Part shown: one piece after another, positions 1-64,000 of the stretch | How the letters are laid out: each line of letters opens with the position of its first letter | Numbering within the stretch: the stretch's first letter is position 1 | DNA from: a virus | Length of the DNA: 64,000 nt | Reading direction: 5' to 3' (one strand) | IMG/VR virus record: IMGVR_UViG_3300019487_000026 | Coordinates: 25,344 to 89,343 of that record | Program-made: the position numbers and the translations under genes | The notes under the pieces: model-generated | Seen by the model: only the letters and a program-made list of their open reading frames with translations | What the model was told of the DNA's origin: nothing | Databases searched by the model: none

Positions 1-104
1 CGTCCGTCAATACGGATGATCACAGGCGTTCGACGCAAAAGTGCGCCTTGGGTTGTGGCTTCGTACTCTTTCATACGATCGCCGAGAGTGGTTTTGTCTG
101 TCAT
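1..104 (-). CDS. Thg1-like tRNA(His) guanylyltransferase / 3'-5' polymerase, N-terminus only (runs off the window)
   Basis: Manual translation MTDKTTLGDRMKEYEPQPKAHFLRRTPVIIRIDGR matches the Thg1/TLP N-terminal pattern (RMKxYE...IRIDG); AGGAGG RBS and TTGACA-17-GAGAAT promoter upstream. Confidence 0.85.
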   Translation of the reverse strand, partial: MTDKTTLGDRMKEYEATTQGALLRRTPVIIRIDG

Positions 105-215
105 GGGTTTACCTCCTTCGAGATAGACAAAACATTCTCACATGGAACGGGTTGGTTGTCAAGGGGAAACCCAGTTGGACCCTCAAAGGCATAAATATCG
201 CAGGAGGAAAACACT

Positions 216-569
216 ATGAGCGACTATGATCCAGAGCATGATTTCGATCGACGAAGCGATGTAGAAAGCCGTCTTGACGCTCTTGAAATCGCTCGGGCAA
301 CCCAAAATCTTCAGCTGAAACAGACGACTGAGGAGCTCAGTACGGGTAAAGTCAAGTTCCAGACAATTGTTGATGCTCTCCACGATCAGCGAATTGAAAT
401 TGAACTACTCAAAACAATGCGAGAAGACATTGTTCAGATCAAAGAATGCGTTACGAAACTGAAGACCGCCGAACTTGAACGGAGAGGTGTGTGGAAGGTT
501 GTTGCTGTTGTTTCAGCTGTAATCACCTTCATCGTTCAGGGCTTGATTATGTACTTTACGTCGAAGTAA
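216..569 (+). CDS. Coiled-coil protein with C-terminal TM helix (possibly holin-like)
   Basis: ORF track; TAAATA and GGAGG upstream; hydrophobic C-terminus. Confidence 0.6.
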   Translation: MSDYDPEHDFDRRSDVESRLDALEIARATQNLQLKQTTEELSTGKVKFQTIVDALHDQRIEIELLKTMREDIVQIKECVTKLKTAELERRGVWKVVAVVSAVITFIVQGLIMYFTSK

Positions 570-1329
570 TCTCTTCACACGCTACGATCCAATTCTTAAC
601 AAAATCGCTTCGAACGATGTCGTGATGTGTGAAGTGAATCACACTGAATTCTGGCATGCGTGAAACTACCTTGATATAATCTTCCATTCCGCTTGTATCG
701 AGTTTGCTTTTTCGAAGATCTGTCTGTGGCAAGTCGCCTACAAAGATCATTCGAGAGTGAACACCCAACCGCGTCATAATTGAATTGATTTCGTGGAAGT
801 TCATGTTCTGACCTTCGTCGACGATCACAATAGAGTGATCCCAAGTCAAACCACGAATGAAGGATGTCGTACAGAACACGACTCGTCCACCTGCCTTCAT
901 ATCCTCGTAGGACGATTGACGGCCTAGAAAATCCGCAAACATCTCTTGGTACGGAAGCTCATATAACATGGACTTTTCTTCAAGTGTACCGGGTAGGAAG
1001 CCTTGATCTCGTGTCGGAACAGCTGATCGAACAATGATGATTTGATCGATTGGGCTATCCTCACGGAGGAGTTCGTTTAGGGCCAGATAGATGGCGATGT
1101 AGGTCTTACCGGTTCCAGCAGAGCCGTGGGCACAAATGTGTTTGCCGGCGAGAAAATCGTGAAAGAATTCGTTTTGTGTAGGTGTTAGTGGTTTAATGTG
1201 TCTCAAATCGTGCTTACTCCATTTCTTGCGATGAGGTCCATCTTCTATAGCTTTTCCATTAAGAATAAGTGCGCGGGACAATTCCGCGATCCGTTCATTC
1301 CGGACGGATTTTCGGCTTCTTTTGGACAT
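556..1329 (-). CDS. phoH: PhoH-family ATPase
   Basis: GSAGTGKT Walker A, GFLPG, RGLTW, DEGQN, GDxxQxD, DIVRS motifs; start moved to the ATG at 1329 behind GGAGG. Confidence 0.95.
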   Translation of the reverse strand: MSKRSRKSVRNERIAELSRALILNGKAIEDGPHRKKWSKHDLRHIKPLTPTQNEFFHDFLAGKHICAHGSAGTGKTYIAIYLALNELLREDSPIDQIIIVRSAVPTRDQGFLPGTLEEKSMLYELPYQEMFADFLGRQSSYEDMKAGGRVVFCTTSFIRGLTWDHSIVIVDEGQNMNFHEINSIMTRLGVHSRMIFVGDLPQTDLRKSKLDTSGMEDYIKVVSRMPEFSVIHFTHHDIVRSDFVKNWIVACEEITST

Positions 1330-1469
1330 AGTGAGCCTCCTTGGTAAGAAAGATACGGCGGGTTTACAGCAGGATGGAACTGCAGAAAAAACTTTGAACA
1401 AGTGCAATCAGTCATGTTTGTATTTATAATTCGCAGGGAAAAAGTCCCCTTTCCCTTTGTAAACAATGC

Positions 1470-1769
1470 TCACTTGTTCCAGTTGTCTTTTGCTCCCAAG
1501 GAATAAATATTACCAAAGCCAAGCTGAACAGCATAGTTCAGTGCAGCTCGTAAGTCTTCGTCGTCGTTTGTGTCGGCGAAAAAAATCAGTTGTGTGTTTT
1601 TGGGATGTTTTAGGAGAGACGAAATTTGTCGGAGCGAGATATTGATCGCACCCGGCAACGTGCCATCTCGAAACGAGGTCGGTGGACGAACGTCAATAAG
1701 AAGCCCACCTTTCTTTTCGATGAGCTTCTTTGCCTTCATTCCATTAATTTTTTGTCCAACAAACATCAA
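1470..1769 (-). CDS. Rhodanese-like domain protein
   Basis: LIDVR...G.LPGAINI and GF.NIYSL pattern; no obvious catalytic Cys. Confidence 0.8.
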   Translation of the reverse strand: MMFVGQKINGMKAKKLIEKKGGLLIDVRPPTSFRDGTLPGAINISLRQISSLLKHPKNTQLIFFADTNDDEDLRAALNYAVQLGFGNIYSLGAKDNWNK

Positions 1770-2407
1770 TAGTCCAAATTGTCATGGGGAAAATCGGTCC
1801 CCCCAAATGCATAGCTTTCTTCAACCTTTGCTCTAGCATCACCACCCTCTAGGATTTTTCTTTCGGCATCAACATTTCGGTCAATTGTAGCTGTCGCATT
1901 GAATTGACGACCTTTGTTGCGAGCACGAAGCTTTGCTTGATTTGTTTCTAGGATTTGTTCCCACGATACACCAAGCGTATCGACCATGATAGCTTGATAC
2001 CAGGCGAGATCACCAAGTTCTTCTTGGAGATTGACTGGGTCCATTTGGGGCCATGACTGTAGTTGTTTATGCATTACGTTAAGAAGCTCTGTGGCCTCTG
2101 TTGCGATGCCGATGATTGCGTGAAACAAGCGAGGATCAATAGGTTGCTTATAGTCTTCATTGCGGAGGGGCCGATATTCACCAGCACTGAGACGATTTGC
2201 ATTTTCTGCGAGCAGCCCAACTTCATGATTCCATTTTTCAGGTGCAACAGGCTTTCCGTAGAAAACATTCTTTTTGACCATGTCAAGCAGATTTCCGGCG
2301 GAAATCATTGCTCCAAGAACTCGTGAGAGAATTACAGGATCGGCTTGAACTGCATCAATGCGACTTTCGGTTTCAATCGCACCTTGAACGTATTCTTGTA
2401 GATTCAT
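1766..2407 (-). CDS. MazG-like NTP pyrophosphohydrolase
   Basis: HAIIGIATEATEL, EELGDLAWY, N.AKLRAR motifs. Confidence 0.85.
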   Translation of the reverse strand: MNLQEYVQGAIETESRIDAVQADPVILSRVLGAMISAGNLLDMVKKNVFYGKPVAPEKWNHEVGLLAENANRLSAGEYRPLRNEDYKQPIDPRLFHAIIGIATEATELLNVMHKQLQSWPQMDPVNLQEELGDLAWYQAIMVDTLGVSWEQILETNQAKLRARNKGRQFNATATIDRNVDAERKILEGGDARAKVEESYAFGGTDFPHDNLDY

Positions 2408-2480
2408 TTTTATTGTTCTCCTTGGTTGTTCAACATTATAAGTTGTTCAAGCAAGGTTCACAACTTGAGCCATTTATCTT

Positions 2481-2582
2481 TGGAGCGGATACCGAGAGTC
2501 GAACTCGGGACTGGACCTTATTATAAGCACTTTGTCAAATGCTCATAGGCAAGGTTCCGTTTTACCACTAAACTATATCCGC
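2481..2582 (-). tRNA. tRNA-Gly(GCC) with a 28-nt hairpin insert (2520-2547) between positions 36 and 37
   Basis: GCGGATA/TATCCGC acceptor stem, D and T arms and CCA present; removing the insert gives a 74-nt tRNA with loop TT-GCC-AA. Confidence 0.85.
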
Positions 2583-2670
2583 CTAGTATGTTTCGAAAGA
2601 GGTTTGCAGTATTTACGATCTAACGTATAATGTCAACGGGATACATAAATATGGGTCAAAAGGACCAAAC

Positions 2671-3423
2671 ATGCGGTATCGAACGATTTGGTTGAGCGAC
2701 ATACATCTCGGCACTCGCGGCTGCCAAACAGAACAGCTTCTCGATTTCCTGAAGAGCAACGAAAGCGAATACCTCTTCCTTGTTGGTGATATAATTGATT
2801 TCTGGTCGCTAAAAAGAGTCCCATACTGGCCAAGGTCGCACAATACAATTGTTCAAAAAATTCTCCGTAAAGCTCGCAATGGTACCTCGGTGATTTTCAT
2901 TCCAGGCAACCACGATGAAATTCTTCGAAACTATTTGAATCACTCTTTCGGCGACATTCGATTATTTGAAGAATACACACACGTGCTGGCTAATGGAATG
3001 AAGGTACATTGTTTGCACGGCGATATCTTTGATATCATCACAAAATATCATAAGTGGGTGGCCGTTCTTGGTGATGTTGCCTACGATTTTCTTTTGTGGC
3101 TAAATCGCAACTTTAATTGGTTCCGAAAAAAGCTCGGAATGGGCTACTGGTCGATTTCGGCCGCAATCAAACTTGCCGTCAAGCAAGCTGTGAGCTACAT
3201 TAGTGATTTTGAAAACAGTGTGATTGAGTATGCAGAGATCAACAACGTTGAGGCGATCCTGTGTGGTCATATTCATCACGCTGAAATCCGACAAAGTGGA
3301 AAAGTTTTATACATTAACACAGGCGACTGGGTCGAGAGTTGTACGGCAATTGTCGAACACTTTGATGGTCGTTTAGAACTAATACGGTGGACAGATGAAG
3401 CAAAAGATATTGATAATAACTGA
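2671..3423 (+). CDS. LpxH/PlcP-like metallophosphoesterase (putative phospholipase C)
   Basis: SDIHLG, GDIID, GNHD, HGD, GHIH, NTGDWVE motifs. Confidence 0.85.
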   Translation: MRYRTIWLSDIHLGTRGCQTEQLLDFLKSNESEYLFLVGDIIDFWSLKRVPYWPRSHNTIVQKILRKARNGTSVIFIPGNHDEILRNYLNHSFGDIRLFEEYTHVLANGMKVHCLHGDIFDIITKYHKWVAVLGDVAYDFLLWLNRNFNWFRKKLGMGYWSISAAIKLAVKQAVSYISDFENSVIEYAEINNVEAILCGHIHHAEIRQSGKVLYINTGDWVESCTAIVEHFDGRLELIRWTDEAKDIDNN

Positions 3424-4399
3424 TGCGTGGGAGCCACAGGTCAATGGTGTTGTTCGAACACTAAAGACAACAGTTCAACATCTAATTGAAAAAGACTATG
3501 ATGTTTTTGTGATTCATCCTCAGATGTTCTGTAGTGTTCCGCTGCCGGGCTATAACGAAATTCGTTTATCACTCTTTCCTCGTCGAAGAGTCGGGAAACT
3601 GATCAAAGAATTTTGTCCGGATTATATCCACATTTCAACGGAAGGTCCTCTTGGTTGGGCTGCACGCAACTATTGCGTGAAGCATAAACTCGGCTTCTCA
3701 ACCGCATATCACACAATGTTTCCAGAGTACGTTAACATTCGGTGGGGCCTACCAGCATCATGGGGCTACAGTGTTGTTCGTAAATTTCACAAGCCGGCGG
3801 GGCGAGTGATGGTTGCCACACAAGCATTGAAAGAACAACTTCAGCTTCATAGTTTCAAGAACTCATTTGGGGAGTGGACTCGGGGCGTCGATCATGAAAT
3901 GTTCCACCCAAAACGTCGAACGGCGAGTGCTCGACCGTATGCTCTATATGTTGGTCGTGTGTCTCACGAAAAGAATCTCGAAGCATTTCTCTCGTTAGAT
4001 CTTCCCGATCTCGACAAGATTGTTATTGGCAAGGGACCACATCTTGAAGCGTTGCGAGCGCGGTTTCCCAAGACGTTCTTTATTGGTGAGCGAAAAGGTG
4101 AGGAGCTTGCAACGTACTATGCGTCAGCAGAAGTATTTGTGTTTCCAAGCAAAACAGACACGTTTGGTCTTGTTATGATTGAATCGCTTGCTTCCGGAAC
4201 ACCTGTAGCTGCTTATGATGTAGCTAATACGAGGGCAATTCTGTATAAAACAACTGGAGCATGCGAAGAGGATCTTGGCGTAGCGATTACCAATGCTCGA
4301 AAGCTATCCAGAAATATGTGTAGGCTTGCAGGAACTACGTTGACGTGGCAACGTGCAACGGGGCAGTTTTTGGCGAACTTGGTTCCTGCCTATCCGTAA
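3395..4399 (+). CDS. GT4 glycosyltransferase (Agt-like glycolipid synthase)
   Basis: TDAWEPQVNGVVRTL, VGRVS.EKN, FPSKTDTFGLVMIE motifs. Confidence 0.9.
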   Translation: MKQKILIITDAWEPQVNGVVRTLKTTVQHLIEKDYDVFVIHPQMFCSVPLPGYNEIRLSLFPRRRVGKLIKEFCPDYIHISTEGPLGWAARNYCVKHKLGFSTAYHTMFPEYVNIRWGLPASWGYSVVRKFHKPAGRVMVATQALKEQLQLHSFKNSFGEWTRGVDHEMFHPKRRTASARPYALYVGRVSHEKNLEAFLSLDLPDLDKIVIGKGPHLEALRARFPKTFFIGERKGEELATYYASAEVFVFPSKTDTFGLVMIESLASGTPVAAYDVANTRAILYKTTGACEEDLGVAITNARKLSRNMCRLAGTTLTWQRATGQFLANLVPAYP

Positions 4400-4808
4400 A
4401 CAAAATTCCGTCGAGATGGTCAATCTCGTGTTGAATACAAGCGGCATCAAGACCCTTGAGAAATGTTGTGTGTTCTTCGCCCGACGATTCAAAAAATTTC
4501 ACCCGAACCTCTTGAGCTCGTCTCACGTAGCAAAATTTACCAGGGGATGAAAGACAACCTTCGTAAGACAGTTGCTCACCAATCCGCTCGAGAATTTCAG
4601 GATTGACAAGAACGTATGGCCACTCAGCCGTTACGATAAGTCGAATTGATTTACCAACTTGTGGCGCTGCCAGTCCGATGCCATTATGCATGTACATTGT
4701 TGTGGCCATGTCAACTGCAAGATTCCATAGCTCGTCGTCGAACTCCGTCACAGGTTGTGCGACAAGACGGAGGATCGGATCAGTGTCAGGGAGCAAGGCT
4801 TCAATCAC
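4335..4808 (-). CDS. def: Peptide deformylase
   Basis: GIGLAAPQVG, EGCLS, QHEIDHLDG motifs. Confidence 0.95.
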   Translation of the reverse strand: MIEALLPDTDPILRLVAQPVTEFDDELWNLAVDMATTMYMHNGIGLAAPQVGKSIRLIVTAEWPYVLVNPEILERIGEQLSYEGCLSSPGKFCYVRRAQEVRVKFFESSGEEHTTFLKGLDAACIQHEIDHLDGILFTDRQEPSSPKTAPLHVATST

Positions 4809-5016
4809 GGGGAGCGATTTTGAAAGGTGGGAGTTGTGACATCAATTTGTTGAATTCTTCATGAACACCGAGCATCTGAGCCAATTCAACAACGATAAGG
4901 ACATTTTTCATATCGTCCTCGGCGTTCCCACAACGTTTGAAGTCACGAAGTAAAATCAAAGCAAGGGCGAGTTGTTCTCGCCCTGCTTCGTTCAGATCAT
5001 TTAACGTCTTTGCCAT
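4801..5016 (-). CDS. Hypothetical protein
   Basis: ORF coupled to def. Confidence 0.55.
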   Translation of the reverse strand: MAKTLNDLNEAGREQLALALILLRDFKRCGNAEDDMKNVLIVVELAQMLGVHEEFNKLMSQLPPFKIAPRD

Positions 5017-5020
5017 TGAT

Positions 5021-5605
5021 CTAGTGTGGCTTTGGCGGGTTGAGCAGACGTGAAATCGGCTTGACCTGCTTCAACAAGAATTCCATCTGATCCGCAAGAA
5101 TGTTGCGATTCATAAGAATCAAGTATTCAGCGCGGTTCGGCGCATACGGCACGTAGAGCAACTTCATGTGAGCTTCTTCCGGAGTACGGTTGTCCTTCAC
5201 CTTGTTGCAACCACCACAAGCAGTTACGACGTTTTCCCAACGGTCCTTACCACCACGCGAGCGCGGCGTCACGTGATCACGTGTCAAGTCTTCGTACTTG
5301 AACATGCCACCACAGTACGCACACATCTGATGGTCGCGACGGAAGAGGGCACGGTTGGTCAGCACTGGCGTGCGGTGAATGTGCGTATCAGCAACTTCAC
5401 CAGCAACAGCAATGATGGAGTTCAGGTCCATAAACGAACGGTCGCCCGTTAGTCGTGAACGACCACCGTAGACAGTGTATCCGTCGGTACCGACTGCCCA
5501 CGCAACGAGATCTTTCGCGTAGTAATACACGGCGTCTTCGTACGTAATCCAACGGCATGGATTTCCAGCCTTGTCGAGCTGGAGAATCAGCGGATGTTCA
5601 GCCAT
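5021..5605 (-). CDS. HNH endonuclease
   Basis: CAYCG, TRDHV.PRSRGG, NVVTAC..CN..K; ATG at 5605 behind GAGGAGG. Confidence 0.9.
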   Translation of the reverse strand: MAEHPLILQLDKAGNPCRWITYEDAVYYYAKDLVAWAVGTDGYTVYGGRSRLTGDRSFMDLNSIIAVAGEVADTHIHRTPVLTNRALFRRDHQMCAYCGGMFKYEDLTRDHVTPRSRGGKDRWENVVTACGGCNKVKDNRTPEEAHMKLLYVPYAPNRAEYLILMNRNILADQMEFLLKQVKPISRLLNPPKPH

Positions 5606-5679
5606 AATACACCTCCTCACTTGTTTCACAAGTATTTACGTGTGAATCTGTGGAACTGTACACAGAATATGTAATAAGG

Positions 5680-6021
5680 TCAACTAATTGTCTCTTCATT
5701 TTCTTTCTCCTGTAAAAGCTTGAATTTCCGAAGTGGTTTACGTTGTTGATCATACAAAGGCTGTGTGGCAATTGCCGTATTGCCTGTGTCATAATCTGGT
5801 TCGAAAAACAATTCAAATTCAATTCCATGTCGTCCAAGATATTGTGCAACATTCATTAGGTGGTGCTGATCCTTCACACCACACAGCACAATGTGCAATG
5901 GTTGTTCGGGTTTTTCGAATCGAAAGCTCGCTTCACTTGCTGCATGAGAAGCTTGCACGATTTGTTGTGGGTGCGACAAATCTTCTCGGACGAAAATATA
6001 CATATATGGAATCTAGCTCAT
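5680..6021 (-). CDS. Pth2-like peptidyl-tRNA hydrolase with an in-frame TAG at codon 3 (6013-6015)
   Basis: YIFVREDL...QIVQASHA...FFEPD...TAIAT.P pattern; GGAGG 7 nt before ATG-AGC-TAG-ATT-CCA-TAT-ATG; ATG overlaps the upstream TGA. Confidence 0.75.
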
Positions 6022-6398
6022 TTGTGTGCCTCCAAAACTGTAAGGATGTTTGTCCAATGTTCTTCGGTGAGTGTTTCACCATAGCGCATGCAGAACGGAA
6101 CCGCCCAGCCATACTTCTGGCCTGACCTTTCGTGATGCTCACGCTGTGTTTTGCGATGTTTGATGTTGAATTTGAGATTGTTTACTGCGTACTCAAACGT
6201 ACGCCATGGATTTTTATTGTAGTGGCTGTTGATTTTCTTTTCGTTCACGAATGGCGAAAACCCGCAACGTAAATCACGGCCTCGAATCAGATTGTAAAGA
6301 ACGTGATCTTGCGTCGTGGCGATCTTACCACGCGAAAGTTGGCGGAATGCTTCTTGGTACTGCTTAAATTGCTGTTTGTCAGGAATGACGTAATTCAT
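6018..6398 (-). CDS. Hypothetical protein cotranscribed with the Pth2-like gene
   Basis: ORF with AGGAG RBS. Confidence 0.75.
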   Translation of the reverse strand: MNYVIPDKQQFKQYQEAFRQLSRGKIATTQDHVLYNLIRGRDLRCGFSPFVNEKKINSHYNKNPWRTFEYAVNNLKFNIKHRKTQREHHERSGQKYGWAVPFCMRYGETLTEEHWTNILTVLEAHK

Positions 6399-6458
6399 TT
6401 TGTAAACTCCTAGTCAATGGTTAAAGGTAAAAACCGCGGAAAATGCCGACTAGGGCGT

Positions 6459-6545
6459 TTACGGAGGGATCCTAGGTCTACAAACCTAGGTGAACGGGCG
6501 AATCTACCCGCGTTTGACTGGCTGAATCATTGTTTCTTTAGTCAT
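6459..6545 (-). promoter_or_regulatory. Leader uORF MTKETMIQPVKRG*IRPFT*VCRPRIPP-TAA with two in-frame amber codons
   Basis: GAAAGGA RBS; TAG at 6504-6506 and 6486-6488; CCTAGTCGG just after the TAA is complementary to TTGACTAGG overlapping the next RBS. Confidence 0.7.
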
Positions 6546-6566
6546 GTGAAAATTCCTTTCGACGAA

Positions 6567-6595
6567 AGTATATATGTCTTGTCCCTCTTTGTCAA
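6567..6595 (-). promoter_or_regulatory. Sigma70-type promoter for the amber-gated operon
   Basis: TTGACA-17 nt-TATACT. Confidence 0.85.
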
Positions 6596-6615
6596 CGAGG
6601 CCGATAAATATCTAC

Positions 6616-6921
6616 ATGAAACTCAACGAGATTACCCGCCGCGCCTTCTTGGGCGCCATTCTAGGAACCGCTGCAACAGTCGCAATGGGGCAGCCTCATC
6701 GTCCGTATGACCCGAACAACGATCCTTGGGATAAGCTTCATCAAGGTATGACATACGGAGAAGTTCACGCGTTGCTTGGTGAGCCGACCCGCATAAAAAC
6801 ATGGGGTGAAATAACGAACTGGGAATACGGGATGGCAACAGTTCGATTCTGGAAAGGCAAACTGACCGATTGGTCTTATCCTGGTGCTAAAAAGAATCGG
6901 GGTCCGTCGCATCCGAAGTAA
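6616..6921 (+). CDS. Small SmpA/BamE-like protein with MKLNEI start and a TRRAFL Tat-like segment
   Basis: GMTYGEVHALLGEP motif; TAAATA upstream. Confidence 0.6.
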   Translation: MKLNEITRRAFLGAILGTAATVAMGQPHRPYDPNNDPWDKLHQGMTYGEVHALLGEPTRIKTWGEITNWEYGMATVRFWKGKLTDWSYPGAKKNRGPSHPK

Positions 6922-7126
6922 TCACGACCATGTCGTCGGTTCGAACATTGCGAACGAGTGCATGTGGTCTTGTGCCCTTAACAATGAAGCAGGTGCAATG
7001 ACACTGTGGTCGAAACATACATCCTAGAATTTCAAGTGCTTTATCAACTGCTTCGTCAATTCTTTTGAAGGGGTGGGCTTGGTAATTCTTTCCAGTTGAG
7101 CGTTCTACACGAAAAAAGAAATCCAT
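6887..7126 (-). CDS. Hypothetical protein
   Basis: ORF with AAGGAG RBS. Confidence 0.55.
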   Translation of the reverse strand: MDFFFRVERSTGKNYQAHPFKRIDEAVDKALEILGCMFRPQCHCTCFIVKGTRPHALVRNVRTDDMVVITSDATDPDSF

Positions 7127-7200
7127 TGGATGGTCTCCTTATTGTTTTGCAATAGTTTAAATTGTTAAAACAGGTAAAACAACTACAAGAAAGATTTTAT

Positions 7201-9846
7201 TTATGTTGCGTTAGGAATGACGGACTTAAGCGTGACATAACCCAACCAAACCCAGTTTTCAGCCGCAACACCTGTAACAGTAATTGCTAGAGCTTCATTG
7301 GTATTGTCGGCGGTAATATTTGCATCCGTGGTTGCATCAGACTCCGCCAGTACTGTTTTGGTTGGCGCGACGAGTAGTGTTGTATTATTTGCGTTGTCAC
7401 GGAAAAGCACCCCGTCCGTAAACTTGTAAACAGCGTAATCATTATTAGCAACAGTTTGGCCTTGACCAATAACCACGGCGTCAAAATGCCACACCCTACT
7501 TGCCGAGATTGTAAGTCGAGCGCTGTCAAAGGTGCGTAGTTCCGATGGAGTTGCACTAGTCGTACGTAGACGCATTTGAACAACAGCTTCGTGCGAAGCA
7601 AAATCACCACCAGCAGCGCCAGTCGTTAGCTGACGCTCCACAGCGCTTCCAAACTCGGCGATACGAGCTGTGGCAGCACCTGTGCCAGTAAAGAAGGTTC
7701 GTGGTTGTGCGTTCGTAACGGTATAACCCATTGTAATGGCTTGTGATTCATTACTAATCGCCAAGGTACCAATAGCAATCGAATCACCCGCAGTTACGCC
7801 AGTTTCAGCACTTGGGCCTAAAGCAACAGAAAATTGACCACTTGCATTTGCGGAATTACCGATGGCCAGTGGCGATTGAATCCCATCTGCTACAGCACCA
7901 GCACCTATCGCTATTGCGCTTGGTCCGTCAATAATGGTACTTACTCCGATCGCAATGGAATTGGCTTCGCCGGTACCAGTCCCATTGGCGGATTTTCCGA
8001 TTGCAATTATGTTTGTGCCCTGTGCGTTTGCACTACTACCTATAGTAATCGCTTCTATTCCATTTGAAGTAGCAGCAATACCAATTGCTATAGCTCCGAA
8101 TTGGTTTGAGCCTGAACCTGTACCAATTGTGATTCCAAAGGTTGCATTTGACTGAGAATTTGGACCAATTACAACGCTATTCGTTGCTGTGCCAAATTGT
8201 CCTGCACTTGCACCAGTACCCCACACGACAGCGTCATCGGCTTGATTGATCGCTCCCGAGCCGATTGCAACTGCATTATTGCCTGACGCATTAGGTGGTG
8301 TCGCCGCAACAGGATTAGCATCGTAGAGTGCCGGGGAAACTGAAGACCATGACGGTGCAACGCCTGGGCCACCCGATACGATTGCTTGACCAGCCGTTCC
8401 CGATGCACCCTCGACCAACCACTCACCTGTTGAAAGAATAGTAAGTCTTGGCAAACCTGTAGTGGACAACGCAATACTAGCTCCAACTTCTAGTGTATCA
8501 CCATTACCACCTGTGATTGTAACGATACCGTCAGTGCCACCACCAGAACCAGCTGTGATATTGATATCACCACCAGCCCCAGAAAGGCTTGTACCACCAT
8601 TAATGTTGACAATACCAGCAGCACCCGGTCCTGATGAATTACCACCCGCAAGAGTAGTTATTCCTGCTGTTCCAACAAACGTGGCACCGGATGTTATATT
8701 GATACTGCCCGCATTAGTTCCAACACCATTTGTACCACCCGTTATATTAACGTCGCCTGGACTACCACTACCACCCGCAGTCCCCGTTGCTATATTAACA
8801 TCACCGCTATTACCAGTACCAAAAGCACTTTGACCACTGGTTATGAAAACAGAACCCCCCTCGGCACTGTTTGGCGTACCAAAACCATCTCCTCCTGCGA
8901 GATACAGATCCCCACCAGTAAATCCAGAACCACTGGTAAGACCAGCTCGAAGGACAGCATAAGCTCCATTCATACCAAATGAATCTGCTGCCACAAGAAG
9001 AACACCCGTACCTGGAGATACTGCAAAGTTTCCAAACAACGAAAGGGCGCCATTTATTGGATCGAATGTAAAGTTTGGTGAACTATCAATACCAGCGCCC
9101 GTTCCGTATACGATTTGGTTTGCTGGTTCCGCTGGTGTTGGTGCGACGGTATTAATCCAATTCGTTCCATTGAATGACAAGAATTGGCCTGATGATGGTG
9201 CTGTGAGAACAACATCTTGAAGTTGATCCAAAGAAATACCACTCTCGCCTTCAACAAACAACACACTGAAGTGATCTACGTCTAGCGTTGCACCAACACC
9301 ACTTGTTGCACCTTTTGATACTTGTGCAATCGGAGCACCTGAGCCACCAGGAAGATTCGTTGAGATTGTATGAACGAGAATACCATTGTTATAGAACTGC
9401 CAGCTTGCACCTGTATTGACGGCACGGAGAGGTCCGGCGATGATAAAGGCTGGACCTGTTGTCTGGCCGCCTCCATTACTACAAAAAGGAACTGCAGTCG
9501 TTGTCGTGATCATCCAGCCAACGGCATCTATGTAGCTCGGTGAGCCGCTGTCAGCAATCATTATCAATCCATTATCACCTGGTCCTGCGGATGTGATTGC
9601 AGCTATCCACGAAAATTCGTCAACGCTTGTAAAATTGATTGGTGTTGGAAGTAAACCACCAGCAGAAATGCCTGTTGAATGACCACCCGTGATTCCAGTG
9701 GTAATTCGCACTGCACCAAACGAAGCATTCGCAACGTTCGTAACAGTTCCGCTTCCGACTGCATTGAAAAGTGTCCAACCTAGACCCGTTCCTGTTACGA
9801 AATCATCAAACAAACCACGAGTTGCTGTGTCAAATGGTACGGCCAC
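7201..9846 (-). CDS. Tail fibre / adhesin-like protein with Gly-rich repeats and YadA-head-like (AIAIG) repeats
   Basis: 881 aa; G(D/N)(V/I)NITxG repeats and about 14-residue AIAIG repeats; TAAATA upstream. Confidence 0.75.
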   Translation of the reverse strand: MAVPFDTATRGLFDDFVTGTGLGWTLFNAVGSGTVTNVANASFGAVRITTGITGGHSTGISAGGLLPTPINFTSVDEFSWIAAITSAGPGDNGLIMIADSGSPSYIDAVGWMITTTTAVPFCSNGGGQTTGPAFIIAGPLRAVNTGASWQFYNNGILVHTISTNLPGGSGAPIAQVSKGATSGVGATLDVDHFSVLFVEGESGISLDQLQDVVLTAPSSGQFLSFNGTNWINTVAPTPAEPANQIVYGTGAGIDSSPNFTFDPINGALSLFGNFAVSPGTGVLLVAADSFGMNGAYAVLRAGLTSGSGFTGGDLYLAGGDGFGTPNSAEGGSVFITSGQSAFGTGNSGDVNIATGTAGGSGSPGDVNITGGTNGVGTNAGSINITSGATFVGTAGITTLAGGNSSGPGAAGIVNINGGTSLSGAGGDINITAGSGGGTDGIVTITGGNGDTLEVGASIALSTTGLPRLTILSTGEWLVEGASGTAGQAIVSGGPGVAPSWSSVSPALYDANPVAATPPNASGNNAVAIGSGAINQADDAVVWGTGASAGQFGTATNSVVIGPNSQSNATFGITIGTGSGSNQFGAIAIGIAATSNGIEAITIGSSANAQGTNIIAIGKSANGTGTGEANSIAIGVSTIIDGPSAIAIGAGAVADGIQSPLAIGNSANASGQFSVALGPSAETGVTAGDSIAIGTLAISNESQAITMGYTVTNAQPRTFFTGTGAATARIAEFGSAVERQLTTGAAGGDFASHEAVVQMRLRTTSATPSELRTFDSARLTISASRVWHFDAVVIGQGQTVANNDYAVYKFTDGVLFRDNANNTTLLVAPTKTVLAESDATTDANITADNTNEALAITVTGVAAENWVWLGYVTLKSVIPNAT

Positions 9847-9893
9847 GTGAAATCTCCCGAAATGTGTAAATATTTATCGTTTTCGAGGAGAAA

Positions 9894-10640
9894 CTACTGA
9901 AGTTCAGTATCAAGAAAAGCCAGCAGGGTTTTTGCTTCTCGAAAACTCATCCGTAATAGTCGATACTCACATTGCCGGGCGAATTGTGTTTTTGTTTCAT
10001 CATGAATCTTGAATCTTTCAAACCGATTGTTCTTATGAAAGAGGGGGGATTGCTTGAAGTGTTGCTCACCATCATATTCCAATAACAAATTTTTGGAAGG
10101 AATGTAGAAATCGAAAACAAGCTTTCGGTTTGTGAATGGTGATCGACAATTGTCGAATTTCTTTTGACGGATAAAGACAATATTGCGTTCGGTAAGTGCC
10201 TTGGCAATGCGTTCCTCAACAAATGATCCCTTTGACGAACAGGTAGGGCAGGCTTGACCGGTGAGATGTTTTTCGGCTCGAGCAATACGAAACAATCCGT
10301 GTGTGGGACAAAGAATTTCAATCGGCTTATGACTTGCAATATAACAAACGTTTGTGTAATCATAAACCTTTCCGTGTATCACTTCCGCTCGCTGTTGAAA
10401 TTCTTTTTTCGTCAACACCGTCCTTTCTCGATTTCGTTTTGCTTTTGCAAGACGTTCACATTGTGGACAGCCTTGTTTGTGTGATGTGTGATTGTTTGGT
10501 CTTTGAGAGAATGATCCGTGTTGTTTACAAATAATCTCAATCTTTGTAGCGGCATTTTTGTAAATAACACGCGAATAATCATAATGCTGACCGTGCACTT
10601 TTCGCGCCTTGTTTATAAAAAGAGTTGTATTGAGTCTCAT
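9894..10640 (-). CDS. Free-standing homing endonuclease-like protein (repeated Zn-binding units plus a PD-(D/E)XK/Vsr-like C-terminus)
   Basis: HG..YDY...IIC..HG.F repeats; FDFYIP...LLEYDGEQHF. Confidence 0.8.
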   Translation of the reverse strand: MRLNTTLFINKARKVHGQHYDYSRVIYKNAATKIEIICKQHGSFSQRPNNHTSHKQGCPQCERLAKAKRNRERTVLTKKEFQQRAEVIHGKVYDYTNVCYIASHKPIEILCPTHGLFRIARAEKHLTGQACPTCSSKGSFVEERIAKALTERNIVFIRQKKFDNCRSPFTNRKLVFDFYIPSKNLLLEYDGEQHFKQSPLFHKNNRFERFKIHDETKTQFARQCEYRLLRMSFREAKTLLAFLDTELQ

Positions 10641-10669
10641 ATGTTCATATTTAGGAGGAGCTACAAACT

Positions 10670-11239
10670 ATGTCAAATTTCGATGTTGCAATAGAAGTCA
10701 TTCTCAAAAACGAGGGGGGATTCGTGAATCACCCCAATGATCCAGGTGGAGCAACCTCCTATGGTATCAGCCTACGATTTTTGGCCGAACATCCAGAGCT
10801 TGGGGATTTTGATTTAGACGGTGATGTAGATATTGAAGATATTGCGAATATGACACGTGAACAAGCGATCGAAATTTACCGTATCTGTTGGTGGGACCAA
10901 TATGGCTACGGGCGCATCATTGACCAAACAATTGCTACAAAGGTCTTTGATCATTCTGTGAACATGGGTGCAAAACGAGCTCACATTCTTCTCCAGACAG
11001 CGTTAAACAAAGCATTTGGTTTGAACCTATCAGTTGATGGTGTTTTGGGCAATGCGTCTTGTAATGCGATCAATCATTGCCTAGATGGCGACCAAGAACA
11101 GATACTGTTGTCAGCATATTGCGAAGAGATTTGGGGCTTTTATTCACGCCTTATCGCTGGTAATCCGAAGTTTAAAGTGTTCGAAAGAGGTTGGAAGCGA
11201 CGAGCGTTTGAACTCTGCGGAGCAAATGAATTAGGTTGA
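10670..11239 (+). CDS. GH108 lysozyme (endolysin) with peptidoglycan-binding domain
   Basis: EGGFVNHPNDPGGATSYGIS, FD.SVNMG, DGVLG, F.RGW.RR. Confidence 0.92.
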   Translation: MSNFDVAIEVILKNEGGFVNHPNDPGGATSYGISLRFLAEHPELGDFDLDGDVDIEDIANMTREQAIEIYRICWWDQYGYGRIIDQTIATKVFDHSVNMGAKRAHILLQTALNKAFGLNLSVDGVLGNASCNAINHCLDGDQEQILLSAYCEEIWGFYSRLIAGNPKFKVFERGWKRRAFELCGANELG

Positions 11240-11265
11240 CCTTTGACCCCTTTTAGGAGATGGTA

Positions 11266-11373
11266 ATGGAACTTGTACGCTATGTTGTGGCTTTTGCACT
11301 TGAAAACCCATATACTTTTGGAGCAATACTATTTGTTATTGGTGGTTTGATTGCCGCCTTTACTGCCAAATGA
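11266..11373 (+). CDS. 35-aa membrane peptide next to the endolysin
   Basis: AGGAG RBS; MELVRYVVAFALENPYTFGAILFVIGGLIAAFTAK. Confidence 0.5.
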   Translation: MELVRYVVAFALENPYTFGAILFVIGGLIAAFTAK

Positions 11374-11379
11374 GTTAAC

Positions 11380-12180
11380 ATGAAACTCCGGATTTTTTCC
11401 GATTTGCACATTGAATTTACCGATTATCATTTCGAGAAGCTCGATGATGATAAAGAGACTATTTGTATCCTTGCTGGCGATATTGGTGTTCCGTTGAATC
11501 GACCGGGCGAGCCGAGTCCATTAATGGCGTTCCTTGGTCGTGCTAGTGAACAATTCAAACGTGTTCTGTATGTTGTTGGCAACCATGAATACTATCATGG
11601 CTGGTTTCCAGCAACTCGACGACATATTGCTGAGGACATTGAAGATGCTAAATTTGGCAACGTGATCCTTCTCGAGGATGCAATGCATGTTGAAGACAAC
11701 GTTGCATTCATTGGTGCTACACTATGGACATACTTGAATCCAATTGGTGCTCATCACGCAATGGCTTACATGAATGACTTTCGCATCATCAAGAAACAGG
11801 ACGGAGCTCTTGTTCGTCGTTTCCGTCCGGAAGATGCGAATATTGTCCATGAAACTTCGAAGCATTTTATCAAGACTGCGGCTCAGTTGGCACACGAGAA
11901 TGGTCAGAAGGTTGTTGTGATCACTCATCATGGCCCTTCGTACCAGTCTGTTCATGCTCGCTATAAAGACAGCATGATGAATGATGCATTCGTTTCGAAT
12001 CTGGAACCACTGATTGAAACAATTCATCCTGTTTTGTGGATTCATGGTCATGTGCACGATCCATTCGATTACATGGTCGATGAGACTCGTGTAATTGCGA
12101 ATCCTCGTGGCTACCCACAAGAGCAGATTCGTTCGAGAGCTGAAAAACGCCACGACCCTCTTTTGGCCGTAGAAGTCTAG
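11380..12180 (+). CDS. Calcineurin-like metallophosphoesterase
   Basis: SDLH, AGD, GNHE, THH, HGHVH, NPRGY. Confidence 0.92.
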   Translation: MKLRIFSDLHIEFTDYHFEKLDDDKETICILAGDIGVPLNRPGEPSPLMAFLGRASEQFKRVLYVVGNHEYYHGWFPATRRHIAEDIEDAKFGNVILLEDAMHVEDNVAFIGATLWTYLNPIGAHHAMAYMNDFRIIKKQDGALVRRFRPEDANIVHETSKHFIKTAAQLAHENGQKVVVITHHGPSYQSVHARYKDSMMNDAFVSNLEPLIETIHPVLWIHGHVHDPFDYMVDETRVIANPRGYPQEQIRSRAEKRHDPLLAVEV

Positions 12181-12229
12181 GCCGAGTTTATCTACACAAG
12201 CATAAATAGCTGAAATATGGAGAGAACCC

Positions 12230-12535
12230 ATGAGTAAGCTACTTGAAGAAATGCGTAAATTTGCTGGTATTCCTGTTGCGGCGCCGCCAGAAGGATTAAA
12301 GCGTCTTCCACCAATTAAACTCACGGAAGAAGATGTTTCAGCCGAACACATTGCGAAGGAGCGTGAAGTGTTTAACGCTTGCATCAAGTCTTGCGAAGAA
12401 ATCCTCAAGATGTGTGAGGCCCGCCTGAAAGAAAAAGGCCTAAGCGATGAACACCGCAAACAATACACAGAGATGTGTGCTTGCACAAAAGAACACGTCG
12501 CAGGGCTGAAAAAGCACCTCGCAAGTTATAAGTAG
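12230..12535 (+). CDS. Hypothetical late protein
   Basis: TAAATA and GGAG upstream. Confidence 0.65.
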   Translation: MSKLLEEMRKFAGIPVAAPPEGLKRLPPIKLTEEDVSAEHIAKEREVFNACIKSCEEILKMCEARLKEKGLSDEHRKQYTEMCACTKEHVAGLKKHLASYK

Positions 12536-12543
12536 GTCATCCT

Positions 12544-12965
12544 ATGAAGCTGGAAACGCTTCACAATCAAACACGAGATGCGCTGGACTTCCGCTATCAC
12601 CATCTTTATGGACAACTAATGTCTTGTACAAACAAATGCGAGCGGATTATGTGAAAGAATATGACGAGTGGCCTGAGATGTTTACTTCAGACACGTTCGG
12701 TCGCGTGCGTTATCCTATCATTGTTGAAAGAAAATTTGGTCAAGCAACCAAACGTGTTGGTGAGTGGGAAGACAAAGAGAAAGAGAAAGAGAAACTGAAT
12801 CTCGGTATTTCATCAGAAGGATTTCATATTTGGTTGGATTGGCCCGGGCATGAAAAATTTCAGCCATTAGTTGTGCAATTAACAAAAATCGTCCAAGCCA
12901 CGGTTGAGCATGGAATTGTAGCCGATAATCCTTCTTCGTGGTGGGAGAAGTTACTAAACTGGTAA
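12544..12965 (+). pseudogene. Hypothetical protein with an apparent frameshift near 12620
   Basis: MKLETLH... start frame is out of phase with ORF 12624-12965. Confidence 0.45.
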
Positions 12966-13022
12966 CCAATAAATACATATGTTGACCTTTTACGATTGCT
13001 TATCGTAGAATGGCCATAGGTG

Positions 13023-13065
13023 GAGGGATAGACCCTCAACCACTAATTTTGGAAGGATTTTCCAA
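13023..13065 (+). promoter_or_regulatory. nadM leader: hairpin with ATAGA loop plus an SD-containing hairpin
   Basis: GAGGG-ATAGA-CCCTC and TTGGAAG-GAT-TTTCCAA-ATG. Confidence 0.55.
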
Positions 13066-14097
13066 ATGCCTACGTATCAATACGACTACATTGTTTTCAT
13101 TGGCCGATTTCAGCCATTCCATAACGGACACAAATATGCCCTTGATCGAGCTCTAACACTTGCTGAGCGAGTGATTGTGTTTGTTGGTAGTGCCTTTCAG
13201 CCTCGTACAATCAAGAATCCGTTCACGGCTGAAGAGCGTATCGAAATGCTTCATTCCGTATATCCGGACAACAAACAACTTATTTCTCTACCTATTCGCG
13301 ATCAACTGTACAACGATCAGCGCTGGATTGCGGAGATTCAGGAGAAGACGCGTACCGTGATCGCCGCTGCTGGTTGGCGCCCGGGCCCAACGAAAATTGG
13401 AATCACGGGGTTCAGCAAAGACGAAAGTTCATATTATCTCGATCTGTTCCCCCAGTGGGAATCTGTTCCGCATGAACCAATCGATATGATCAATGCGACC
13501 GACATTCGGCGATTGCTGTTTGAAGGAATCAGCGCCTCGTTCGTTAAGAGTACGATGCCTGAAGTTGTTTTCGACTATGTGTCGAAATTCAAGAATTCAG
13601 ACGACTTCAAACAACTGCGTCGTGAGTACGACTTTATCAAGCAGTATAAGGCTGCTTGGAGTGTTGCTCCATATGCGCCAACCTTTCTTACCGTCGATGC
13701 AGGTGTTATTCAGTCGGGACACATTCTGCTCGTTCAACGCAAAGCGTCTCCAGGGGAGGGATTGTGGGCTCTGCCGGGTGGTTTTGTTAATCAGAACGAA
13801 ACGATTGTTGATGCGATGGTTCGTGAGCTTCGCGAAGAGACTAAACTTAAGGTTCCTGCTCCCGTGTTGAAGGGTTCGATCAAAGCAATGAAAGTATTCG
13901 ATCATCCTGATCGTTCTTTGCGTGGACGAACTATTACTCATGCACACCTGATCGAGCTGCCGGCAGGTCCGCTACCTGCTGTCAAAGGTGGTGATGACGC
14001 AAAGAAAGCAAAATGGTTTCCGATCAGTGAAATCCGGAGTTAAAATCTTTTCGAGGATCACTATGACATTATTCAGTACTTTTTGGGCCAAGTGTAA
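13066..14097 (+). CDS. nadM: Bifunctional NMN adenylyltransferase / ADP-ribose pyrophosphatase, with an in-frame TAA at 14041
   Basis: GRFQPFHNGH, Nudix box GG...RELREET; the conserved LFEDHYDII tail continues in frame after the TAA. Confidence 0.9.
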
Positions 14098-14476
14098 GCC
14101 AACCCTTTGGTGGGAGTGGTTGCCCGGACGACAAACGAACGGGGCGTATTACAAAATGCGTTTGTGGCAGTCCAAGTGGCCCTTCATGCATGACGTATGG
14201 TTGATTCATTATCCGGAAGGCTCATACATTCCTCCTCATATTGATGAGGTTGATAGATATCGACACTATCGGTTGAATATTGTTCTCCGCGAGGCTGTTG
14301 AAGGTGGAGATTTTGAGCCCTCTGGCCTGATGCAACCTTTTATTAACACCCGTCGGGTGAAATTCTTTCGGCCTGATCGAATCGTGCATGGCGTAAAGAA
14401 GATCGTTAAAGGTACTCGATTAGTGTTGAGTATTGGATGGGCGTTGAAAAAGAAACGACCGGGGCCACCATGGTGA
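14063..14476 (+). CDS. 2OG-Fe(II) oxygenase-like protein
   Basis: PPHID...HGV...RLVLSIG; start uncertain. Confidence 0.7.
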   Translation: MTLFSTFWAKCKPTLWWEWLPGRQTNGAYYKMRLWQSKWPFMHDVWLIHYPEGSYIPPHIDEVDRYRHYRLNIVLREAVEGGDFEPSGLMQPFINTRRVKFFRPDRIVHGVKKIVKGTRLVLSIGWALKKKRPGPPW

Positions 14477-14832
14477 AAAACCTCAGTGCAACTCCAGACG
14501 GATGTAGTGATTACGCCTGGCAGAGGTACAATTATTTTTGTGACCGATTGGTGGATTTGCATAACACTTGTGTGTTTGCTTTTGAAAAGAAGTATGGATT
14601 TAGGCTCGCAGACCTTGAAAGAGGCAACGAATTTCCTTTGCGGATGACAGATTTCGCTGTTATTGAAGTTATTGCTGTGCTAGACTCCTCGACGAACTTG
14701 AGTAGAGATTGCCCCATGCGTGTGTGGACGGAGTGGACATTTGCTGAGGACCTGCTTAGAATGATCGATGAAGTGAATAACTCATCAAGGGGTCTCTATA
14801 ATGAAAGAAAACAAAAGACTAAAGGGAGCTAA
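14470..14832 (+). CDS. Hypothetical protein
   Basis: ORF track. Confidence 0.45.
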   Translation: MVKNLSATPDGCSDYAWQRYNYFCDRLVDLHNTCVFAFEKKYGFRLADLERGNEFPLRMTDFAVIEVIAVLDSSTNLSRDCPMRVWTEWTFAEDLLRMIDEVNNSSRGLYNERKQKTKGS

Positions 14833-15050
14833 TCTTTTGACACTGGCCGCAACGAAACACTTGAGCAGGCGATAAAACTTGACTTGATGCTCTTGCAATT
14901 GTTCGATCGACACAATATTCCGTACAGAACATTTCGCGTCAACGAAGAAATCGAGAAGCAAGTGTTTGACTACATCTGGGAAAGGTTTGAACGCGTTTCA
15001 GCCGTAAGTTGACTTTTGCGGTTCGACCATATATAGTTAACCCTTACAAT

Positions 15051-15126
15051 TGCGGGTTAGAGCAGAAGTAGCTCGCCTGGCTCATAACCAGGAGGCCGTG
15101 GCGTGCAATTCCCACACCCGCTACCA
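15051..15126 (+). tRNA. tRNA-Met(CAT), initiator-like (1:72 mismatch)
   Basis: CCTGG-CTCATAA-CCAGG arm, CCA end. Confidence 0.85.
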
Positions 15127-15387
15127 ATCAGTTGCGCAGGTTAGTGATACTTCATCACTCGTGCGAACTAGAGAGGCAACTCTTTAGCGTGTGCCGAACA
15201 CGTGAGTTAGTAGTCGCAAGGCGAAAGCAGAAGGTCAGTGGTAGTGCTGTTCACTATCCCCTTCAGGAGGGAGAGAATGATTATGCTCTGGAAATCAGGG
15301 CCGTGGCTGACACGTTATAAGCGGCTTGGGGTACAGAAATAATTCTGGATCACAAAGCGACGGCACTAGCCGACCTATACTCTGATT
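15127..15387 (+). ncRNA. Y-RNA-like structured ncRNA 1 (long variant)
   Basis: 5' ATCAG-TTGCGCAGGTTAGTGATACTTCA and 3' CACTAGCCGACCTATACT-CTGAT; termini shared with the RNAs at 37007 and 40008. Confidence 0.6.
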
Positions 15388-15404
15388 GAATTTTTTTGAG
15401 AAAT

Positions 15405-15629
15405 ATGCCAACAGTCCATCTAAATCCAGAACGACAATCTCTCAAAGATGTCGAAATTGCTCTCCGCAAGCTGAAGAAGCTTGTCGAAAAATGTGGGACA
15501 TTGAAAAAGCTTCATGAGAAGGAATTTCATGAGCGTGCCGGTGTCAAACGCAATCGTAAACGTGCTGCTGCCATTATGCGGTGGCGTCGAGAAACCCAAA
15601 AGCACCAACTCCCGCCAAAACTTTACTGA
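15405..15629 (+). CDS. rpsU: Phage ribosomal protein bS21
   Basis: VEIALRKLKK.VEK.G.LK.L..KEFHE...KRNRKRAAA..RWRR. Confidence 0.85.
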   Translation: MPTVHLNPERQSLKDVEIALRKLKKLVEKCGTLKKLHEKEFHERAGVKRNRKRAAAIMRWRRETQKHQLPPKLY

Positions 15630-16039
15630 TGGCCTCCAATCCTGATATCTTGTTTGCCAATTATCGTATTGGTGATGACTTGTGGAGAGATCGTCCGGTC
15701 GAGGATCGTATTAAACACCTCGAAGAGCAACTCAAGAAAGTTTTGCTCCAGCGAGAACATTTCCGAAGAAATTCGGAACCATCTGTAGACGCCAACGAGA
15801 AAGTTCTTCGAAGTGCTAGCTGGTTGTGGGCTAAACAATCAAATCAATCAACTGCATTTCCAGCGGTACACCATCCGTTCTATCTTTGGCGTGGTGATAT
15901 GTGTGTCCTTATTTGTCACCAAAACATCATTAATGCTGTGCAAGGACGAGCTCGTGAAGCATGGGAAGAGGAGTGTCAGCGAGCACTTGAAAAAGAACAG
16001 GGAAGGAAAAATCGGGAGGAAAAATGTGTCGATTCGTAG
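15629..16039 (+). CDS. Hypothetical protein
   Basis: ORF coupled to bS21 (TGATG). Confidence 0.55.
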   Translation: MASNPDILFANYRIGDDLWRDRPVEDRIKHLEEQLKKVLLQREHFRRNSEPSVDANEKVLRSASWLWAKQSNQSTAFPAVHHPFYLWRGDMCVLICHQNIINAVQGRAREAWEEECQRALEKEQGRKNREEKCVDS

Positions 16040-16870
16040 TGTATCATGGTCATCCAGTATTGATTGCGGATCTGCTTTACAGACCTAAGCATGGTCTGGT
16101 TGAACAGAGCATGCGATCCGAACAAAGCTTTCAAAGCTACAATGCTGATGGTTTTGGGATTGGCTTTTATACAGAAGGGTTTCCGAACCCCTGCGTGATT
16201 CGTTCAACGACACCCGCCTGGGCAAATACAGGTTTACAGGAGTTGTCGAATCGAGTCTATTCGACACGAATCTTCGGCCACGTTCGAGCCGCCTCACCGG
16301 GACTCGAAGTGCAAACAACAAACTGCCATCCATTTACAGCAGGTCGGTATCAGTTTATGCACAATGGAGCGATTGGTGATTTCCGTAAAGTGAAACGCCA
16401 AATCCAAAATGCACTGTCAGACGTGGGAATGTATTCGCGGTTCAACTGACACGGAACATGCATTTGGCTTGTTCTTACACGGTGTTGGTAGTCTTGACAA
16501 GAGACTGAGTACAAGTGAGATGCGCACCCTGCTCGTGATGACAATTGCAACACTAGTCCATATTGCTCAACTGCAAAAGAATCCACTGACATTGAACTTC
16601 GCAGTTTCGGACGGCTACTCAACAGTTGTCTCTCGCTTTGCTGCCAATGCTGAACAATCGCCAACATTGTACTATTCTTCTGGACAAAGATACGTACTGA
16701 ATGGAAATGACTGCGACATGATCCCATCATCTAACGGACACACAGGAGCAACGCTAATCGCGAGCGAACCTATCACGCGGCAACCTAATGAGTGGACTTT
16801 GGTTCCTCAAAACCACACGGTTTCTGTAGATCCAGACGGAATGTGCTCTGTTGAAAAAATCACCATATAA
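16024..16870 (+). pseudogene. Class II glutamine amidotransferase (EgtC/YafJ-like), frameshifted near 16425
   Basis: MCRF N-terminal Cys, NADGFGIG, HVRAAS, NCHPF, MHNG; the second frame has GSTDTEH and ASEP. Confidence 0.85.
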
Positions 16871-17050
16871 TACTGAAATGTTGGAGAGTGGGAGGGGACA
16901 GATTTGTAAGGGGAAAAACCGACCCCTTTCTGGAATATAAATACAAGATTACGTAATAGGCTTCGAGAGTTGGACATTGTGTCGAATTCTCAACTAACTG
17001 ACTTTAATTAAAGGGATCTTAGTCAGTGATCCGTTAGAAAGAGGAATGCT

Positions 17051-17935
17051 ATGATGTATGGAAATAAATTGGCAATTGCAGTAAAACATAACGGCAAAGT
17101 CCTTCGTGAATTCAATAAGGACACAGTCTATCTGCCCTTCGGTGCAGAATATTCAATCTTCATCAAAAACCTCGACACAGTTCGTGCGTCTGTCAAAGTA
17201 ATGATCGATGGTAAAGACATCGGTGATGGCACAACGTTCGTTGTCAATGGTAGTAGCTCGATCGAACTCGAGCGATTCCTTCGGGCGGGCAACCTGAATG
17301 AAGGAAATCGTTTCAAGTTTATTGAGCGAACGGCGTCGGTTGAAAACCATCGTGGTGTTGGTGGTGAGGATGGCCTAGTGGTGATTGAGTATCAATTTGA
17401 GAAACGAGTTCCGAAAGTGGAGTACGTTGATCATCACATCTATCATCGTTATCACGATCATTGGTTGCTACCACGACATCGCAGACCGTATTGGTATGGA
17501 GATGACACATACACTGTGTGCAACTCCGGCGACTCGTACGGCCTATCTGGTGGTGTTTCGAGTAATACGGTCGGCAGCACTGTCTCAGATTCGTTGTTGA
17601 ACACAGAGCCCAAAGTGCAAATGAAAGGCAAGAAGCAAGCAATGCGTGCTCATTCAATAAATCTTGCGCATGTTGAGCCACAAGCAACGCTGATCAACGA
17701 TGCTGGTATTACGGTGGCTGGTTCCAAATCAGACCAACAGTTTCATCAATCTGCTTGGTTTGCAACCGAAACGGAAAAGTTCAGTCTTGTCCTTAAACTT
17801 CTCGGTCAAGTTGAAAGTGGTCGCGCTGTTCGTACAGCAATCACTGTGAAACACAAACAGAAGTGTGATACGTGTGGTCATGTGAATAAGGCAAATGCCA
17901 AATTCTGTGCTAATTGTGGCAGGCACTCGAGCTAG
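17051..17935 (+). CDS. Hypothetical phage protein with a C-terminal zinc ribbon
   Basis: CDTCG...FCANCG; GAGGA RBS. Confidence 0.75.
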   Translation: MMYGNKLAIAVKHNGKVLREFNKDTVYLPFGAEYSIFIKNLDTVRASVKVMIDGKDIGDGTTFVVNGSSSIELERFLRAGNLNEGNRFKFIERTASVENHRGVGGEDGLVVIEYQFEKRVPKVEYVDHHIYHRYHDHWLLPRHRRPYWYGDDTYTVCNSGDSYGLSGGVSSNTVGSTVSDSLLNTEPKVQMKGKKQAMRAHSINLAHVEPQATLINDAGITVAGSKSDQQFHQSAWFATETEKFSLVLKLLGQVESGRAVRTAITVKHKQKCDTCGHVNKANAKFCANCGRHSS

Positions 17936-17945
17936 TGTAAGTATG

Positions 17946-17973
17946 CTGGGGGCTACTAAAGGGTAGCCCCCAG
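17946..17973 (+). terminator. GC-rich hairpin, terminator-like
   Basis: CTGGGGGCTACT-AAAG-GGTAGCCCCCAG; no U-tract. Confidence 0.5.
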
Positions 17974-18009
17974 TCTCCCATAAATATCGTCTGCATTTAG
18001 GAGTTTATC

Positions 18010-18513
18010 ATGGCAGACGAACAAAACGAGTGTAGCACAGGCGCAACCGAAGGTGAGTTGCAATTTGTCTCGGAAAAAGTTGACAAGGTTGAACGAGATC
18101 TCAAGGAAGAATTGGGCAAAATTTCATTCGAGAGCTTGTTTGGCAGGTGGGTTAGTAGCCACGTAATGACCGTCAGTGTCAGCACCATTGCTACCGTTCT
18201 TGGCTTTGTTGGCACGATCTTTGTTGGTTCCTTCTGGGTGAGTGATCGTTTTGTAGAAGCTGCTGAACTCGATAAAGCCACACAGCAAATTCAGCGTGAT
18301 CTAACCAAGTTTCGGCACCAAGGCTCGGTTGATAATCTTGAAATGCGTCGGTGGTACGCTGAGCAGCGACTCGCCGACATGGAAAGTAAGCGAAGCCCAT
18401 CAGCTGATGATCGAGCACGTATTCAGCAACTGCGTCGAGAGATTGAACGACTAGACGGACAAATTCGTGCGACACAAGACAAGATCGAAAAGCTTGAAAA
18501 ACCAGGTCAATGA
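18010..18513 (+). CDS. Membrane-anchored coiled-coil protein
   Basis: One TM helix followed by a coiled coil. Confidence 0.65.
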   Translation: MADEQNECSTGATEGELQFVSEKVDKVERDLKEELGKISFESLFGRWVSSHVMTVSVSTIATVLGFVGTIFVGSFWVSDRFVEAAELDKATQQIQRDLTKFRHQGSVDNLEMRRWYAEQRLADMESKRSPSADDRARIQQLRREIERLDGQIRATQDKIEKLEKPGQ

Positions 18514-19067
18514 GCGACGATAAAATAATTGACTTTCAGAAACGACGGCACGAAAAGATCCTTCGAAGTGTTGAACAGGGACTTGAACCGCTGGGTGCCG
18601 CGTTTGATGCTCGTCTGGCCGATCGTGATCGCACTCATGCTATCGCAAAGAGTGAATTCCAACAGATTCAAAACATCGTCAATAAATTACGAATTGATTC
18701 GTATGTTCCAGGGTTCACTGACCTGGATGATATTTTGCATTGGTTGACCGTAGACAAACGTGGTACACACCGCAATCAAACGGCTTTAAAGGCTGAATAT
18801 TCTCCTCAAGATGTTTTCAAACTGCGTATGATTGCCCACCACTCGCCGCGATTACTAAGCCGTCTCAATGAAATGAAGCGTGTTGTTCATACTTTTCTTG
18901 ACAAGTGGCAAAAGAAAGTTGTTTCTGGGGAAATTCCTGCGGACCCAGAAGCAGTCGAACAAGCAGCCTATCTTGATAGCGAAATTGCGAATGATATTCA
19001 CACGCTCGATGAGGTGCGACGATTGTTTAAGGTTGAACCAACGAAGGACTGGCGGGATTTTGTGTAG
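18510..19067 (+). CDS. Hypothetical protein
   Basis: ORF track. Confidence 0.65.
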   Translation: MSDDKIIDFQKRRHEKILRSVEQGLEPLGAAFDARLADRDRTHAIAKSEFQQIQNIVNKLRIDSYVPGFTDLDDILHWLTVDKRGTHRNQTALKAEYSPQDVFKLRMIAHHSPRLLSRLNEMKRVVHTFLDKWQKKVVSGEIPADPEAVEQAAYLDSEIANDIHTLDEVRRLFKVEPTKDWRDFV

Positions 19068-19683
19068 GCACTGATAGGAAAGTTCGTATTGTTGGAAGTG
19101 GAACACTGTAAGCAATCCAGTGAACGGGGATAGCAGTCGATCGATTAACTGGAATTGACAGAATTGCTTTTGTGATTGCAACTAACTCCCAACGATTATT
19201 TCGAAACACAAATATTCCACCGCCGGACATACCTGGGGCAACGTTGGCGGAGAAAATAAGCTGCCCGCCCTTATCGACGCCTTGTGAATGTCCAGTTGTT
19301 GCGAATTGTGTTCCAACAATTGTCCCGTGGGGAAATCCAACAGCCAGAATTTCTTCGTCAATGACTGCAGATGCCGCCGCCATAGTCGCACAAGGACACG
19401 AAGCTTTTGCTTGAACAAGTGCTAGATCGTTCTTTGAATCAATTTTAATTAGGCGGCCTTCTTGTTTTCCGTCTCGTGTGTGTATTTCGATCGAGCCGCG
19501 AATCGTAAAGAGGTGTGCTGAACTTAGCCATGTATCTTCGGCGATCAAAACGGCCGAACCGGTACTTGCAGAAATTGGCGTTTGCACAAGGACCTGTGCA
19601 ACGACGCCACGTGCGCTGGTAAAGTTTGCCCCACTCACAACCGTCGATGCGAGAAATAGAAGGGCAAAAAGAATAGATCGCAT
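19027..19683 (-). CDS. Secreted trypsin-like serine protease
   Basis: Signal peptide; SSAH, DLAL, PGMSGGG triad motifs. Confidence 0.85.
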   Translation of the reverse strand: MRSILFALLFLASTVVSGANFTSARGVVAQVLVQTPISASTGSAVLIAEDTWLSSAHLFTIRGSIEIHTRDGKQEGRLIKIDSKNDLALVQAKASCPCATMAAASAVIDEEILAVGFPHGTIVGTQFATTGHSQGVDKGGQLIFSANVAPGMSGGGIFVFRNNRWELVAITKAILSIPVNRSTAIPVHWIAYSVPLPTIRTFLSVPTQNPASPSLVQP

Positions 19684-19751
19684 TTGGGTATTTAGTGTTG
19701 ACCCATCGTTTACATCTAATATATACTTTGGTATTCGATGGAGATTATCAG

Positions 19752-20150
19752 ATGACAATTCGTCACATTCTCACAGCCGTGCTTACCATTATTCCAGTAG
19801 CAATCGTATTTGCACAAGAGTTGGAAGCGGAAGTCGCGCACCGTGGACGCCCAGTTCCAGTTGTTCCGATAACCGATCGTCAAATGAATTCTCCTGATAA
19901 CAAGGACTTAATGATTCTTGAAACAACACGATGCACTAATACTGTGATTCTTGAGGCGATTCGTGAGGATTTTCATTCGTCGATGTATACTGGGTTTGCA
20001 ACAGTCGACGGTCCGGGCACAAATATGCCATTGTGCTACATTGAGTACATGCGGGCTGGTGGTCTAGTTGTTTTTGTTCATTATCTTCACGAGGGACGAA
20101 CTGGCATGATACAGATCCCCTCCAACAAATTTAAGAAACGAACCAATTAA
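19752..20150 (+). CDS. Secreted hypothetical protein
   Basis: GGAG RBS; signal peptide ending VFA-Q. Confidence 0.6.
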   Translation: MTIRHILTAVLTIIPVAIVFAQELEAEVAHRGRPVPVVPITDRQMNSPDNKDLMILETTRCTNTVILEAIREDFHSSMYTGFATVDGPGTNMPLCYIEYMRAGGLVVFVHYLHEGRTGMIQIPSNKFKKRTN

Positions 20151-20156
20151 ACGTAC

Positions 20157-20230
20157 GCGCGATTAGCTCAATGGGAGAGCAATTGTCTCTAAAACTTTGG
20201 TTGAGGGTTCGAGTCCCTCATCGCGCACCA
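20157..20230 (+). tRNA. Amber suppressor tRNA (anticodon CTA)
   Basis: GCGCGAT/ATCGCGC acceptor stem, canonical D and T arms, loop CT-CTA-AA (20187-20193), CCA; anticodon stem has two U-U mismatches. Confidence 0.8.
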
Positions 20231-20384
20231 AGACGATCTCTTATACGGTGGACTACGAACGTGGCTACAAGGACGGTCGTAGCAAAAAGGCAAACCTTGC
20301 TCGATCGGGTGCGTATGGTGGCAATGCGACTGCCTATCTGGAAGGCTTTGCTGATGGTAAGGCAAAGAAAGCACGTAGGATGTA

Positions 20385-20657
20385 ATGGACGATAGCAACG
20401 AAATGATCGGCTTGGGGCATGCGGCAAAACGCACGTCCCTTGCCGTTTATAAACACGGTAACCTTGCCCTAGTCCCCCACTACACAAATAGTGGGGATTA
20501 TGGCTATTTCATAGTTGAAGAACACCCTATTCGAATTGCTGACAAAATGGGGTTTCTCTATCGCAATCAACGATTTTTTATCAAGAAAATCGACGAAACG
20601 GCTTTTCAAAAAGCTCTGTCAAAACTTAAAGAGATAGTGCTGGCGGAAAAACAATAG
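20385..20657 (+). CDS. Hypothetical protein
   Basis: ORF track. Confidence 0.5.
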   Translation: MDDSNEMIGLGHAAKRTSLAVYKHGNLALVPHYTNSGDYGYFIVEEHPIRIADKMGFLYRNQRFFIKKIDETAFQKALSKLKEIVLAEKQ

Positions 20658-20712
20658 CCTTCTTTGGACTCCCATAAATAGGTGTACTGATCGTACACAC
20701 GGGAGATCCCAC

Positions 20713-22278
20713 ATGAAACAAGGCTTTGTCATTGCTAGAAATCGGTCTAACAAGCAGTTTTTTAGCGCAAAAGGTTCCTACGAACGTCCACACTGGACAC
20801 ACAAGGTCGAGGAAGCTACAGTTTATTATAGTGACGGGATGGCCCAAGCTGCCGTCAAAAAATTGTGGGTCAATGGTAATTTTCCAGCTAATGTCATAGT
20901 TCTTTCAGAACTCAGCATCGATTTCCAAGCACCAACTCATACATCGCCTCCTGCATCACACGAAGAACAGCCTTCTATGTCGGATGAGGTATCAGATCAC
21001 GATGCACCACACGGCTCATCAGAAGACCTACCGTCAGCCGATGACGCTTCGTCAGGTGCCAGCGAAGAGCCACTAGATCATGAAGAGCCAGATGGTGACG
21101 AGGACCTCGACGACGAAGACATGGATGGTGATGGTGATAATGTTGAGGCTTCGGACGAAGACCTTGGCGATGACCACGAAGAAGATCTTGACGATGAAGA
21201 TCTTGACGATGAAGACTTTGGTGATGAGGATCTAGAAGGCGAAACAGATCACGAGGAAGGTCCCGAAGCAAGCCACGGTGATGAAGAAGTCCCAAGCGAA
21301 GAGCCAAGTGTAAGTGGCGATGACATCCCAGATGAAGAGATTAGTCGCGAAGAAGAATGCGCCTCGATGTATGCAGAGGGGCAGTTTGTCGTCTGGAAGG
21401 AACAAATCGCAGAAGTTATCCATGCTCGTCGCAACGCTACATCGGTCATTATTCGTGTTGATGGCAAGGACCAGCGAGTACCTGTATCCGAGCTGAGCGA
21501 AAGCACAGAAGCCGTAAATCCACAAATGCGTGATGCAGCTTATGCAACAATGGGTTCGGTTCACGCTGGACATGGCGATGAGCCGTCGGTTCAAGAACTC
21601 TCACGCGGTGCGCGACGTGTTGGTATTCGTGTGGGCGAGAAAATGTACGACTTCGGCCGCAATTATCCAGCAGCCATGGGTTTCTATCGCTCATTGACTC
21701 CTGACGAACAAAAAATGGCAAAGTTTGTCGGAGAAACATTCCGTATGCCAGCTCGTCCCGATAAACAAGGCAATGCTAAGCCAACAGAGAATACAAATCT
21801 GATTCCAAACCTGAAAGAACCGAAATACATGGAGATCGACCTGGATGATCCAGTCGGTGCTGTGTCGAAACCCTTTACAGATCTAGACTATGCAACTGCT
21901 TACCAGCACGGCGAGAAAGTTCCAGTTCCAGGTAATGTTAAGGCAGCTCTTCGTGATTCGATTGAGACATTCCGTAAAGCAGCAGACTACAACAACGGTC
22001 GTGATGATGCACAAGCATCATTCTGCATGACCGTATGCAGTGCTCTCGAAGAACTTCAAGACCATCTCAACCAAGGAACCGTTGACGGCGTTAAGCAAGC
22101 TCAAATCAAGGTGTCGTCGTGGATGAATCCGATCACGACAAACATTCCTGAAGTTGTGCGAGACTTTGTTTACTACGGTGGTCGTAAGAAATCGCTTCGT
22201 GATCTTTTCGATATCAAGAAGGGTGAAGCCATGTTGGCAAAGGTTCGCGGAGGCTTGAATTATCCAAAGGGGAAGTAA
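20713..22278 (+). CDS. Late protein with a long Asp/Glu-rich disordered region
   Basis: TAAATA upstream; DDEDL repeats. Confidence 0.75.
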   Translation: MKQGFVIARNRSNKQFFSAKGSYERPHWTHKVEEATVYYSDGMAQAAVKKLWVNGNFPANVIVLSELSIDFQAPTHTSPPASHEEQPSMSDEVSDHDAPHGSSEDLPSADDASSGASEEPLDHEEPDGDEDLDDEDMDGDGDNVEASDEDLGDDHEEDLDDEDLDDEDFGDEDLEGETDHEEGPEASHGDEEVPSEEPSVSGDDIPDEEISREEECASMYAEGQFVVWKEQIAEVIHARRNATSVIIRVDGKDQRVPVSELSESTEAVNPQMRDAAYATMGSVHAGHGDEPSVQELSRGARRVGIRVGEKMYDFGRNYPAAMGFYRSLTPDEQKMAKFVGETFRMPARPDKQGNAKPTENTNLIPNLKEPKYMEIDLDDPVGAVSKPFTDLDYATAYQHGEKVPVPGNVKAALRDSIETFRKAADYNNGRDDAQASFCMTVCSALEELQDHLNQGTVDGVKQAQIKVSSWMNPITTNIPEVVRDFVYYGGRKKSLRDLFDIKKGEAMLAKVRGGLNYPKGK

Positions 22279-22587
22279 ATGCTTCCGCTGTTGAAACAAC
22301 TCAACGAGACAATTCAATCCCTCGAAGAGGGGCGCGAGAAAGAAGAGTACATCGCTAAAAAAGCAGGACAGCTGCTATCGGAGATGATGTATCTTCATGC
22401 TCGAACACAATTTGAAAAGGACCCGTCTCTAAAAAATCGATATGATGATTGGATGGAGTACTTGCAGTATGAGTATTCGATTATTAAGCAACATCATCTT
22501 GATATTTTTGCTCAAAAAGTAGCGCAAGCTGTCGCTGGCACAGTGCGTGACCTCGAAAACGGAGTCTATTATAGGCACAACAAATAA
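22279..22587 (+). CDS. Hypothetical protein
   Basis: ORF track. Confidence 0.65.
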   Translation: MLPLLKQLNETIQSLEEGREKEEYIAKKAGQLLSEMMYLHARTQFEKDPSLKNRYDDWMEYLQYEYSIIKQHHLDIFAQKVAQAVAGTVRDLENGVYYRHNK

Positions 22588-22605
22588 TCGAAGACGGAGC
22601 GAAAC

Positions 22606-24261
22606 GTGAAATTAAATACCCTTTTCGAAGCCAAGACCCCACGCGAACAGCTCGCCGATCTCAAGCAACAGCGGATCGACAATAAAAAAGAGCGGTTGGA
22701 CCTGTACAATCAGATTGAAGCGCTTGCTAAGGTTGACGCGAAAGCAGTAGGTATTAACACTACCCACTCAGACTGGATCGCAAAATTCAACAGCGCCGTC
22801 CCAGGCGCTGTTCACGTTTACTCATATCTGAAGGAACAACCGATCCGGTATTTTTATTTCAGGCCAAGTTCGCCTAACCTCCGAACTGCTGAAGACCTTC
22901 GAAAGAAAATGCATGGTCTTCGATGGGATGACCGGAAGCTTCGGCGTTCGGTAATCCACAAGAAAAGGGAAGTCGAAGCAAGCGATCCATCGAAGCCAAA
23001 AGGCTTTTTCATGCCGACAACTACTACGGCGGCCGAGCAGCAGGAAATGAAGGAACACGTTGAGCGACTCTTCCACTCTGTTGAACAGTTGCAACATCAC
23101 CTGTACCGATTCGAAAGGTCTAGACCCACTGGGGGTGGCGTTGAATATGTATCCGTCCTATCCCAGCACCGTTACACCAAGATGCGAAAACTGTTGGATG
23201 AAGTTAAAACCCTTCTCAATCTTGACTGGGCATACGTGCCCGTTCACTGGCGCCACAATTTGCTTCGGAACGTTTACGTTTCGCCCAGCCTAAAGGATAA
23301 GGTCGAAGTGCTCGTCCAAGCATATAATCACACACTCGACAAACTGGATCGCAAATTTAAAGAGTACAAATACGTTGCTGTCAAGGGTGCAGTCTCGGAA
23401 GAAGATGAAGAAACAGACGACGAACTTGTCAATCCATCCGCACTGAAGGGGGAGTTGGCCGAGCTTAAAAAAAAACATAAGGAGCTTGGAACACAAGTAA
23501 CAAAACTAGCCAACGACCTTCATGATGTTGCGTTCAAGGAAGAACGGGCTAATGGATGGTCGTACCTCGCAGCACCCAGTGGCCGGCCGCACCCATACGG
23601 ATTTGTTCTTCGAATCACCAATCGATATGCAAAGCGTCATGAATATTATTTCACGAATCGAACTACTTACGACGAAGCTGTAAAGATTGCTCGTGAGATG
23701 AATAAGAATCGTCGAATGCAACACGATACCTTTAAGGCATATAAAAGTAAGAAGCGGGAACTTGAAGGGTCAGCGGCAACAGCTGGTCTGACAGTAGGAA
23801 AGAAACCAAAAGGTATGGCTCTAGATCCCAATATGCCTTTCGCAGATCTTGACGCCTTGGCGAAGGATCGTCGCGAACATTTGTCGAAAGTGTATGATTC
23901 GGTTGCATTCTTGCACGCTCATCTTGGTCGGCTTGAGGATAAATTCAAAGATATACACGTCATCGCCGGCGGAAGTGCAACACACATTGACATATTATCG
24001 TCAGCGAAGCATACAGCGTTGCGAAAGGCTATTTTCTTTGTTGACAAGGAGCTTGCGCTGTCAGCAAGTGATGTGATCGGCTGGCCTGTGAAAACAGCCT
24101 ATATTGTTGACACGCATGCTGCAGAATTCAGAGAAGCTGCAAAGCATTTTGAGCATCGAGCCGACCAACTTATTAAGGCTGTCAAGCAATATGAGTACAT
24201 TCGTGATGAGTGGTTCAAGCGTAGGGTTGAAGAGAAGCGCAAGGCTACGGCAACCCCATAA
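22606..24261 (+). CDS. Hypothetical protein with an internal duplication; possible internal head protein
   Basis: Two similar halves (L..LK...; EH.....SV..L..HL.R.E); MKLNTLFE start. Confidence 0.7.
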   Translation: MKLNTLFEAKTPREQLADLKQQRIDNKKERLDLYNQIEALAKVDAKAVGINTTHSDWIAKFNSAVPGAVHVYSYLKEQPIRYFYFRPSSPNLRTAEDLRKKMHGLRWDDRKLRRSVIHKKREVEASDPSKPKGFFMPTTTTAAEQQEMKEHVERLFHSVEQLQHHLYRFERSRPTGGGVEYVSVLSQHRYTKMRKLLDEVKTLLNLDWAYVPVHWRHNLLRNVYVSPSLKDKVEVLVQAYNHTLDKLDRKFKEYKYVAVKGAVSEEDEETDDELVNPSALKGELAELKKKHKELGTQVTKLANDLHDVAFKEERANGWSYLAAPSGRPHPYGFVLRITNRYAKRHEYYFTNRTTYDEAVKIAREMNKNRRMQHDTFKAYKSKKRELEGSAATAGLTVGKKPKGMALDPNMPFADLDALAKDRREHLSKVYDSVAFLHAHLGRLEDKFKDIHVIAGGSATHIDILSSAKHTALRKAIFFVDKELALSASDVIGWPVKTAYIVDTHAAEFREAAKHFEHRADQLIKAVKQYEYIRDEWFKRRVEEKRKATATP

Positions 24262-24288
24262 ATACCGGACAAGTGAGGCCCAAATAGC

Positions 24289-24492
24289 ATGAAAATACAA
24301 GAAGTTGTCAAGCCTATTCCGCCGATGCCGCCCGAAGAGCCCCAACGCTTGACTGAACAAGCTGTATTAGGGGATATTGTACTCTATGGTCTCGATCCGG
24401 CGGATCCTGATTACCGTAAGATTGCTGCAAAAATTAAACGATTTGAGCAAACAGACCCCCGTCTGTTTCACAAAATCATTTCGCTGGGTTGA
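24289..24492 (+). CDS. Hypothetical protein
   Basis: MKIQEV start; TAAATA upstream. Confidence 0.55.
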   Translation: MKIQEVVKPIPPMPPEEPQRLTEQAVLGDIVLYGLDPADPDYRKIAAKIKRFEQTDPRLFHKIISLG

Positions 24493-24494
24493 GG

Positions 24495-25427
24495 ATGAGT
24501 AAAATGCGTCTCCTAAAGGACATCTACGAAATGGCACGAACAGCACAAGTATGCGCGAACTGTGGTCGTGAGCTTGGTGTAGGAAAGAACCATTTCTACT
24601 ACAAAGATAAAACCACAGGTACAGCCAAATACAAGTGCAAGGGAACAGGTACTTTCTTCTCAGCTGCAGCTCCTGGAACTGCTCCAAGCACTCCTGGTGC
24701 TTCGACTGCTCTTCCAACAGCACCAGCCGCGACACCAGCACCGACAACTCCACGAGTTCCAACACCAGCAAAAGCACCCAGGGCGCCGATTCCGGGGGGT
24801 TCGGGCACCGATCGAATCAAGCAGTGGCTCGACGAGCACAAGATTACTGGATATACGATTCGAAGTGATGGTCTAGTTGATGTTTCGGGCCATGTGATTC
24901 TCAATGGATACGGAGAGTCGACGCTTCCGGTCAAATTTGGAAAGATCACTGGTGAATTCCATGCTGGTGCAACTGCTCTGACAACAATGGATGGCATGCC
25001 TTCACACACAACCGGCGACTGCATGCTTGACACATCGAAATTCACATCATGCCACGGTCTACCAGCCAATATGGAATGTGAAGGATCGTTTGCTTTGTTT
25101 GGCAACAAACAGATGACGAGCTTGGATGGGATGAACATCAAAACAGTTGGAAAGATTCTTTATCTTTCAAAGCTACCTCTGATCAAAGACCTGAAAGATA
25201 TTCACGAGCGTGTTCATCATGTTGGGGAAACGATCGTCCTCGCAAAGACGCCAATCGAATCACACGTCTTGGGACTTATGTTGATTCCTGGTCTGAAGAA
25301 CGTTGAGGGACTAGAACCAAAAGGCGTACTGGACATTTTAAACAAATACCTAGCTGGAGATCGAGATCTTTATATGTGTCAAGATGAGCTGATCGACGCC
25401 GGGTTTCTACCGTTTGCGAAGCTCTAA
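24495..25427 (+). CDS. Protein with an N-terminal Cys motif, Pro/Ala linker and LRR-like repeats
   Basis: LPVKFGKITGEF, LTTMDGMP repeats, CQDELIDAGF C-terminus. Confidence 0.7.
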   Translation: MSKMRLLKDIYEMARTAQVCANCGRELGVGKNHFYYKDKTTGTAKYKCKGTGTFFSAAAPGTAPSTPGASTALPTAPAATPAPTTPRVPTPAKAPRAPIPGGSGTDRIKQWLDEHKITGYTIRSDGLVDVSGHVILNGYGESTLPVKFGKITGEFHAGATALTTMDGMPSHTTGDCMLDTSKFTSCHGLPANMECEGSFALFGNKQMTSLDGMNIKTVGKILYLSKLPLIKDLKDIHERVHHVGETIVLAKTPIESHVLGLMLIPGLKNVEGLEPKGVLDILNKYLAGDRDLYMCQDELIDAGFLPFAKL

Positions 25428-28400
25428 TGGACAAGAAGAATCAAGTCGTAAAACTGATGGGTAAGACGATGCGCCACATGGCGGGCCGTTCACAAGGCCG
25501 CTACAAAGGTGCAGGTCTTCTACTCGCAGGTGATCCGGGGGTGGGGAAGGCCCAACCATTGTATTCAAAAGTGTTAACGCCAACTGGTTGGAAGACAATG
25601 GGCGAGGTTGTTATCGGTGATGATGTTATTACACCGTCTGGGGATGTTGCGAAAATTACGGGCGTGTTTCCGCAGGGTAAGAAAGACATTTATACTATCA
25701 CGTTTCACGACGGCAGTCAAACGCAATGTTGCAAAGAACACCTCTGGAAGTGTTATTATTCACCATATTCTACACAACCAGCGGAAGAACATATTGTTTC
25801 AACGGAGCAACTTATAGACTTGCTCAACACAATGAAAAATAAAGGTTATAACAACAATATTTCAATTCCTCTCACAACAGCAGTTGAATATTCGACTCAA
25901 AATTATGAGATTGATCCATATGTTTTGGGAGCACTATTGGGTGATGGATCACTATGTGGTAGCACGATCCGGTTTACATCTGTCGACAGGGAAATTGTCG
26001 AACGTATCCAAACGTTTTTGCCAGAGCAAATGCAAATTAATAACATTTCTGGATCCGTAAAAGAACATTTGATTGTGCGGAAACCAGAATTTTTTAGAAC
26101 ACGCCAAGAAAGCAAATTTGTTTCTATACTGAAAAAACTTGAATTATACGATAAACATTCACACGAAAAGTTTATCCCTGATGTCTACAAACACGGTTCT
26201 GTTGACCAGCGGTTTGCTCTTTTACAAGGTTTGATGGATACAGACGGGACAGCCACCACACAACAAGGACGACCCTCCTTTTGCTCAACAAGCTATCGTC
26301 TTGCAAGAGACGTGCAAGAATTAGTGTGGTCGCTTGGTGGTTGCGCATCTATTAGCACAACACACCCAACTTACACCTATAGGGGTGAAAAACATCAAGG
26401 AAAAACAGCATATGTTGTGCTGATAGCACATCCAACACCAAAAATGCTTTTCTCGTTGTCTCGCAAGAAAGACCTGTGTCGTGAGACACACGGTAATGAT
26501 CGTATTACCTTACGACGACGTGTTGTTTCTATTCAACAAACTGGATATGAAGAAGCCCAATGTATTTTAGTTGATCATCCCGATCATCTGTATATAACTG
26601 ATGGTTATATCGTTACACACAACACGACATTCGTTGAGCTCATGTCGGGCTTGCTTGGCCTTCCAGCAGTCATCATTGAGATTCCCCACATTACGGAAGA
26701 ACACTTGATCAATATTCCGTTCATCGTTTATAACGATGTCGACAACACTACAAAGCAAGGTGTGTCGCAAATGAAACCAGCAGGCCAGGGATCTGACGAA
26801 TATGAGTTGGTTCTGGCACAGTCGAATTTGTACACGCAAATTATGGCTGAGAAGAAAACTCCTGATGCGGAGTATCTCAAGAAGATGAAAACAGCTCCTC
26901 GCTATGTGCAAGATATGTTCCGCTTTTACGGTGGAAACGAAACAACAATTCCGCCGGTAATTCATGCTCTTCGTTCGAAATATGAAAACCTTCTCTTCTT
27001 GGATGAATATTATCGCAATACGTCAATGCGTATTCGAAACATCTTGCGTTCGCTGCTGAACCGTAAGATCGGTAGCCACCCACTACCCAAAACAACGTAC
27101 ATTATCTATGCATCAAACATGAACGATGCTGGTCTTGAAGATATTCCGGACAATCATCAATTCAAAGAAATGGAATATAAGACTCCTTCAAAGAATGACT
27201 GGTTTGACTGGTTAGAATCCAACGTTGTCCACAAAACTGGGAAGCCCCTACAACCTGAAGTTCTTCAGACCTTTCGGACGCTTCTAAAAGACGAAGACAT
27301 GAGTCATACGGATGTCGACACAGGGATTCGCACCTCACCTCGACGCTGGGAACAGTTGATTCTGTACGTGAATGCAGCGTTGCCAGTTGACAACCAAGCA
27401 GAGGCAAAGGCTTTGCTGACGAACGTACGAAACAACTTCATTGGTTTTGAACATGGAGCTGATGACAAGTGGCGTCACAGTAGTATTGAAAAGAAAGTTG
27501 TCAAGGCAGTGGCAAAACTGATTCAAACAACTTCTAGTATCACGACAGCACCCACCGACGTGCATGAAATGCATGATTGGCGAGAAACTCTAACACATCA
27601 ACTTCGTATGCGAATGCGGTTGGGTGATCATCGTAAGTATGTGCCGGTCGTTTCGGGTCCTCCAGGTATTGGTAAGACAACACAAGCTGAAATCATTGCA
27701 ACTAAAATTGCGAATGAACACGGCTGCAAGTTCGGTCTTCGGGTGATTGACATCGACATTGGGGAAATCTTTTCAGAAGATGCAACAGGTCTGCCTCTTC
27801 CTGGTCGTCGTTTTGAAGAGCACGGACAACGTCAAATCACTGTGAAATTCTCATTTCCTAAACTGTATCATCAAATCATGACGATGATTAAGGAAAAGGA
27901 TCATGATTTTATTGAGTCCTTGAAAGACGAACACGGAGACGAAGCACCGAAATATATTCAAGAATACGAAAAACAACGCTGGAAGTACCTGATCTTCTTT
28001 GACGAAATTAACCGTGTCGACGAAAACACGTTTAATGCGTTGCGGCGTGTCATTCTCGAAAAGAACTTCGGTCCTGCTGGTGATGCTCACGGTTCGATGC
28101 TAAAACTTCCGAAGGAAGCAATTATCTTTGCTGCAATGAATCCAGAAGGAACTGGTACAATTCCATTAACGGCTCACTTTCGTGATGTTGTTGATCTGGT
28201 TCCGTCAAAGGGCTCATGGCAAATGACGAGAGCATACCTCCGTACGCTTTCATCCGGCAAAGGCAATCTTCGTGATGTTGCTCTAAACATTGCGGACGCG
28301 TTCGTCGATAAATTCAAGAGTCGCGATTCGAAATATCATTCTCAAGAAACAGCATTTTGGTTGGATATTGGAACGCCCGTGTATATTTCACCTCGTGAAT

Positions 28401-29137
28401 ATGAAGACGTTATTGAGACGCTTGTTGATGAAATGGAAGCTGGAATCAAGGACGCCCTTGATGATCCTGATATGAAGGAGGAAGGCTTACGAGATGCGAT
28501 GGACGATGTTGTTGGTGAAGCACTAGAAGATTCCTTGGCATTCTCGTTCCGAAAAGGTCATACGAATAAAGAGGAATTCATGGCAAAGGTACGGCCGTGG
28601 GTTGCTTCTCTTGATGATCGCGTGTTTGGCGGCCTTGTCTCGAAGAAAACCAAGGCACCGACAATGGCAGAGTCGCTGGCTCGATACTTCGAAGGGACCG
28701 ACTTGACGCACATGAGTGACGACGCGAACTTTGCGCACATCAATTTAAGCGCCAATAATGCTCAGTTTGTTGAAGAAGTTAAAGAACTGCTCACAACACG
28801 CTTTACCGATGATGCATCCGTGCAGAAGTATTTGCTTGAAAAAACGCACTCCAAGATCGTTCTTGATAAAGCTGGTCGCCAACTGAAGACCAACCCAGGC
28901 GAAAAGGTTTCCCTCTTTACGAATTTCGTGTATGCTGTCCTTTATACGCTGCACATTCACAATCATCAGTTCGATCGCCTTGTAGCGCTCGGAAAGGCAA
29001 TTTCACAGTCGTTCTCCAACATTGTGAAAACCTTGGAGCAAAAAGGTCGCTTGAGTGCTGACATTAAACGTCAGACTGACCGTGAGGTGACGCGGATCCG
29101 AACAGAAGTACCTGAACTTGTTCAAAGCTTGACGTAA
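25427..29137 (+). CDS. Tandem MoxR-like AAA+ ATPase containing an intein
   Basis: GDPGVGK/T and GPPGIGKT Walker A; FLDE and FFDEINR Walker B; SPRRW and SPREY. Confidence 0.88.
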   Translation: MDKKNQVVKLMGKTMRHMAGRSQGRYKGAGLLLAGDPGVGKAQPLYSKVLTPTGWKTMGEVVIGDDVITPSGDVAKITGVFPQGKKDIYTITFHDGSQTQCCKEHLWKCYYSPYSTQPAEEHIVSTEQLIDLLNTMKNKGYNNNISIPLTTAVEYSTQNYEIDPYVLGALLGDGSLCGSTIRFTSVDREIVERIQTFLPEQMQINNISGSVKEHLIVRKPEFFRTRQESKFVSILKKLELYDKHSHEKFIPDVYKHGSVDQRFALLQGLMDTDGTATTQQGRPSFCSTSYRLARDVQELVWSLGGCASISTTHPTYTYRGEKHQGKTAYVVLIAHPTPKMLFSLSRKKDLCRETHGNDRITLRRRVVSIQQTGYEEAQCILVDHPDHLYITDGYIVTHNTTFVELMSGLLGLPAVIIEIPHITEEHLINIPFIVYNDVDNTTKQGVSQMKPAGQGSDEYELVLAQSNLYTQIMAEKKTPDAEYLKKMKTAPRYVQDMFRFYGGNETTIPPVIHALRSKYENLLFLDEYYRNTSMRIRNILRSLLNRKIGSHPLPKTTYIIYASNMNDAGLEDIPDNHQFKEMEYKTPSKNDWFDWLESNVVHKTGKPLQPEVLQTFRTLLKDEDMSHTDVDTGIRTSPRRWEQLILYVNAALPVDNQAEAKALLTNVRNNFIGFEHGADDKWRHSSIEKKVVKAVAKLIQTTSSITTAPTDVHEMHDWRETLTHQLRMRMRLGDHRKYVPVVSGPPGIGKTTQAEIIATKIANEHGCKFGLRVIDIDIGEIFSEDATGLPLPGRRFEEHGQRQITVKFSFPKLYHQIMTMIKEKDHDFIESLKDEHGDEAPKYIQEYEKQRWKYLIFFDEINRVDENTFNALRRVILEKNFGPAGDAHGSMLKLPKEAIIFAAMNPEGTGTIPLTAHFRDVVDLVPSKGSWQMTRAYLRTLSSGKGNLRDVALNIADAFVDKFKSRDSKYHSQETAFWLDIGTPVYISPREYEDVIETLVDEMEAGIKDALDDPDMKEEGLRDAMDDVVGEALEDSLAFSFRKGHTNKEEFMAKVRPWVASLDDRVFGGLVSKKTKAPTMAESLARYFEGTDLTHMSDDANFAHINLSANNAQFVEEVKELLTTRFTDDASVQKYLLEKTHSKIVLDKAGRQLKTNPGEKVSLFTNFVYAVLYTLHIHNHQFDRLVALGKAISQSFSNIVKTLEQKGRLSADIKRQTDREVTRIRTEVPELVQSLT
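25550..26623 (+). mobile_element. Class 3 intein with LAGLIDADG endonuclease, inserted in the Walker A motif
   Basis: Starts Ala (AQPLYSKV), ends THN/T; HLW, QC and VTHN give the WCT triplet; LGALLGDG and LQGLMDTDG. Confidence 0.9.
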
Positions 29138-29146
29138 GGGTGGATC

Positions 29147-31042
29147 ATGGGACGAGCAGCGTTTGCACGATTTGAGCGGCTGACGGAAGCGTCATCTCCA
29201 CCTTTGTATAGAAAACGTGCCGCGCCTGGCGAGGTCAAGTTCTCTAAGTCTTCGTTCACAGATCCCTTCATTCAAAAAATGCTGACACTGATCGGTGGAG
29301 TGGCAAAAAAGACTCCTGCAGAACTTGAAAAAGAGATTCAGGCGTATATCGACACCGAGCTTGCGCCGGCGGCAAAGAAAGCGCCTCTCTTGTATCATAC
29401 GATGATGGACAATGCTATCGAAGGTGAAGTCTTCAAGAAGTTTGAAGAGATAGCGTACGATAGTGGTGCGCCAACACTCAATCTACCAACGTTTTTGCTT
29501 CTCGTAAACTGGATTGCGGCGGATCACGACGAGGTTTGGCCTCTGCGTGGTTATATCGATCGGCGTCGTCTAGCAAACCCACGCTATACATGGTCAGGAA
29601 CACCACTTGCTGGATGTAATATCGTTCCCCAAAAGGGACGTCCGTATGATTCAATCAAAACTGCTGCGGCAACACCAGGTGGTGAATTTATCTTCAACTT
29701 GCAGTTCGTTCAGAAGTGGCTCGACTGGGCTCATCTGAAAGGTGTTCGCGGGCCAGGCAAGAAATATATGTCCAACGGTGGAAAGATTCCGGACGCATAT
29801 GTGTTTATCGAATTCCTGATCCTTCACGAATTCTTCCACTATTCAAATGATGACTTTTACTACCAGAAGGTCATCCCGAAAGCCAATCCAAAGATTATCA
29901 ACTGGGTTGGGGATTTCCGGTCGAATTATTTTCTTGTGAAGAGTGGTTATCCACAACCACCAATTGGTCTGTTTAATGATTTGATCAATTACGATCGACA
30001 ACCCGATTACGTTACGATGTACAACCTCGTCAAGGAGCAAATGGAAAAGCTCCGAGATCCCGATCTCGAGAAAAAGATCCAAGACATTATGGATGGGATG
30101 TCCGACGATCACGGACCTGGGTCGGAAGAGGGCGAAGAGGCTGAGGTCGATCCAAACACGACTGCAGAAGATCTCGACAAACACGGAAAGCAAGTTCAGG
30201 ACAAAGCTTCCAAGTCCGAAGACACCAGCGCCGAAGAGCGAGAGGCAAAAGAAAAAGAAAACGCAGAGCAGGACCAAAAGGAACGCGAGCGTGCTGAAAA
30301 AGGTCGTCGAGAAAAAGGCGGAAAAGCACAAGGTGTTGACTATTCGAAGATTGCCCCCGACTATAAGTGGGATCAACTCGTCGACCGATTTGTCAAGTCT
30401 TCAAAGATACTGAAACAGTTCAGTTATCGTCGTCCTAGCCGACGAAACGTGACGGGATTAGATGTCCTTCGCCAACAAAAAGCTGCTGCCCTGAAACCAT
30501 CTGAAGTAGCGATGGAACACGTTGATCTAAACTTGTGTTTCGTTCTGGACTGCTCCGGATCGATGCTTGGAAATGTCAAGAAAGTATTCGTCAATGCTCG
30601 ATCGCTTTTGACAGACCGTAAATTTGAAAAGTCTGAGGTGTACGTGTTGAAATTTAGCGATCAACATGAACTATACAAGGGTGTGTTCAAGACGAACAAG
30701 GCGCGAAAGATTGAAGACATTGCAAAAGATCGATTTGGTCCTTACAACACGACGATGGATACCGTGTTTGCGACGGCTCGTGGGGGTGGTACGGAAATTA
30801 ATGCGGCGTCGGCAGCCGATATGGCAACGCTGATGAAGTTAGGCTACAATTGTCTAGTGTGTACCGATACCGATATTTTGTGGGAGCACAACTTAACGTT
30901 GATGATGGATCTTTTCAAGAAATTTCCGCGCCATATGTTTCTAATCATGGTTGATCGTCGCTGCTATATTCAATGGCGCCAAAAAACTGGCATTGCAACA
31001 CCAAATATTTCTCACTTCCCTGGTGGTCGATCCGATTACTAA
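29147..31042 (+). CDS. HEXXH metallopeptidase plus vWA domain protein (MoxR partner)
   Basis: ILHEFFHY; DCSGSM MIDAS; GGGTEI; TDTD. Confidence 0.8.
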   Translation: MGRAAFARFERLTEASSPPLYRKRAAPGEVKFSKSSFTDPFIQKMLTLIGGVAKKTPAELEKEIQAYIDTELAPAAKKAPLLYHTMMDNAIEGEVFKKFEEIAYDSGAPTLNLPTFLLLVNWIAADHDEVWPLRGYIDRRRLANPRYTWSGTPLAGCNIVPQKGRPYDSIKTAAATPGGEFIFNLQFVQKWLDWAHLKGVRGPGKKYMSNGGKIPDAYVFIEFLILHEFFHYSNDDFYYQKVIPKANPKIINWVGDFRSNYFLVKSGYPQPPIGLFNDLINYDRQPDYVTMYNLVKEQMEKLRDPDLEKKIQDIMDGMSDDHGPGSEEGEEAEVDPNTTAEDLDKHGKQVQDKASKSEDTSAEEREAKEKENAEQDQKERERAEKGRREKGGKAQGVDYSKIAPDYKWDQLVDRFVKSSKILKQFSYRRPSRRNVTGLDVLRQQKAAALKPSEVAMEHVDLNLCFVLDCSGSMLGNVKKVFVNARSLLTDRKFEKSEVYVLKFSDQHELYKGVFKTNKARKIEDIAKDRFGPYNTTMDTVFATARGGGTEINAASAADMATLMKLGYNCLVCTDTDILWEHNLTLMMDLFKKFPRHMFLIMVDRRCYIQWRQKTGIATPNISHFPGGRSDY

Positions 31043-31578
31043 AGGTCGGTAGATCGAACGTATTCCATGACCCCTTTACATTCGGGGCATTCTGGAAGTT
31101 TCAACTTACCCTCGAAAGCTCCATGCTTTTTTTGACCGAAAACTTTTGGCTTCAAGCAATCCAAGCAACGATACAAGTGCAGTCGCTTTGCCTGTGAAGG
31201 AGGCATATGGACGTGAACGTCTGTATAAATCTCTGGCTTTACGCCAAACTGTTTCATAATCTGAATCCACTCGATTCCATGTGGCTTGGAGTTTGGATGC
31301 ATGATATTCTGTGCTAGGTGTGCTACTTCGTGTGGTACGATTGTTTCGATGAACTCTTGAGAATCCTGTACAATATAATATGGATTGAAACTGATACGAG
31401 TTTTAACGATTGCCCCTTCCGCATCGCTATACGTGAACGTTTGGGCAGCAACCGTACCTCGTTGTGTGTAATCGATTTCGGGGGAAGGAATTTGAACATC
31501 AAGCAAGGAATTTGCCTTGTTCACCCAGTACGTGGTGTGGTCCTCGATTTTGTCTTTAAGCAATGGATCAATCATCAC
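31039..31578 (-). CDS. SprT-like zinc metalloprotease
   Basis: PHEVAHL, PHGIEW, C-terminal CxxC pairs. Confidence 0.88.
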   Translation of the reverse strand: MMIDPLLKDKIEDHTTYWVNKANSLLDVQIPSPEIDYTQRGTVAAQTFTYSDAEGAIVKTRISFNPYYIVQDSQEFIETIVPHEVAHLAQNIMHPNSKPHGIEWIQIMKQFGVKPEIYTDVHVHMPPSQAKRLHLYRCLDCLKPKVFGQKKHGAFEGKLKLPECPECKGVMEYVRSTDL

Positions 31579-31673
31579 AGTTCTCCCCCTATATTTAGCT
31601 GTTGTTGGTTGACAACCCTTTCCACTTTTGTTTATGCTTGAACACGAAATAGGTTCCGCAAATAGGAGATCTC

Positions 31674-32447
31674 ATGGACGAAGTCAAACGGAAGAAAATT
31701 GAAACACTAGCGAAGTGGGGCATTGCACTCGTTGGTGCTGCGGTGATTGCGCCTGTAATCTTTCTTTCGATTAAAGGTTTAATCGGTCTGATTATTGCTT
31801 TCGTCATCGGTTCAACTGCAATCGCATTTGCTCCGTGGTTTGCGATGAAACTAGCAAACTGGAAAGTTAAGGCTATCATGCACGAGGCACACGAAAGCCC
31901 AATCCCAACCCTGCTGAACCAGGTTCAAGAAAAATACCAAGCCCTCTCTCGATTTAAAGACAGCATCACAAACTTTCGCACGGAAATTGCAAATTTCGAA
32001 GAGAAAGTCAAATTGTTTTCCCAGCAGTATCCAGCAGAGGCTCCAAAGTTTGAGCAACAACTCGAGGGGATGAAACGACTGCTACTCTACCGTGTCGACA
32101 AATACAAAGCCGCCAAGAAACAAACAGAAGAGTTCGAAATGGCTGTGGGTAAGGCTCGTGCACTGTGGGATATGAGTCAGGAAGCACAGCGAATGAACAA
32201 ACTCGCTGGGATGCAAACAGGCGATCCATTTGAGAAGATCAAAACCGAAGTTGCTCTTGAGAGTGTTGTTTCATCCGTAAATCAGGCCTTCAGTGAACTG
32301 GAGACTGCTCTGATGGATGATGACACTGCCAAACAGCTCGCCACTAACCACACAACGGCCCTGGAATACAAACCAGTTCCGGCAACCGAAACAGTTGATT
32401 TTTCGCAACTTCCTGCTCAACCAGCCAAAATCAAGGTGCGTGCGTGA
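31674..32447 (+). CDS. Protein with two TM helices and a long coiled coil (PspA-like)
   Basis: TTGACA-17-TATGCT promoter upstream; AGGAG RBS. Confidence 0.7.
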   Translation: MDEVKRKKIETLAKWGIALVGAAVIAPVIFLSIKGLIGLIIAFVIGSTAIAFAPWFAMKLANWKVKAIMHEAHESPIPTLLNQVQEKYQALSRFKDSITNFRTEIANFEEKVKLFSQQYPAEAPKFEQQLEGMKRLLLYRVDKYKAAKKQTEEFEMAVGKARALWDMSQEAQRMNKLAGMQTGDPFEKIKTEVALESVVSSVNQAFSELETALMDDDTAKQLATNHTTALEYKPVPATETVDFSQLPAQPAKIKVRA

Positions 32448-32596
32448 AATTTCGAATCATTGCTATTGTGATCCTTCTTGTCGTCTTGGGGGGATTAGCA
32501 GTTCTTGTCAGCCAAGACGACAGTAGACCTGTGCCTCAAAGTGCACCATCGTCTAATCCAGATGATTCTGCATTGAAAGGGTTGAGAATTAATTAA
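32444..32596 (+). CDS. Small membrane protein
   Basis: GTG overlapping the upstream stop; hydrophobic N-terminus. Confidence 0.55.
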   Translation: MKFRIIAIVILLVVLGGLAVLVSQDDSRPVPQSAPSSNPDDSALKGLRIN

Positions 32597-32606
32597 AGGA
32601 GATTTT

Positions 32607-33527
32607 ATGAAGAACGTAATCGTAGCACTCATTGCAGCACTTGCTGTGGGTACCGCGTCGGCCCAGCAACTGATCGTTGCTACAGGTAGCGCCGAAGGTA
32701 CTTACTCGAAGCTGTTCAAAGAAATGATTGGTCAGTGTTCGGGATCAGGCCTCTCGATGATTGAGAGAAACTCGACCGGATCGATCGAAAACCTGAACAA
32801 CCTTCTCGGCAACCAAATCAACGCTGCGTTCATCCAAACCGACGTGTTGTTCGCTCGTGCCAATCGCGACGATCTCGGCAACGTCAAAACGCTTGTTGCT
32901 CTTCATCCGGAAGAGGTGCACTTCGTTGCACCTGTAAATTCTGGAATCAAGTCGGGTGGTGTTGTGGGCTTTGGTGGTTCGGCTATCGTGTTTAGCAACA
33001 TTGCCGACCTGCAAAACTACAAAGTTGGTGCAGCTGGTGGTTCGGTTGTCTCTGCAAACCTGATTCGTCTTCAAAGCGAAATTGCTTATCAGGTTGTCGA
33101 GTACGCTGACAACAAGGCCGCTCTGACCGGGCTCGCTGCAGGTGAGATTCAAGCCGTCGTGATGGTTGGTGGTGCTCCGCTTGGTGCTGTTGAAGCGCTT
33201 GGACCGAGCTACAAACTGTTGTCGATCAATGAGTCGACGTACAACAAGCTCAAGGGCGTCTATCGTCAAGCTCGCCTGTCGTACAACAAGCCGAACTCGC
33301 TCAAAGCGGATGGTGTGTCCACGATTGCCACAGACGCGCTTCTCGTCACGAGGGAGTACAAGACCGAGAAATTCATCACCGGTCTTTCGAAGTTCCGCAG
33401 TTGCGTTCTAAATGCCCTTCCTGAGCTCCAAGAAACAACCGGTACCCACCCGAAGTGGCAAACGATCAAGGCCGACAACAAAGGCAAGTGGGCCTGGTAT
33501 GATCTACCAGTGGTCGGAAAGAAATGA
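32607..33527 (+). CDS. TAXI-family TRAP solute-binding protein
   Basis: Signal peptide; VATGSAEGTY, STGSIENL, AFIQTD, LHPEEVH. Confidence 0.85.
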   Translation: MKNVIVALIAALAVGTASAQQLIVATGSAEGTYSKLFKEMIGQCSGSGLSMIERNSTGSIENLNNLLGNQINAAFIQTDVLFARANRDDLGNVKTLVALHPEEVHFVAPVNSGIKSGGVVGFGGSAIVFSNIADLQNYKVGAAGGSVVSANLIRLQSEIAYQVVEYADNKAALTGLAAGEIQAVVMVGGAPLGAVEALGPSYKLLSINESTYNKLKGVYRQARLSYNKPNSLKADGVSTIATDALLVTREYKTEKFITGLSKFRSCVLNALPELQETTGTHPKWQTIKADNKGKWAWYDLPVVGKK

Positions 33528-33901
33528 GCAAAAAGACTACATCGTTAGTAGTGTGGATGGATCCGCGCGACTGTGATCCTCCACACGAAGTTCGAAAGCA
33601 CGAGAGGCTCGAGCCTCTCGTGTATGCTTTTGCAACCGAAGGTTTTGACAAGTCTCGTCCTGCGCTCGTCGGCTACATTCTCAATGGACGCATTCAGTTG
33701 CTCAGTGGAACACACAGACACGCGGCTGCAAAGAAAGTTGGAATTCAGATTCCCGTCACGATCTGGCTAGGATCACAAATTGAAGAGTCCTGGGGTGTTT
33801 CACTCGAGGAGTGGCGAAGAATTATGGAGGACATTCCTGTCTCTGATCTCGAAACGGTTGACCTCGAGTACTTCCGTGAGCATGGATTGGTAGAGAAGTG
33901 A
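33524..33901 (+). CDS. ParB/sulfiredoxin-like domain protein
   Basis: LLSGTHRHAAA. Confidence 0.7.
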   Translation: MSKKTTSLVVWMDPRDCDPPHEVRKHERLEPLVYAFATEGFDKSRPALVGYILNGRIQLLSGTHRHAAAKKVGIQIPVTIWLGSQIEESWGVSLEEWRRIMEDIPVSDLETVDLEYFREHGLVEK

Positions 33902-34055
33902 TTCTTCACCCTGTTTTCTTTTCTGTTGTCTTTCTTTGAACCTCCATATATACTTTCATCCTTGCCTGTTTGAAAGCAGGTTTGGAATTGTTGACCTAGC
34001 ATATAAATAGGTCGATGATGTGTGAACATTGTTTGTTTTGAACGAAGGATTTGAA

Positions 34056-34250
34056 ATGCATAACTCGCAACGACATAGCTGGCGCCAACTGAGCAACTCG
34101 CTCGGGTTGAGCTCCGTCTGCTCAGAGCGAGATTATATGCGCTTTGAACAGCCTAGCAGCGCCCTTCGTGGAGGACCTGGAATCTAAAGTTCTCAAAAAA
34201 GATAGACAAACACGAAGGGCCTTGAGAGAAATCCAAGGCCCTTTTATTTT
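34056..34250 (+). promoter_or_regulatory. Leader peptide (43 aa, 34056-34187) with antiterminator and terminator: putative attenuator upstream of the tRNA array
   Basis: GCCCTTCGTG (34161-70) is the exact reverse complement of CACGAAGGGC (34211-20), which overlaps the terminator stem. Confidence 0.7.
34215..34250 (+). terminator. Intrinsic terminator
   Basis: AAGGGCCTTG-N9-CAAGGCCCTT-TTATTTT. Confidence 0.85.
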
Positions 34251-34425
34251 GGTGTACGTGTTGATGCGGAACGTGACTGCGACCCAACACGCAAAAGATA
34301 GTCGGTCGAATGGGCGGGTGTCCGGATGAAACCGTGGCGGGAACGCGGGAGTACAAAAGGCACTTGCGTATTCGTATGAGTACGCATTTTCTTGATCATT
34401 TCTAAGAGTGATCAAGAAAATCAAT

Positions 34426-34499
34426 GGTGACTCTAGTGTAGTGGTAGCACAATTCGCTGTGAACGAGTTAGCCAGGGTTCAATTCCCGGAGCCACCCCA
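34426..34499 (+). tRNA. tRNA-His(GTG) with encoded G-1
   Basis: Cloverleaf, CCA. Confidence 0.9.
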
Positions 34500-34554
34500 C
34501 AATTGGGTTCAATATAAATACGCCTGTTCGGCGAACCGCCGCAAGGAGAATATA

Positions 34555-34971
34555 ATGAACACCAAAGATCAAGGAAGTCTCGGAGTGCTAGTTGTAATGC
34601 AGCAGGCAGTACAAAAAGGGTATATAGTTTGCGTTCCGTATGGTGATAACCAACGATACGATCTTCTGTTTGATAGAAACGGTCAATACCAACGTGTACA
34701 AGTCAAATATATAACACCCAAAGATGGAAGAATAAAACTAAAGCTCTTCACTGTAATGCATGACAAAAATAGAACCACTGAAAGAAAGTATCGTCGGGTA
34801 AAATATACAGCAAAAGATATTGACTTTTTTGCAATTGTGAACGCAAACACACATGAAGTGTATATGATCCCGTTGAGTGAAATAAATGGGCACTCAGAAA
34901 TGGTACTTCGAACAGACGAAGATTTGCGTAAAAGTAGCAAGGCTCGTCTAGCTAAGAATTATTTGATGTAA
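34555..34971 (+). CDS. PD-(D/E)XK endonuclease (free-standing homing type)
   Basis: PYGDNQRYDLL...RVQVK...Y..KDIDFF. Confidence 0.85.
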   Translation: MNTKDQGSLGVLVVMQQAVQKGYIVCVPYGDNQRYDLLFDRNGQYQRVQVKYITPKDGRIKLKLFTVMHDKNRTTERKYRRVKYTAKDIDFFAIVNANTHEVYMIPLSEINGHSEMVLRTDEDLRKSSKARLAKNYLM

Positions 34972-34977
34972 TAAAAT

Positions 34978-35068
34978 GGAAGGTAAACTGACAAGGCGTC
35001 AGGCTCGTTTGCTAAACGAAGAGAGCGACCTAACGTTGCTTGAGTTTCGATTACTCTGCCTTCCTCCA
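34978..35068 (+). tRNA. tRNA-Ser(GCT)
   Basis: Long variable arm, CCA. Confidence 0.85.
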
Positions 35069-35070
35069 AA

Positions 35071-35122
35071 TATCACCATAGTGAAATTGGAGATCATCTA
35101 ACCCTGCGAAGGTTCGTTTTGG
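35071..35122 (+). pseudogene. Truncated tRNA (5' half, GCG anticodon) upstream of the HNH gene
   Basis: TAGTGAAATTGGAGATCAT D arm and AACC-CTGCGAA-GGTT; no T arm. Confidence 0.55.
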
Positions 35123-35144
35123 TTTCGCAAGCATAAATAGTGAT

Positions 35145-35585
35145 ATGAAAACAAAATATTGTCCTCGTTGTGAAGAAGATAAAGCACTCGCTGAGTTCTC
35201 ACATAAGAACAAAGCGAAAAAGATATTAGCTGATCATTGTAAGGTGTGTGTTCGTTCTTATGCTAAGGAACACTACGAAGCGAACAAGAAACAGTATAAG
35301 GAACGAGCAGCTCGTAATCATCAGAAAACGATAGAGTGGTATCGTAAATTGAAAGAGTCGTTGCAGTGTTGCTGGTGCGGTGAAAAAACTAGTTGTACAT
35401 TAGATTTTCATCACGTGGATGCCAGCAAAGAGTTTGAGATTGGGACGGGCTTTTACAAAGTATCTAGGAAAACATTGATTGCAGAATTAGCAAAATGTGT
35501 GTGCTTGTGTGCGAATTGTCATCGCAAAGTTCATGCTGGATTGATTGATCTTCCAGCACACATAAAGCGCATTACTATAAAGTAA
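35145..35585 (+). CDS. HNH homing endonuclease
   Basis: CPRC, CKVC, LDFHH, LCANCHRKVH. Confidence 0.88.
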   Translation: MKTKYCPRCEEDKALAEFSHKNKAKKILADHCKVCVRSYAKEHYEANKKQYKERAARNHQKTIEWYRKLKESLQCCWCGEKTSCTLDFHHVDASKEFEIGTGFYKVSRKTLIAELAKCVCLCANCHRKVHAGLIDLPAHIKRITIK

Positions 35586-35586
35586 T

Positions 35587-35658
35587 ATCGCGTCCGACGG
35601 ATTCGGGCCTGTGTTTGCGAAACACGGTGAAACCGTTCGACTCGGTTACGCGGTGCCA
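35587..35658 (+). tRNA. Atypical tRNA-Arg(GCG)
   Basis: Acceptor stem, T arm and CCA present; D stem directly follows the acceptor strand. Confidence 0.7.
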
Positions 35659-35667
35659 AAATATAAC

Positions 35668-35741
35668 GGTGGCATGGTGTAATGGTAGCATAGGAGTCTG
35701 TCTAACTCTTGGCAGGGGTTCAATTCCCCTTGTCACCGCCA
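35668..35741 (+). tRNA. tRNA-Asp(GTC)
   Basis: Cloverleaf, CCA. Confidence 0.88.
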
Positions 35742-35742
35742 T

Positions 35743-35829
35743 GGATGACGACTGGCATTGGCGACCAGAGCAGTCTGTAAAACTGTATCCCTTCGGGGAG
35801 ACTAGGTTCGATTCCTAGGTCATCCACCA
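35743..35829 (+). tRNA. tRNA-Tyr(GTA)
   Basis: Long variable arm, CCA. Confidence 0.88.
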
Positions 35830-35859
35830 ATTTTATGGTATGCTGTTGTTTTACCTGTT

Positions 35860-36741
35860 TTGGAGAACAACGTGAACCGTCTTTTACTGCTTGGTTTTAT
35901 GATGTTTTTTGTCTCGAGCGTTTCAGGAAATCAACAATTTGAAACATTTGCTCGACACATGGAACGTGAACATGGTTTCGATAGAAGCGAGATTCATGTT
36001 CTGCTCAAGGGCACGGAACCACTTCAAGACGTGTTGCAAATGTTTCGGCGACCGTCAACTGACAAGTCGTTCGATGAATTTGAACGTTGGTTTATTAATG
36101 AACGTCGAATCAATAATGGTGTAATGTTTTTGATCGAACATCATGACCTGCTCGAACGAGCAGAAAGAGTATACGGAGTACCAGCCCCAATGATTGTCTC
36201 GTTTCTTGGTATCGAAACGAGCTATGGGACGAATATAGGCAAGCACAAGGTGGTTGAGTCACTGATTACGTTGGGCTTCTATGGACATCGTAGGCAAGAA
36301 TATTTCCGCTATGAATTGGAACATTTCCTGGTCACGGCTCGAGAGTTGAATTGGGACCGCAATCAGATCGTTGGATCGTTTGCAGGTGCAATTGGCATTC
36401 CGCAATTTATGCCAAGCAATATTCGTAAGCTTGCTGTCGATTTTGATGGAGATGGTCAGATTGATCTTATCGGAAACAAAGCCGATGCAATTGGTAGTGT
36501 TGGAAATTATCTTCAACAGGCGGGCTGGCGTCGAGGAGAACCAGTAGCAACAAGAATTAAAATCACTGATAAGCGTGGTGGATCATTTGTATTGCGGACC
36601 TTACCTGGTCCAGATCCAGTTCGTTTTCGGATTGAGCATAATTACAAAGTCATCAAACGGTACAATCCGAGCGATAATTATGCAATGACAATTTTCATCC
36701 TTGCTGAAAAAATCAAGGAACGTAGGAAAGGTGAAAACTAA
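35860..36741 (+). CDS. mltB: Lytic murein transglycosylase B-like protein
   Basis: GIETSYG, GSFAGAIG.PQFMPS, VDFDGDGQIDL, YN.S..YA. Confidence 0.9.
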   Translation: MENNVNRLLLLGFMMFFVSSVSGNQQFETFARHMEREHGFDRSEIHVLLKGTEPLQDVLQMFRRPSTDKSFDEFERWFINERRINNGVMFLIEHHDLLERAERVYGVPAPMIVSFLGIETSYGTNIGKHKVVESLITLGFYGHRRQEYFRYELEHFLVTARELNWDRNQIVGSFAGAIGIPQFMPSNIRKLAVDFDGDGQIDLIGNKADAIGSVGNYLQQAGWRRGEPVATRIKITDKRGGSFVLRTLPGPDPVRFRIEHNYKVIKRYNPSDNYAMTIFILAEKIKERRKGEN

Positions 36742-36746
36742 ACAAA

Positions 36747-36821
36747 GGTGGATTGGTGAAATGGCTATCACACGACTCTCATAAGGTTGAGTAAACGGAT
36801 CGTAACCGTTATCCACTACCA
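36747..36821 (+). tRNA. tRNA with CAT anticodon (Met or Ile2)
   Basis: Cloverleaf, CCA. Confidence 0.8.
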
Positions 36822-36844
36822 ACCACGCACGACCAAAAGTATAT

Positions 36845-36920
36845 GTACTGGCATGCAAACTGGCTAGCGAACAGGCTTTCAACCTGTAATTTGCGGGTTC
36901 AATTCCCGTCCAGTACTCCA
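36845..36920 (+). tRNA. tRNA-Glu(TTC)
   Basis: ACAGG-CTTTCAA-CCTGT, CCA. Confidence 0.8.
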
Positions 36921-36928
36921 AATTTTAT

Positions 36929-37006
36929 GCCCTGGTGGATAAATCGGCAAAATCGCCTCGTTTAGACCGAGGAGTTGTGAGGGTTCGAATCCCTCTCGGG
37001 GCACCA
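36929..37006 (+). tRNA. tRNA-Leu(TAG), short variable arm
   Basis: Cloverleaf, CCA. Confidence 0.85.
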
Positions 37007-37122
37007 AGTTGTTGCGTAGGAAACACAGTTACTTCATTTCTGCAAAAAATGAGTTAGGAGTTCGATTCTCCTCTTGAATCCTGGACGGAACTTATGTCAC
37101 TGTATCCGACTTCATCTCAGCT
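37007..37122 (+). ncRNA. Y-RNA-like ncRNA 2 containing an anticodon-like hairpin (GCA) and a T arm
   Basis: TTGCGTAGG...AGTTACTTCA at the 5' end; AGGAG-TTCGATT-CTCCT; CCGACTTCATCT-CAGCT at the 3' end. Confidence 0.65.
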
Positions 37123-37129
37123 TGATTAT

Positions 37130-37202
37130 GGAGAAGTAGCTTAAGAGAGAGCACGCCCACTCGGAGGGCGCCGCGATGGTTTAAACCCATCCTTCTCCAC
37201 CA
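37130..37202 (+). tRNA. Degenerate tRNA (loop ACTCGGA; probably TCG/Arg)
   Basis: Intact stems and CCA but non-canonical D, T and anticodon loops. Confidence 0.6.
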
Positions 37203-37406
37203 ATTTTTAGGAGCGTGTTATGAATGACCAAGAATTTAGAAACTAATTGAAGACGCATGCACAAAAGTGTCTGACATTGATCTTGCTGATATGCTCAAAG
37301 TCAGTAGACCTACAATTGATCGTTGGAGATGTGGTGTTACTTCACCGCACCCCTTCGCGCGGGCGAGTGTTGCAAGGATTGTAAACGCTCTGAAATAAAT
37401 ACCGGT

Positions 37407-37778
37407 ATGAAACTCCTAGAAGTCATTACCGACGACGAAATTGAACAATTCAAGCAAGCATTCCATATGTTTATGAACAGTAAACTACGGAATCAATGGC
37501 TTGGAGGTGATGTCATTCAGGTATACATGCGGAAGGGCATTCACGTTATTGGTCGTCAAGCATTCAAGACGCTTGATATCGCAAACATTCAGATCGACGA
37601 AAGTGAGCGGGGAAAAGGCGTTGGGATGAGACTGATTGACTGGTTGCATGAACAGAATCCCTTTGAAGTTACATACGTAGAGAGCTTGCAGAATCTACGT
37701 TTGTATGCAAGTCTTAAGCAACGTGGTTGGATTGATGTTCCAAATTCTCAACCACCTAGTGTGTATAAAACAAAGTAA
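37407..37778 (+). CDS. GNAT-like acetyltransferase (late)
   Basis: IANIQIDESERGKGVG; TAAATA upstream. Confidence 0.7.
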   Translation: MKLLEVITDDEIEQFKQAFHMFMNSKLRNQWLGGDVIQVYMRKGIHVIGRQAFKTLDIANIQIDESERGKGVGMRLIDWLHEQNPFEVTYVESLQNLRLYASLKQRGWIDVPNSQPPSVYKTK

Positions 37779-37782
37779 ATTT

Positions 37783-37857
37783 CTCCGTAGAGCGTGAGGG
37801 TTAGCGTACAACGTTTGGGGCGTTGTGGATCAGGTTCGAGTCCTGCTCACACAGCAG
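37783..37857 (+). pseudogene. Degenerate tRNA-Pro(TGG)
   Basis: CAACG-TTTGGGG-CGTTG and T arm present; acceptor stem does not pair. Confidence 0.6.
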
Positions 37858-37863
37858 AATAAC

Positions 37864-37937
37864 AGGTCGCTAGTGTAATGGCAGCATGACAACCTCCAAA
37901 GTTGTTGGTGGGAGTTCAAGTCTCTCGCGACCTGCCA
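37864..37937 (+). tRNA. tRNA-Trp(CCA)
   Basis: Cloverleaf, CCA. Confidence 0.9.
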
Positions 37938-37946
37938 AATTGTAAT

Positions 37947-38025
37947 GCAGCTCTGGCAGAGGTGGTCCTACATGCGTGTGCCTGAAGAGCACAAGATCTC
38001 AGTTCGATTCTGGGGGGCTGCACCA
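37947..38025 (+). tRNA. tRNA-Phe(GAA)
   Basis: Cloverleaf, CCA. Confidence 0.88.
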
Positions 38026-38170
38026 AAGTTTCGAAGTGAATTGTTTCAAGCCGTCTGAAGGGGTTGCAACTCCGACAGATGTATAATGGATTAGCTCACG
38101 ACGCGTCCGGGCTTGTTATGAAACGGCGCTTGATCAGCGTTTCTGGCCAAGAACGAGCGAAAAGATTATT

Positions 38171-38254
38171 GGGCAAGTGGGGGAATTGGCAGACCCACCA
38201 CTTTGAGAGGGTGGCGCGTAAAGCGTGCAGGTTCGAATCCTGTTTTGCCCACCA
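38171..38254 (+). tRNA. tRNA-Leu(GAG)
   Basis: Cloverleaf, CCA. Confidence 0.9.
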
Positions 38255-38257
38255 AAT

Positions 38258-38353
38258 GGAAGATTGGGTGAGTGGCTTAAACCACCTATCTCGAAAATAG
38301 GAGGGTCGGGGACTAGCTCGGCTCCGTAGGTTCGAATCCTACATCTTCCGCCA
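38258..38353 (+). tRNA. tRNA-Ser(CGA)
   Basis: Cloverleaf, CCA. Confidence 0.9.
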
Positions 38354-38355
38354 AT

Positions 38356-38433
38356 GCGTTGCTGATGGGAATTGGCAGACCTCATACGCTCAAACCGTAT
38401 GGTTTCTCGGTTCGACTCCGAGGCAACGCACCA
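38356..38433 (+). tRNA. tRNA-Leu(CAA), short variable arm
   Basis: Cloverleaf, CCA. Confidence 0.85.
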
Positions 38434-38436
38434 TTC

Positions 38437-38510
38437 GCGGGTATAGTATAATGGTATTATGCGACATTGCCAGTGTTGAGACGTGGGTTCGATTCCCACT
38501 ACCTGCTCCA
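38437..38510 (+). tRNA. tRNA-Gly(GCC), no insert
   Basis: Cloverleaf, CCA. Confidence 0.9.
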
Positions 38511-38568
38511 GTTGTTGACCCTTTGTAAATAGGTGAAAATGTTGCCATACGACAAAGGAGAGATTCAG

Positions 38569-39843
38569 ATGAAAAAGTTTGGTGCACTTGCAATCGACCT
38601 CGAATGGAAAGATGATCCTCGTTGGAATGGCGTAAAACGACCGTATACTGGCGAAGACGTGTACAAATTACAAGGGTCGATGCCCATCCAGTACACACTA
38701 GCAACTCACGGTGCATATAAACTTTGGAATATGTTGCATGAACGTCCATTCGTCCATGCACTTGGTGCTGTCACGGGCATGCAAGCTTTGCAACAAGTTA
38801 AAGCAGGCTTGCCAGCAATTTATTTGTCGGGTTGGCAAGTTGCAGCTGATGCAAACGACAGCTTGAATATGTATCCTGATCAATCATTGTACGCTACGAC
38901 AAGTGTGCCAACGGTTGTTGAACGTATCAACAACACATTGAGTCGTGCGGACCAAATCCAGCACATGGAAGGGCGAGACGAGATTGATTACTTCGCCCCA
39001 ATCGTTGCTGATGCTGAGGCTGGCTTTGGAGGAGTGCTAAACGCACACGAGCTGATGAAAGCAATGATTCGTGCAGGTGCTGCGGGTGTCCATTTTGAAG
39101 ATCAACTTGCCTCTGTCAAGAAATGTGGGCACATGGGTGGTAAGGTTCTTGTGTCGACCCGTGAAGCTGTTGAAAAACTGGTTGCAGCTCGTCTCGCAGC
39201 CGACATTATGGGTGTGCCTACAGTATTGTTTGCACGAACCGATGCAGAGGCGGCGAACTTGATTACAAACGATGTCGACGAAAATGACAAACCATTCTTG
39301 ACAGGTGAACGAACTGTTGAAGGTTTCTATCGTGTGCGAAACGGTCTCGAACAAGCTATCTCGCGCGGTCTTGCTTATGCACCGTATGCAGATCTTGTGT
39401 GGTGTGAGACGGGAAAACCTGATCTCGAGTTCGCGAAGAAATTTGCGGAAGCGGTGCTGCGTGAAAATCCAACTAAGATGTTGGCGTACAATTGTTCGCC
39501 ATCGTTTAACTGGAAAAAGAATCTTGACGACGCAACGATTGCAAAATTCCAGCACGAGCTTGGAGCGATGGGATACAAGTTCCAATTCATTACGCTGGCA
39601 GGATTCCATGCGTTGAACTACTCGATGTTTGACCTTGCACATGGATATGCTCGACACAATATGTCAGCGTTTGTCGAGCTTCAAGAGAAAGAATTTAAGG
39701 CTGCTGCGGTTGGCTTCACTGCTGTGAAGCATCAGCGCGAAGTTGGGACGAGTTATTTTGATGAGATCACGCAGGTGATCCAGTCGCGCATGTCCTCAAC
39801 AACTGCGTTGAAAGGTTCGACCGAAGAAGAGCAGTTTCACTAA
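38569..39843 (+). CDS. aceA: Isocitrate lyase
   Basis: [40 protein letters not shown]. Confidence 0.97.
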
Positions 39844-39848
39844 ACAAA

Positions 39849-39925
39849 CGCAGGGAAGGTGCTGGATTTCCTCGACTGGTTTCATACGCCAGTTCACGTC
39901 GGTTCAATTCCGACCCCTGCAACCA
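39849..39925 (+). tRNA. tRNA-Met(CAT), C1:A72 mismatch (initiator-like)
   Basis: Cloverleaf with atypical D arm, CCA. Confidence 0.75.
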
Positions 39926-39928
39926 TTT

Positions 39929-40007
39929 CAGAGTGTAGGAAAGCCTGGCTTAATCCGTCGCGTCCGGAGCGCGAAGACCGTTGGTTCGAATCCAACCACT
40001 CTGACCA
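39929..40007 (+). tRNA. tRNA-Pro(CGG)
   Basis: Cloverleaf, CCA; C at position 33. Confidence 0.85.
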
Positions 40008-40126
40008 ACAGCTGCGTAGGTATGGAGTTCTTCATTCCAAACTGCGAACGGGAGTTCGATTCTCTCTTTATCGTCTAGTGGTAAGACAGCAGTCAACAAA
40101 GATGCCAAACCGTTTTAAACTCTGTT
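40008..40126 (+). ncRNA. Y-RNA-like ncRNA 3 containing a circularly permuted tRNA-Gly(TCC) core without an acceptor stem
   Basis: Order TTCCAA-ACTGC, T arm, D arm, GCAGTC, inside termini shared with the other two RNAs. Confidence 0.7.
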
Positions 40127-40143
40127 GATTAATATTTAACAAT

Positions 40144-40219
40144 TGCCTCGTGGTGTAATGGTTAGCATGCTTGCCTTTGAAGCAAGTCGGTGTTGGTTCG
40201 AATCCAGCCGGGGTAGCCA
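40144..40219 (+). tRNA. tRNA-Gln(TTG)
   Basis: Cloverleaf, CCA. Confidence 0.88.
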
Positions 40220-40231
40220 TAGGAGATTAGT

Positions 40232-40402
40232 ATGTCCAAGAAAGATGAAAAGAAGAAGCAAAGGCTTCAAGAGAGACTGACCCAACTTGAACAAGAACTG
40301 ACAACTGCACTGACAAAGAAGTCATCTGCAACGACGGAAATCAATGTTCCTGAGTATACGCGGAGGATTCAAGAACTGCGTGAGCAACTAGCGAAAATGT
40401 AA
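40232..40402 (+). CDS. Small coiled-coil protein
   Basis: AGGAG RBS; MSKKDEKKKQRLQERL... Confidence 0.6.
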   Translation: MSKKDEKKKQRLQERLTQLEQELTTALTKKSSATTEINVPEYTRRIQELREQLAKM

Positions 40403-40437
40403 TTCGTCAGGTATAATGTTGTCATTAGGAGAAATCA

Positions 40438-40665
40438 ATGCCGAATCCAACATTGAAAGACATGGTGATTGACAATAAAAAGGTTCACTTCATTTTCTAT
40501 CGTGAGAAGGAACTGTGGTACAAGACGGAAACTGGCTTTGAGTTTCCCGTTCCTATCGAAGACGTTGGGAACGCTATCTTTCTTGCGGAAGATAAGGCTC
40601 TGCTGTTCATGCGTTATATTCGCAAGCAGTTGCAAACAATTGAAAAAGCAAAGCAAGAGCAATAA
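40438..40665 (+). CDS. Small phage protein
   Basis: AGGAG RBS; FEFPVPIEDVGNA.FLAEDKA. Confidence 0.7.
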   Translation: MPNPTLKDMVIDNKKVHFIFYREKELWYKTETGFEFPVPIEDVGNAIFLAEDKALLFMRYIRKQLQTIEKAKQEQ

Positions 40666-40669
40666 CAAT

Positions 40670-40743
40670 TGGGATGTGGTGTAATGGTAGCATTGCTGGT
40701 TCTGACCCAGTAGGCCAAGGCTCGATTCCTTGCATCCCTGCCA
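40670..40743 (+). tRNA. tRNA-Gln(CTG)
   Basis: Cloverleaf, CCA. Confidence 0.88.
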
Positions 40744-40951
40744 CTAAATACAAGCAATGATTTCTGAGGAGGTGCATGCCATGGAACATATCAGAAAGTT
40801 GCTTGATCGATTATTTGGTAATACGAAAAAACCTGCACCGCGTGTCAAGAAGCCTTTGACAAAGATGGAAATCATGAATCACCTTCGAAAGGAGCGTCTC
40901 AAACGAGAGGCACTTGAAAAGGGCTCCAAAAAATAAGATAGTTGTAAGCAC

Positions 40952-41026
40952 GACGTGGTGGCAGATTGGACATGCGTCAGCCTGCAAAGCTGTTCTAAAA
41001 GGGTTCGATTCCCTTACACGTCTCCA
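40952..41026 (+). tRNA. tRNA-Cys(GCA)
   Basis: Cloverleaf, CCA. Confidence 0.85.
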
Positions 41027-41259
41027 CTATTTGGAGGAATTGTGCGACTCATTTTTGGAATGATCTTATTGTTCATTGTCGATCTGTTGACTCCATTCAT
41101 TCCGCTAGGTTCGCTGCTGTTGGTGTTTGCCGTACTGCACGAACCGACAGCACGACGGCTTGTTAATTACATTGCTGCTGTCCACAACCGACAGTAGTTG
41201 CCCTCAAAGCCCCTTTAGGGTATGGTGGGGTATTCTAAATACCCTTTTTGGAGATATAG

Positions 41260-41694
41260 ATGATTACGGCAAAACGTTGGAAAAGTTCACCTGCACGACC
41301 AGGTCCGTCAGGCACGCAGTGGCCGCCCACGGGAATCGAAGCAATCAAGCTCAATGAAATCGACCGCGACGGTGGCGGTGGTACGGTCATTGATCGTCCA
41401 GGCACGATCGACCTCGAAAAAGAAGATACAAAGACCAAGCAGCCGCCGATGTATGACGTCGTGATCTATAACGACGATTTCACACCGGCTGAGTTCGTTG
41501 TTGAAGTGCTTCAAAAGTTTTTCAGCTACGATCTCCAACGTGGGATTGCTCTGATGATCACCGTGCATCGTTCGGGCAAAGGCGTCATTGGAACGTATCC
41601 GAAAGATGTCGCTGAAACAAAAGTGCAGCAAGCAAATAGTTATGCAACGGCTCACGAGCATCCGCTGCAACTAATTGCAGAGAAGAGAGACTAA
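41260..41694 (+). CDS. clpS: ClpS N-end rule adaptor
   Basis: PPMYDVVIYNDDFTP.EFVVEVL...VH..GKG..G.Y..DVAETK. Confidence 0.92.
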   Translation: MITAKRWKSSPARPGPSGTQWPPTGIEAIKLNEIDRDGGGGTVIDRPGTIDLEKEDTKTKQPPMYDVVIYNDDFTPAEFVVEVLQKFFSYDLQRGIALMITVHRSGKGVIGTYPKDVAETKVQQANSYATAHEHPLQLIAEKRD

Positions 41695-41704
41695 TTTTTT
41701 AACT

Positions 41705-41779
41705 GCGGGTGTCGTATAGTGGCTATTATCTCTGCCTTCCAAGCAGAGGAGGAGGGTTCGAATCCCTCTACCCGCTCCA
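41705..41779 (+). tRNA. tRNA-Gly(TCC)
   Basis: Cloverleaf, CCA. Confidence 0.92.
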
Positions 41780-41793
41780 ATAAGGATTGTGTC

Positions 41794-42234
41794 ATGTACT
41801 ACCACAGTGGAAGTGGGGTCATTGCTTATGACCCTTGGCGTGGCGACATGAAAAGTCGCACCGACTGGTGGTGTATCGTTGATGTCGACAAAGAGATTAC
41901 CCGTTATTATCGCTGGTGGCTTCAGCGGGAGAAACACATCTACCTTCAAAAACCAGCTTGGGATGCACACATCTCAATCATTCGTGGTGAGTACGCTTGT
42001 GCTTCAAACCCCCAACTATGGCGAAAGTATCAGGGGCAGACTGTTAATTTCCAATACGAACACGGACATATCCGTTGTGAACCTGACAAGGATGGAGGAG
42101 TGTATTATTGGATAGATGTAGAGGCCCCATTGCTCAATCAGATTCGTGCCGAGTTTGGACTTCCTCGAGGGTGGCGTTTTCACATCACAATTGGTCGAAC
42201 GTACGACTACGTGGCCCGTGTGCCAAAAAGATAG
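41794..42234 (+). CDS. 2H phosphoesterase-like protein
   Basis: Two HxS/T motifs (AHISII, FHITIG). Confidence 0.7.
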   Translation: MYYHSGSGVIAYDPWRGDMKSRTDWWCIVDVDKEITRYYRWWLQREKHIYLQKPAWDAHISIIRGEYACASNPQLWRKYQGQTVNFQYEHGHIRCEPDKDGGVYYWIDVEAPLLNQIRAEFGLPRGWRFHITIGRTYDYVARVPKR

Positions 42235-42243
42235 GAGAAATAT

Positions 42244-42831
42244 ATGAAAGCTTTAGCCGCCCTGGCAGTAGCTCTTACAATGTTCATTGGAACTGCAGTT
42301 GCACAAGATAAATTGACCGTGCTTGTTGCAAAACCGGATCTAGGAGAATTCTATCAAAAGACGGTCATTGTTGTCGCCGGTGATATTGGTGTTGAGATCG
42401 GTTTCATCATTAATCGTCCAGCAACACTGACGGGACGAAAACAAACGAGGTTGGGTGAACTGTTTCCTACCGACGAACCAAGTAAGAAACTTAATGCACC
42501 CGTTTGGCTCGGTGGCCCAGTGAACACGACGACTGTTTGGGCGCTTGCGAAGGACACAAAAGGCGCAAAGGCGACGATACCCGTTGGTGGAACTGGATAC
42601 CACATGGTGATGTCAGTTGATGCTGTCGATGCTCTGATCGCCGAAGGTGCTGCAACGACATCATTCTATGCGGGTTTCATTATTTGGCAGCCAGAAGAAC
42701 GTGAAGCCGAAATGCAGAAGGGATTCTGGTTCAAGACTGAAATGACAATGGATGAACTTCAGAAACTTTCGAAAGATGAGAAGGGCTGGGAGATGTTGAT
42801 GAAGCGACTAAAGTCGCAGACGTCCATCTAG
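42244..42831 (+). CDS. YqgE/AlgH-like protein with a signal peptide
   Basis: LVAKP, GFIINRP, VWLGGPV, FYAGF..W...E.E. Confidence 0.75.
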   Translation: MKALAALAVALTMFIGTAVAQDKLTVLVAKPDLGEFYQKTVIVVAGDIGVEIGFIINRPATLTGRKQTRLGELFPTDEPSKKLNAPVWLGGPVNTTTVWALAKDTKGAKATIPVGGTGYHMVMSVDAVDALIAEGAATTSFYAGFIIWQPEEREAEMQKGFWFKTEMTMDELQKLSKDEKGWEMLMKRLKSQTSI

Positions 42832-42856
42832 GGGAGTAGAAATAAATAGGTCCACT

Positions 42857-43165
42857 ATGGACATTGGCAATAATCTCTACGTGAAATACTTGTGGCCTGA
42901 ATGGATGTTCAAGGATGCCAACAAAGGCACTTCCCTTGAACGTGCTGCCGCATATAGGCATAATATGAGTATGGCAAACTATTTGCCGACTTATATCCGC
43001 CGATGGACGGTTTTAACAGGGATTGCTTATACGTTGGTTGTATTAACCGAAGCAATATTGCCAAAGATTGTTGCTGGTTTCTTCGGAGTGATTGTTGGTT
43101 GGGCTGTCGCGACGATTTTTGTTCTTATTGCAATGTACTTGTTATTAAAACGTGCTGGAGATTAG
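42857..43165 (+). CDS. Membrane protein
   Basis: Two TM helices. Confidence 0.6.
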   Translation: MDIGNNLYVKYLWPEWMFKDANKGTSLERAAAYRHNMSMANYLPTYIRRWTVLTGIAYTLVVLTEAILPKIVAGFFGVIVGWAVATIFVLIAMYLLLKRAGD

Positions 43166-43231
43166 CTCAGTTGGTAGAGCGCCGCCCCTACAAGGCGGAT
43201 GTCGGGGGTTCGAGCCCCTCATCTCCAACCA
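43156..43231 (+). tRNA. tRNA-Val(TAC)
   Basis: Cloverleaf, CCA; overlaps the upstream stop codon. Confidence 0.9.
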
Positions 43232-43241
43232 GGAGGATCAT

Positions 43242-43619
43242 ATGAAACTTATCGATAGATTACATCCCTTGCGGCTTGCGCCAGCATTATTCTTCATTAC
43301 GTTGCTATCTTTTGCAGCATCATTTGCTTTTGCATTACCAAACGTAGCCATTTTCGTGCATGAAAACGGCAAGGAACGATGGCTATTCGGTAATGCAAAA
43401 TGTCAAAGTGAAGAAATCAAAGAGCAACAAAGTGGAGCAATCGTAAGCGATGATGGTGTGGCATATGTATTTCATGGTATTTTCTGTTGGACAGAACTTG
43501 GTGATGGAAAAATAAGAATAACGAAACAGAACGGTGAAATCCGATTCTTTACGAAGGATCAACTTCAAGATAAACGCGAAGAGCTTCGTCGACAGGGATT
43601 ATTGCGAGAGCCGATCTAA
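43242..43619 (+). CDS. Secreted hypothetical protein
   Basis: GGAGG RBS; signal-like N-terminus. Confidence 0.6.
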   Translation: MKLIDRLHPLRLAPALFFITLLSFAASFAFALPNVAIFVHENGKERWLFGNAKCQSEEIKEQQSGAIVSDDGVAYVFHGIFCWTELGDGKIRITKQNGEIRFFTKDQLQDKREELRRQGLLREPI

Positions 43620-43900
43620 TGGAACTTACACGTGTTGGTGAGTTATTTACCGTGCAGATTATAGCTGCCAACAAGCAGAATAGCCGTCCTTATCTTTATT
43701 TTTTCGTAAAGGATAGCGAAAAACACGTTCGCCTCATGTACTTGGCTGATGCAACGTATAATGATTTGTTTAGAAGTATTGCGCAGCAGTATTCAGAGGA
43801 CGGTGATTGTTATCTCGGTAGTATACGGTTGTATAACGATGCGATTCTTGCCGGCAACAAGCTAACATTTCCTATTCTTGCGAGTGTGAAAGATGATTAA
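43619..43900 (+). CDS. Hypothetical protein
   Basis: ORF track. Confidence 0.5.
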   Translation: MELTRVGELFTVQIIAANKQNSRPYLYFFVKDSEKHVRLMYLADATYNDLFRSIAQQYSEDGDCYLGSIRLYNDAILAGNKLTFPILASVKDD

Positions 43901-44390
43901 ACGCTCATTTGTAGCAAGTGTGTTCCTTCACTTGATGGTGTTGTGGCTGTTTTCGGGTGGTGGACCCGGTGAAGGTGAATCGAAAGAAAAAATTCAGGCG
44001 AAGGAGAACCGCGGTAAGTCGTTCGATAATCGCAGTATACAAGACATCCATCGACCTCTAGAGATTACAGTTGTCCCTCCCCCGAAAAAGAGTGGTGAGC
44101 AACTTGCTTACGAAAAGTTTCAAGAAGACCTCACAAAGTGTGAACCATCGTTTGGTGGTATCGGAATATCTCTGATGGGTGTTGATCTAACATTAATCGT
44201 GCTCGAAGCACACAAATACTACCCTGCTGAACGAGCAGGCATTCGAGCAGGAGATCTCCTCAAGGGAATTTCTCTGAGTGAGATTCGAGGAGAAGTTGGA
44301 ACCCCCGTCAGGGTTGAGGTCATCAGAGATGGTGTCCCTTTGACATTTAATCTAATACGTGGGAAGATTTGTTTAAAGAGCACACAGTAG
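43893..44390 (+). CDS. Membrane-anchored PDZ-domain protein
   Basis: FGGIGI...PAERAGIRAGD...IRGEVGTPV. Confidence 0.8.
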   Translation: MIKRSFVASVFLHLMVLWLFSGGGPGEGESKEKIQAKENRGKSFDNRSIQDIHRPLEITVVPPPKKSGEQLAYEKFQEDLTKCEPSFGGIGISLMGVDLTLIVLEAHKYYPAERAGIRAGDLLKGISLSEIRGEVGTPVRVEVIRDGVPLTFNLIRGKICLKSTQ

Positions 44391-44396
44391 TATCAT

Positions 44397-44482
44397 GCCC
44401 GGGTGGCGTAATGGCAGCCGCGCCAGCCTAGGAGCTGGTGGGTTCTCCTGCCCCGTGGGTTCGAATCCCACCTCTTCCGCCA
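44397..44482 (+). pseudogene. Chimeric tRNA: Leu-type 5' half, Ser-type 3' end
   Basis: GCCCGGG cannot pair with CTCTTCC; 6-nt anticodon loop CTAGGA. Confidence 0.65.
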
Positions 44483-44492
44483 AGGAGAAATT

Positions 44493-44798
44493 ATGACTAA
44501 GATCGAAAAAATGTGCCGTGAACATTTCAATGAGCCAGTGCTCATGGTCTTTGATCTTGCTCGTCTAATTGGCTATGGTGAAGATGCTGATGATTGTTAT
44601 TTGATTGTCAAGTATCCAGATCGTGGTGTTGTGTGGCATACAGCAGTGGGTGGCTATGTGTTTCTTGATCGGTTGAGAATCGCTGGCGATTGGGATGACT
44701 TCAAGCGATTAGACGAAGCATTAGAATTGAACAACGTTCCAAAAAAGAGCAAGAAGTTCGCGTTGAAATTCGCCCAACGGAAACAATGTTTAGTTTGA
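44493..44798 (+). CDS. Hypothetical protein
   Basis: AAGGAG RBS. Confidence 0.6.
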   Translation: MTKIEKMCREHFNEPVLMVFDLARLIGYGEDADDCYLIVKYPDRGVVWHTAVGGYVFLDRLRIAGDWDDFKRLDEALELNNVPKKSKKFALKFAQRKQCLV

Positions 44799-45044
44799 AA
44801 GATAGGTGAAATATGGAAACAGTTTGGATGTTCTTGATGACCAGCGTGTCGTGTACCGGGCATTGGCAGAGTTTAAGGCTGTGGACCGTTTTCAAGCAAA
44901 GAGTCTTGCGAAGCCGCTATGATGATTCAGCCAAAACCAGAAAACAATCTCAATACTACGAGTGTAAATCGTCTAGGAGACCTCTATGACACCACTTGAG
45001 TGCACATTACTCGAAGAAGTTGTTTATTGGCGAATGATGGTATT

Positions 45045-45119
45045 GCCGCGTTAGCTCAATGGATAGAGTATCGGTCTACGAAACCGAAGGTTACACGTTC
45101 GACCCGTGTACGCGGTACA
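45045..45119 (+). tRNA. tRNA-Arg(ACG)
   Basis: Cloverleaf; CCA not fully encoded. Confidence 0.88.
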
Positions 45120-45140
45120 GTGTAAATAAAGAATGGTTAC

Positions 45141-45216
45141 GCCTCCATAGCTCAGTGGACAGAGTGCCTGTCTTCGAAACAGGACGCCGGGAGTTCGAAT
45201 CTCTCTGGAGGCGCCA
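45141..45216 (+). tRNA. tRNA-Arg(TCG)
   Basis: Cloverleaf, CCA. Confidence 0.9.
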
Positions 45217-45218
45217 AT

Positions 45219-45290
45219 TGGCGATTAGCTCAAAGGCAGAGCGCCCGCTCGACACGCAGGAGGTTAGAGGTCCGAGTCCTCTATTGCCAA
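45219..45290 (+). tRNA. tRNA-Val(GAC)
   Basis: Cloverleaf with an irregular anticodon stem. Confidence 0.75.
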
Positions 45291-45295
45291 CAACT

Positions 45296-45377
45296 GGCCA
45301 AGTGGCGTAATCGGCAGCCGCGCGAGTCTCAAAAACTCGTACCGAAAGGTGTGTGGGTTCGAGTCCCACCTTGGCCA
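45296..45377 (+). tRNA. tRNA-Leu(CAA)
   Basis: Cloverleaf with long variable arm. Confidence 0.9.
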
Positions 45378-45417
45378 CTCAATCTCATAAATACCTTCTC
45401 TAATTAGGAGGTATGTT

Positions 45418-45876
45418 ATGGCAACCGTCTCTTCACCAGAATACGATCTTATTATAGGCGCACCTGGCCCAGCTTTTGATGCCGCTGTTGCAGCCAATAT
45501 CGCCCTTGGTTTTGCGCCGTTGGGTGTCCCGTATGTTAATTCAGGAAGTGGTGATCTTGAACAAGTAATGTTCCGAGGAGCCATTGCATCTTTTATTGCT
45601 CTCCATGCTATTACCAGCGAAACCGCTGGAACTGCTGGAACTGGTGCATTCCTTATCGCGGGCGACTTTGCTCGTGATTTCAATGCTGGTTATCGCTTTA
45701 CGGTCGACGGTTCAACGAGCAATGACGGAACGTATTCTGTCAAGGATGGTGGTTCGACATTTAGTGCTGGCTTCACAACGATTCCTGTCAATGAGACAGT
45801 TGTTGCTTCGGCAACAAACGGCTCGATTCAAGCTTACGCCCCAAGCATTCTGCAAGTTAATCCGGATCACGTCTAA
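45418..45876 (+). CDS. Late, probably structural protein
   Basis: TAAATA and AGGAGG; Gly/Ala/Thr-rich. Confidence 0.65.
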   Translation: MATVSSPEYDLIIGAPGPAFDAAVAANIALGFAPLGVPYVNSGSGDLEQVMFRGAIASFIALHAITSETAGTAGTGAFLIAGDFARDFNAGYRFTVDGSTSNDGTYSVKDGGSTFSAGFTTIPVNETVVASATNGSIQAYAPSILQVNPDHV

Positions 45877-46085
45877 TGGCTGGTGCAAAAACAGGGCAGA
45901 AGAAGACGGTTGGCCTTCGAGTTCGCATGTTGGATGGGAAGAGAGTTATCCCTTGCCTTTATTCTGGTCGAGCAGTGGGCCACGGAAAATATTTTGCCGC
46001 TATGATTAACGATCAGCTCATTGTTGATGAAACCGGCAAGCCATATCCGTTTGATGCAGTTGGTGAATTGGTTGAGCAAGCATGA
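45876..46085 (+). CDS. Hypothetical protein
   Basis: Coupled ORF. Confidence 0.6.
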   Translation: MAGAKTGQKKTVGLRVRMLDGKRVIPCLYSGRAVGHGKYFAAMINDQLIVDETGKPYPFDAVGELVEQA

Positions 46086-46348
46086 GCAACGGAACTGACG
46101 ATCTTGTTATTGTCAATGGTTTACCCCTTCCAACGCGTCGTCAACGTAAACGTCTTGTTGTGATTACCCTTGTGTTTTGTGCTCTTACCATCGGTTATGT
46201 GGTAGGATGGGGTGATCCAGCAAATAGTTTGCATACATCAGCTCTCGCGTGGTCGTTTGGCACAGCAGTAGCTACATTGTTTGCATATGTATTTGGAGCG
46301 GTTGCTGACAACCTGAATGTAATCAGGAATGTTTTGCAACAGAAATAG
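46082..46348 (+). CDS. Two-TM membrane protein (holin-like)
   Basis: Two hydrophobic helices. Confidence 0.6.
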   Translation: MSNGTDDLVIVNGLPLPTRRQRKRLVVITLVFCALTIGYVVGWGDPANSLHTSALAWSFGTAVATLFAYVFGAVADNLNVIRNVLQQK

Positions 46349-46351
46349 CAT

Positions 46352-46425
46352 CTCCCGGTGGCGCAATCGGCAGTCGCAACACCCTTAAAAGGTGAAATGT
46401 GAGGGTTCGAATCCCTCTCGGGAGA
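46352..46425 (+). tRNA. tRNA-Leu(TAA), short variable arm
   Basis: Cloverleaf; CCA not encoded. Confidence 0.8.
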
Positions 46426-46444
46426 CTTATGTTGGAGAGTGTGA

Positions 46445-46795
46445 GTGGAAGATCCTGTACCAGTATTGATGTATATGAACGAAGATGAGATCGTTGCTCA
46501 TCTTCTTCGATATAATCTCACCAAAACTGACAAAGACTTGTTGCGGGGGAAGCCTGCGGAAGAACTTTGCAAACTCGATGATACGTTCGGTCAGTGGATT
46601 CGTACGACATATCGTATGTGGGAGTCAAACAATCCTTTCTATGATCCGTCCACTGCAAAAGACGGAACACTGCGAATTATTGAAAAGGTGTGGTGTGTGT
46701 TAACTGGGCAATCCATTATTCGCCCTGTTGTCGAGGCAAAAGCAGAAGAGAAAGAGTATACATACGTTTATCAACATCCAGATTATTGTTGTTAG
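46445..46795 (+). CDS. Hypothetical protein
   Basis: ORF track. Confidence 0.55.
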   Translation: MEDPVPVLMYMNEDEIVAHLLRYNLTKTDKDLLRGKPAEELCKLDDTFGQWIRTTYRMWESNNPFYDPSTAKDGTLRIIEKVWCVLTGQSIIRPVVEAKAEEKEYTYVYQHPDYCC

Positions 46796-46798
46796 AAT

Positions 46799-46889
46799 GG
46801 AAGTGTGGCAGAGCGGCTGATTGCGCTTGTCTTGAAAACAAGTGATCGTGATGAGCGATCCGTGGGTTCGAATCCTACCACTTCCGCCA
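46799..46889 (+). tRNA. tRNA-Ser(TGA)
   Basis: Cloverleaf, CCA. Confidence 0.92.
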
Positions 46890-46905
46890 TATTATAGGAG
46901 ACCAT

Positions 46906-47169
46906 ATGTTTGACTTAGACGAGAAACAGAAGCAGCGACTTGACGCATGGAACGCAGAGCAAGATAAGATCGTTCTAGAATATCAACGCCGAACGTGGAC
47001 GCCTGTAGAATTCGAGGAAATGACGCTAGATGGTCAGTTTCCTTACTATGGCGCTATAGGCGGTCATCTGACCTATAAATTCACGCCAACTGGTATCGGG
47101 ACAATCGTTGCTGTTTACCATTCCGGCACACAAGCAGAAATCAATCTAACCGATTACGAGAGCTGGTAA
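46906..47169 (+). CDS. Small phage protein
   Basis: YYGAIGG.LTYKFTPTGIG...NLTDYESW. Confidence 0.7.
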   Translation: MFDLDEKQKQRLDAWNAEQDKIVLEYQRRTWTPVEFEEMTLDGQFPYYGAIGGHLTYKFTPTGIGTIVAVYHSGTQAEINLTDYESW

Positions 47170-47170
47170 T

Positions 47171-47395
47171 ATGCCGCAACAAGATAAACCTTTTGTGTTT
47201 GATCAGGCCGCTTGGTCAACAGTACTCATTGAACCCAGCCTTTGGTGGCGCATCAAAGCTCTGTTTAAACAACAGCCAATCATTTTCTGTTGGGGACAGG
47301 ATCGGTACATTACACGCGGTTTCAAAGGTGAGTGGCTCCACAGCGTCGGTGGCGTTCCAACAAAGATTCGTGAGGAGCTGGAGCGGAATGCCTAA
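47171..47395 (+). CDS. Hypothetical protein
   Basis: ORF track. Confidence 0.5.
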   Translation: MPQQDKPFVFDQAAWSTVLIEPSLWWRIKALFKQQPIIFCWGQDRYITRGFKGEWLHSVGGVPTKIREELERNA

Positions 47396-47639
47396 TTTCG
47401 GTTATCGCTTTATCAACGAGATGATCCAGCGCTGGCAAGACCGGCCTTGGATCAAGTTTGACGTGTCAACACCGTATCACCTTGGCCATCGTCGCGAGCG
47501 AGGCCACCTTCCGTTCGTTGGTCAGTACCACTTCAAGAGGTACTGCAAATTCGGGCATACTCGCTGGCAATCATACAAGCACAGCAAGATGAAAAAGCTG
47601 TATTGGCGCCTACACCCCGAATACAAAAAACATCACTAA
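47388..47639 (+). CDS. Basic hypothetical protein
   Basis: GGAG RBS. Confidence 0.5.
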   Translation: MPNFGYRFINEMIQRWQDRPWIKFDVSTPYHLGHRRERGHLPFVGQYHFKRYCKFGHTRWQSYKHSKMKKLYWRLHPEYKKHH

Positions 47640-47646
47640 ATACTAG

Positions 47647-47720
47647 ACCTCGTCCAGTGGATTCTGGCGGCAGGTTTCCTAAACCAGCATGAAGAGGTCC
47701 GATTCCTCTACGAGGTACCA
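47647..47720 (+). tRNA. Atypical tRNA-Arg(CCT)
   Basis: ACCTCGT/ACGAGGT acceptor stem; D stem directly follows the acceptor strand; CCA. Confidence 0.7.
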
Positions 47721-48866
47721 ATGAAACTGAGTGAGATCTTAGCAGAAGCAGTAATCAAGCCTGAGGCAACCTCAGAGATTATGACTGGACTGCTCGATCT
47801 TCGTGATCAAGTGATAAGTCGTGGCTTGCTGAGTCGCCTTTCGTCACTCTGGAATACAGCTCGTATCCTTTCTATTCTAAACAATGCTCCCTTTGCAAAG
47901 AAGTATGGCATTGAATTTCGGGCACTACCACCTGAAAGTAGTATACGCATTAAGGCTCGTCGCGTTCTCGGTCTCGTTGGTGGTGGTGGATCGTATATGT
48001 ACAATAAGTTCACGGGACAACCAATGGGAATTGAAGTTTTGCTTTCTCGAGAGCTGGGCCGCTTGATGAAATCGAAAGAATCTTGGCACAACGCTGTTAT
48101 TGAAATCATTCATACAATTGACCACGAGTTAGTTCATCGTGAACAACATCGTCGAGGGCGAGCAAAGAATCCTCTCGCGATTCCAAAACCAACCTCTTCG
48201 AAAGGAGATCAACAAAAATACTATGGTGATCCACGAGAGATCATGGCATATGCTCGAGAAGCCGCGCAACAACTTATGCTCAACGGTGTATCACGTCGTG
48301 CTTTGATCCGTTTAATGCAAGACCCGTCCATGCTCGCCGAACCTTCACTGCTAAGCTTTTCCCCAGCTGTCTATCAATATCGGAAAACGTTCTCACCCAA
48401 CCATCCTGTTTATCGCAAATTCGTCCGCTATGTTGTTGACTATTTGAAGGACGAAGAACCAATGGCAGAAGCTACAGATGCTCTGCAAGCATTCCGTACA
48501 ATGATGTATCCCGGAAAAGCGGACTACGATACTCGACCACTTGCCACACGCAAAGGACCAGGAATTTTTATATGGGACGACGAGGGAGATGTTGTCATAC
48601 GATTGATTGACGTTCCTTCGATTGAGAATTATTACGCCCGTCTCGATAGAATTCAGAAACAAAGCACGTCGGGCGAAAAAGCAATTGATGCGTTGTTCAA
48701 TACGGGTAGCGGACATCCTCTGGGTGCCGAAGAGTTGCTGCGCCATAAAGATAAGGTCGAAAAAGCCGAATACGTTCCTTTCACTACGTGGTATAATAGC
48801 GTTCATAACTGGTATAGGTCAGGCCAAGATGATTACGAGCCCTTGCATCAACATTTGCACTTATGA
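47721..48866 (+). CDS. HEXXH-containing late protein (MKLSEILAE start)
   Basis: HELVHREQ...YYGDPREIMAYA. Confidence 0.7.
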   Translation: MKLSEILAEAVIKPEATSEIMTGLLDLRDQVISRGLLSRLSSLWNTARILSILNNAPFAKKYGIEFRALPPESSIRIKARRVLGLVGGGGSYMYNKFTGQPMGIEVLLSRELGRLMKSKESWHNAVIEIIHTIDHELVHREQHRRGRAKNPLAIPKPTSSKGDQQKYYGDPREIMAYAREAAQQLMLNGVSRRALIRLMQDPSMLAEPSLLSFSPAVYQYRKTFSPNHPVYRKFVRYVVDYLKDEEPMAEATDALQAFRTMMYPGKADYDTRPLATRKGPGIFIWDDEGDVVIRLIDVPSIENYYARLDRIQKQSTSGEKAIDALFNTGSGHPLGAEELLRHKDKVEKAEYVPFTTWYNSVHNWYRSGQDDYEPLHQHLHL

Positions 48867-49050
48867 TAAAAACACTTGGACCTGCACAGGCTGTTTTCGT
48901 ACAGCCGATGAGATTGCTCAATGGCCAACGATGACTGAGCACGAGCGCACAGAAACACTCAAGCGTTGTCAGCAAAGAGCCATTGCCGTAAAATACCCTC
49001 TTTCAACTGGTCAATCTCATGGAAATTTGGTGGACAATCACGGTCGTTGA
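48829..49050 (+). CDS. DUF1289-like Cys-rich protein
   Basis: SPCINIC...CTGCFRT.DEI..W. Confidence 0.75.
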   Translation: MITSPCINICTYDKNTWTCTGCFRTADEIAQWPTMTEHERTETLKRCQQRAIAVKYPLSTGQSHGNLVDNHGR

Positions 49051-49253
49051 CTGCAACCAGATAACTTGGGAGCATCGAATATGCTTTGATGCTGGAGAGT
49101 TCTGGGGTGTGGAGAATTTGACCCGATTGTTTCCAGATACAGGCGCTTGGACGTTGTTTTTAGCGCAACTTTTCACGTCTAAAACCGGCCAAATAAATAG
49201 ACTTACAAATAGAGACGGTGAGACTAGCCAGTTGTCATGGGAACAGGATTAGG

Positions 49254-49356
49254 GCTGGCTTAGCTCAGTTGGTAGAGCTCCTGATTTGTTGAATGTCTTT
49301 TTTGAGGACATTGAACAATCAGGAGGTCGAGGGTTCGAGTCCTTCAGCCAGCACCA
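49254..49356 (+). tRNA. tRNA-Thr(TGT) with a 27-nt hairpin insert (49290-49316) between positions 36 and 37
   Basis: Removing the insert gives a canonical 76-nt tRNA-Thr with CCTGA-TTTGTAA-TCAGG. Confidence 0.9.
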
Positions 49357-49385
49357 ACTTTTTCCACCGTCTGGGAGAGCAGGCG

Positions 49386-50051
49386 GTGCGCAATAATATC
49401 GAAATTGACGTCAAAAAGCTTCCCAAGCGTTGCCGGTCGTTCGTTGAGGATACAATCACGTATGCTAACGAGAATGGCTGTGCCGTTCGACTCCTCAATG
49501 CAGATACCCTATACAGCGATGTTGCGGAGACTATGCCTGTCGAGGGATACCTGGAGGGAGACGGCAAGTTCCTCTCCGTTGCATGCGGCTCCCTACAACC
49601 ACTTTACGCATGGATCGGTGTTCTATGTCATGAAAGCTGCCATCTCGATCAATTCCTTCAAAACAAGCCACTCTGGAACAAAATGGATTATTATAACAGC
49701 GATGCGTTGAATATGTTTGATGACTGGATTGCTGGCAAGAAATACAAACCTCGTACGATTTCGTCATGTGTCTCAAAGATTCAACAGATCGAACTAGATT
49801 GCGAAGAACGAACGGTTGAAAAGATTCTTTGCTACGATCTTCCAATTGATCTCAACTATTACATTCCTAGCGCTAATGCGTATATCATGCTGTACAGAGC
49901 CGTTTCCCATCTTCGCCGTTGGTATACTCCCGGCAAGGAACCGCACAACAACTTGAAAATTGTCCGTGCAATGCCCGGCAGTTTTCTCTCCCTGACCACA
50001 TTCGCTAATATTCCCAAAGACCTGTTGACCCTTTACGACCAAGCAATGTAA
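49386..50051 (+). CDS. HEXXH metallopeptidase-like protein
   Basis: CHESCHLDQ...ELDCE. Confidence 0.65.
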   Translation: MRNNIEIDVKKLPKRCRSFVEDTITYANENGCAVRLLNADTLYSDVAETMPVEGYLEGDGKFLSVACGSLQPLYAWIGVLCHESCHLDQFLQNKPLWNKMDYYNSDALNMFDDWIAGKKYKPRTISSCVSKIQQIELDCEERTVEKILCYDLPIDLNYYIPSANAYIMLYRAVSHLRRWYTPGKEPHNNLKIVRAMPGSFLSLTTFANIPKDLLTLYDQAM

Positions 50052-50060
50052 GATTTGTGC

Positions 50061-50477
50061 ATGAGCTATGCAAACACCGAAACCTGGTTTGATGAAGACG
50101 ATAGGTGGGGCCGTCGGACTTCCTGCGTGAAACACATTGGAGACGTTGCGGCACTAATAGAAATGTACAATCTAGCACAGAAACGGCTCCGACATTACTA
50201 CAATCGTGCAACTGATCTCAAGCAGGTCCAGGCCGAATGGAGGAAGTATAATTGGCCGAGAGGAAGTCAAGGGACAGGTTCCTGTCCAATCCACGAGCAT
50301 CTTGCTGAGGTACCAAAGAATTTTGACTGCACGACGTATTCCGGTTTTCCCCTCGAAGAAGAATTGCGCCGAATGTTCGATGAAATTTTTGCCACTCTCG
50401 ATGTGCTTACTCGCTGTAGGGCGAAAGTCGATTATCTAAAAAGCAAAAATGGACTTCCCGCCTCGTTTCATATATAA
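50061..50477 (+). CDS. Hypothetical protein
   Basis: ORF track. Confidence 0.5.
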   Translation: MSYANTETWFDEDDRWGRRTSCVKHIGDVAALIEMYNLAQKRLRHYYNRATDLKQVQAEWRKYNWPRGSQGTGSCPIHEHLAEVPKNFDCTTYSGFPLEEELRRMFDEIFATLDVLTRCRAKVDYLKSKNGLPASFHI

Positions 50478-50539
50478 TGATTGTGTATCGCTCATTGTGA
50501 GGGTACGCTTTAAATTTTATTGCTCATTGGAGAATAAAC

Positions 50540-51025
50540 ATGACGCTCAAACTACCTAAATTCCCTTCGTGGAATGCCTCAAAAGCTGAAGTGTTCAAAG
50601 GTGTTGAAGACCTTTTGACTGAAGCAAACAACGTCTGGCTTGACGCCGAAAGAATGTTCGATGAATTCGAACAGCAATTCCCCCTTGGCGTTCGACATTC
50701 GAACTTTCCTCCTCGCAACATTGTAAAAACTGACACAGGCTACGAGCTTGCTTTCGCCGTTGCTGGTTTCAAGCGTGATGACTTATCGGTCGAAGTTGAT
50801 TCGAACAATGTGTTGAAAGTTGCTGGCGACAAACCGGTGCGACCGGGTACCCAAGACGCCGACTATCTATTCCGAGGAATTGCAACACGTCAGTTCGAAA
50901 ATCGAATGCAGCTGCTTGATGGTGATAAAGTCAAGAACGTTAAGTTCGCTGACGGTATCCTGTCAATTGTTATCGAACGCACGCCAGCTGTAGAGCCAAC
51001 AACGACCAAACTGACAATCGAGTAA
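50540..51025 (+). CDS. Small heat-shock protein (Hsp20, IbpA-like)
   Basis: FPP.NIVK...AVAGF...RGIATRQF...DGILSI. Confidence 0.92.
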   Translation: MTLKLPKFPSWNASKAEVFKGVEDLLTEANNVWLDAERMFDEFEQQFPLGVRHSNFPPRNIVKTDTGYELAFAVAGFKRDDLSVEVDSNNVLKVAGDKPVRPGTQDADYLFRGIATRQFENRMQLLDGDKVKNVKFADGILSIVIERTPAVEPTTTKLTIE

Positions 51026-51123
51026 AGCCATGTGGAAAAATATCAAACCACTTTTGTGGTACCTGGCAACTATTGTCTTTCTTGTTGGATTGCTGCACTT
51101 TTTGGTGCATTCTGCCGCTGTCT

Positions 51124-51153
51124 AAGAAAGGGGCTTGTGGCCCCTTTCTTTTT
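51124..51153 (+). terminator. Intrinsic terminator
   Basis: AAGAAAGGGGC-TTGTG-GCCCCTTTCTT-TTT. Confidence 0.8.
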
Positions 51154-51320
51154 CATTTACACTAGGGAGATGAAATCAATCACCATCACCCTTCCGGCCG
51201 ATCAAGCGAGTGCATACATCGCTTCGCTTCAATTCGTCATTCCTTTTCTGGAACAAGATTGGGTTTGCATGAGTGCTTGTAATTTTCTTGATCAACTTCG
51301 AGCTGATTTGACCACTGCCT

Positions 51321-51620
51321 ATGCCAAAGAGCAAAACGCTAGCCAGCCTGGCGAAGAAATTTCAAGTTCTTGATCTTGCCGATGAGCTCCCGAGCGGCAA
51401 GTACAAGGGCACGACTGTGTTCTGTGTTCTGACCGAGAATCCGAGCTATCTTGTTTGGTTTCATAACAACACGAAATACAAGCTCAAGGAACGAATCTTT
51501 GAGACAGCCCAGCGTTTGATTACAGACGACCGTCCGAAAAAAAGCCCATTCGATGCTACGTTCGAGGATCTCAGCGATGAAGAACGACGAGCAATACTCA
51601 AACTCTATCATGGAACGTAG
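51321..51620 (+). CDS. Small protein (GKYKG...PSYLVW motif)
   Basis: ORF track. Confidence 0.55.
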   Translation: MPKSKTLASLAKKFQVLDLADELPSGKYKGTTVFCVLTENPSYLVWFHNNTKYKLKERIFETAQRLITDDRPKKSPFDATFEDLSDEERRAILKLYHGT

Positions 51621-51655
51621 TTGTCAAACTGTAAATAATAGGGTATCATATTGAA

Positions 51656-51875
51656 ATCGTAGTCCTGGTTCATCGCTGTGCATTCGTTGCATAGAGGAAA
51701 GTCAGGACTGACACGGGCAAATGTTCAAGCTCTGTGGGCGAGGAAACTCGTTAACACCTCAACTTGACTGTCAGCAACCCAAACAGGTAGCAATGACTTG
51801 GCACCGACGAGCTACCGGGTCGGGGCGCAGATGAATGATGAACTAAAACAGAATCCTGCTTACGGGGACTACGAT
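51656..51875 (+). ncRNA. rnpB: RNase P RNA, minimal (220 nt)
   Basis: P1 ATCGTAGTCC/GGACTACGAT; P2 GTTCATCG/TGATGAAC; conserved GAGGAAAGTCAGGA and AACAGAATCCTGCTTA forming P4. Confidence 0.88.
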
Positions 51876-51903
51876 AAATACCCTCTTGAAATGAGGGAGA
51901 TAA

Positions 51904-52653
51904 ATGCGACTTCTTGAAGTGCTCACTGCACCCGTTCATATCAACAAACGAGGTACACTTGTTGTCCTTCCGAGTTTTGTTGAAAAAGACTTTCGTCTCG
52001 ACATGGTCGAATATGCATGCTTGTACAAACAAGTCGTGTATACGATTAGTGGTCTTACTAATGTCCCCCGACAAATTATTGCCGATGCTCTTAATGTTCC
52101 CGCAAAGGGATTTTACGGCCACAAGCTTGCAGAGATTATTGATAACGTAAACCGAACACCCGTCGATCATGATGGTGTTCGGTATCGGTTTCGTGTTGGT
52201 GTGCAAACATACTCGACGGTTCAACAAGCGATCGATGCAGTGCAGAGTGGACAACCCGTGATTGCTTTTACGAACATTCATGATGCGCTCTCTTACCACC
52301 TCAGTGATCTTGATCGGGACGCCGCCGGCGGGTGGTCCACTCGAAAACAACGTCAGGGAATTGTTGACTTTAAAGACTCCCGCCGAATACATAATCAGCC
52401 CGCCACCAGAGCGGGCCATCATGTACTTTTGCTAATTGGGTATGATCGACGAACGAAACATTTGATTTTTCGCGAGACGGGAGCGACGTATGCATTCAAG
52501 GGCTACGCAAAAGTTTCTCGAGAAATTCTAGAAACCCACCCACATTTCGTCCGTTTATTCCTTGCAATTGTTGTTCAAGACCTAAAAAAGAAACCGATAA
52601 ATACGAGCCACAAAGGAAAAACCGATGAAATTCCTCCAACAACTCGAAGGTAG
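51904..52653 (+). CDS. Papain-like peptidase fold protein (possible)
   Basis: GHHVLLLIGYD...GYAKV. Confidence 0.5.
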   Translation: MRLLEVLTAPVHINKRGTLVVLPSFVEKDFRLDMVEYACLYKQVVYTISGLTNVPRQIIADALNVPAKGFYGHKLAEIIDNVNRTPVDHDGVRYRFRVGVQTYSTVQQAIDAVQSGQPVIAFTNIHDALSYHLSDLDRDAAGGWSTRKQRQGIVDFKDSRRIHNQPATRAGHHVLLLIGYDRRTKHLIFRETGATYAFKGYAKVSREILETHPHFVRLFLAIVVQDLKKKPINTSHKGKTDEIPPTTRR

Positions 52654-53692
52654 TCGCCTTCAACTTGTAAGTCGCGAGAAGGCTTACTCGAATGTCAAAT
52701 TCCATGAACGGTTCGGAACGTTTCTTGAAGCTTTACGCTGTGAGAATTTAATTACCGAATCCGAACGGTTTACAGTCGAGCGCGGCTACTGCTGGGCCGA
52801 CGACGTTCGTCAAGACGGTATTCTGCTGATTACCGAAGACCTTCCAACGATTACAAAACAAACAAAGCGGCTTATTGTTGCTGGAACACCAACACTACTT
52901 CAAATATTTGAGCACGTCCTGTCTCGATATGCAACGTACTGCATCGAAGAAGATATTGAACCGTCCGATATTGAACTAGATCCACAATACCACGAGAAGC
53001 TCAACCCAACTCTGTGGGATGAATACGAAGATGAGTTTCGATTGAAAACAGATGTCCGTAAGGCACTATGGGAAATCGCGGAACAATTCTTGAAGAATCT
53101 CAAGATGCCATCAATGGAAATCATTGACGCTCTGTTCACTGGAAGTAATGCAAACTACAACTGGACGGACGATAGTGATATTGACCTCCACATTGTTGTC
53201 GATGTCGCTCAAGCCACACGTCGATACGGTGATATAACTCCTGAATATCTTCAAGCCAAGCAGCGTCTTTGGAGTGAACAACACGACATCAAGATTCACG
53301 GTAAGCCTATTGAAGTCTATGTACAAGATGTTCACGAGCCACACGTTTCCACCGGCATGTATTCGTTGAAAGAAGAACAGTGGGCTACCGAGCCAAAACA
53401 CGAACAACCAACTATTCATACTGTTGACGTTCGTACAAAAGCAGCTTCGCTCGCAAATCGTATCAACGACATGACCGACCACAACTGTAATCCAAAGCGT
53501 GCTGAAGAGATGCTTGACAAACTACGCATCTATCGTCGAGCAGGACTTGCAAAGGGTGGTGAGTTTTGTGTCGAAAATCTTGTATTCAAGTATCTGCGCT
53601 CCAATGGTTATCTCGAGAAGCTTTCACAATGTAAACGGCAGGGCTTTGATTCGGCTTTGTCGGTTGAAGACGAAGAGTGGTGGAAGGAATGA
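52625..53692 (+). CDS. Pol-beta-family nucleotidyltransferase
   Basis: TGSNANYNW...SDIDLH...IEVYVQ. Confidence 0.8.
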   Translation: MKFLQQLEGSRLQLVSREKAYSNVKFHERFGTFLEALRCENLITESERFTVERGYCWADDVRQDGILLITEDLPTITKQTKRLIVAGTPTLLQIFEHVLSRYATYCIEEDIEPSDIELDPQYHEKLNPTLWDEYEDEFRLKTDVRKALWEIAEQFLKNLKMPSMEIIDALFTGSNANYNWTDDSDIDLHIVVDVAQATRRYGDITPEYLQAKQRLWSEQHDIKIHGKPIEVYVQDVHEPHVSTGMYSLKEEQWATEPKHEQPTIHTVDVRTKAASLANRINDMTDHNCNPKRAEEMLDKLRIYRRAGLAKGGEFCVENLVFKYLRSNGYLEKLSQCKRQGFDSALSVEDEEWWKE

Positions 53693-53882
53693 TTTCTTTT
53701 GTTCTTGAGGGACGTCGAGACCGCGTTCTCGCGATCATGCAGCAGCTCCATACCTTTCATTCGTATGAAGATCGTCTTGCTTTCGTTTACGAACTTATCC
53801 GACATCAACAAATTAGTCTGAAAGACTATCTTGCTGTTATGGAGCATCTCTACACATCGCGGACCTATCTTGGAGGTCGCTA

Positions 53883-54374
53883 ATGGATAGCAAACTCGTT
53901 CTTGACTATTTCACACAACAAGAACAACGACTTGAAGAACGGTTAGGATTCTTGCACAAGCGGTTAAAGTATGCAATCGACCAAATAGCTGATTTGTATG
54001 CTGAAAATGTTGCCAATGTTCGATTCGTGCGCGAGCCCGAATTGCGTTTTGCATCTGATCGTCCATTATTGGTATTTGAGATTGATTCGCAGCATTATAA
54101 ACTGCACGGTAAGGCAATACGTCAGTCTCACATTCAGTCAAACGATTTCCCATTTCATCTCGCCTCACGCATTGTCGCTGCGAAGAATCTTATTCATTAT
54201 CGAAGAGGAGTGGCAACGATTAAAACCGAACCGCGTTTTGACGAAATAAGCGCATTACTGAAAACTGTTCACACAGACCTGTCAGCTTATCGAAAAGCAT
54301 ATGAGTTAATGAATAAATACAGAAAGACACGTTATTTCGTTCAGAACGAGTTGACAGACTATGAAGCTACTTGA
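53883..54374 (+). CDS. Hypothetical protein
   Basis: GGAGG RBS. Confidence 0.6.
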   Translation: MDSKLVLDYFTQQEQRLEERLGFLHKRLKYAIDQIADLYAENVANVRFVREPELRFASDRPLLVFEIDSQHYKLHGKAIRQSHIQSNDFPFHLASRIVAAKNLIHYRRGVATIKTEPRFDEISALLKTVHTDLSAYRKAYELMNKYRKTRYFVQNELTDYEAT

Positions 54375-54672
54375 TATTCTTACGGAAGACATGGTTGACA
54401 AAAGCGAGTTTGTCAACCAGATTGATCAAATGATGACGTTCTTGTCCTTTGCTGCAAAGGGCGACGAACTAACGTCATCTGTGTTCAAACGATACACAGG
54501 TGTAAATCCCGATGAAATTCAAGACGAAGAATACTATAGACTACTATACAATCTATCTCCAGAAGATCTTGCTGGCTTGATGCACAAGCTGCAAGGCCTC
54601 TTGCAACAACATCATGAGCTGCATCAAATCGCCACCAAGGCGAAGCAGCAGCGACAGCGATGGTTGCATTGA
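54361..54672 (+). CDS. Hypothetical protein (MKLLDILTE start)
   Basis: ORF track. Confidence 0.6.
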   Translation: MKLLDILTEDMVDKSEFVNQIDQMMTFLSFAAKGDELTSSVFKRYTGVNPDEIQDEEYYRLLYNLSPEDLAGLMHKLQGLLQQHHELHQIATKAKQQRQRWLH

Positions 54673-54816
54673 TAACTCTTTTGAAAGGAGAATAACATGG
54701 ATCTAGTAGCGCTTGTAGTGGGTATCGCAGTTGGTGCCGTTTTCTCACCATTTTGGATGAAAGTATGGGAAATGGTAAAGGCGTTTGTTCAGTCAAAAGT
54801 GGGGTAAGGACGTGAA

Positions 54817-55164
54817 ATGAATTCCCTGGTCCGGCTTGTGTTTTGGGGGACATTATGGCTAGTCGCTTGGATTGCGACTACGATTGTCCGTGGCCTCACC
54901 AAACAACCCCGGCTGGACAATTGCTTGACGTGGGCATTACGTCGTTGGGACGAAAAGGGTGGCTATCTCGTTGTTAGGTGGTGTCGAAGCTCGACATTTC
55001 ACTGGATGAGGTGGCCACATTTTTTATGGCTTCCGGAAGAGAAACATCAAGAACTTCGTCATTTTCTTCCACGTGATGATGATGGGAGTCCAGACCTTTG
55101 GCCTGACCCGTGGTTTGAGGGTTATGTCCAAACAGGCGATGACGAAGACGTGAGGGAAAATTGA
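54817..55164 (+). CDS. Trp-rich membrane-anchored protein
   Basis: ORF track. Confidence 0.55.
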   Translation: MNSLVRLVFWGTLWLVAWIATTIVRGLTKQPRLDNCLTWALRRWDEKGGYLVVRWCRSSTFHWMRWPHFLWLPEEKHQELRHFLPRDDDGSPDLWPDPWFEGYVQTGDDEDVREN

Positions 55165-55270
55165 AAACATGATTAGACTAAATACTGTTGACAAGCAGGT
55201 GTAAACCCTGTAAGTTGAATGTACGCGGATGGAGTATCCGCGAGATTGTAGTAAAGAGTTGTTTGATTTA

Positions 55271-55315
55271 CCAAACAGATAGACTGTTTGGGCATTTTGG
55301 CAAAGGAGCTTTGTC
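55271..55315 (+). promoter_or_regulatory. nadV leader: hairpin with ATAGA loop plus an SD-containing hairpin
   Basis: CCAAACAG-ATAGA-CTGTTTGG and GGCAAAG-GAG-CTTTGTC-ATG. Confidence 0.6.
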
Positions 55316-56722
55316 ATGCGTAGTAATCTGATTTCTAACCTTATTCTCAACACCGACAGCTATAAAGCCTCACATTGGCTCCAGTACCCTCCTGGTACGC
55401 GCAATGTGTATTCGTACATTGAAAGCCGAGGCGGCAAATGGCCCAAGACCGTGTTCTTCGGTCTCCAGTATCTTCTGAAAGAGTACCTCACCAAGCCAAT
55501 CACACAAGAGGTGATTGACCAGGCTGAAAAGTTTTGGAAGGCTCATGGCGAGCCGTTCAATCGACCAGGTTGGGAGTACATTCTCAAAGAGCACAACGGC
55601 TACCTGCCTGTTCGTATTCGTGCTGTCCAAGAAGGGACGATCGTTCCTACTCACAATGTCCTCGCGACAGTTGAGGCAACTGACGAAAAGTGCTACTGGC
55701 TCGTTTCATACATTGAGACAATGCTGATCAGAGCTGTGTGGTATCCAACAACGGTCGCTACCAACAGCTATCACGTCAAAGAAACTATCAAGAGGTATCT
55801 CGAAGAAACGGGGACGCCTGAACTGATCAATTTCAAATTCCACGACTTTGGTGCACGCGGCGCAACTGTTTTCGAACAAGCCGGAATCGGTGGTGCTGCT
55901 CACCTTGTCAACTTCATGGGAACAGACACTGTCGCAGGTGCTCTGTTTGCGATGGAGTATTACAACGCTGATGAGCCTGTTGGCTACAGTATTCCTGCCG
56001 CTGAACATTCAACAATGACGTCGTGGGGCGGTCGAGACGGTGAATGGAAAGCTATGGAAAACATGGTTGACCAATATGGTGGCGATGGCAACCTGTATGC
56101 GTGCGTTAGCGACAGCTACGATATCTATCATGCAATCACTGAAATCTGGGGCCGGAAACTGAAAGACAAAGTCCTCAAGAAGGGCGGAACGTTGGTTGTT
56201 CGTCCTGACAGTGGAGATCCAGTCGAAGTGACTCTCAAGTGCGTCGAGCTTCTCGGTGATGCATTCGGCTACACCGTCAACAGCAAAGGTTACAAGGTCC
56301 TGCATCCGTCAGTACGCCTGATCCAAGGCGATGGCATTACTGGAGAAGAAGTTGAGAAGATCCTTGAGAGCTACAAACGTCATGGCTGGTCTGCTGACAA
56401 CATTGCATTCGGTTGCGGTGCGGGTCTCCTGCAAAAAGTTGATCGCGACACGCTGAAGTTTGCAATGAAAGCCAGCTCAATCAACATCGACGGTGTGTGG
56501 CACGATGTATACAAAGATCCGGCTACAGACAAGGGGAAGAAATCGAAGCGAGGTCGTATTACGCTGTACAAAGACCCTGCGGAAGGTTTCCACTATAGTA
56601 GTCTGCTAGTTGAAGGACCATCCACACATGGGGTGAAGGATGAGTTGATTACCGTGTTCGAAAATGGGAAAATTTTGAAGGAATGGAACTTCGCCGAAGT
56701 GCGTGCGAAGGCCAATGAGTAA
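55316..56722 (+). CDS. nadV: Nicotinamide phosphoribosyltransferase
   Basis: TDSYK.SH, HDFG.RG, PAAEHS, VRPDSGDP, IQGDG. Confidence 0.96.
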   Translation: MRSNLISNLILNTDSYKASHWLQYPPGTRNVYSYIESRGGKWPKTVFFGLQYLLKEYLTKPITQEVIDQAEKFWKAHGEPFNRPGWEYILKEHNGYLPVRIRAVQEGTIVPTHNVLATVEATDEKCYWLVSYIETMLIRAVWYPTTVATNSYHVKETIKRYLEETGTPELINFKFHDFGARGATVFEQAGIGGAAHLVNFMGTDTVAGALFAMEYYNADEPVGYSIPAAEHSTMTSWGGRDGEWKAMENMVDQYGGDGNLYACVSDSYDIYHAITEIWGRKLKDKVLKKGGTLVVRPDSGDPVEVTLKCVELLGDAFGYTVNSKGYKVLHPSVRLIQGDGITGEEVEKILESYKRHGWSADNIAFGCGAGLLQKVDRDTLKFAMKASSINIDGVWHDVYKDPATDKGKKSKRGRITLYKDPAEGFHYSSLLVEGPSTHGVKDELITVFENGKILKEWNFAEVRAKANE

Positions 56723-56733
56723 AGGAGAAAGTT

Positions 56734-57390
56734 ATGAACAACCTTCTAGGTAGTGACAAACTGATGAATCGCTTCTTCCGTCGTGTTGACGGGGTTGTGT
56801 GGGATTTGATGAGTGGTCGTGTTGGGGTTCGAAGCAAGGATGGCATTGCCACCCTTGATCTTTCGGGTGACGCCCCTCAAGTCGTCATCAACTTGTTTGA
56901 CCAGTTCGGTATGGAGATGCCTGCTTTTGCACAAAGCACTCCAGTTGACAGTGTCAATGTTGGCGATCTGATTTATGGTGCAAGTGGTATTCTTGGTTGG
57001 GTTATCGAGAAGAAAGAGAAGTCGTTCCGACTTCTGAAACTCGATGGCACGCATTCGTCGTGGTCTCCGCCGAAAGTTCAAATGCTTGGACTTGACAGTG
57101 GTGTCATGGTTCTGCGCAGTCTTGTCAACATGCTTCCGGGTGGATCTGCTGGTCTTGGCAATATGCAGAATGCTCTTCTGCCGCTGATGATGATGGATGG
57201 TGGTGGCAGTGGACTGAATCTGGAAAAGATGTTGCCGATGTTGCTGATGTCGCAAATCAATCCAACGGGCGGTGATGCGTCTGGAAACAACATGAATCAA
57301 ATGTTGCAAACAATGTTGATGATGCAACTGCTCGGCAAGGGGTCGGGCACAGATTCACGATTCAACAAGAATCATTTTGACCGAGATTAA
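56734..57390 (+). CDS. Hypothetical protein with a Met-rich C-terminus
   Basis: AAGGAG RBS. Confidence 0.75.
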   Translation: MNNLLGSDKLMNRFFRRVDGVVWDLMSGRVGVRSKDGIATLDLSGDAPQVVINLFDQFGMEMPAFAQSTPVDSVNVGDLIYGASGILGWVIEKKEKSFRLLKLDGTHSSWSPPKVQMLGLDSGVMVLRSLVNMLPGGSAGLGNMQNALLPLMMMDGGGSGLNLEKMLPMLLMSQINPTGGDASGNNMNQMLQTMLMMQLLGKGSGTDSRFNKNHFDRD

Positions 57391-57401
57391 GGAGAAAGAT
57401 C

Positions 57402-57581
57402 ATGGGAGCCCCAGCAAGCGATTACACAGCAAAAGTAGATATCAATAATCTCGCGCAACGATTTGCAGTGGGCACTCTGACACGGGACACTATTGTCGCA
57501 CTGTATAGTGAAGACGTTGCTGTCCAAGTTGAAGAGGCCTCGAAGGCTTATATTGTCGCGGAGGACACGAAAGGAGAATAA
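57402..57581 (+). CDS. Small hypothetical protein
   Basis: AAGGAG RBS. Confidence 0.5.
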   Translation: MGAPASDYTAKVDINNLAQRFAVGTLTRDTIVALYSEDVAVQVEEASKAYIVAEDTKGE

Positions 57582-57583
57582 TC

Positions 57584-58471
57584 ATGGGACACGCAGTATG
57601 GGATGGAGATAGCCGAGAAACTTATCGTGCTTTCAGCGATACGGCAAAGAGTGCAACACACGTTCGGGAAGTCTTCAAGAGCACACAAATCAACGAAGCT
57701 CTGAATCCAAAAGGGATTCTTCTTCGCGAAAGTTGTGACAGCAAACACAATCCGGAATCGAATGCAATCATTGTAGGTTTAGATGTCACGGGTTCGATGG
57801 GCATCATTGCTCACACAATGGCGAAGGAAGGCCTTGGGACACTGGTTGAGGGAATTCTTGATCGTAAGCCTGTTGTTGATCCACACATTATGTTTATGGC
57901 GATTGGTGATGCTCGTGGTGATGATGCACCTCTGCAAGTATCACAGTTTGAAGCTGATATCCGCATCGCTCAACAACTTCAAGACATTTATGTTGAGGGC
58001 CACGGTGGGGGCAACAACACAGAGAGCTACGACTTGCCATGGTATTTTGCGGCGAACAAAACGAAAATTGACTGCTTCGAAAAGCGTGGCAAGAAAGGCT
58101 ACCTATTCACAATCGGTGATGAAATGCCGCCTGTTGGTCTCACAAAGACACACATTAAGTCGATTTTTGGATCGGACGACCAGCGTGGCTATAATGCGAG
58201 TGAGCTTCTTGCAATGGCGGAAGAGAAGTACAATGTCTTTCACGTAATTGTCGAGCAGGGCAACTTTGCGCGGCGTGATCCAGTTGGCGTTGTCGGTGAA
58301 TGGCGACAGCTGCTTGGTAAGCGTGCAATTCCGCTATCGAACTATGAACATATTTCACAGGTGATTCTCTCTGCAATTGAAGTACAAGAGGGAGCTGATC
58401 CAGAAGATGTGTTGGCTTCGTGGCAAGATGCAGCAGTGCGCAAAACTGTGAAACACGCGTTGTTTGATTAG
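57584..58471 (+). CDS. vWA-domain protein
   Basis: LDVTGSMG MIDAS; GGGNNTESY; TIGDE. Confidence 0.85.
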   Translation: MGHAVWDGDSRETYRAFSDTAKSATHVREVFKSTQINEALNPKGILLRESCDSKHNPESNAIIVGLDVTGSMGIIAHTMAKEGLGTLVEGILDRKPVVDPHIMFMAIGDARGDDAPLQVSQFEADIRIAQQLQDIYVEGHGGGNNTESYDLPWYFAANKTKIDCFEKRGKKGYLFTIGDEMPPVGLTKTHIKSIFGSDDQRGYNASELLAMAEEKYNVFHVIVEQGNFARRDPVGVVGEWRQLLGKRAIPLSNYEHISQVILSAIEVQEGADPEDVLASWQDAAVRKTVKHALFD

Positions 58472-58479
58472 GAGAGGAT

Positions 58480-58911
58480 ATGAAAGAACTACACGATAGT
58501 TTTATGGCCGATGCACCAAAGATCATTGTCACCGCGTACAAAAACAAAACACCGTTGCTGTACAAGGGCAAACCCGTAATCGTTAATGGACACGGATGGA
58601 AACTTGATCCGTATTACAAGGCAGTCGTCAGCATCCAAGATGGTGATGAAGTCGAATATGTTGCTAAGGATTGGAAAAAAGCGCCCAAAGGCACCAAGGT
58701 CAAGCGAAAGCTTCATCGCAGCTCAAATCGCAACGATCCGCGTTATCAGTGGGGGCTCTATGATAGTGGACCAAAAAAAGGCCATGTTGTTCCACCCATC
58801 GGCCCTTTTGAGGAAGGCGATACTTGGTCATATCTAGATCAGATTAGTGGCTGTTCGTGGTGCAACTTTAAGTACCACAACAAAAAGTGGGTTCACATCT
58901 CAACGGAGTAA
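58480..58911 (+). CDS. Hypothetical protein
   Basis: ORF track. Confidence 0.55.
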   Translation: MKELHDSFMADAPKIIVTAYKNKTPLLYKGKPVIVNGHGWKLDPYYKAVVSIQDGDEVEYVAKDWKKAPKGTKVKRKLHRSSNRNDPRYQWGLYDSGPKKGHVVPPIGPFEEGDTWSYLDQISGCSWCNFKYHNKKWVHISTE

Positions 58912-58914
58912 TCC

Positions 58915-60078
58915 GTGAAAGCACAAGCTGTCATTGGTAGTAATTTCGGTGATGAGGGCAAAGGTCTCATCACCGATTACCTTGTCTCTAAGGCCGAGAA
59001 GCCTGTCGTCATTCGTTTCAATGGCGGAGCACAGGCTGGACATACTGTCGTTCTGCCCGACCAGCGCCACGTCTTTCATCATTTTGGTTCGGGAACATTT
59101 GGTCAAGCACCAACATTCCTCAGTGAGTTTTTCGTAGTCAATCCTCTCCTGTATTTTCGTGAACTAGACCAGCTTCTTGCGAAGAATGTGCGACCCGTTG
59201 TTGTTTTAGATGTACGAGCCGCTCTTACCACACCGTTTGATATGATGATTAACCAAACGGTTGAAATGGCTCGCGGAACTGCTCGGCACGGAAGCTGTGG
59301 TGTCGGTATTAACGAAACAATTACACGAAATGAACGTCCCGAATATCGAACAATTGTTGCAGATCTCTTCGATCAAAATGCCCTTCGTCAAAAACTGATG
59401 CTGATTCGAGATGGCTATGTGAAAACCCGTATCCACCAATTGCTGGGTCGAGACGAGATTATTCCAGATCTTAAGCATGATGTATTGATCGACAACTTTC
59501 TTTTCTTCGGGAAAGAATTACTTAATGCAACATTTCCTGTTGACAATCTATCGTACATGAAGCGATTCAAGACGTTCGTGTTCGAAGGTGCACAAGGATT
59601 GCTACTTGATGAATTTCATTATTGGTTTCCTCACGTGACAAGATCACGCACGGGAATGGTCAATGTCAATAAGATTGCCCATGAGCTTGGTTTGCAAAAA
59701 GTCGATGCATATTTCGCAACGCGGTCCTATCTCACGCGGCACGGAGCAGGTCCATTACCGTTTGAAGCACCCGGCAAAATATATGACAAGATCGAAGATA
59801 CGACAAACATTACAAACGCATATCAAGGATCGCTGCGATTTGCACCACTGAATCTGGATCTACTCAAAGAGAGCATTGCCAGAGAACTTACGGGATCCCA
59901 CATCACACCACACCTTGTGATCACGTGCCTAGATCAGGTGTCTGGTACTCCACAGTATGTTTTGAATAATCAGCTAATCGTTAAAGACGACCTGACAATT
60001 CAGACGAGCAATCTTCTTCCGTTCAAATCCGTCCTTGGTTCATATGGACCAACAAGGAACGATATTAGAACACTTTGA
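58915..60078 (+). CDS. Adenylosuccinate synthetase-like protein
   Basis: FGDEGKG, GGAQAGHT, FEGAQG.LLD, TRHGAGP. Confidence 0.9.
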   Translation: MKAQAVIGSNFGDEGKGLITDYLVSKAEKPVVIRFNGGAQAGHTVVLPDQRHVFHHFGSGTFGQAPTFLSEFFVVNPLLYFRELDQLLAKNVRPVVVLDVRAALTTPFDMMINQTVEMARGTARHGSCGVGINETITRNERPEYRTIVADLFDQNALRQKLMLIRDGYVKTRIHQLLGRDEIIPDLKHDVLIDNFLFFGKELLNATFPVDNLSYMKRFKTFVFEGAQGLLLDEFHYWFPHVTRSRTGMVNVNKIAHELGLQKVDAYFATRSYLTRHGAGPLPFEAPGKIYDKIEDTTNITNAYQGSLRFAPLNLDLLKESIARELTGSHITPHLVITCLDQVSGTPQYVLNNQLIVKDDLTIQTSNLLPFKSVLGSYGPTRNDIRTL

Positions 60079-60550
60079 TTAGGAAGTACATAAGACTTGT
60101 TGATAGCAATGCACCACCAATGACATCACGCCACCAGTGTTTCTTTGCAACAACACGGCTTACACCCGTGAGCATCGCCAATCCATACATCAACGCCACA
60201 AGAATATCAAAACCAAACAAGAAATGAAGGTATGTTGGCCCGATAAACGCACCTGCTGTGTGCCCGCTAGGAAAGCTGTTTTTCCCACCGTTTGGTCGCA
60301 CACCAAATCGCGTAAAGTTTGATAGAGCTTTGACTACTGATGCGATACCGACAATTAGGAGGGAGGCACCAGCCCAGAAAGCCGCCGTGATCTGCAATAG
60401 GCCTGCTGGCACACTTGAGGGTGCATAGAAAATTGAAAGGAATAAAGCAAGCCAGGGCAAAACGTACTGAAGCACGTCTCCGAGTTTTTCAAGCTTACCA
60501 GCAGCGTCTGGCGCTTTAAGGTGGTCCCAAACATCGTTCAGGTTCAACAT
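60065..60550 (-). CDS. PAP2-family membrane phosphatase
   Basis: K...RP, SFPSGH, SRV...KHW..DV. Confidence 0.88.
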   Translation of the reverse strand: MLNLNDVWDHLKAPDAAGKLEKLGDVLQYVLPWLALFLSIFYAPSSVPAGLLQITAAFWAGASLLIVGIASVVKALSNFTRFGVRPNGGKNSFPSGHTAGAFIGPTYLHFLFGFDILVALMYGLAMLTGVSRVVAKKHWWRDVIGGALLSTSLMYFLIKVF

Positions 60551-60590
60551 AGTTGTTCTCCTTTGGAAAAGGGTGTAGAATGTTATATTT

Positions 60591-60965
60591 ATGCCGAACA
60601 AACTTCACGAAATTGTGTTTGAATTCAACGTTCATCGTCCCGGACGAGGTGGAACTTATACAATATTTCGGCGAACGTATGTGCTTACATACGAGAAAGA
60701 TACAACGCCTGGATCTCGGAGATTGCTTTATCGAGAACAGCATTGGTCAACGCTTCTAATGATAGCGGAGCGTGTTATTGATATAACACGGGGCGTCTGG
60801 CTCAAGGATCGAAAGGATGATTCTTGTCAGCAGAGGCATTTGTCGCGCCGAGAACTTGCTGTATGGAGAGATACGCCTTGGATGGATATCGAGGACATTT
60901 TTAAAGAACTGTTGGCAGATGGTACACTACGCCTTGTTGATTCTGGACTCTGTCCCTGGTGGTAG
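60591..60965 (+). CDS. Hypothetical protein
   Basis: ORF track. Confidence 0.5.
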   Translation: MPNKLHEIVFEFNVHRPGRGGTYTIFRRTYVLTYEKDTTPGSRRLLYREQHWSTLLMIAERVIDITRGVWLKDRKDDSCQQRHLSRRELAVWRDTPWMDIEDIFKELLADGTLRLVDSGLCPWW

Positions 60966-60978
60966 TCAGAGGAGCATT

Positions 60979-61416
60979 ATGAAAATTACAACGTTTTTTG
61001 GTGAGCATCGCTTCTTGTCGAATTTCTTCCGCGCGGAATTCGTGTGGGATGGGATTGTTTGGCCAACAAGCGAACATGCCTATCAAGCCGCTAAGACACT
61101 TGACGCAAAAGTTCGATTGGAAATCTCACGAACGCCAAAGCCAGGTGATGTCAAGCGGCTCGGCAAAAAAGTTATCTTGCGCACTGATTGGCCTACAGTC
61201 AAGGTTGATGTGATGCGTGAGATTATTCGAGCAAAATTCGAACAAAATCCTGAATTAAAGCAACGTTTGATTGATACCGGCGAAGCTATTCTCGAGGAAG
61301 GAAATACCTGGAACGATTGCTTCTGGGGCATTTCTCCACCCGGTAGCGGACAAGGACGCAATGAACTTGGCAAGATCCTAATGGAATTGCGCATAGAATT
61401 TGGAGGTGGCAAATGA
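60979..61416 (+). CDS. NADAR (YbiA-like) protein
   Basis: FLSNF, TSEHAYQAAK, KFEQNPELK, D.FWG, G.N.LGKILMELR. Confidence 0.92.
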   Translation: MKITTFFGEHRFLSNFFRAEFVWDGIVWPTSEHAYQAAKTLDAKVRLEISRTPKPGDVKRLGKKVILRTDWPTVKVDVMREIIRAKFEQNPELKQRLIDTGEAILEEGNTWNDCFWGISPPGSGQGRNELGKILMELRIEFGGGK

Positions 61417-61982
61417 AACTTTATTTCGCTGGAATTGGAAGCCGCGAGACTCCTGATCGTGTATTAATTCTCATGGAAGAGTTTGCCCAGGAGGCAGCTC
61501 GTCTTGATCTTATTTTGCGGTCTGGTGGTGCTCCGGGTGCTGATCAAGCGTTTGAACGCGGGTGCGATCGTCATCCAGGTGATAAAGAAATCTTTATCCC
61601 TTGGAAGGGGTTTGAGAATCGCACAGGACACCTTCCATTACCCGAAGCTGGAGATCTTGCCGCTAGGGTTCATCCCTACTATCGTAATATGAAACGACCA
61701 AGTAAACTCTTGGTGTCTCGCAACATGCATCAAATTCAAGGAATTGATTTGCTAACTCCGTGTGATTTTGTCTTGTGTTGGACAAAAGACGGATGCACAA
61801 GCCATCTAACCTACAGTCCTACAAGCACTGGTGGGACTGGTTCTGCAATCGCACTTGCCTCACTCAATAATATTCCCGTCTATAATCTTTATGAACCCCA
61901 AGCATTGTGGAATGCTTATGCTTTCATGACCCAAACCATTCGAATTAGACAGCGGGAAGTTGTTGATAAAAACGATTTGTAG
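61413..61982 (+). CDS. SLOG/DprA-like nucleotide-binding protein
   Basis: AGIGSRETP, LRSGGA.GAD.AFE, GGTG.AI.LA. Confidence 0.85.
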   Translation: MKLYFAGIGSRETPDRVLILMEEFAQEAARLDLILRSGGAPGADQAFERGCDRHPGDKEIFIPWKGFENRTGHLPLPEAGDLAARVHPYYRNMKRPSKLLVSRNMHQIQGIDLLTPCDFVLCWTKDGCTSHLTYSPTSTGGTGSAIALASLNNIPVYNLYEPQALWNAYAFMTQTIRIRQREVVDKNDL

Positions 61983-62014
61983 TACACTTCTCCCATAAGG
62001 AGAACCGTTGTTAA

Positions 62015-62836
62015 ATGATAGAACATCCTCTTTTCCCCCGTGGAAACATTTACCTTTCTGGTGGTATGCAGTATGCAAAAGATCTAGGAGCAGCTTGGCG
62101 AGACGATTGCTCCCGGCGACTCCAGGAAATGGAATACTACCCTCTTGACATTACGGTACTCGACAAAGCATATTCTGCAGCTTTCGGACATCCGTATATG
62201 TTCTTGGAGACGACTGATCTCCTGCAATACAAATCCAACATTCGTCGTCAAATTGTTCGAGCGGACATTGAGTTGGTTCGACATCACAGTCATGCGTTGG
62301 TTGTGTATTTTGACGAAGCGGCTCGACGGGGGGCTGGAACTCAAAGTGAGTGTCAGGAAGCATATGACTATGATGTCCCGTATTTCATTGTGAACGGATA
62401 CGATAGTTGGAAAGAGGTTCCAGGTTGGATTCGAGCGAATTCAACAAAAATGTTTACTTCTTTCGATGAATTATACGCATATCTGGAACGATTGCCTGCT
62501 GGTATTTTGAGACGTGATGTCTACGGGAATCGACACGTTGACCACTTCTACCTCTGTTCGCTGTGCGGTGAACCTTTTGAAAAGAGTGGTCTACAGTTTG
62601 TCTCAAAGCTGACACCCATGTATTGTAAAGGATGTGTTGATGTCGTCAAGACAACACACGAGAAGCACGCTGATCGATACGAATTTTTCTTATCGCACAT
62701 TCAGCAAGAAATTCAAGCCGATTTAATGCGTCTCAGGTTGGCCGTGCAGTGGGACCATGAGTCCCGTCAGTTAATGAGCGAAATTATTGCTGACGCGGAT
62801 ACCGTTGAAAAAGATTTTATGAAAGGAGATGCCTGA
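62015..62836 (+). CDS. Nucleoside 2-deoxyribosyltransferase-like protein with a zinc finger
   Basis: IYLSGGM...WR...D...GT.SE; CSLC/CKGC. Confidence 0.65.
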   Translation: MIEHPLFPRGNIYLSGGMQYAKDLGAAWRDDCSRRLQEMEYYPLDITVLDKAYSAAFGHPYMFLETTDLLQYKSNIRRQIVRADIELVRHHSHALVVYFDEAARRGAGTQSECQEAYDYDVPYFIVNGYDSWKEVPGWIRANSTKMFTSFDELYAYLERLPAGILRRDVYGNRHVDHFYLCSLCGEPFEKSGLQFVSKLTPMYCKGCVDVVKTTHEKHADRYEFFLSHIQQEIQADLMRLRLAVQWDHESRQLMSEIIADADTVEKDFMKGDA

Positions 62837-63117
62837 TGCCTTATATCATTCAGGAAAAACGAGATGTACTCGATCCATATCTTGAAGGACTTCTAAACGC
62901 ACTTCGAGAACTCGAAAGTGATGATCCAAACAATAATATGGAAGGCAACATTAATTACATTGTTTCACGAATCCTACACCACGTCTATAAAGGTGGTGGC
63001 TATCGTGGTGTAAATGATGGTGTGGGTGCAACAGTTTGTGCTGTGCTTGAGTTTTATCGAAAGGTTGCGGCTCCATATGAGGACCAAAAAGAGTTCGACA
63101 ACGGGCCGGTCTCTTAA
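62836..63117 (+). CDS. Small phage protein (MPYI...EFYR.VAAPYED.K...NG)
   Basis: ORF coupled to the upstream gene. Confidence 0.7.
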   Translation: MPYIIQEKRDVLDPYLEGLLNALRELESDDPNNNMEGNINYIVSRILHHVYKGGGYRGVNDGVGATVCAVLEFYRKVAAPYEDQKEFDNGPVS

Positions 63118-63119
63118 TA

Positions 63120-63287
63120 AAAGAGGCGTAAATCCCGACCTTTGCTATACACTGGACGAATACTTTAGTTTGTTGAATCAGTGGGGCGACTCTTACCAAC
63201 AACAAAGAGGCGTAAATCCCGACCTTTGCTATACACTGGACGAATACTTTAGTTTGTTGAATCAGTGGGGCGACTCTTACCAACAAC
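63120..63287 (+). repeat. Perfect 84-bp tandem duplication
   Basis: 63120-63203 equals 63204-63287; in frame (28 aa). Confidence 0.92.
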
Positions 63288-63541
63288 CGAAGAAACGGAG
63301 ATCAACGGAACATAAAGCTTTCGACGCGAAGCGACAACGACGGATAGAACAACTCGTGCGAGCACACATTTCTGTCTCGGCAGAGCACTATGAGTTGTTT
63401 AAAGCCTGGCGCCATTACGTCGAATATGCTGGTGTGTTTCCTGATGGAAGATCGATACCAAAGCCTCGAAAGAGTGAGTTTTCGTTTCTAAGTGGCACCC
63501 CACCAAAAACACCGTCTAAATAATCAAAAAGGAGTATTGAC

Positions 63542-63721
63542 ATGCTTACAGAAATCTCGCTAACGCGTTTTGTTGTTAAGGTCAACGGTATCACGGTTTG
63601 CGCCCCACAACTCTCCCGCCAGCTTGCAGAAGCTGCTGTTCTAACACTCACACCAGAACAGCAAGCTTTGGCCGTAATCGTACCAATCACAGACGGCAAT
63701 CAAGAACTACTTCTTGGGTAA
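63542..63721 (+). CDS. Small protein ending GNQELLLG
   Basis: AAGGAG RBS. Confidence 0.6.
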   Translation: MLTEISLTRFVVKVNGITVCAPQLSRQLAEAAVLTLTPEQQALAVIVPITDGNQELLLG

Positions 63722-63948
63722 ATTTTGTCGTGAGTGTAAATAGCCTCGGTTATGGTGGAGGCTATGGACGTTTCAACGATTGAAGAACTAATTGAACAAA
63801 TTGACGATGTCATCGCTGTTTTGCTGGAGAACGAAGAGGAGTGTTTCGCTCCGTTATCGTCCGCCCAACAGCTTCGAGATGACCTTGTTGATCTGATCCC
63901 TGAAGAAAACGAAGACGAATAAATATCTCCTTGAAGAAGGGAGAAATT

Positions 63949-64000
63949 ATGCGTTTGGGCGATCTTGTGGAGATGTCGCAGGTTGAGCAAGGAACCACTG
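63949..64000 (+). CDS. Late gene start (MRLGDLVEM...), partial
   Basis: TAAATA and GGAG upstream. Confidence 0.5.
   Translation, partial: MRLGDLVEMSQVEQGTT

Follow-up and report, generated by a model that had tools for sequence, protein, structure and literature searches.

Why does a virus tRNA-Thr(UGU) gene carry 27 extra nucleotides directly after its anticodon, and how could a functional tRNA be made from its transcript? The gene lies in a window of 64,000 nucleotides (the whole stretch of DNA that was analysed), which makes up the final 64 kb of an IMG/VR record that is 89,343 bp long, has a GC content of 45.6% and is estimated by CheckV to be 35% complete. An identical copy of one protein of this record is encoded on a 355,604-bp contig, and the source is therefore a jumbo phage with a genome of about 350 kb. 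On balance, we favour the interpretation that the 27 nucleotides are a protein-spliced hairpin mini-intron, which the RNase III of the host would excise and an ATP-dependent RNA ligase of the phage would seal.

A hairpin insert between positions 36 and 37 of tRNA-Thr(UGU)

The gene matches the Rfam tRNA model (RF00005) with 60.4 bits (gathering score 29) over model positions 1-71. ARAGORN at default settings missed it, as it missed a tRNA-Gly(GCC) gene in the same window that also bears an insert. With the option -i, ARAGORN found the gene at 49254-49356, called it Val(aac) and placed an intron at 33/34. This alternative is not backed by alignments to intron-less 76-nt phage tRNAs, and was rejected. 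In alignments with three such tRNAs, two of them annotated as tRNA-Thr, both halves of the gene align and a single gap of 27 columns follows T36; the insert is TGAATGTCTTTTTTGAGGACATTGAAC (27 nt). When the 103-nt gene was compared by blastn with 50,697 phage records, 823 records matched but none covered 80% of the query, and the best matches were two-piece alignments to genes annotated as tRNA-Thr that spanned exactly 76 nt. In addition, the source metagenome includes contigs of other organisms that are identical to positions 49254-49289 and then continue as an intron-less tRNA-Thr. Since homology to intron-less tRNA-Thr settles both points, we assign the gene to Thr(UGU) and the boundary to 36/37 (Table 1).

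An earlier note, made from the letters of the window, had put a 27-nt insert at exactly this place and had stated that its removal restores a 76-nt tRNA-Thr(TGT), which the alignments bear out. Removing the insert in silico yields the loop TT-TGT-AA, that is, a 7-nt anticodon loop with U33, UGU and A37, within a 76-nt tRNA that has an encoded CCA and a body collinear with known tRNA-Thr. The same note's observation that this is the only Thr tRNA in the window extends to the entire record: it is the sole Thr tRNA among 30 ARAGORN calls in 89,343 bp (approximately 35% of the genome), and the one additional tRNA gene, seen by Rfam only (15051-15123), has the anticodon CAT.

Table 1. Coordinates of the tRNA-Thr(UGU) gene, its parts and neighbourhood, the second insert-bearing tRNA gene and the candidate ligase
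Feature	Position	Strand	Basis
tRNA-Thr(UGU), split gene	49254-49356	+	Rfam tRNA match; encoded CCA
5′ exon, nt 1-36, ending in anticodon TGT (49287-49289)	49254-49289	+	Alignment, Rfam
27-nt hairpin insert, candidate mini-intron; 11 stem positions, loop TTT, 3′ tail AC (49315-49316)	49290-49316	+	Alignment, fold
U·G wobble partners at stem position 9 (T 49298, G 49306), then U-A at position 10	49298-49306	+	10/10 families
3′ exon, nt 37-76, beginning with A37 A38 and ending with encoded CCA	49317-49356	+	Alignment
Sigma-70-like promoter match TTGTCA-17-TAAAAT, upstream of 77-codon ORF	48966-48994	+	Consensus match only
77-codon ORF, ending one base before tRNA-Thr	49019-49252		ORF list
tRNA-Gly(GCC) with 28-nt hairpin insert at 36/37 (insert 2520-2547)	2481-2582	-	Rfam, alignment, fold
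HNH-ligase fusion, 363 aa, outside the window	G000:17778-18869	-	HNH-like N-terminal and PF09414 RNA-ligase C-terminal domain

The surroundings of the gene were also inspected. The sigma-70-like promoter match is one match in the consensus scan, compared with a mean of 1.0 in shuffled sequences, and a 381-aa protein encoded upstream of tRNA-Thr had no relatives in our search. When TAG, TGA or TAA was treated as a sense codon, the longest ORFs did not grow in a manner suggestive of recoding. A blastn search of 6 kb against cultured phages gave no match, the exact arm pattern of the Thr gene was found in no other stretch of IMG/VR, and the contigs of two cave-metagenome DNA runs (the possible source) contained neither a joint nor an insert-free allele of this phage. 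A pattern specific to the Thr insert gave one chance match, which was ruled out as not being a tRNA.

The insert is predicted to extend the anticodon stem into a continuous helix

The precursor has a predicted minimum free energy of -48.4 kcal/mol, compared with -28.4 ± 3.7 kcal/mol for shuffled sequences (z = -5.45), and none of 200 shuffles folded as well. In the predicted fold, the anticodon stem runs on through U33-A64 (with U34 bulged), G35-C63 and U36-A62 into the insert, which itself forms U37-A61, a G38·G60 mismatch and nine further pairs closed by the loop UUU. The tail nucleotides A62 and C63 are thus paired with U36 and G35, the anticodon is wholly paired, and the helix is continuous except for the 1-nt bulge and the 1×1 mismatch, with the two exon-insert junctions 2 bp apart. 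The fold agrees with the pairing of the first insert base with the third-last and with the 2-nt AC tail described in the earlier note. Its estimate of a roughly 10-bp hairpin was right as to the hairpin but not as to the length, which comes to 11 stem positions including the mismatch.

This geometry bears on whether the insert belongs to a conventional type of tRNA intron, be it a ribozyme that splices itself or a bulge-helix-bulge intron that is cut by an archaeal-type endonuclease and joined by RtcB. Known introns, too, lie in the anticodon loop, and the ends that the earlier note expected (2′,3′-cyclic phosphate and 5′-OH) are those of EndA-type cleavage. However, the predicted helix has no 3-nt bulges and no 4-bp spacer, and the insert is located at 36/37 rather than 37/38. 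A length of 27 nt is far below that of any group I intron, and the Rfam matches in the window were tRNAs in 27 of 27 cases, with no intron family among them. Together with the enzyme searches and the archaeal comparison given below, these observations make a conventional intron very improbable.

The second insert in the window, that of tRNA-Gly(GCC), is 28 nt long and follows GCC; it forms an 11-bp stem with the loop GACA and the tail AU. Its boundary is fixed by alignment with an intron-less Gly-GCC gene in the tRNA array of the same phage.

Further inserts of the same build

The earlier note had taken the position, size and fold shared by these two inserts, in tRNAs 47 kb apart, as a sign of a dedicated splicing pathway or of masked tRNAs, and had suggested a survey of phage tRNAs for hairpin inserts at 36/37. 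Such a survey uncovered eight further cases in related jumbo phages, metagenome contigs and bacterial MAGs, and the recurrence of the build in related jumbo phages and on independent metagenome and genome contigs, with conserved signals, supports the view that the shared features are no coincidence.

Fourteen related IMG/VR records were reached via PhoH and the RNA ligase, and all were scanned with the Rfam tRNA model. One of them (G003, 315 kb, complete), which matches 23 of 67 proteins of our record at 26-53% identity, has two inserts of the same build: one of 33 nt in Lys(UUU) and one of 26 nt in Lys(CUU). A Lys paralogue located 1 kb from Lys(CUU) has an identical body, the anticodon UUU and no insert, which places the 26-nt insert at 36/37. 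In another complete phage (G007, 350 kb), a tRNA-Trp shows a 28-nt gap between nucleotides 35 and 36 when it is compared with two intron-less tRNA-Trp(CCA). The hairpin geometry is the same at 35/36, and thus the hairpin, and not the position in the tRNA, would set the cut. The sixth case is a 34-nt insert in Lys(UUU) (L053) of a complete 373-kb phage, G015. These inserts (our own Thr and Gly, the two of G003, G007 Trp and L053) form the discovery set of six.

We then used a pattern in which only tRNA features were fixed (D arm, U33, A37 A38 and T arm) and the hairpin was left unspecified. In metagenomes, this pattern matched at least 120 stretches; the matches listed contained 80 loci, 62 of which had four or more base pairs in the anticodon stem. 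Among the matches listed, a stem that starts from the first insert nucleotide and has at least eight pairs was present in eight loci, and in seven of these eight the best tail was 2 nt and a U·G stood at pair 9. The seven fitting loci belong to four families, of which two have the anticodon UCA and the others are Pro-UGG and Thr-UGU. In the remaining locus, a Tyr(GUA), the tail is 7 nt long.

In species-representative genomes, the pattern again matched at least 120 stretches, with 80 loci among the matches listed and 62 of them usable, 13 bacterial and 49 archaeal according to record titles. No archaeal intron among the matches listed (0/49) had the long stem, which is a further argument against a bulge-helix-bulge intron. 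Four bacterial cases among the matches listed did have it. Two of them, Sulfurimonas Trp(CCA) and a UCA tRNA from an alphaproteobacterium, fit as they stand; a verrucomicrobial case does so after a 1-nt slide of the junction that its sequence allows (judged by reasoning, not by script), and a Pirellulaceae case does not fit.

Inserts of other shapes exist as well. A first IMG/VR sample comprised at least 119 stretches and 80 loci, whose arms were parsed by script and judged by eye. Most of these loci were dropped as tandem tRNAs, eukaryote-type Tyr introns of giant viruses or genes with unparsable arms, and L070, L084, L097/L100, L124, L072, L071, L062, L085, L103 and L087/L093 were left out. 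L081/L116, L090 and L073 (which recurs as L367, on the complete chromosome of Pirellulaceae strain SH501) are continuous-helix inserts, recognised by eye, with tails of 1 or 3 nt that are incompatible with a 7-nt loop and a 2-nt stagger; blastn of L081 yielded nothing useful. In a refined and complete IMG/VR scan of 42 stretches, L053 alone followed the uniform rule, L169 (Thr-UGU) had a 36-nt insert with a 6-nt tail, and L172, L175/L189/L192 and L190 had other shapes. The exceptions to the rule are L073/L367, L081/L116, L090, L169 and L254.

Conserved features of the hairpin

In all six discovery inserts, the first nucleotide pairs with the third-last and a 2-nt 3′ tail remains. All six also have a U·G at stem pair 9, with the U on the 5′ strand, and the same U·G was subsequently found in all four new metagenome families. 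It is almost the only U·G in each discovery stem, and any U·G position common to all six arose in 5 of 500,000 within-hairpin shuffles. The U·G stays at pair 9 while the stems of the ten families span 9-14 pairs and their loops 3-12 nt. Near the junction, stem positions 1 and 3 are A/U pairs in 10/10 families, position 2 is A-U in 7/10, and position 4 has a 5′-strand G paired to C or U in 6/10. In nine of the ten families, the tail can pair with the final two bases of the 5′ exon, with covarying tail/exon combinations (AC/GU, GA/UU, AA/UU, GG/CC, UG/CA and CC/GG). The lone exception is our Gly insert, in which the tail opposes the anticodon bases without pairing (C·A and C·U). The earlier note had called the Thr and Gly inserts unrelated in sequence, which is only partly right, as they share the U·G at 9 and the A/U pairs at 1 and 3.

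These features bear on the possibility that the insert is never removed. In that case, the gene would make a tRNA-shaped RNA with another role, for example that of a decoy for anticodon nucleases or synthetases, a regulator or a primer, or it would be a gene killed by a small mobile palindrome. Such a role is compatible with an anticodon that is wholly paired in the predicted fold, and splicing is itself deduced from sequence. The insert-free Gly(GCC) in the array makes the Gly copy dispensable as a decoder, and mobility is suggested by our Gly insert and the Thr insert of another contig (L261), whose 5′ strands are identical at 10 of 11 positions. However, the Thr gene is the sole Thr tRNA in 89 kb bearing 30 tRNA genes, its exon bodies are wholly tRNA-like, and in all ten families removal of the insert gives a perfect 7-nt loop with U33 and A37. 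Furthermore, a weak U·G kept at one position in 10/10 families and a tail that covaries with the anticodon point to a processing signal rather than to decay. We thus regard permanent retention of the insert as improbable.

Resemblance to RNase III substrates

The build of these hairpins can be compared with the requirements of Escherichia coli RNase III, as given in the sections of Pertzev and Nicholson (2006; PMC1540722) considered here. The enzyme cuts both strands and leaves 2-nt 3′ overhangs with 5′-phosphate and 3′-OH ends; the shortest reactive helix has 11 bp from the cut to the tetraloop, and the stem-loop product of the minimal substrate is 28 nt long. A distal box consists of UA and then UG, of which UG is strictly needed, while a proximal box reads, outward from the scissile bond, AU/UA, AU, AU/UA, GC. 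A shift of the loop leaves the cut site in place (PMC1540722).

The Thr and Gly inserts both have 11 stem positions, in a helix that runs through the anticodon stem, which corresponds to the helix of about 11 bp and about two turns that RNase III needs. A 2-nt 3′ overhang is predicted from the exon boundaries fixed by homology (tails of 2 nt in 6/6 discovery inserts and in 7/8 long-stem metagenome loci listed). Relative to the E. coli boxes, the Thr hairpin has U·G at 9, U-A at 10, U-A at 1 and A-U at 3, but it departs from the proximal-box consensus with G·G at 2 and A-U instead of G-C at 4, in a comparison for which the helix positions of the boxes are partly presumed. The ten families as a set are closer to the E. 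coli box consensus than the Thr hairpin alone. In the 28-nt product of the minimal substrate, the UG pair is presumably also the ninth pair. According to the sections considered here of a review, neither different substrates nor different species have the distal box in common (PMC3867540), and the strict U·G of the inserts could therefore equally well be the mark of another enzyme.

Ligases and nucleases of the carrier phages

The candidate ligase of our phage is the 363-aa fusion protein listed in Table 1. PHROG HNH profiles match its residues 21-79, and phrog_24030 (‘RNA ligase’) matches with 401 bits over both domains. Across 30 homologues (57-72% identity), neither domain varies at its motif residues, which include C36, C39, H47, H48, N65, C70 and H74 of the HNH motif. 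The fusion has 5,770 database matches at E ≤1e-5, and it occurs in 31 cultured-phage records, including jumbo phages of Caulobacter, Ralstonia, Salicola and Acinetobacter. It matches no NCBIfam model, and sequence searches revealed no relative in the PDB, where the best E of 0.01 is not meaningful.

A PF09414 ligase is encoded by all four phages that carry this class of insert (our record, G003, G007 and G015). It is absent from the records of L081/L116, L090 and L073, and more generally from six near-complete records with inserts of other geometry, a comparison that involves small numbers and was not designed beforehand. On the other hand, G008-G010 and four of the five scanned cultured phages with the HNH-ligase had no tRNA match longer than 91 nt, and no hairpin-class tRNA was found in any of the five; the insert of Salicola phage SCTP-2, 45 nt long, is of a different kind. 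The presence of the ligase therefore does not predict inserts.

ATP-dependent RNA ligases of this kind need a 3′-OH and a 5′-phosphate, so the ends they accept fit RNase III or an HNH nuclease, which also leaves 5′-phosphate and 3′-OH ends, and not EndA. In searches for the relevant families, EndA (PF01974) was found in none of four phage records, and RtcB (PF01139) in none of five records nor in our own, which again argues against a bulge-helix-bulge intron. RNase III (PF14622) had no match in our record or in ten related or carrier records, and the T4 Rnl1 family (PF09511) had no match in our record. The earlier note had proposed a dedicated phage splicing pathway. A ligase does appear to be supplied by the phage, but the carrier genomes searched contain no gene for a splicing or dsRNA-type endonuclease, and the cutter is more likely the RNase III of the host.

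The main rival to host RNase III is a different cutter. Excision and re-ligation would be the same, but another phage or host nuclease that reads the hairpin, for example the HNH domain fused to the ligase, would make the cuts; in the case of the HNH domain, one and the same enzyme would both cut and join. The invariant HNH motif on our own ligase favours this reading, as do the ends left by HNH nucleases, which suit this class of ligase, and the U·G, which is strict here without being a general requirement of RNase III (PMC3867540, in the sections considered). However, G003 contains two inserts of the class although its orthologous ligase has 210 aa and lacks the HNH domain, G015 has no orthologue of the fusion at all, and the class is also present on contigs of bacterial MAGs. 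The 2-nt stagger, the 11-bp helix and the box pattern are, moreover, known needs of RNase III. A cutter other than RNase III is thus conceivable but, in our judgement, unlikely.

Other proteins encoded by the record include a metallophosphatase, whose gene adjoins that of tRNA-Gly(GCC), a 2H phosphoesterase, whose gene lies within the tRNA array, and a Thg1-like enzyme.

A proposed splicing route

We infer the cutting, the joining and the enzymes that would perform them from the gene, its boundaries, its fold, its conserved signals and the gene content of the carrier phages. In the proposed route, the anticodon stem would be prolonged by the anticodon loop and the insert, and together they would form a single helix of roughly two turns with the anticodon buried inside it. 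A dsRNA-specific endonuclease, most likely the RNase III that we assume the host to have, would cut both strands with a 2-nt stagger, after U36 (49289|49290) and after C63 (49316|49317), with the cut placed by its distance to the U·G wobble nine pairs into the hairpin. This would release the 27-nt hairpin with a 2-nt 3′ overhang, and leave tRNA halves that carry a 3′-OH and a 5′-phosphate and are held together by the tRNA body. Such ends would be the opposite of the 2′,3′-cyclic phosphate and 5′-OH expected in the earlier note. A phage ATP-dependent RNA ligase, for which the 363-aa fusion is the candidate, would then close the loop to give the 76-nt tRNA-Thr(UGU).

More tentatively, the inserts possibly represent a further class of introns of bacteria and their viruses, in which an RNase III site anchored by a U·G is cut by a general dsRNA nuclease and resealed by an ATP-dependent ligase, and which is portable between tRNAs. 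With such a hairpin, a phage may keep a tRNA silent and out of reach of anticodon nucleases until it has made its own ligase. The benefit to the phage could lie in timing or in protection from anticodon nucleases, or the hairpin could be a selfish portable element.

If the proposed route is true, the removal of a hairpin intron by RNase III and a ligase would constitute a new route of tRNA maturation, and phage RNA ligases would have a role besides the repair of damage. Such genes escape standard bacterial tRNA finders, and therefore phage tRNA sets and estimates of codon supply are incomplete. Several of the hidden genes have the anticodon UCA, which has a bearing on stop-codon recoding. The rule (first nucleotide paired with the third-last, U·G at pair 9, tail complementary to the anticodon) is specific enough to be searched for and tested.

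Comparison with known systems

To our knowledge, the only introns described in tRNA genes of bacteria and phages are self-splicing, and enzyme-driven tRNA splicing is textbook knowledge for archaea and eukaryotes only. In the literature outside subscription journals and supplements, we found no short hairpin tRNA introns and no RNase III-dependent tRNA splicing in bacteria or phages. Several known systems nevertheless share parts of the proposed route. In the anticodon-loop repair of phage T4, a break made by PrrC is healed by Pnkp and sealed by Rnl1, so that there, too, a phage RNA ligase reseals an anticodon-loop break. However, T4 mends damage caused by host defence, whereas the break proposed here would be part of normal precursor maturation, and the ligase belongs to a different family from T4 Rnl1, being a PF09414 protein with an HNH domain and no PF09511 match. 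RNase III removes intervening sequences from bacterial 23S rRNA, likewise helix-borne inserts in a stable RNA, but there the pieces stay unjoined, while a tRNA nicked at 36/37 would need ligation. Group I introns are ribozymes of about 200 nt or more, in contrast to the plain 27-nt hairpin found here. They too are intervening sequences in the anticodon loop of bacterial-type tRNAs, according to the sections of PMC3984707 considered here.

Bulge-helix-bulge introns, which are processed by EndA/Sen together with RtcB or Trl1, are closer in several respects, as far as the sections of PMC4090602 considered here go: they are likewise short, spliced by proteins and located in the anticodon loop, with pairing between intron and exon and with exons held together by the tRNA body. 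The inserts described here differ from them in having no bulge-helix-bulge motif, in lying at 36/37 or 35/36 and not at 37/38, and in the 5′-phosphate and 3′-OH ends expected of them.

Among RNase III substrates, the sections of PMC1540722 considered here describe muR1.1 and the phage T7 R1.1 site, which resemble the inserts in their 11 bp from cut to loop, in the release of a product that is about 28 nt long and bears a 2-nt 3′ overhang, in their UA/UG distal box, their A/U pairs on the cut side and a cut site that is independent of the loop. The T7 site lies between mRNAs and is only cut, whereas the inserts lie inside a tRNA anticodon loop and their flanks need to be rejoined. The Thr hairpin, a candidate substrate, is also unlike muR1.1 in its G·G at 2 and in the lack of a G-C at 4.

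Finally, the sections considered here of the work of Devoto et al. (2019) on Lak megaphages describe ‘enigmatic’ tRNA introns without giving a mechanism (PMC6784885). As in our phage, these are inserts in tRNA genes of a huge phage, and one of them is in a putative tRNA-Thr(TGT), although that insert is described as possibly encoding a tRNA itself, and is thus not a short hairpin (PMC6784885). Two Lak-A1 tRNA matches longer than 95 nt showed no hairpin with a 2-nt tail; in one of them the variable arm is long, and the second could not be parsed. Should the hairpins be spliced as we propose, published ‘enigmatic’ phage tRNA inserts would be explained.

Masked and unmasked tRNAs with stop-codon anticodons

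The anticodon UCA, which reads the UGA stop codon, is present in class I tRNAs of five metagenome contigs (L215, L224, L230, L267 and L292) and an alphaproteobacterial MAG (L347), where it is masked by inserts of the hairpin class, i.e. anticodon-loop inserts with a 2-nt 3′ tail and a U.G at stem pair 9. Default tRNA finders would overlook such hidden tRNAs, which bears on how stop-codon recoding is called. The phage studied here also carries a stand-alone tRNA of the amber suppressor type, with CUA as its anticodon, yet judging by ORF lengths nothing points to recoding of TAG throughout the genome.

Inserts outside the hairpin class

Many metagenome tRNA-Asn(GUU) genes, among them L216, L219, L231, L233, L234, L238, L244 and L245, carry inserts that depart from the hairpin rule. 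These inserts are 24-35 nt long, begin with A and end in GA ahead of AA, and are probably archaeal 37/38 introns.

A second kind of insert, of 45-50 nt and with a T-arm-like hairpin (GGTTCAA/GTTCGAATC), occurs in a related phage (L015) and in the cultured phage SCTP-2 (L213). ARAGORN places it at 35/36, within the anticodon of tRNA-Asn(GUU)-type genes.

Anticodon inserts at L081/L116 (138-kb complete phages), L090, L073, L367 (the chromosome of Pirellulaceae bacterium SH501) and L169 form a continuous helix with tails of 1, 3 or 6, in which cuts staggered by 2 nt cannot leave a 7-nt loop. A search of the L073, L081/L116 and L090 records found no PF09414 ligase. These inserts may represent a separate processing class.

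Other unusual tRNA genes

The CAT tRNA was detected by Rfam and overlooked by ARAGORN. Three tRNAs of the related phage G003 measure 87-89 nt and have a variable arm folded as a hairpin, a class II shape that is unusual for their isotypes. In two further tRNA-model matches (L049 and L337), the acceptor and T arms are normal, and the middle part is not parsed as any tRNA.

Features discussed in this part (G000, whole record of the present phage; G003 and G007, related phages)
Feature	Location	Strand	Remarks
tRNA, anticodon CAT	window 15051-15123	+	Rfam, 48 bits
tRNA, anticodon CUA	window 20157-20230	+	
Second insert kind	G003:48532-48654 and 48668-48806		L015
Second insert kind	Salicola phage SCTP-2 298729-298850		L213
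tRNA called Lys(UUU)	G003:34337-34423		
tRNA called Thr(UGU)	G003:88090-88178		
tRNA called Ile(GAU)	G003:90050-90138		
tRNA-model match, about 100 nt	G007:62293-62390		L049
tRNA-model match, about 100 nt	Lak-A1 111254-111357		L337
HNH-like nuclease + PF09414 RNA ligase fusion	G000:17778-18869	-	363 aa; phrog_24030
2H phosphoesterase (2H-SAK)	window 41719-42234	+	within tRNA array
Calcineurin-like metallophosphatase	window 2671-3423	+	
Thg1-like tRNA 5′-end enzyme	G000:24569-25447	-	
Adenylosuccinate-synthetase homologue	window 58915-60078	+	
MazG-like pyrophosphohydrolase	window 1766-2407	-	

RNA-end enzymes and a possible 2-aminoadenine gene pair

The HNH-ligase fusion gene is not part of the window, relative to which its coordinates are about -7565 to -6474. 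The motif residues of both domains are invariant across 30 homologues, and orthologues with 44-56% identity are found in the cultured jumbo phages Caulobacter CcrBL9/CcrSC, Ralstonia RsoM2USA, Salicola SCTP-2 and Acinetobacter ME3; a sequence search for a relative with a solved structure returned none. The phage studied here encodes additional RNA-end enzymes, namely 2H-SAK, the Thg1-like enzyme and the calcineurin-like metallophosphatase, whose gene is 89 bp from the tRNA-Gly gene.

Separately, a homologue of adenylosuccinate synthetase is encoded in this phage along with a pyrophosphohydrolase resembling MazG; such a gene pair is used by phages that carry 2-aminoadenine in place of adenine.
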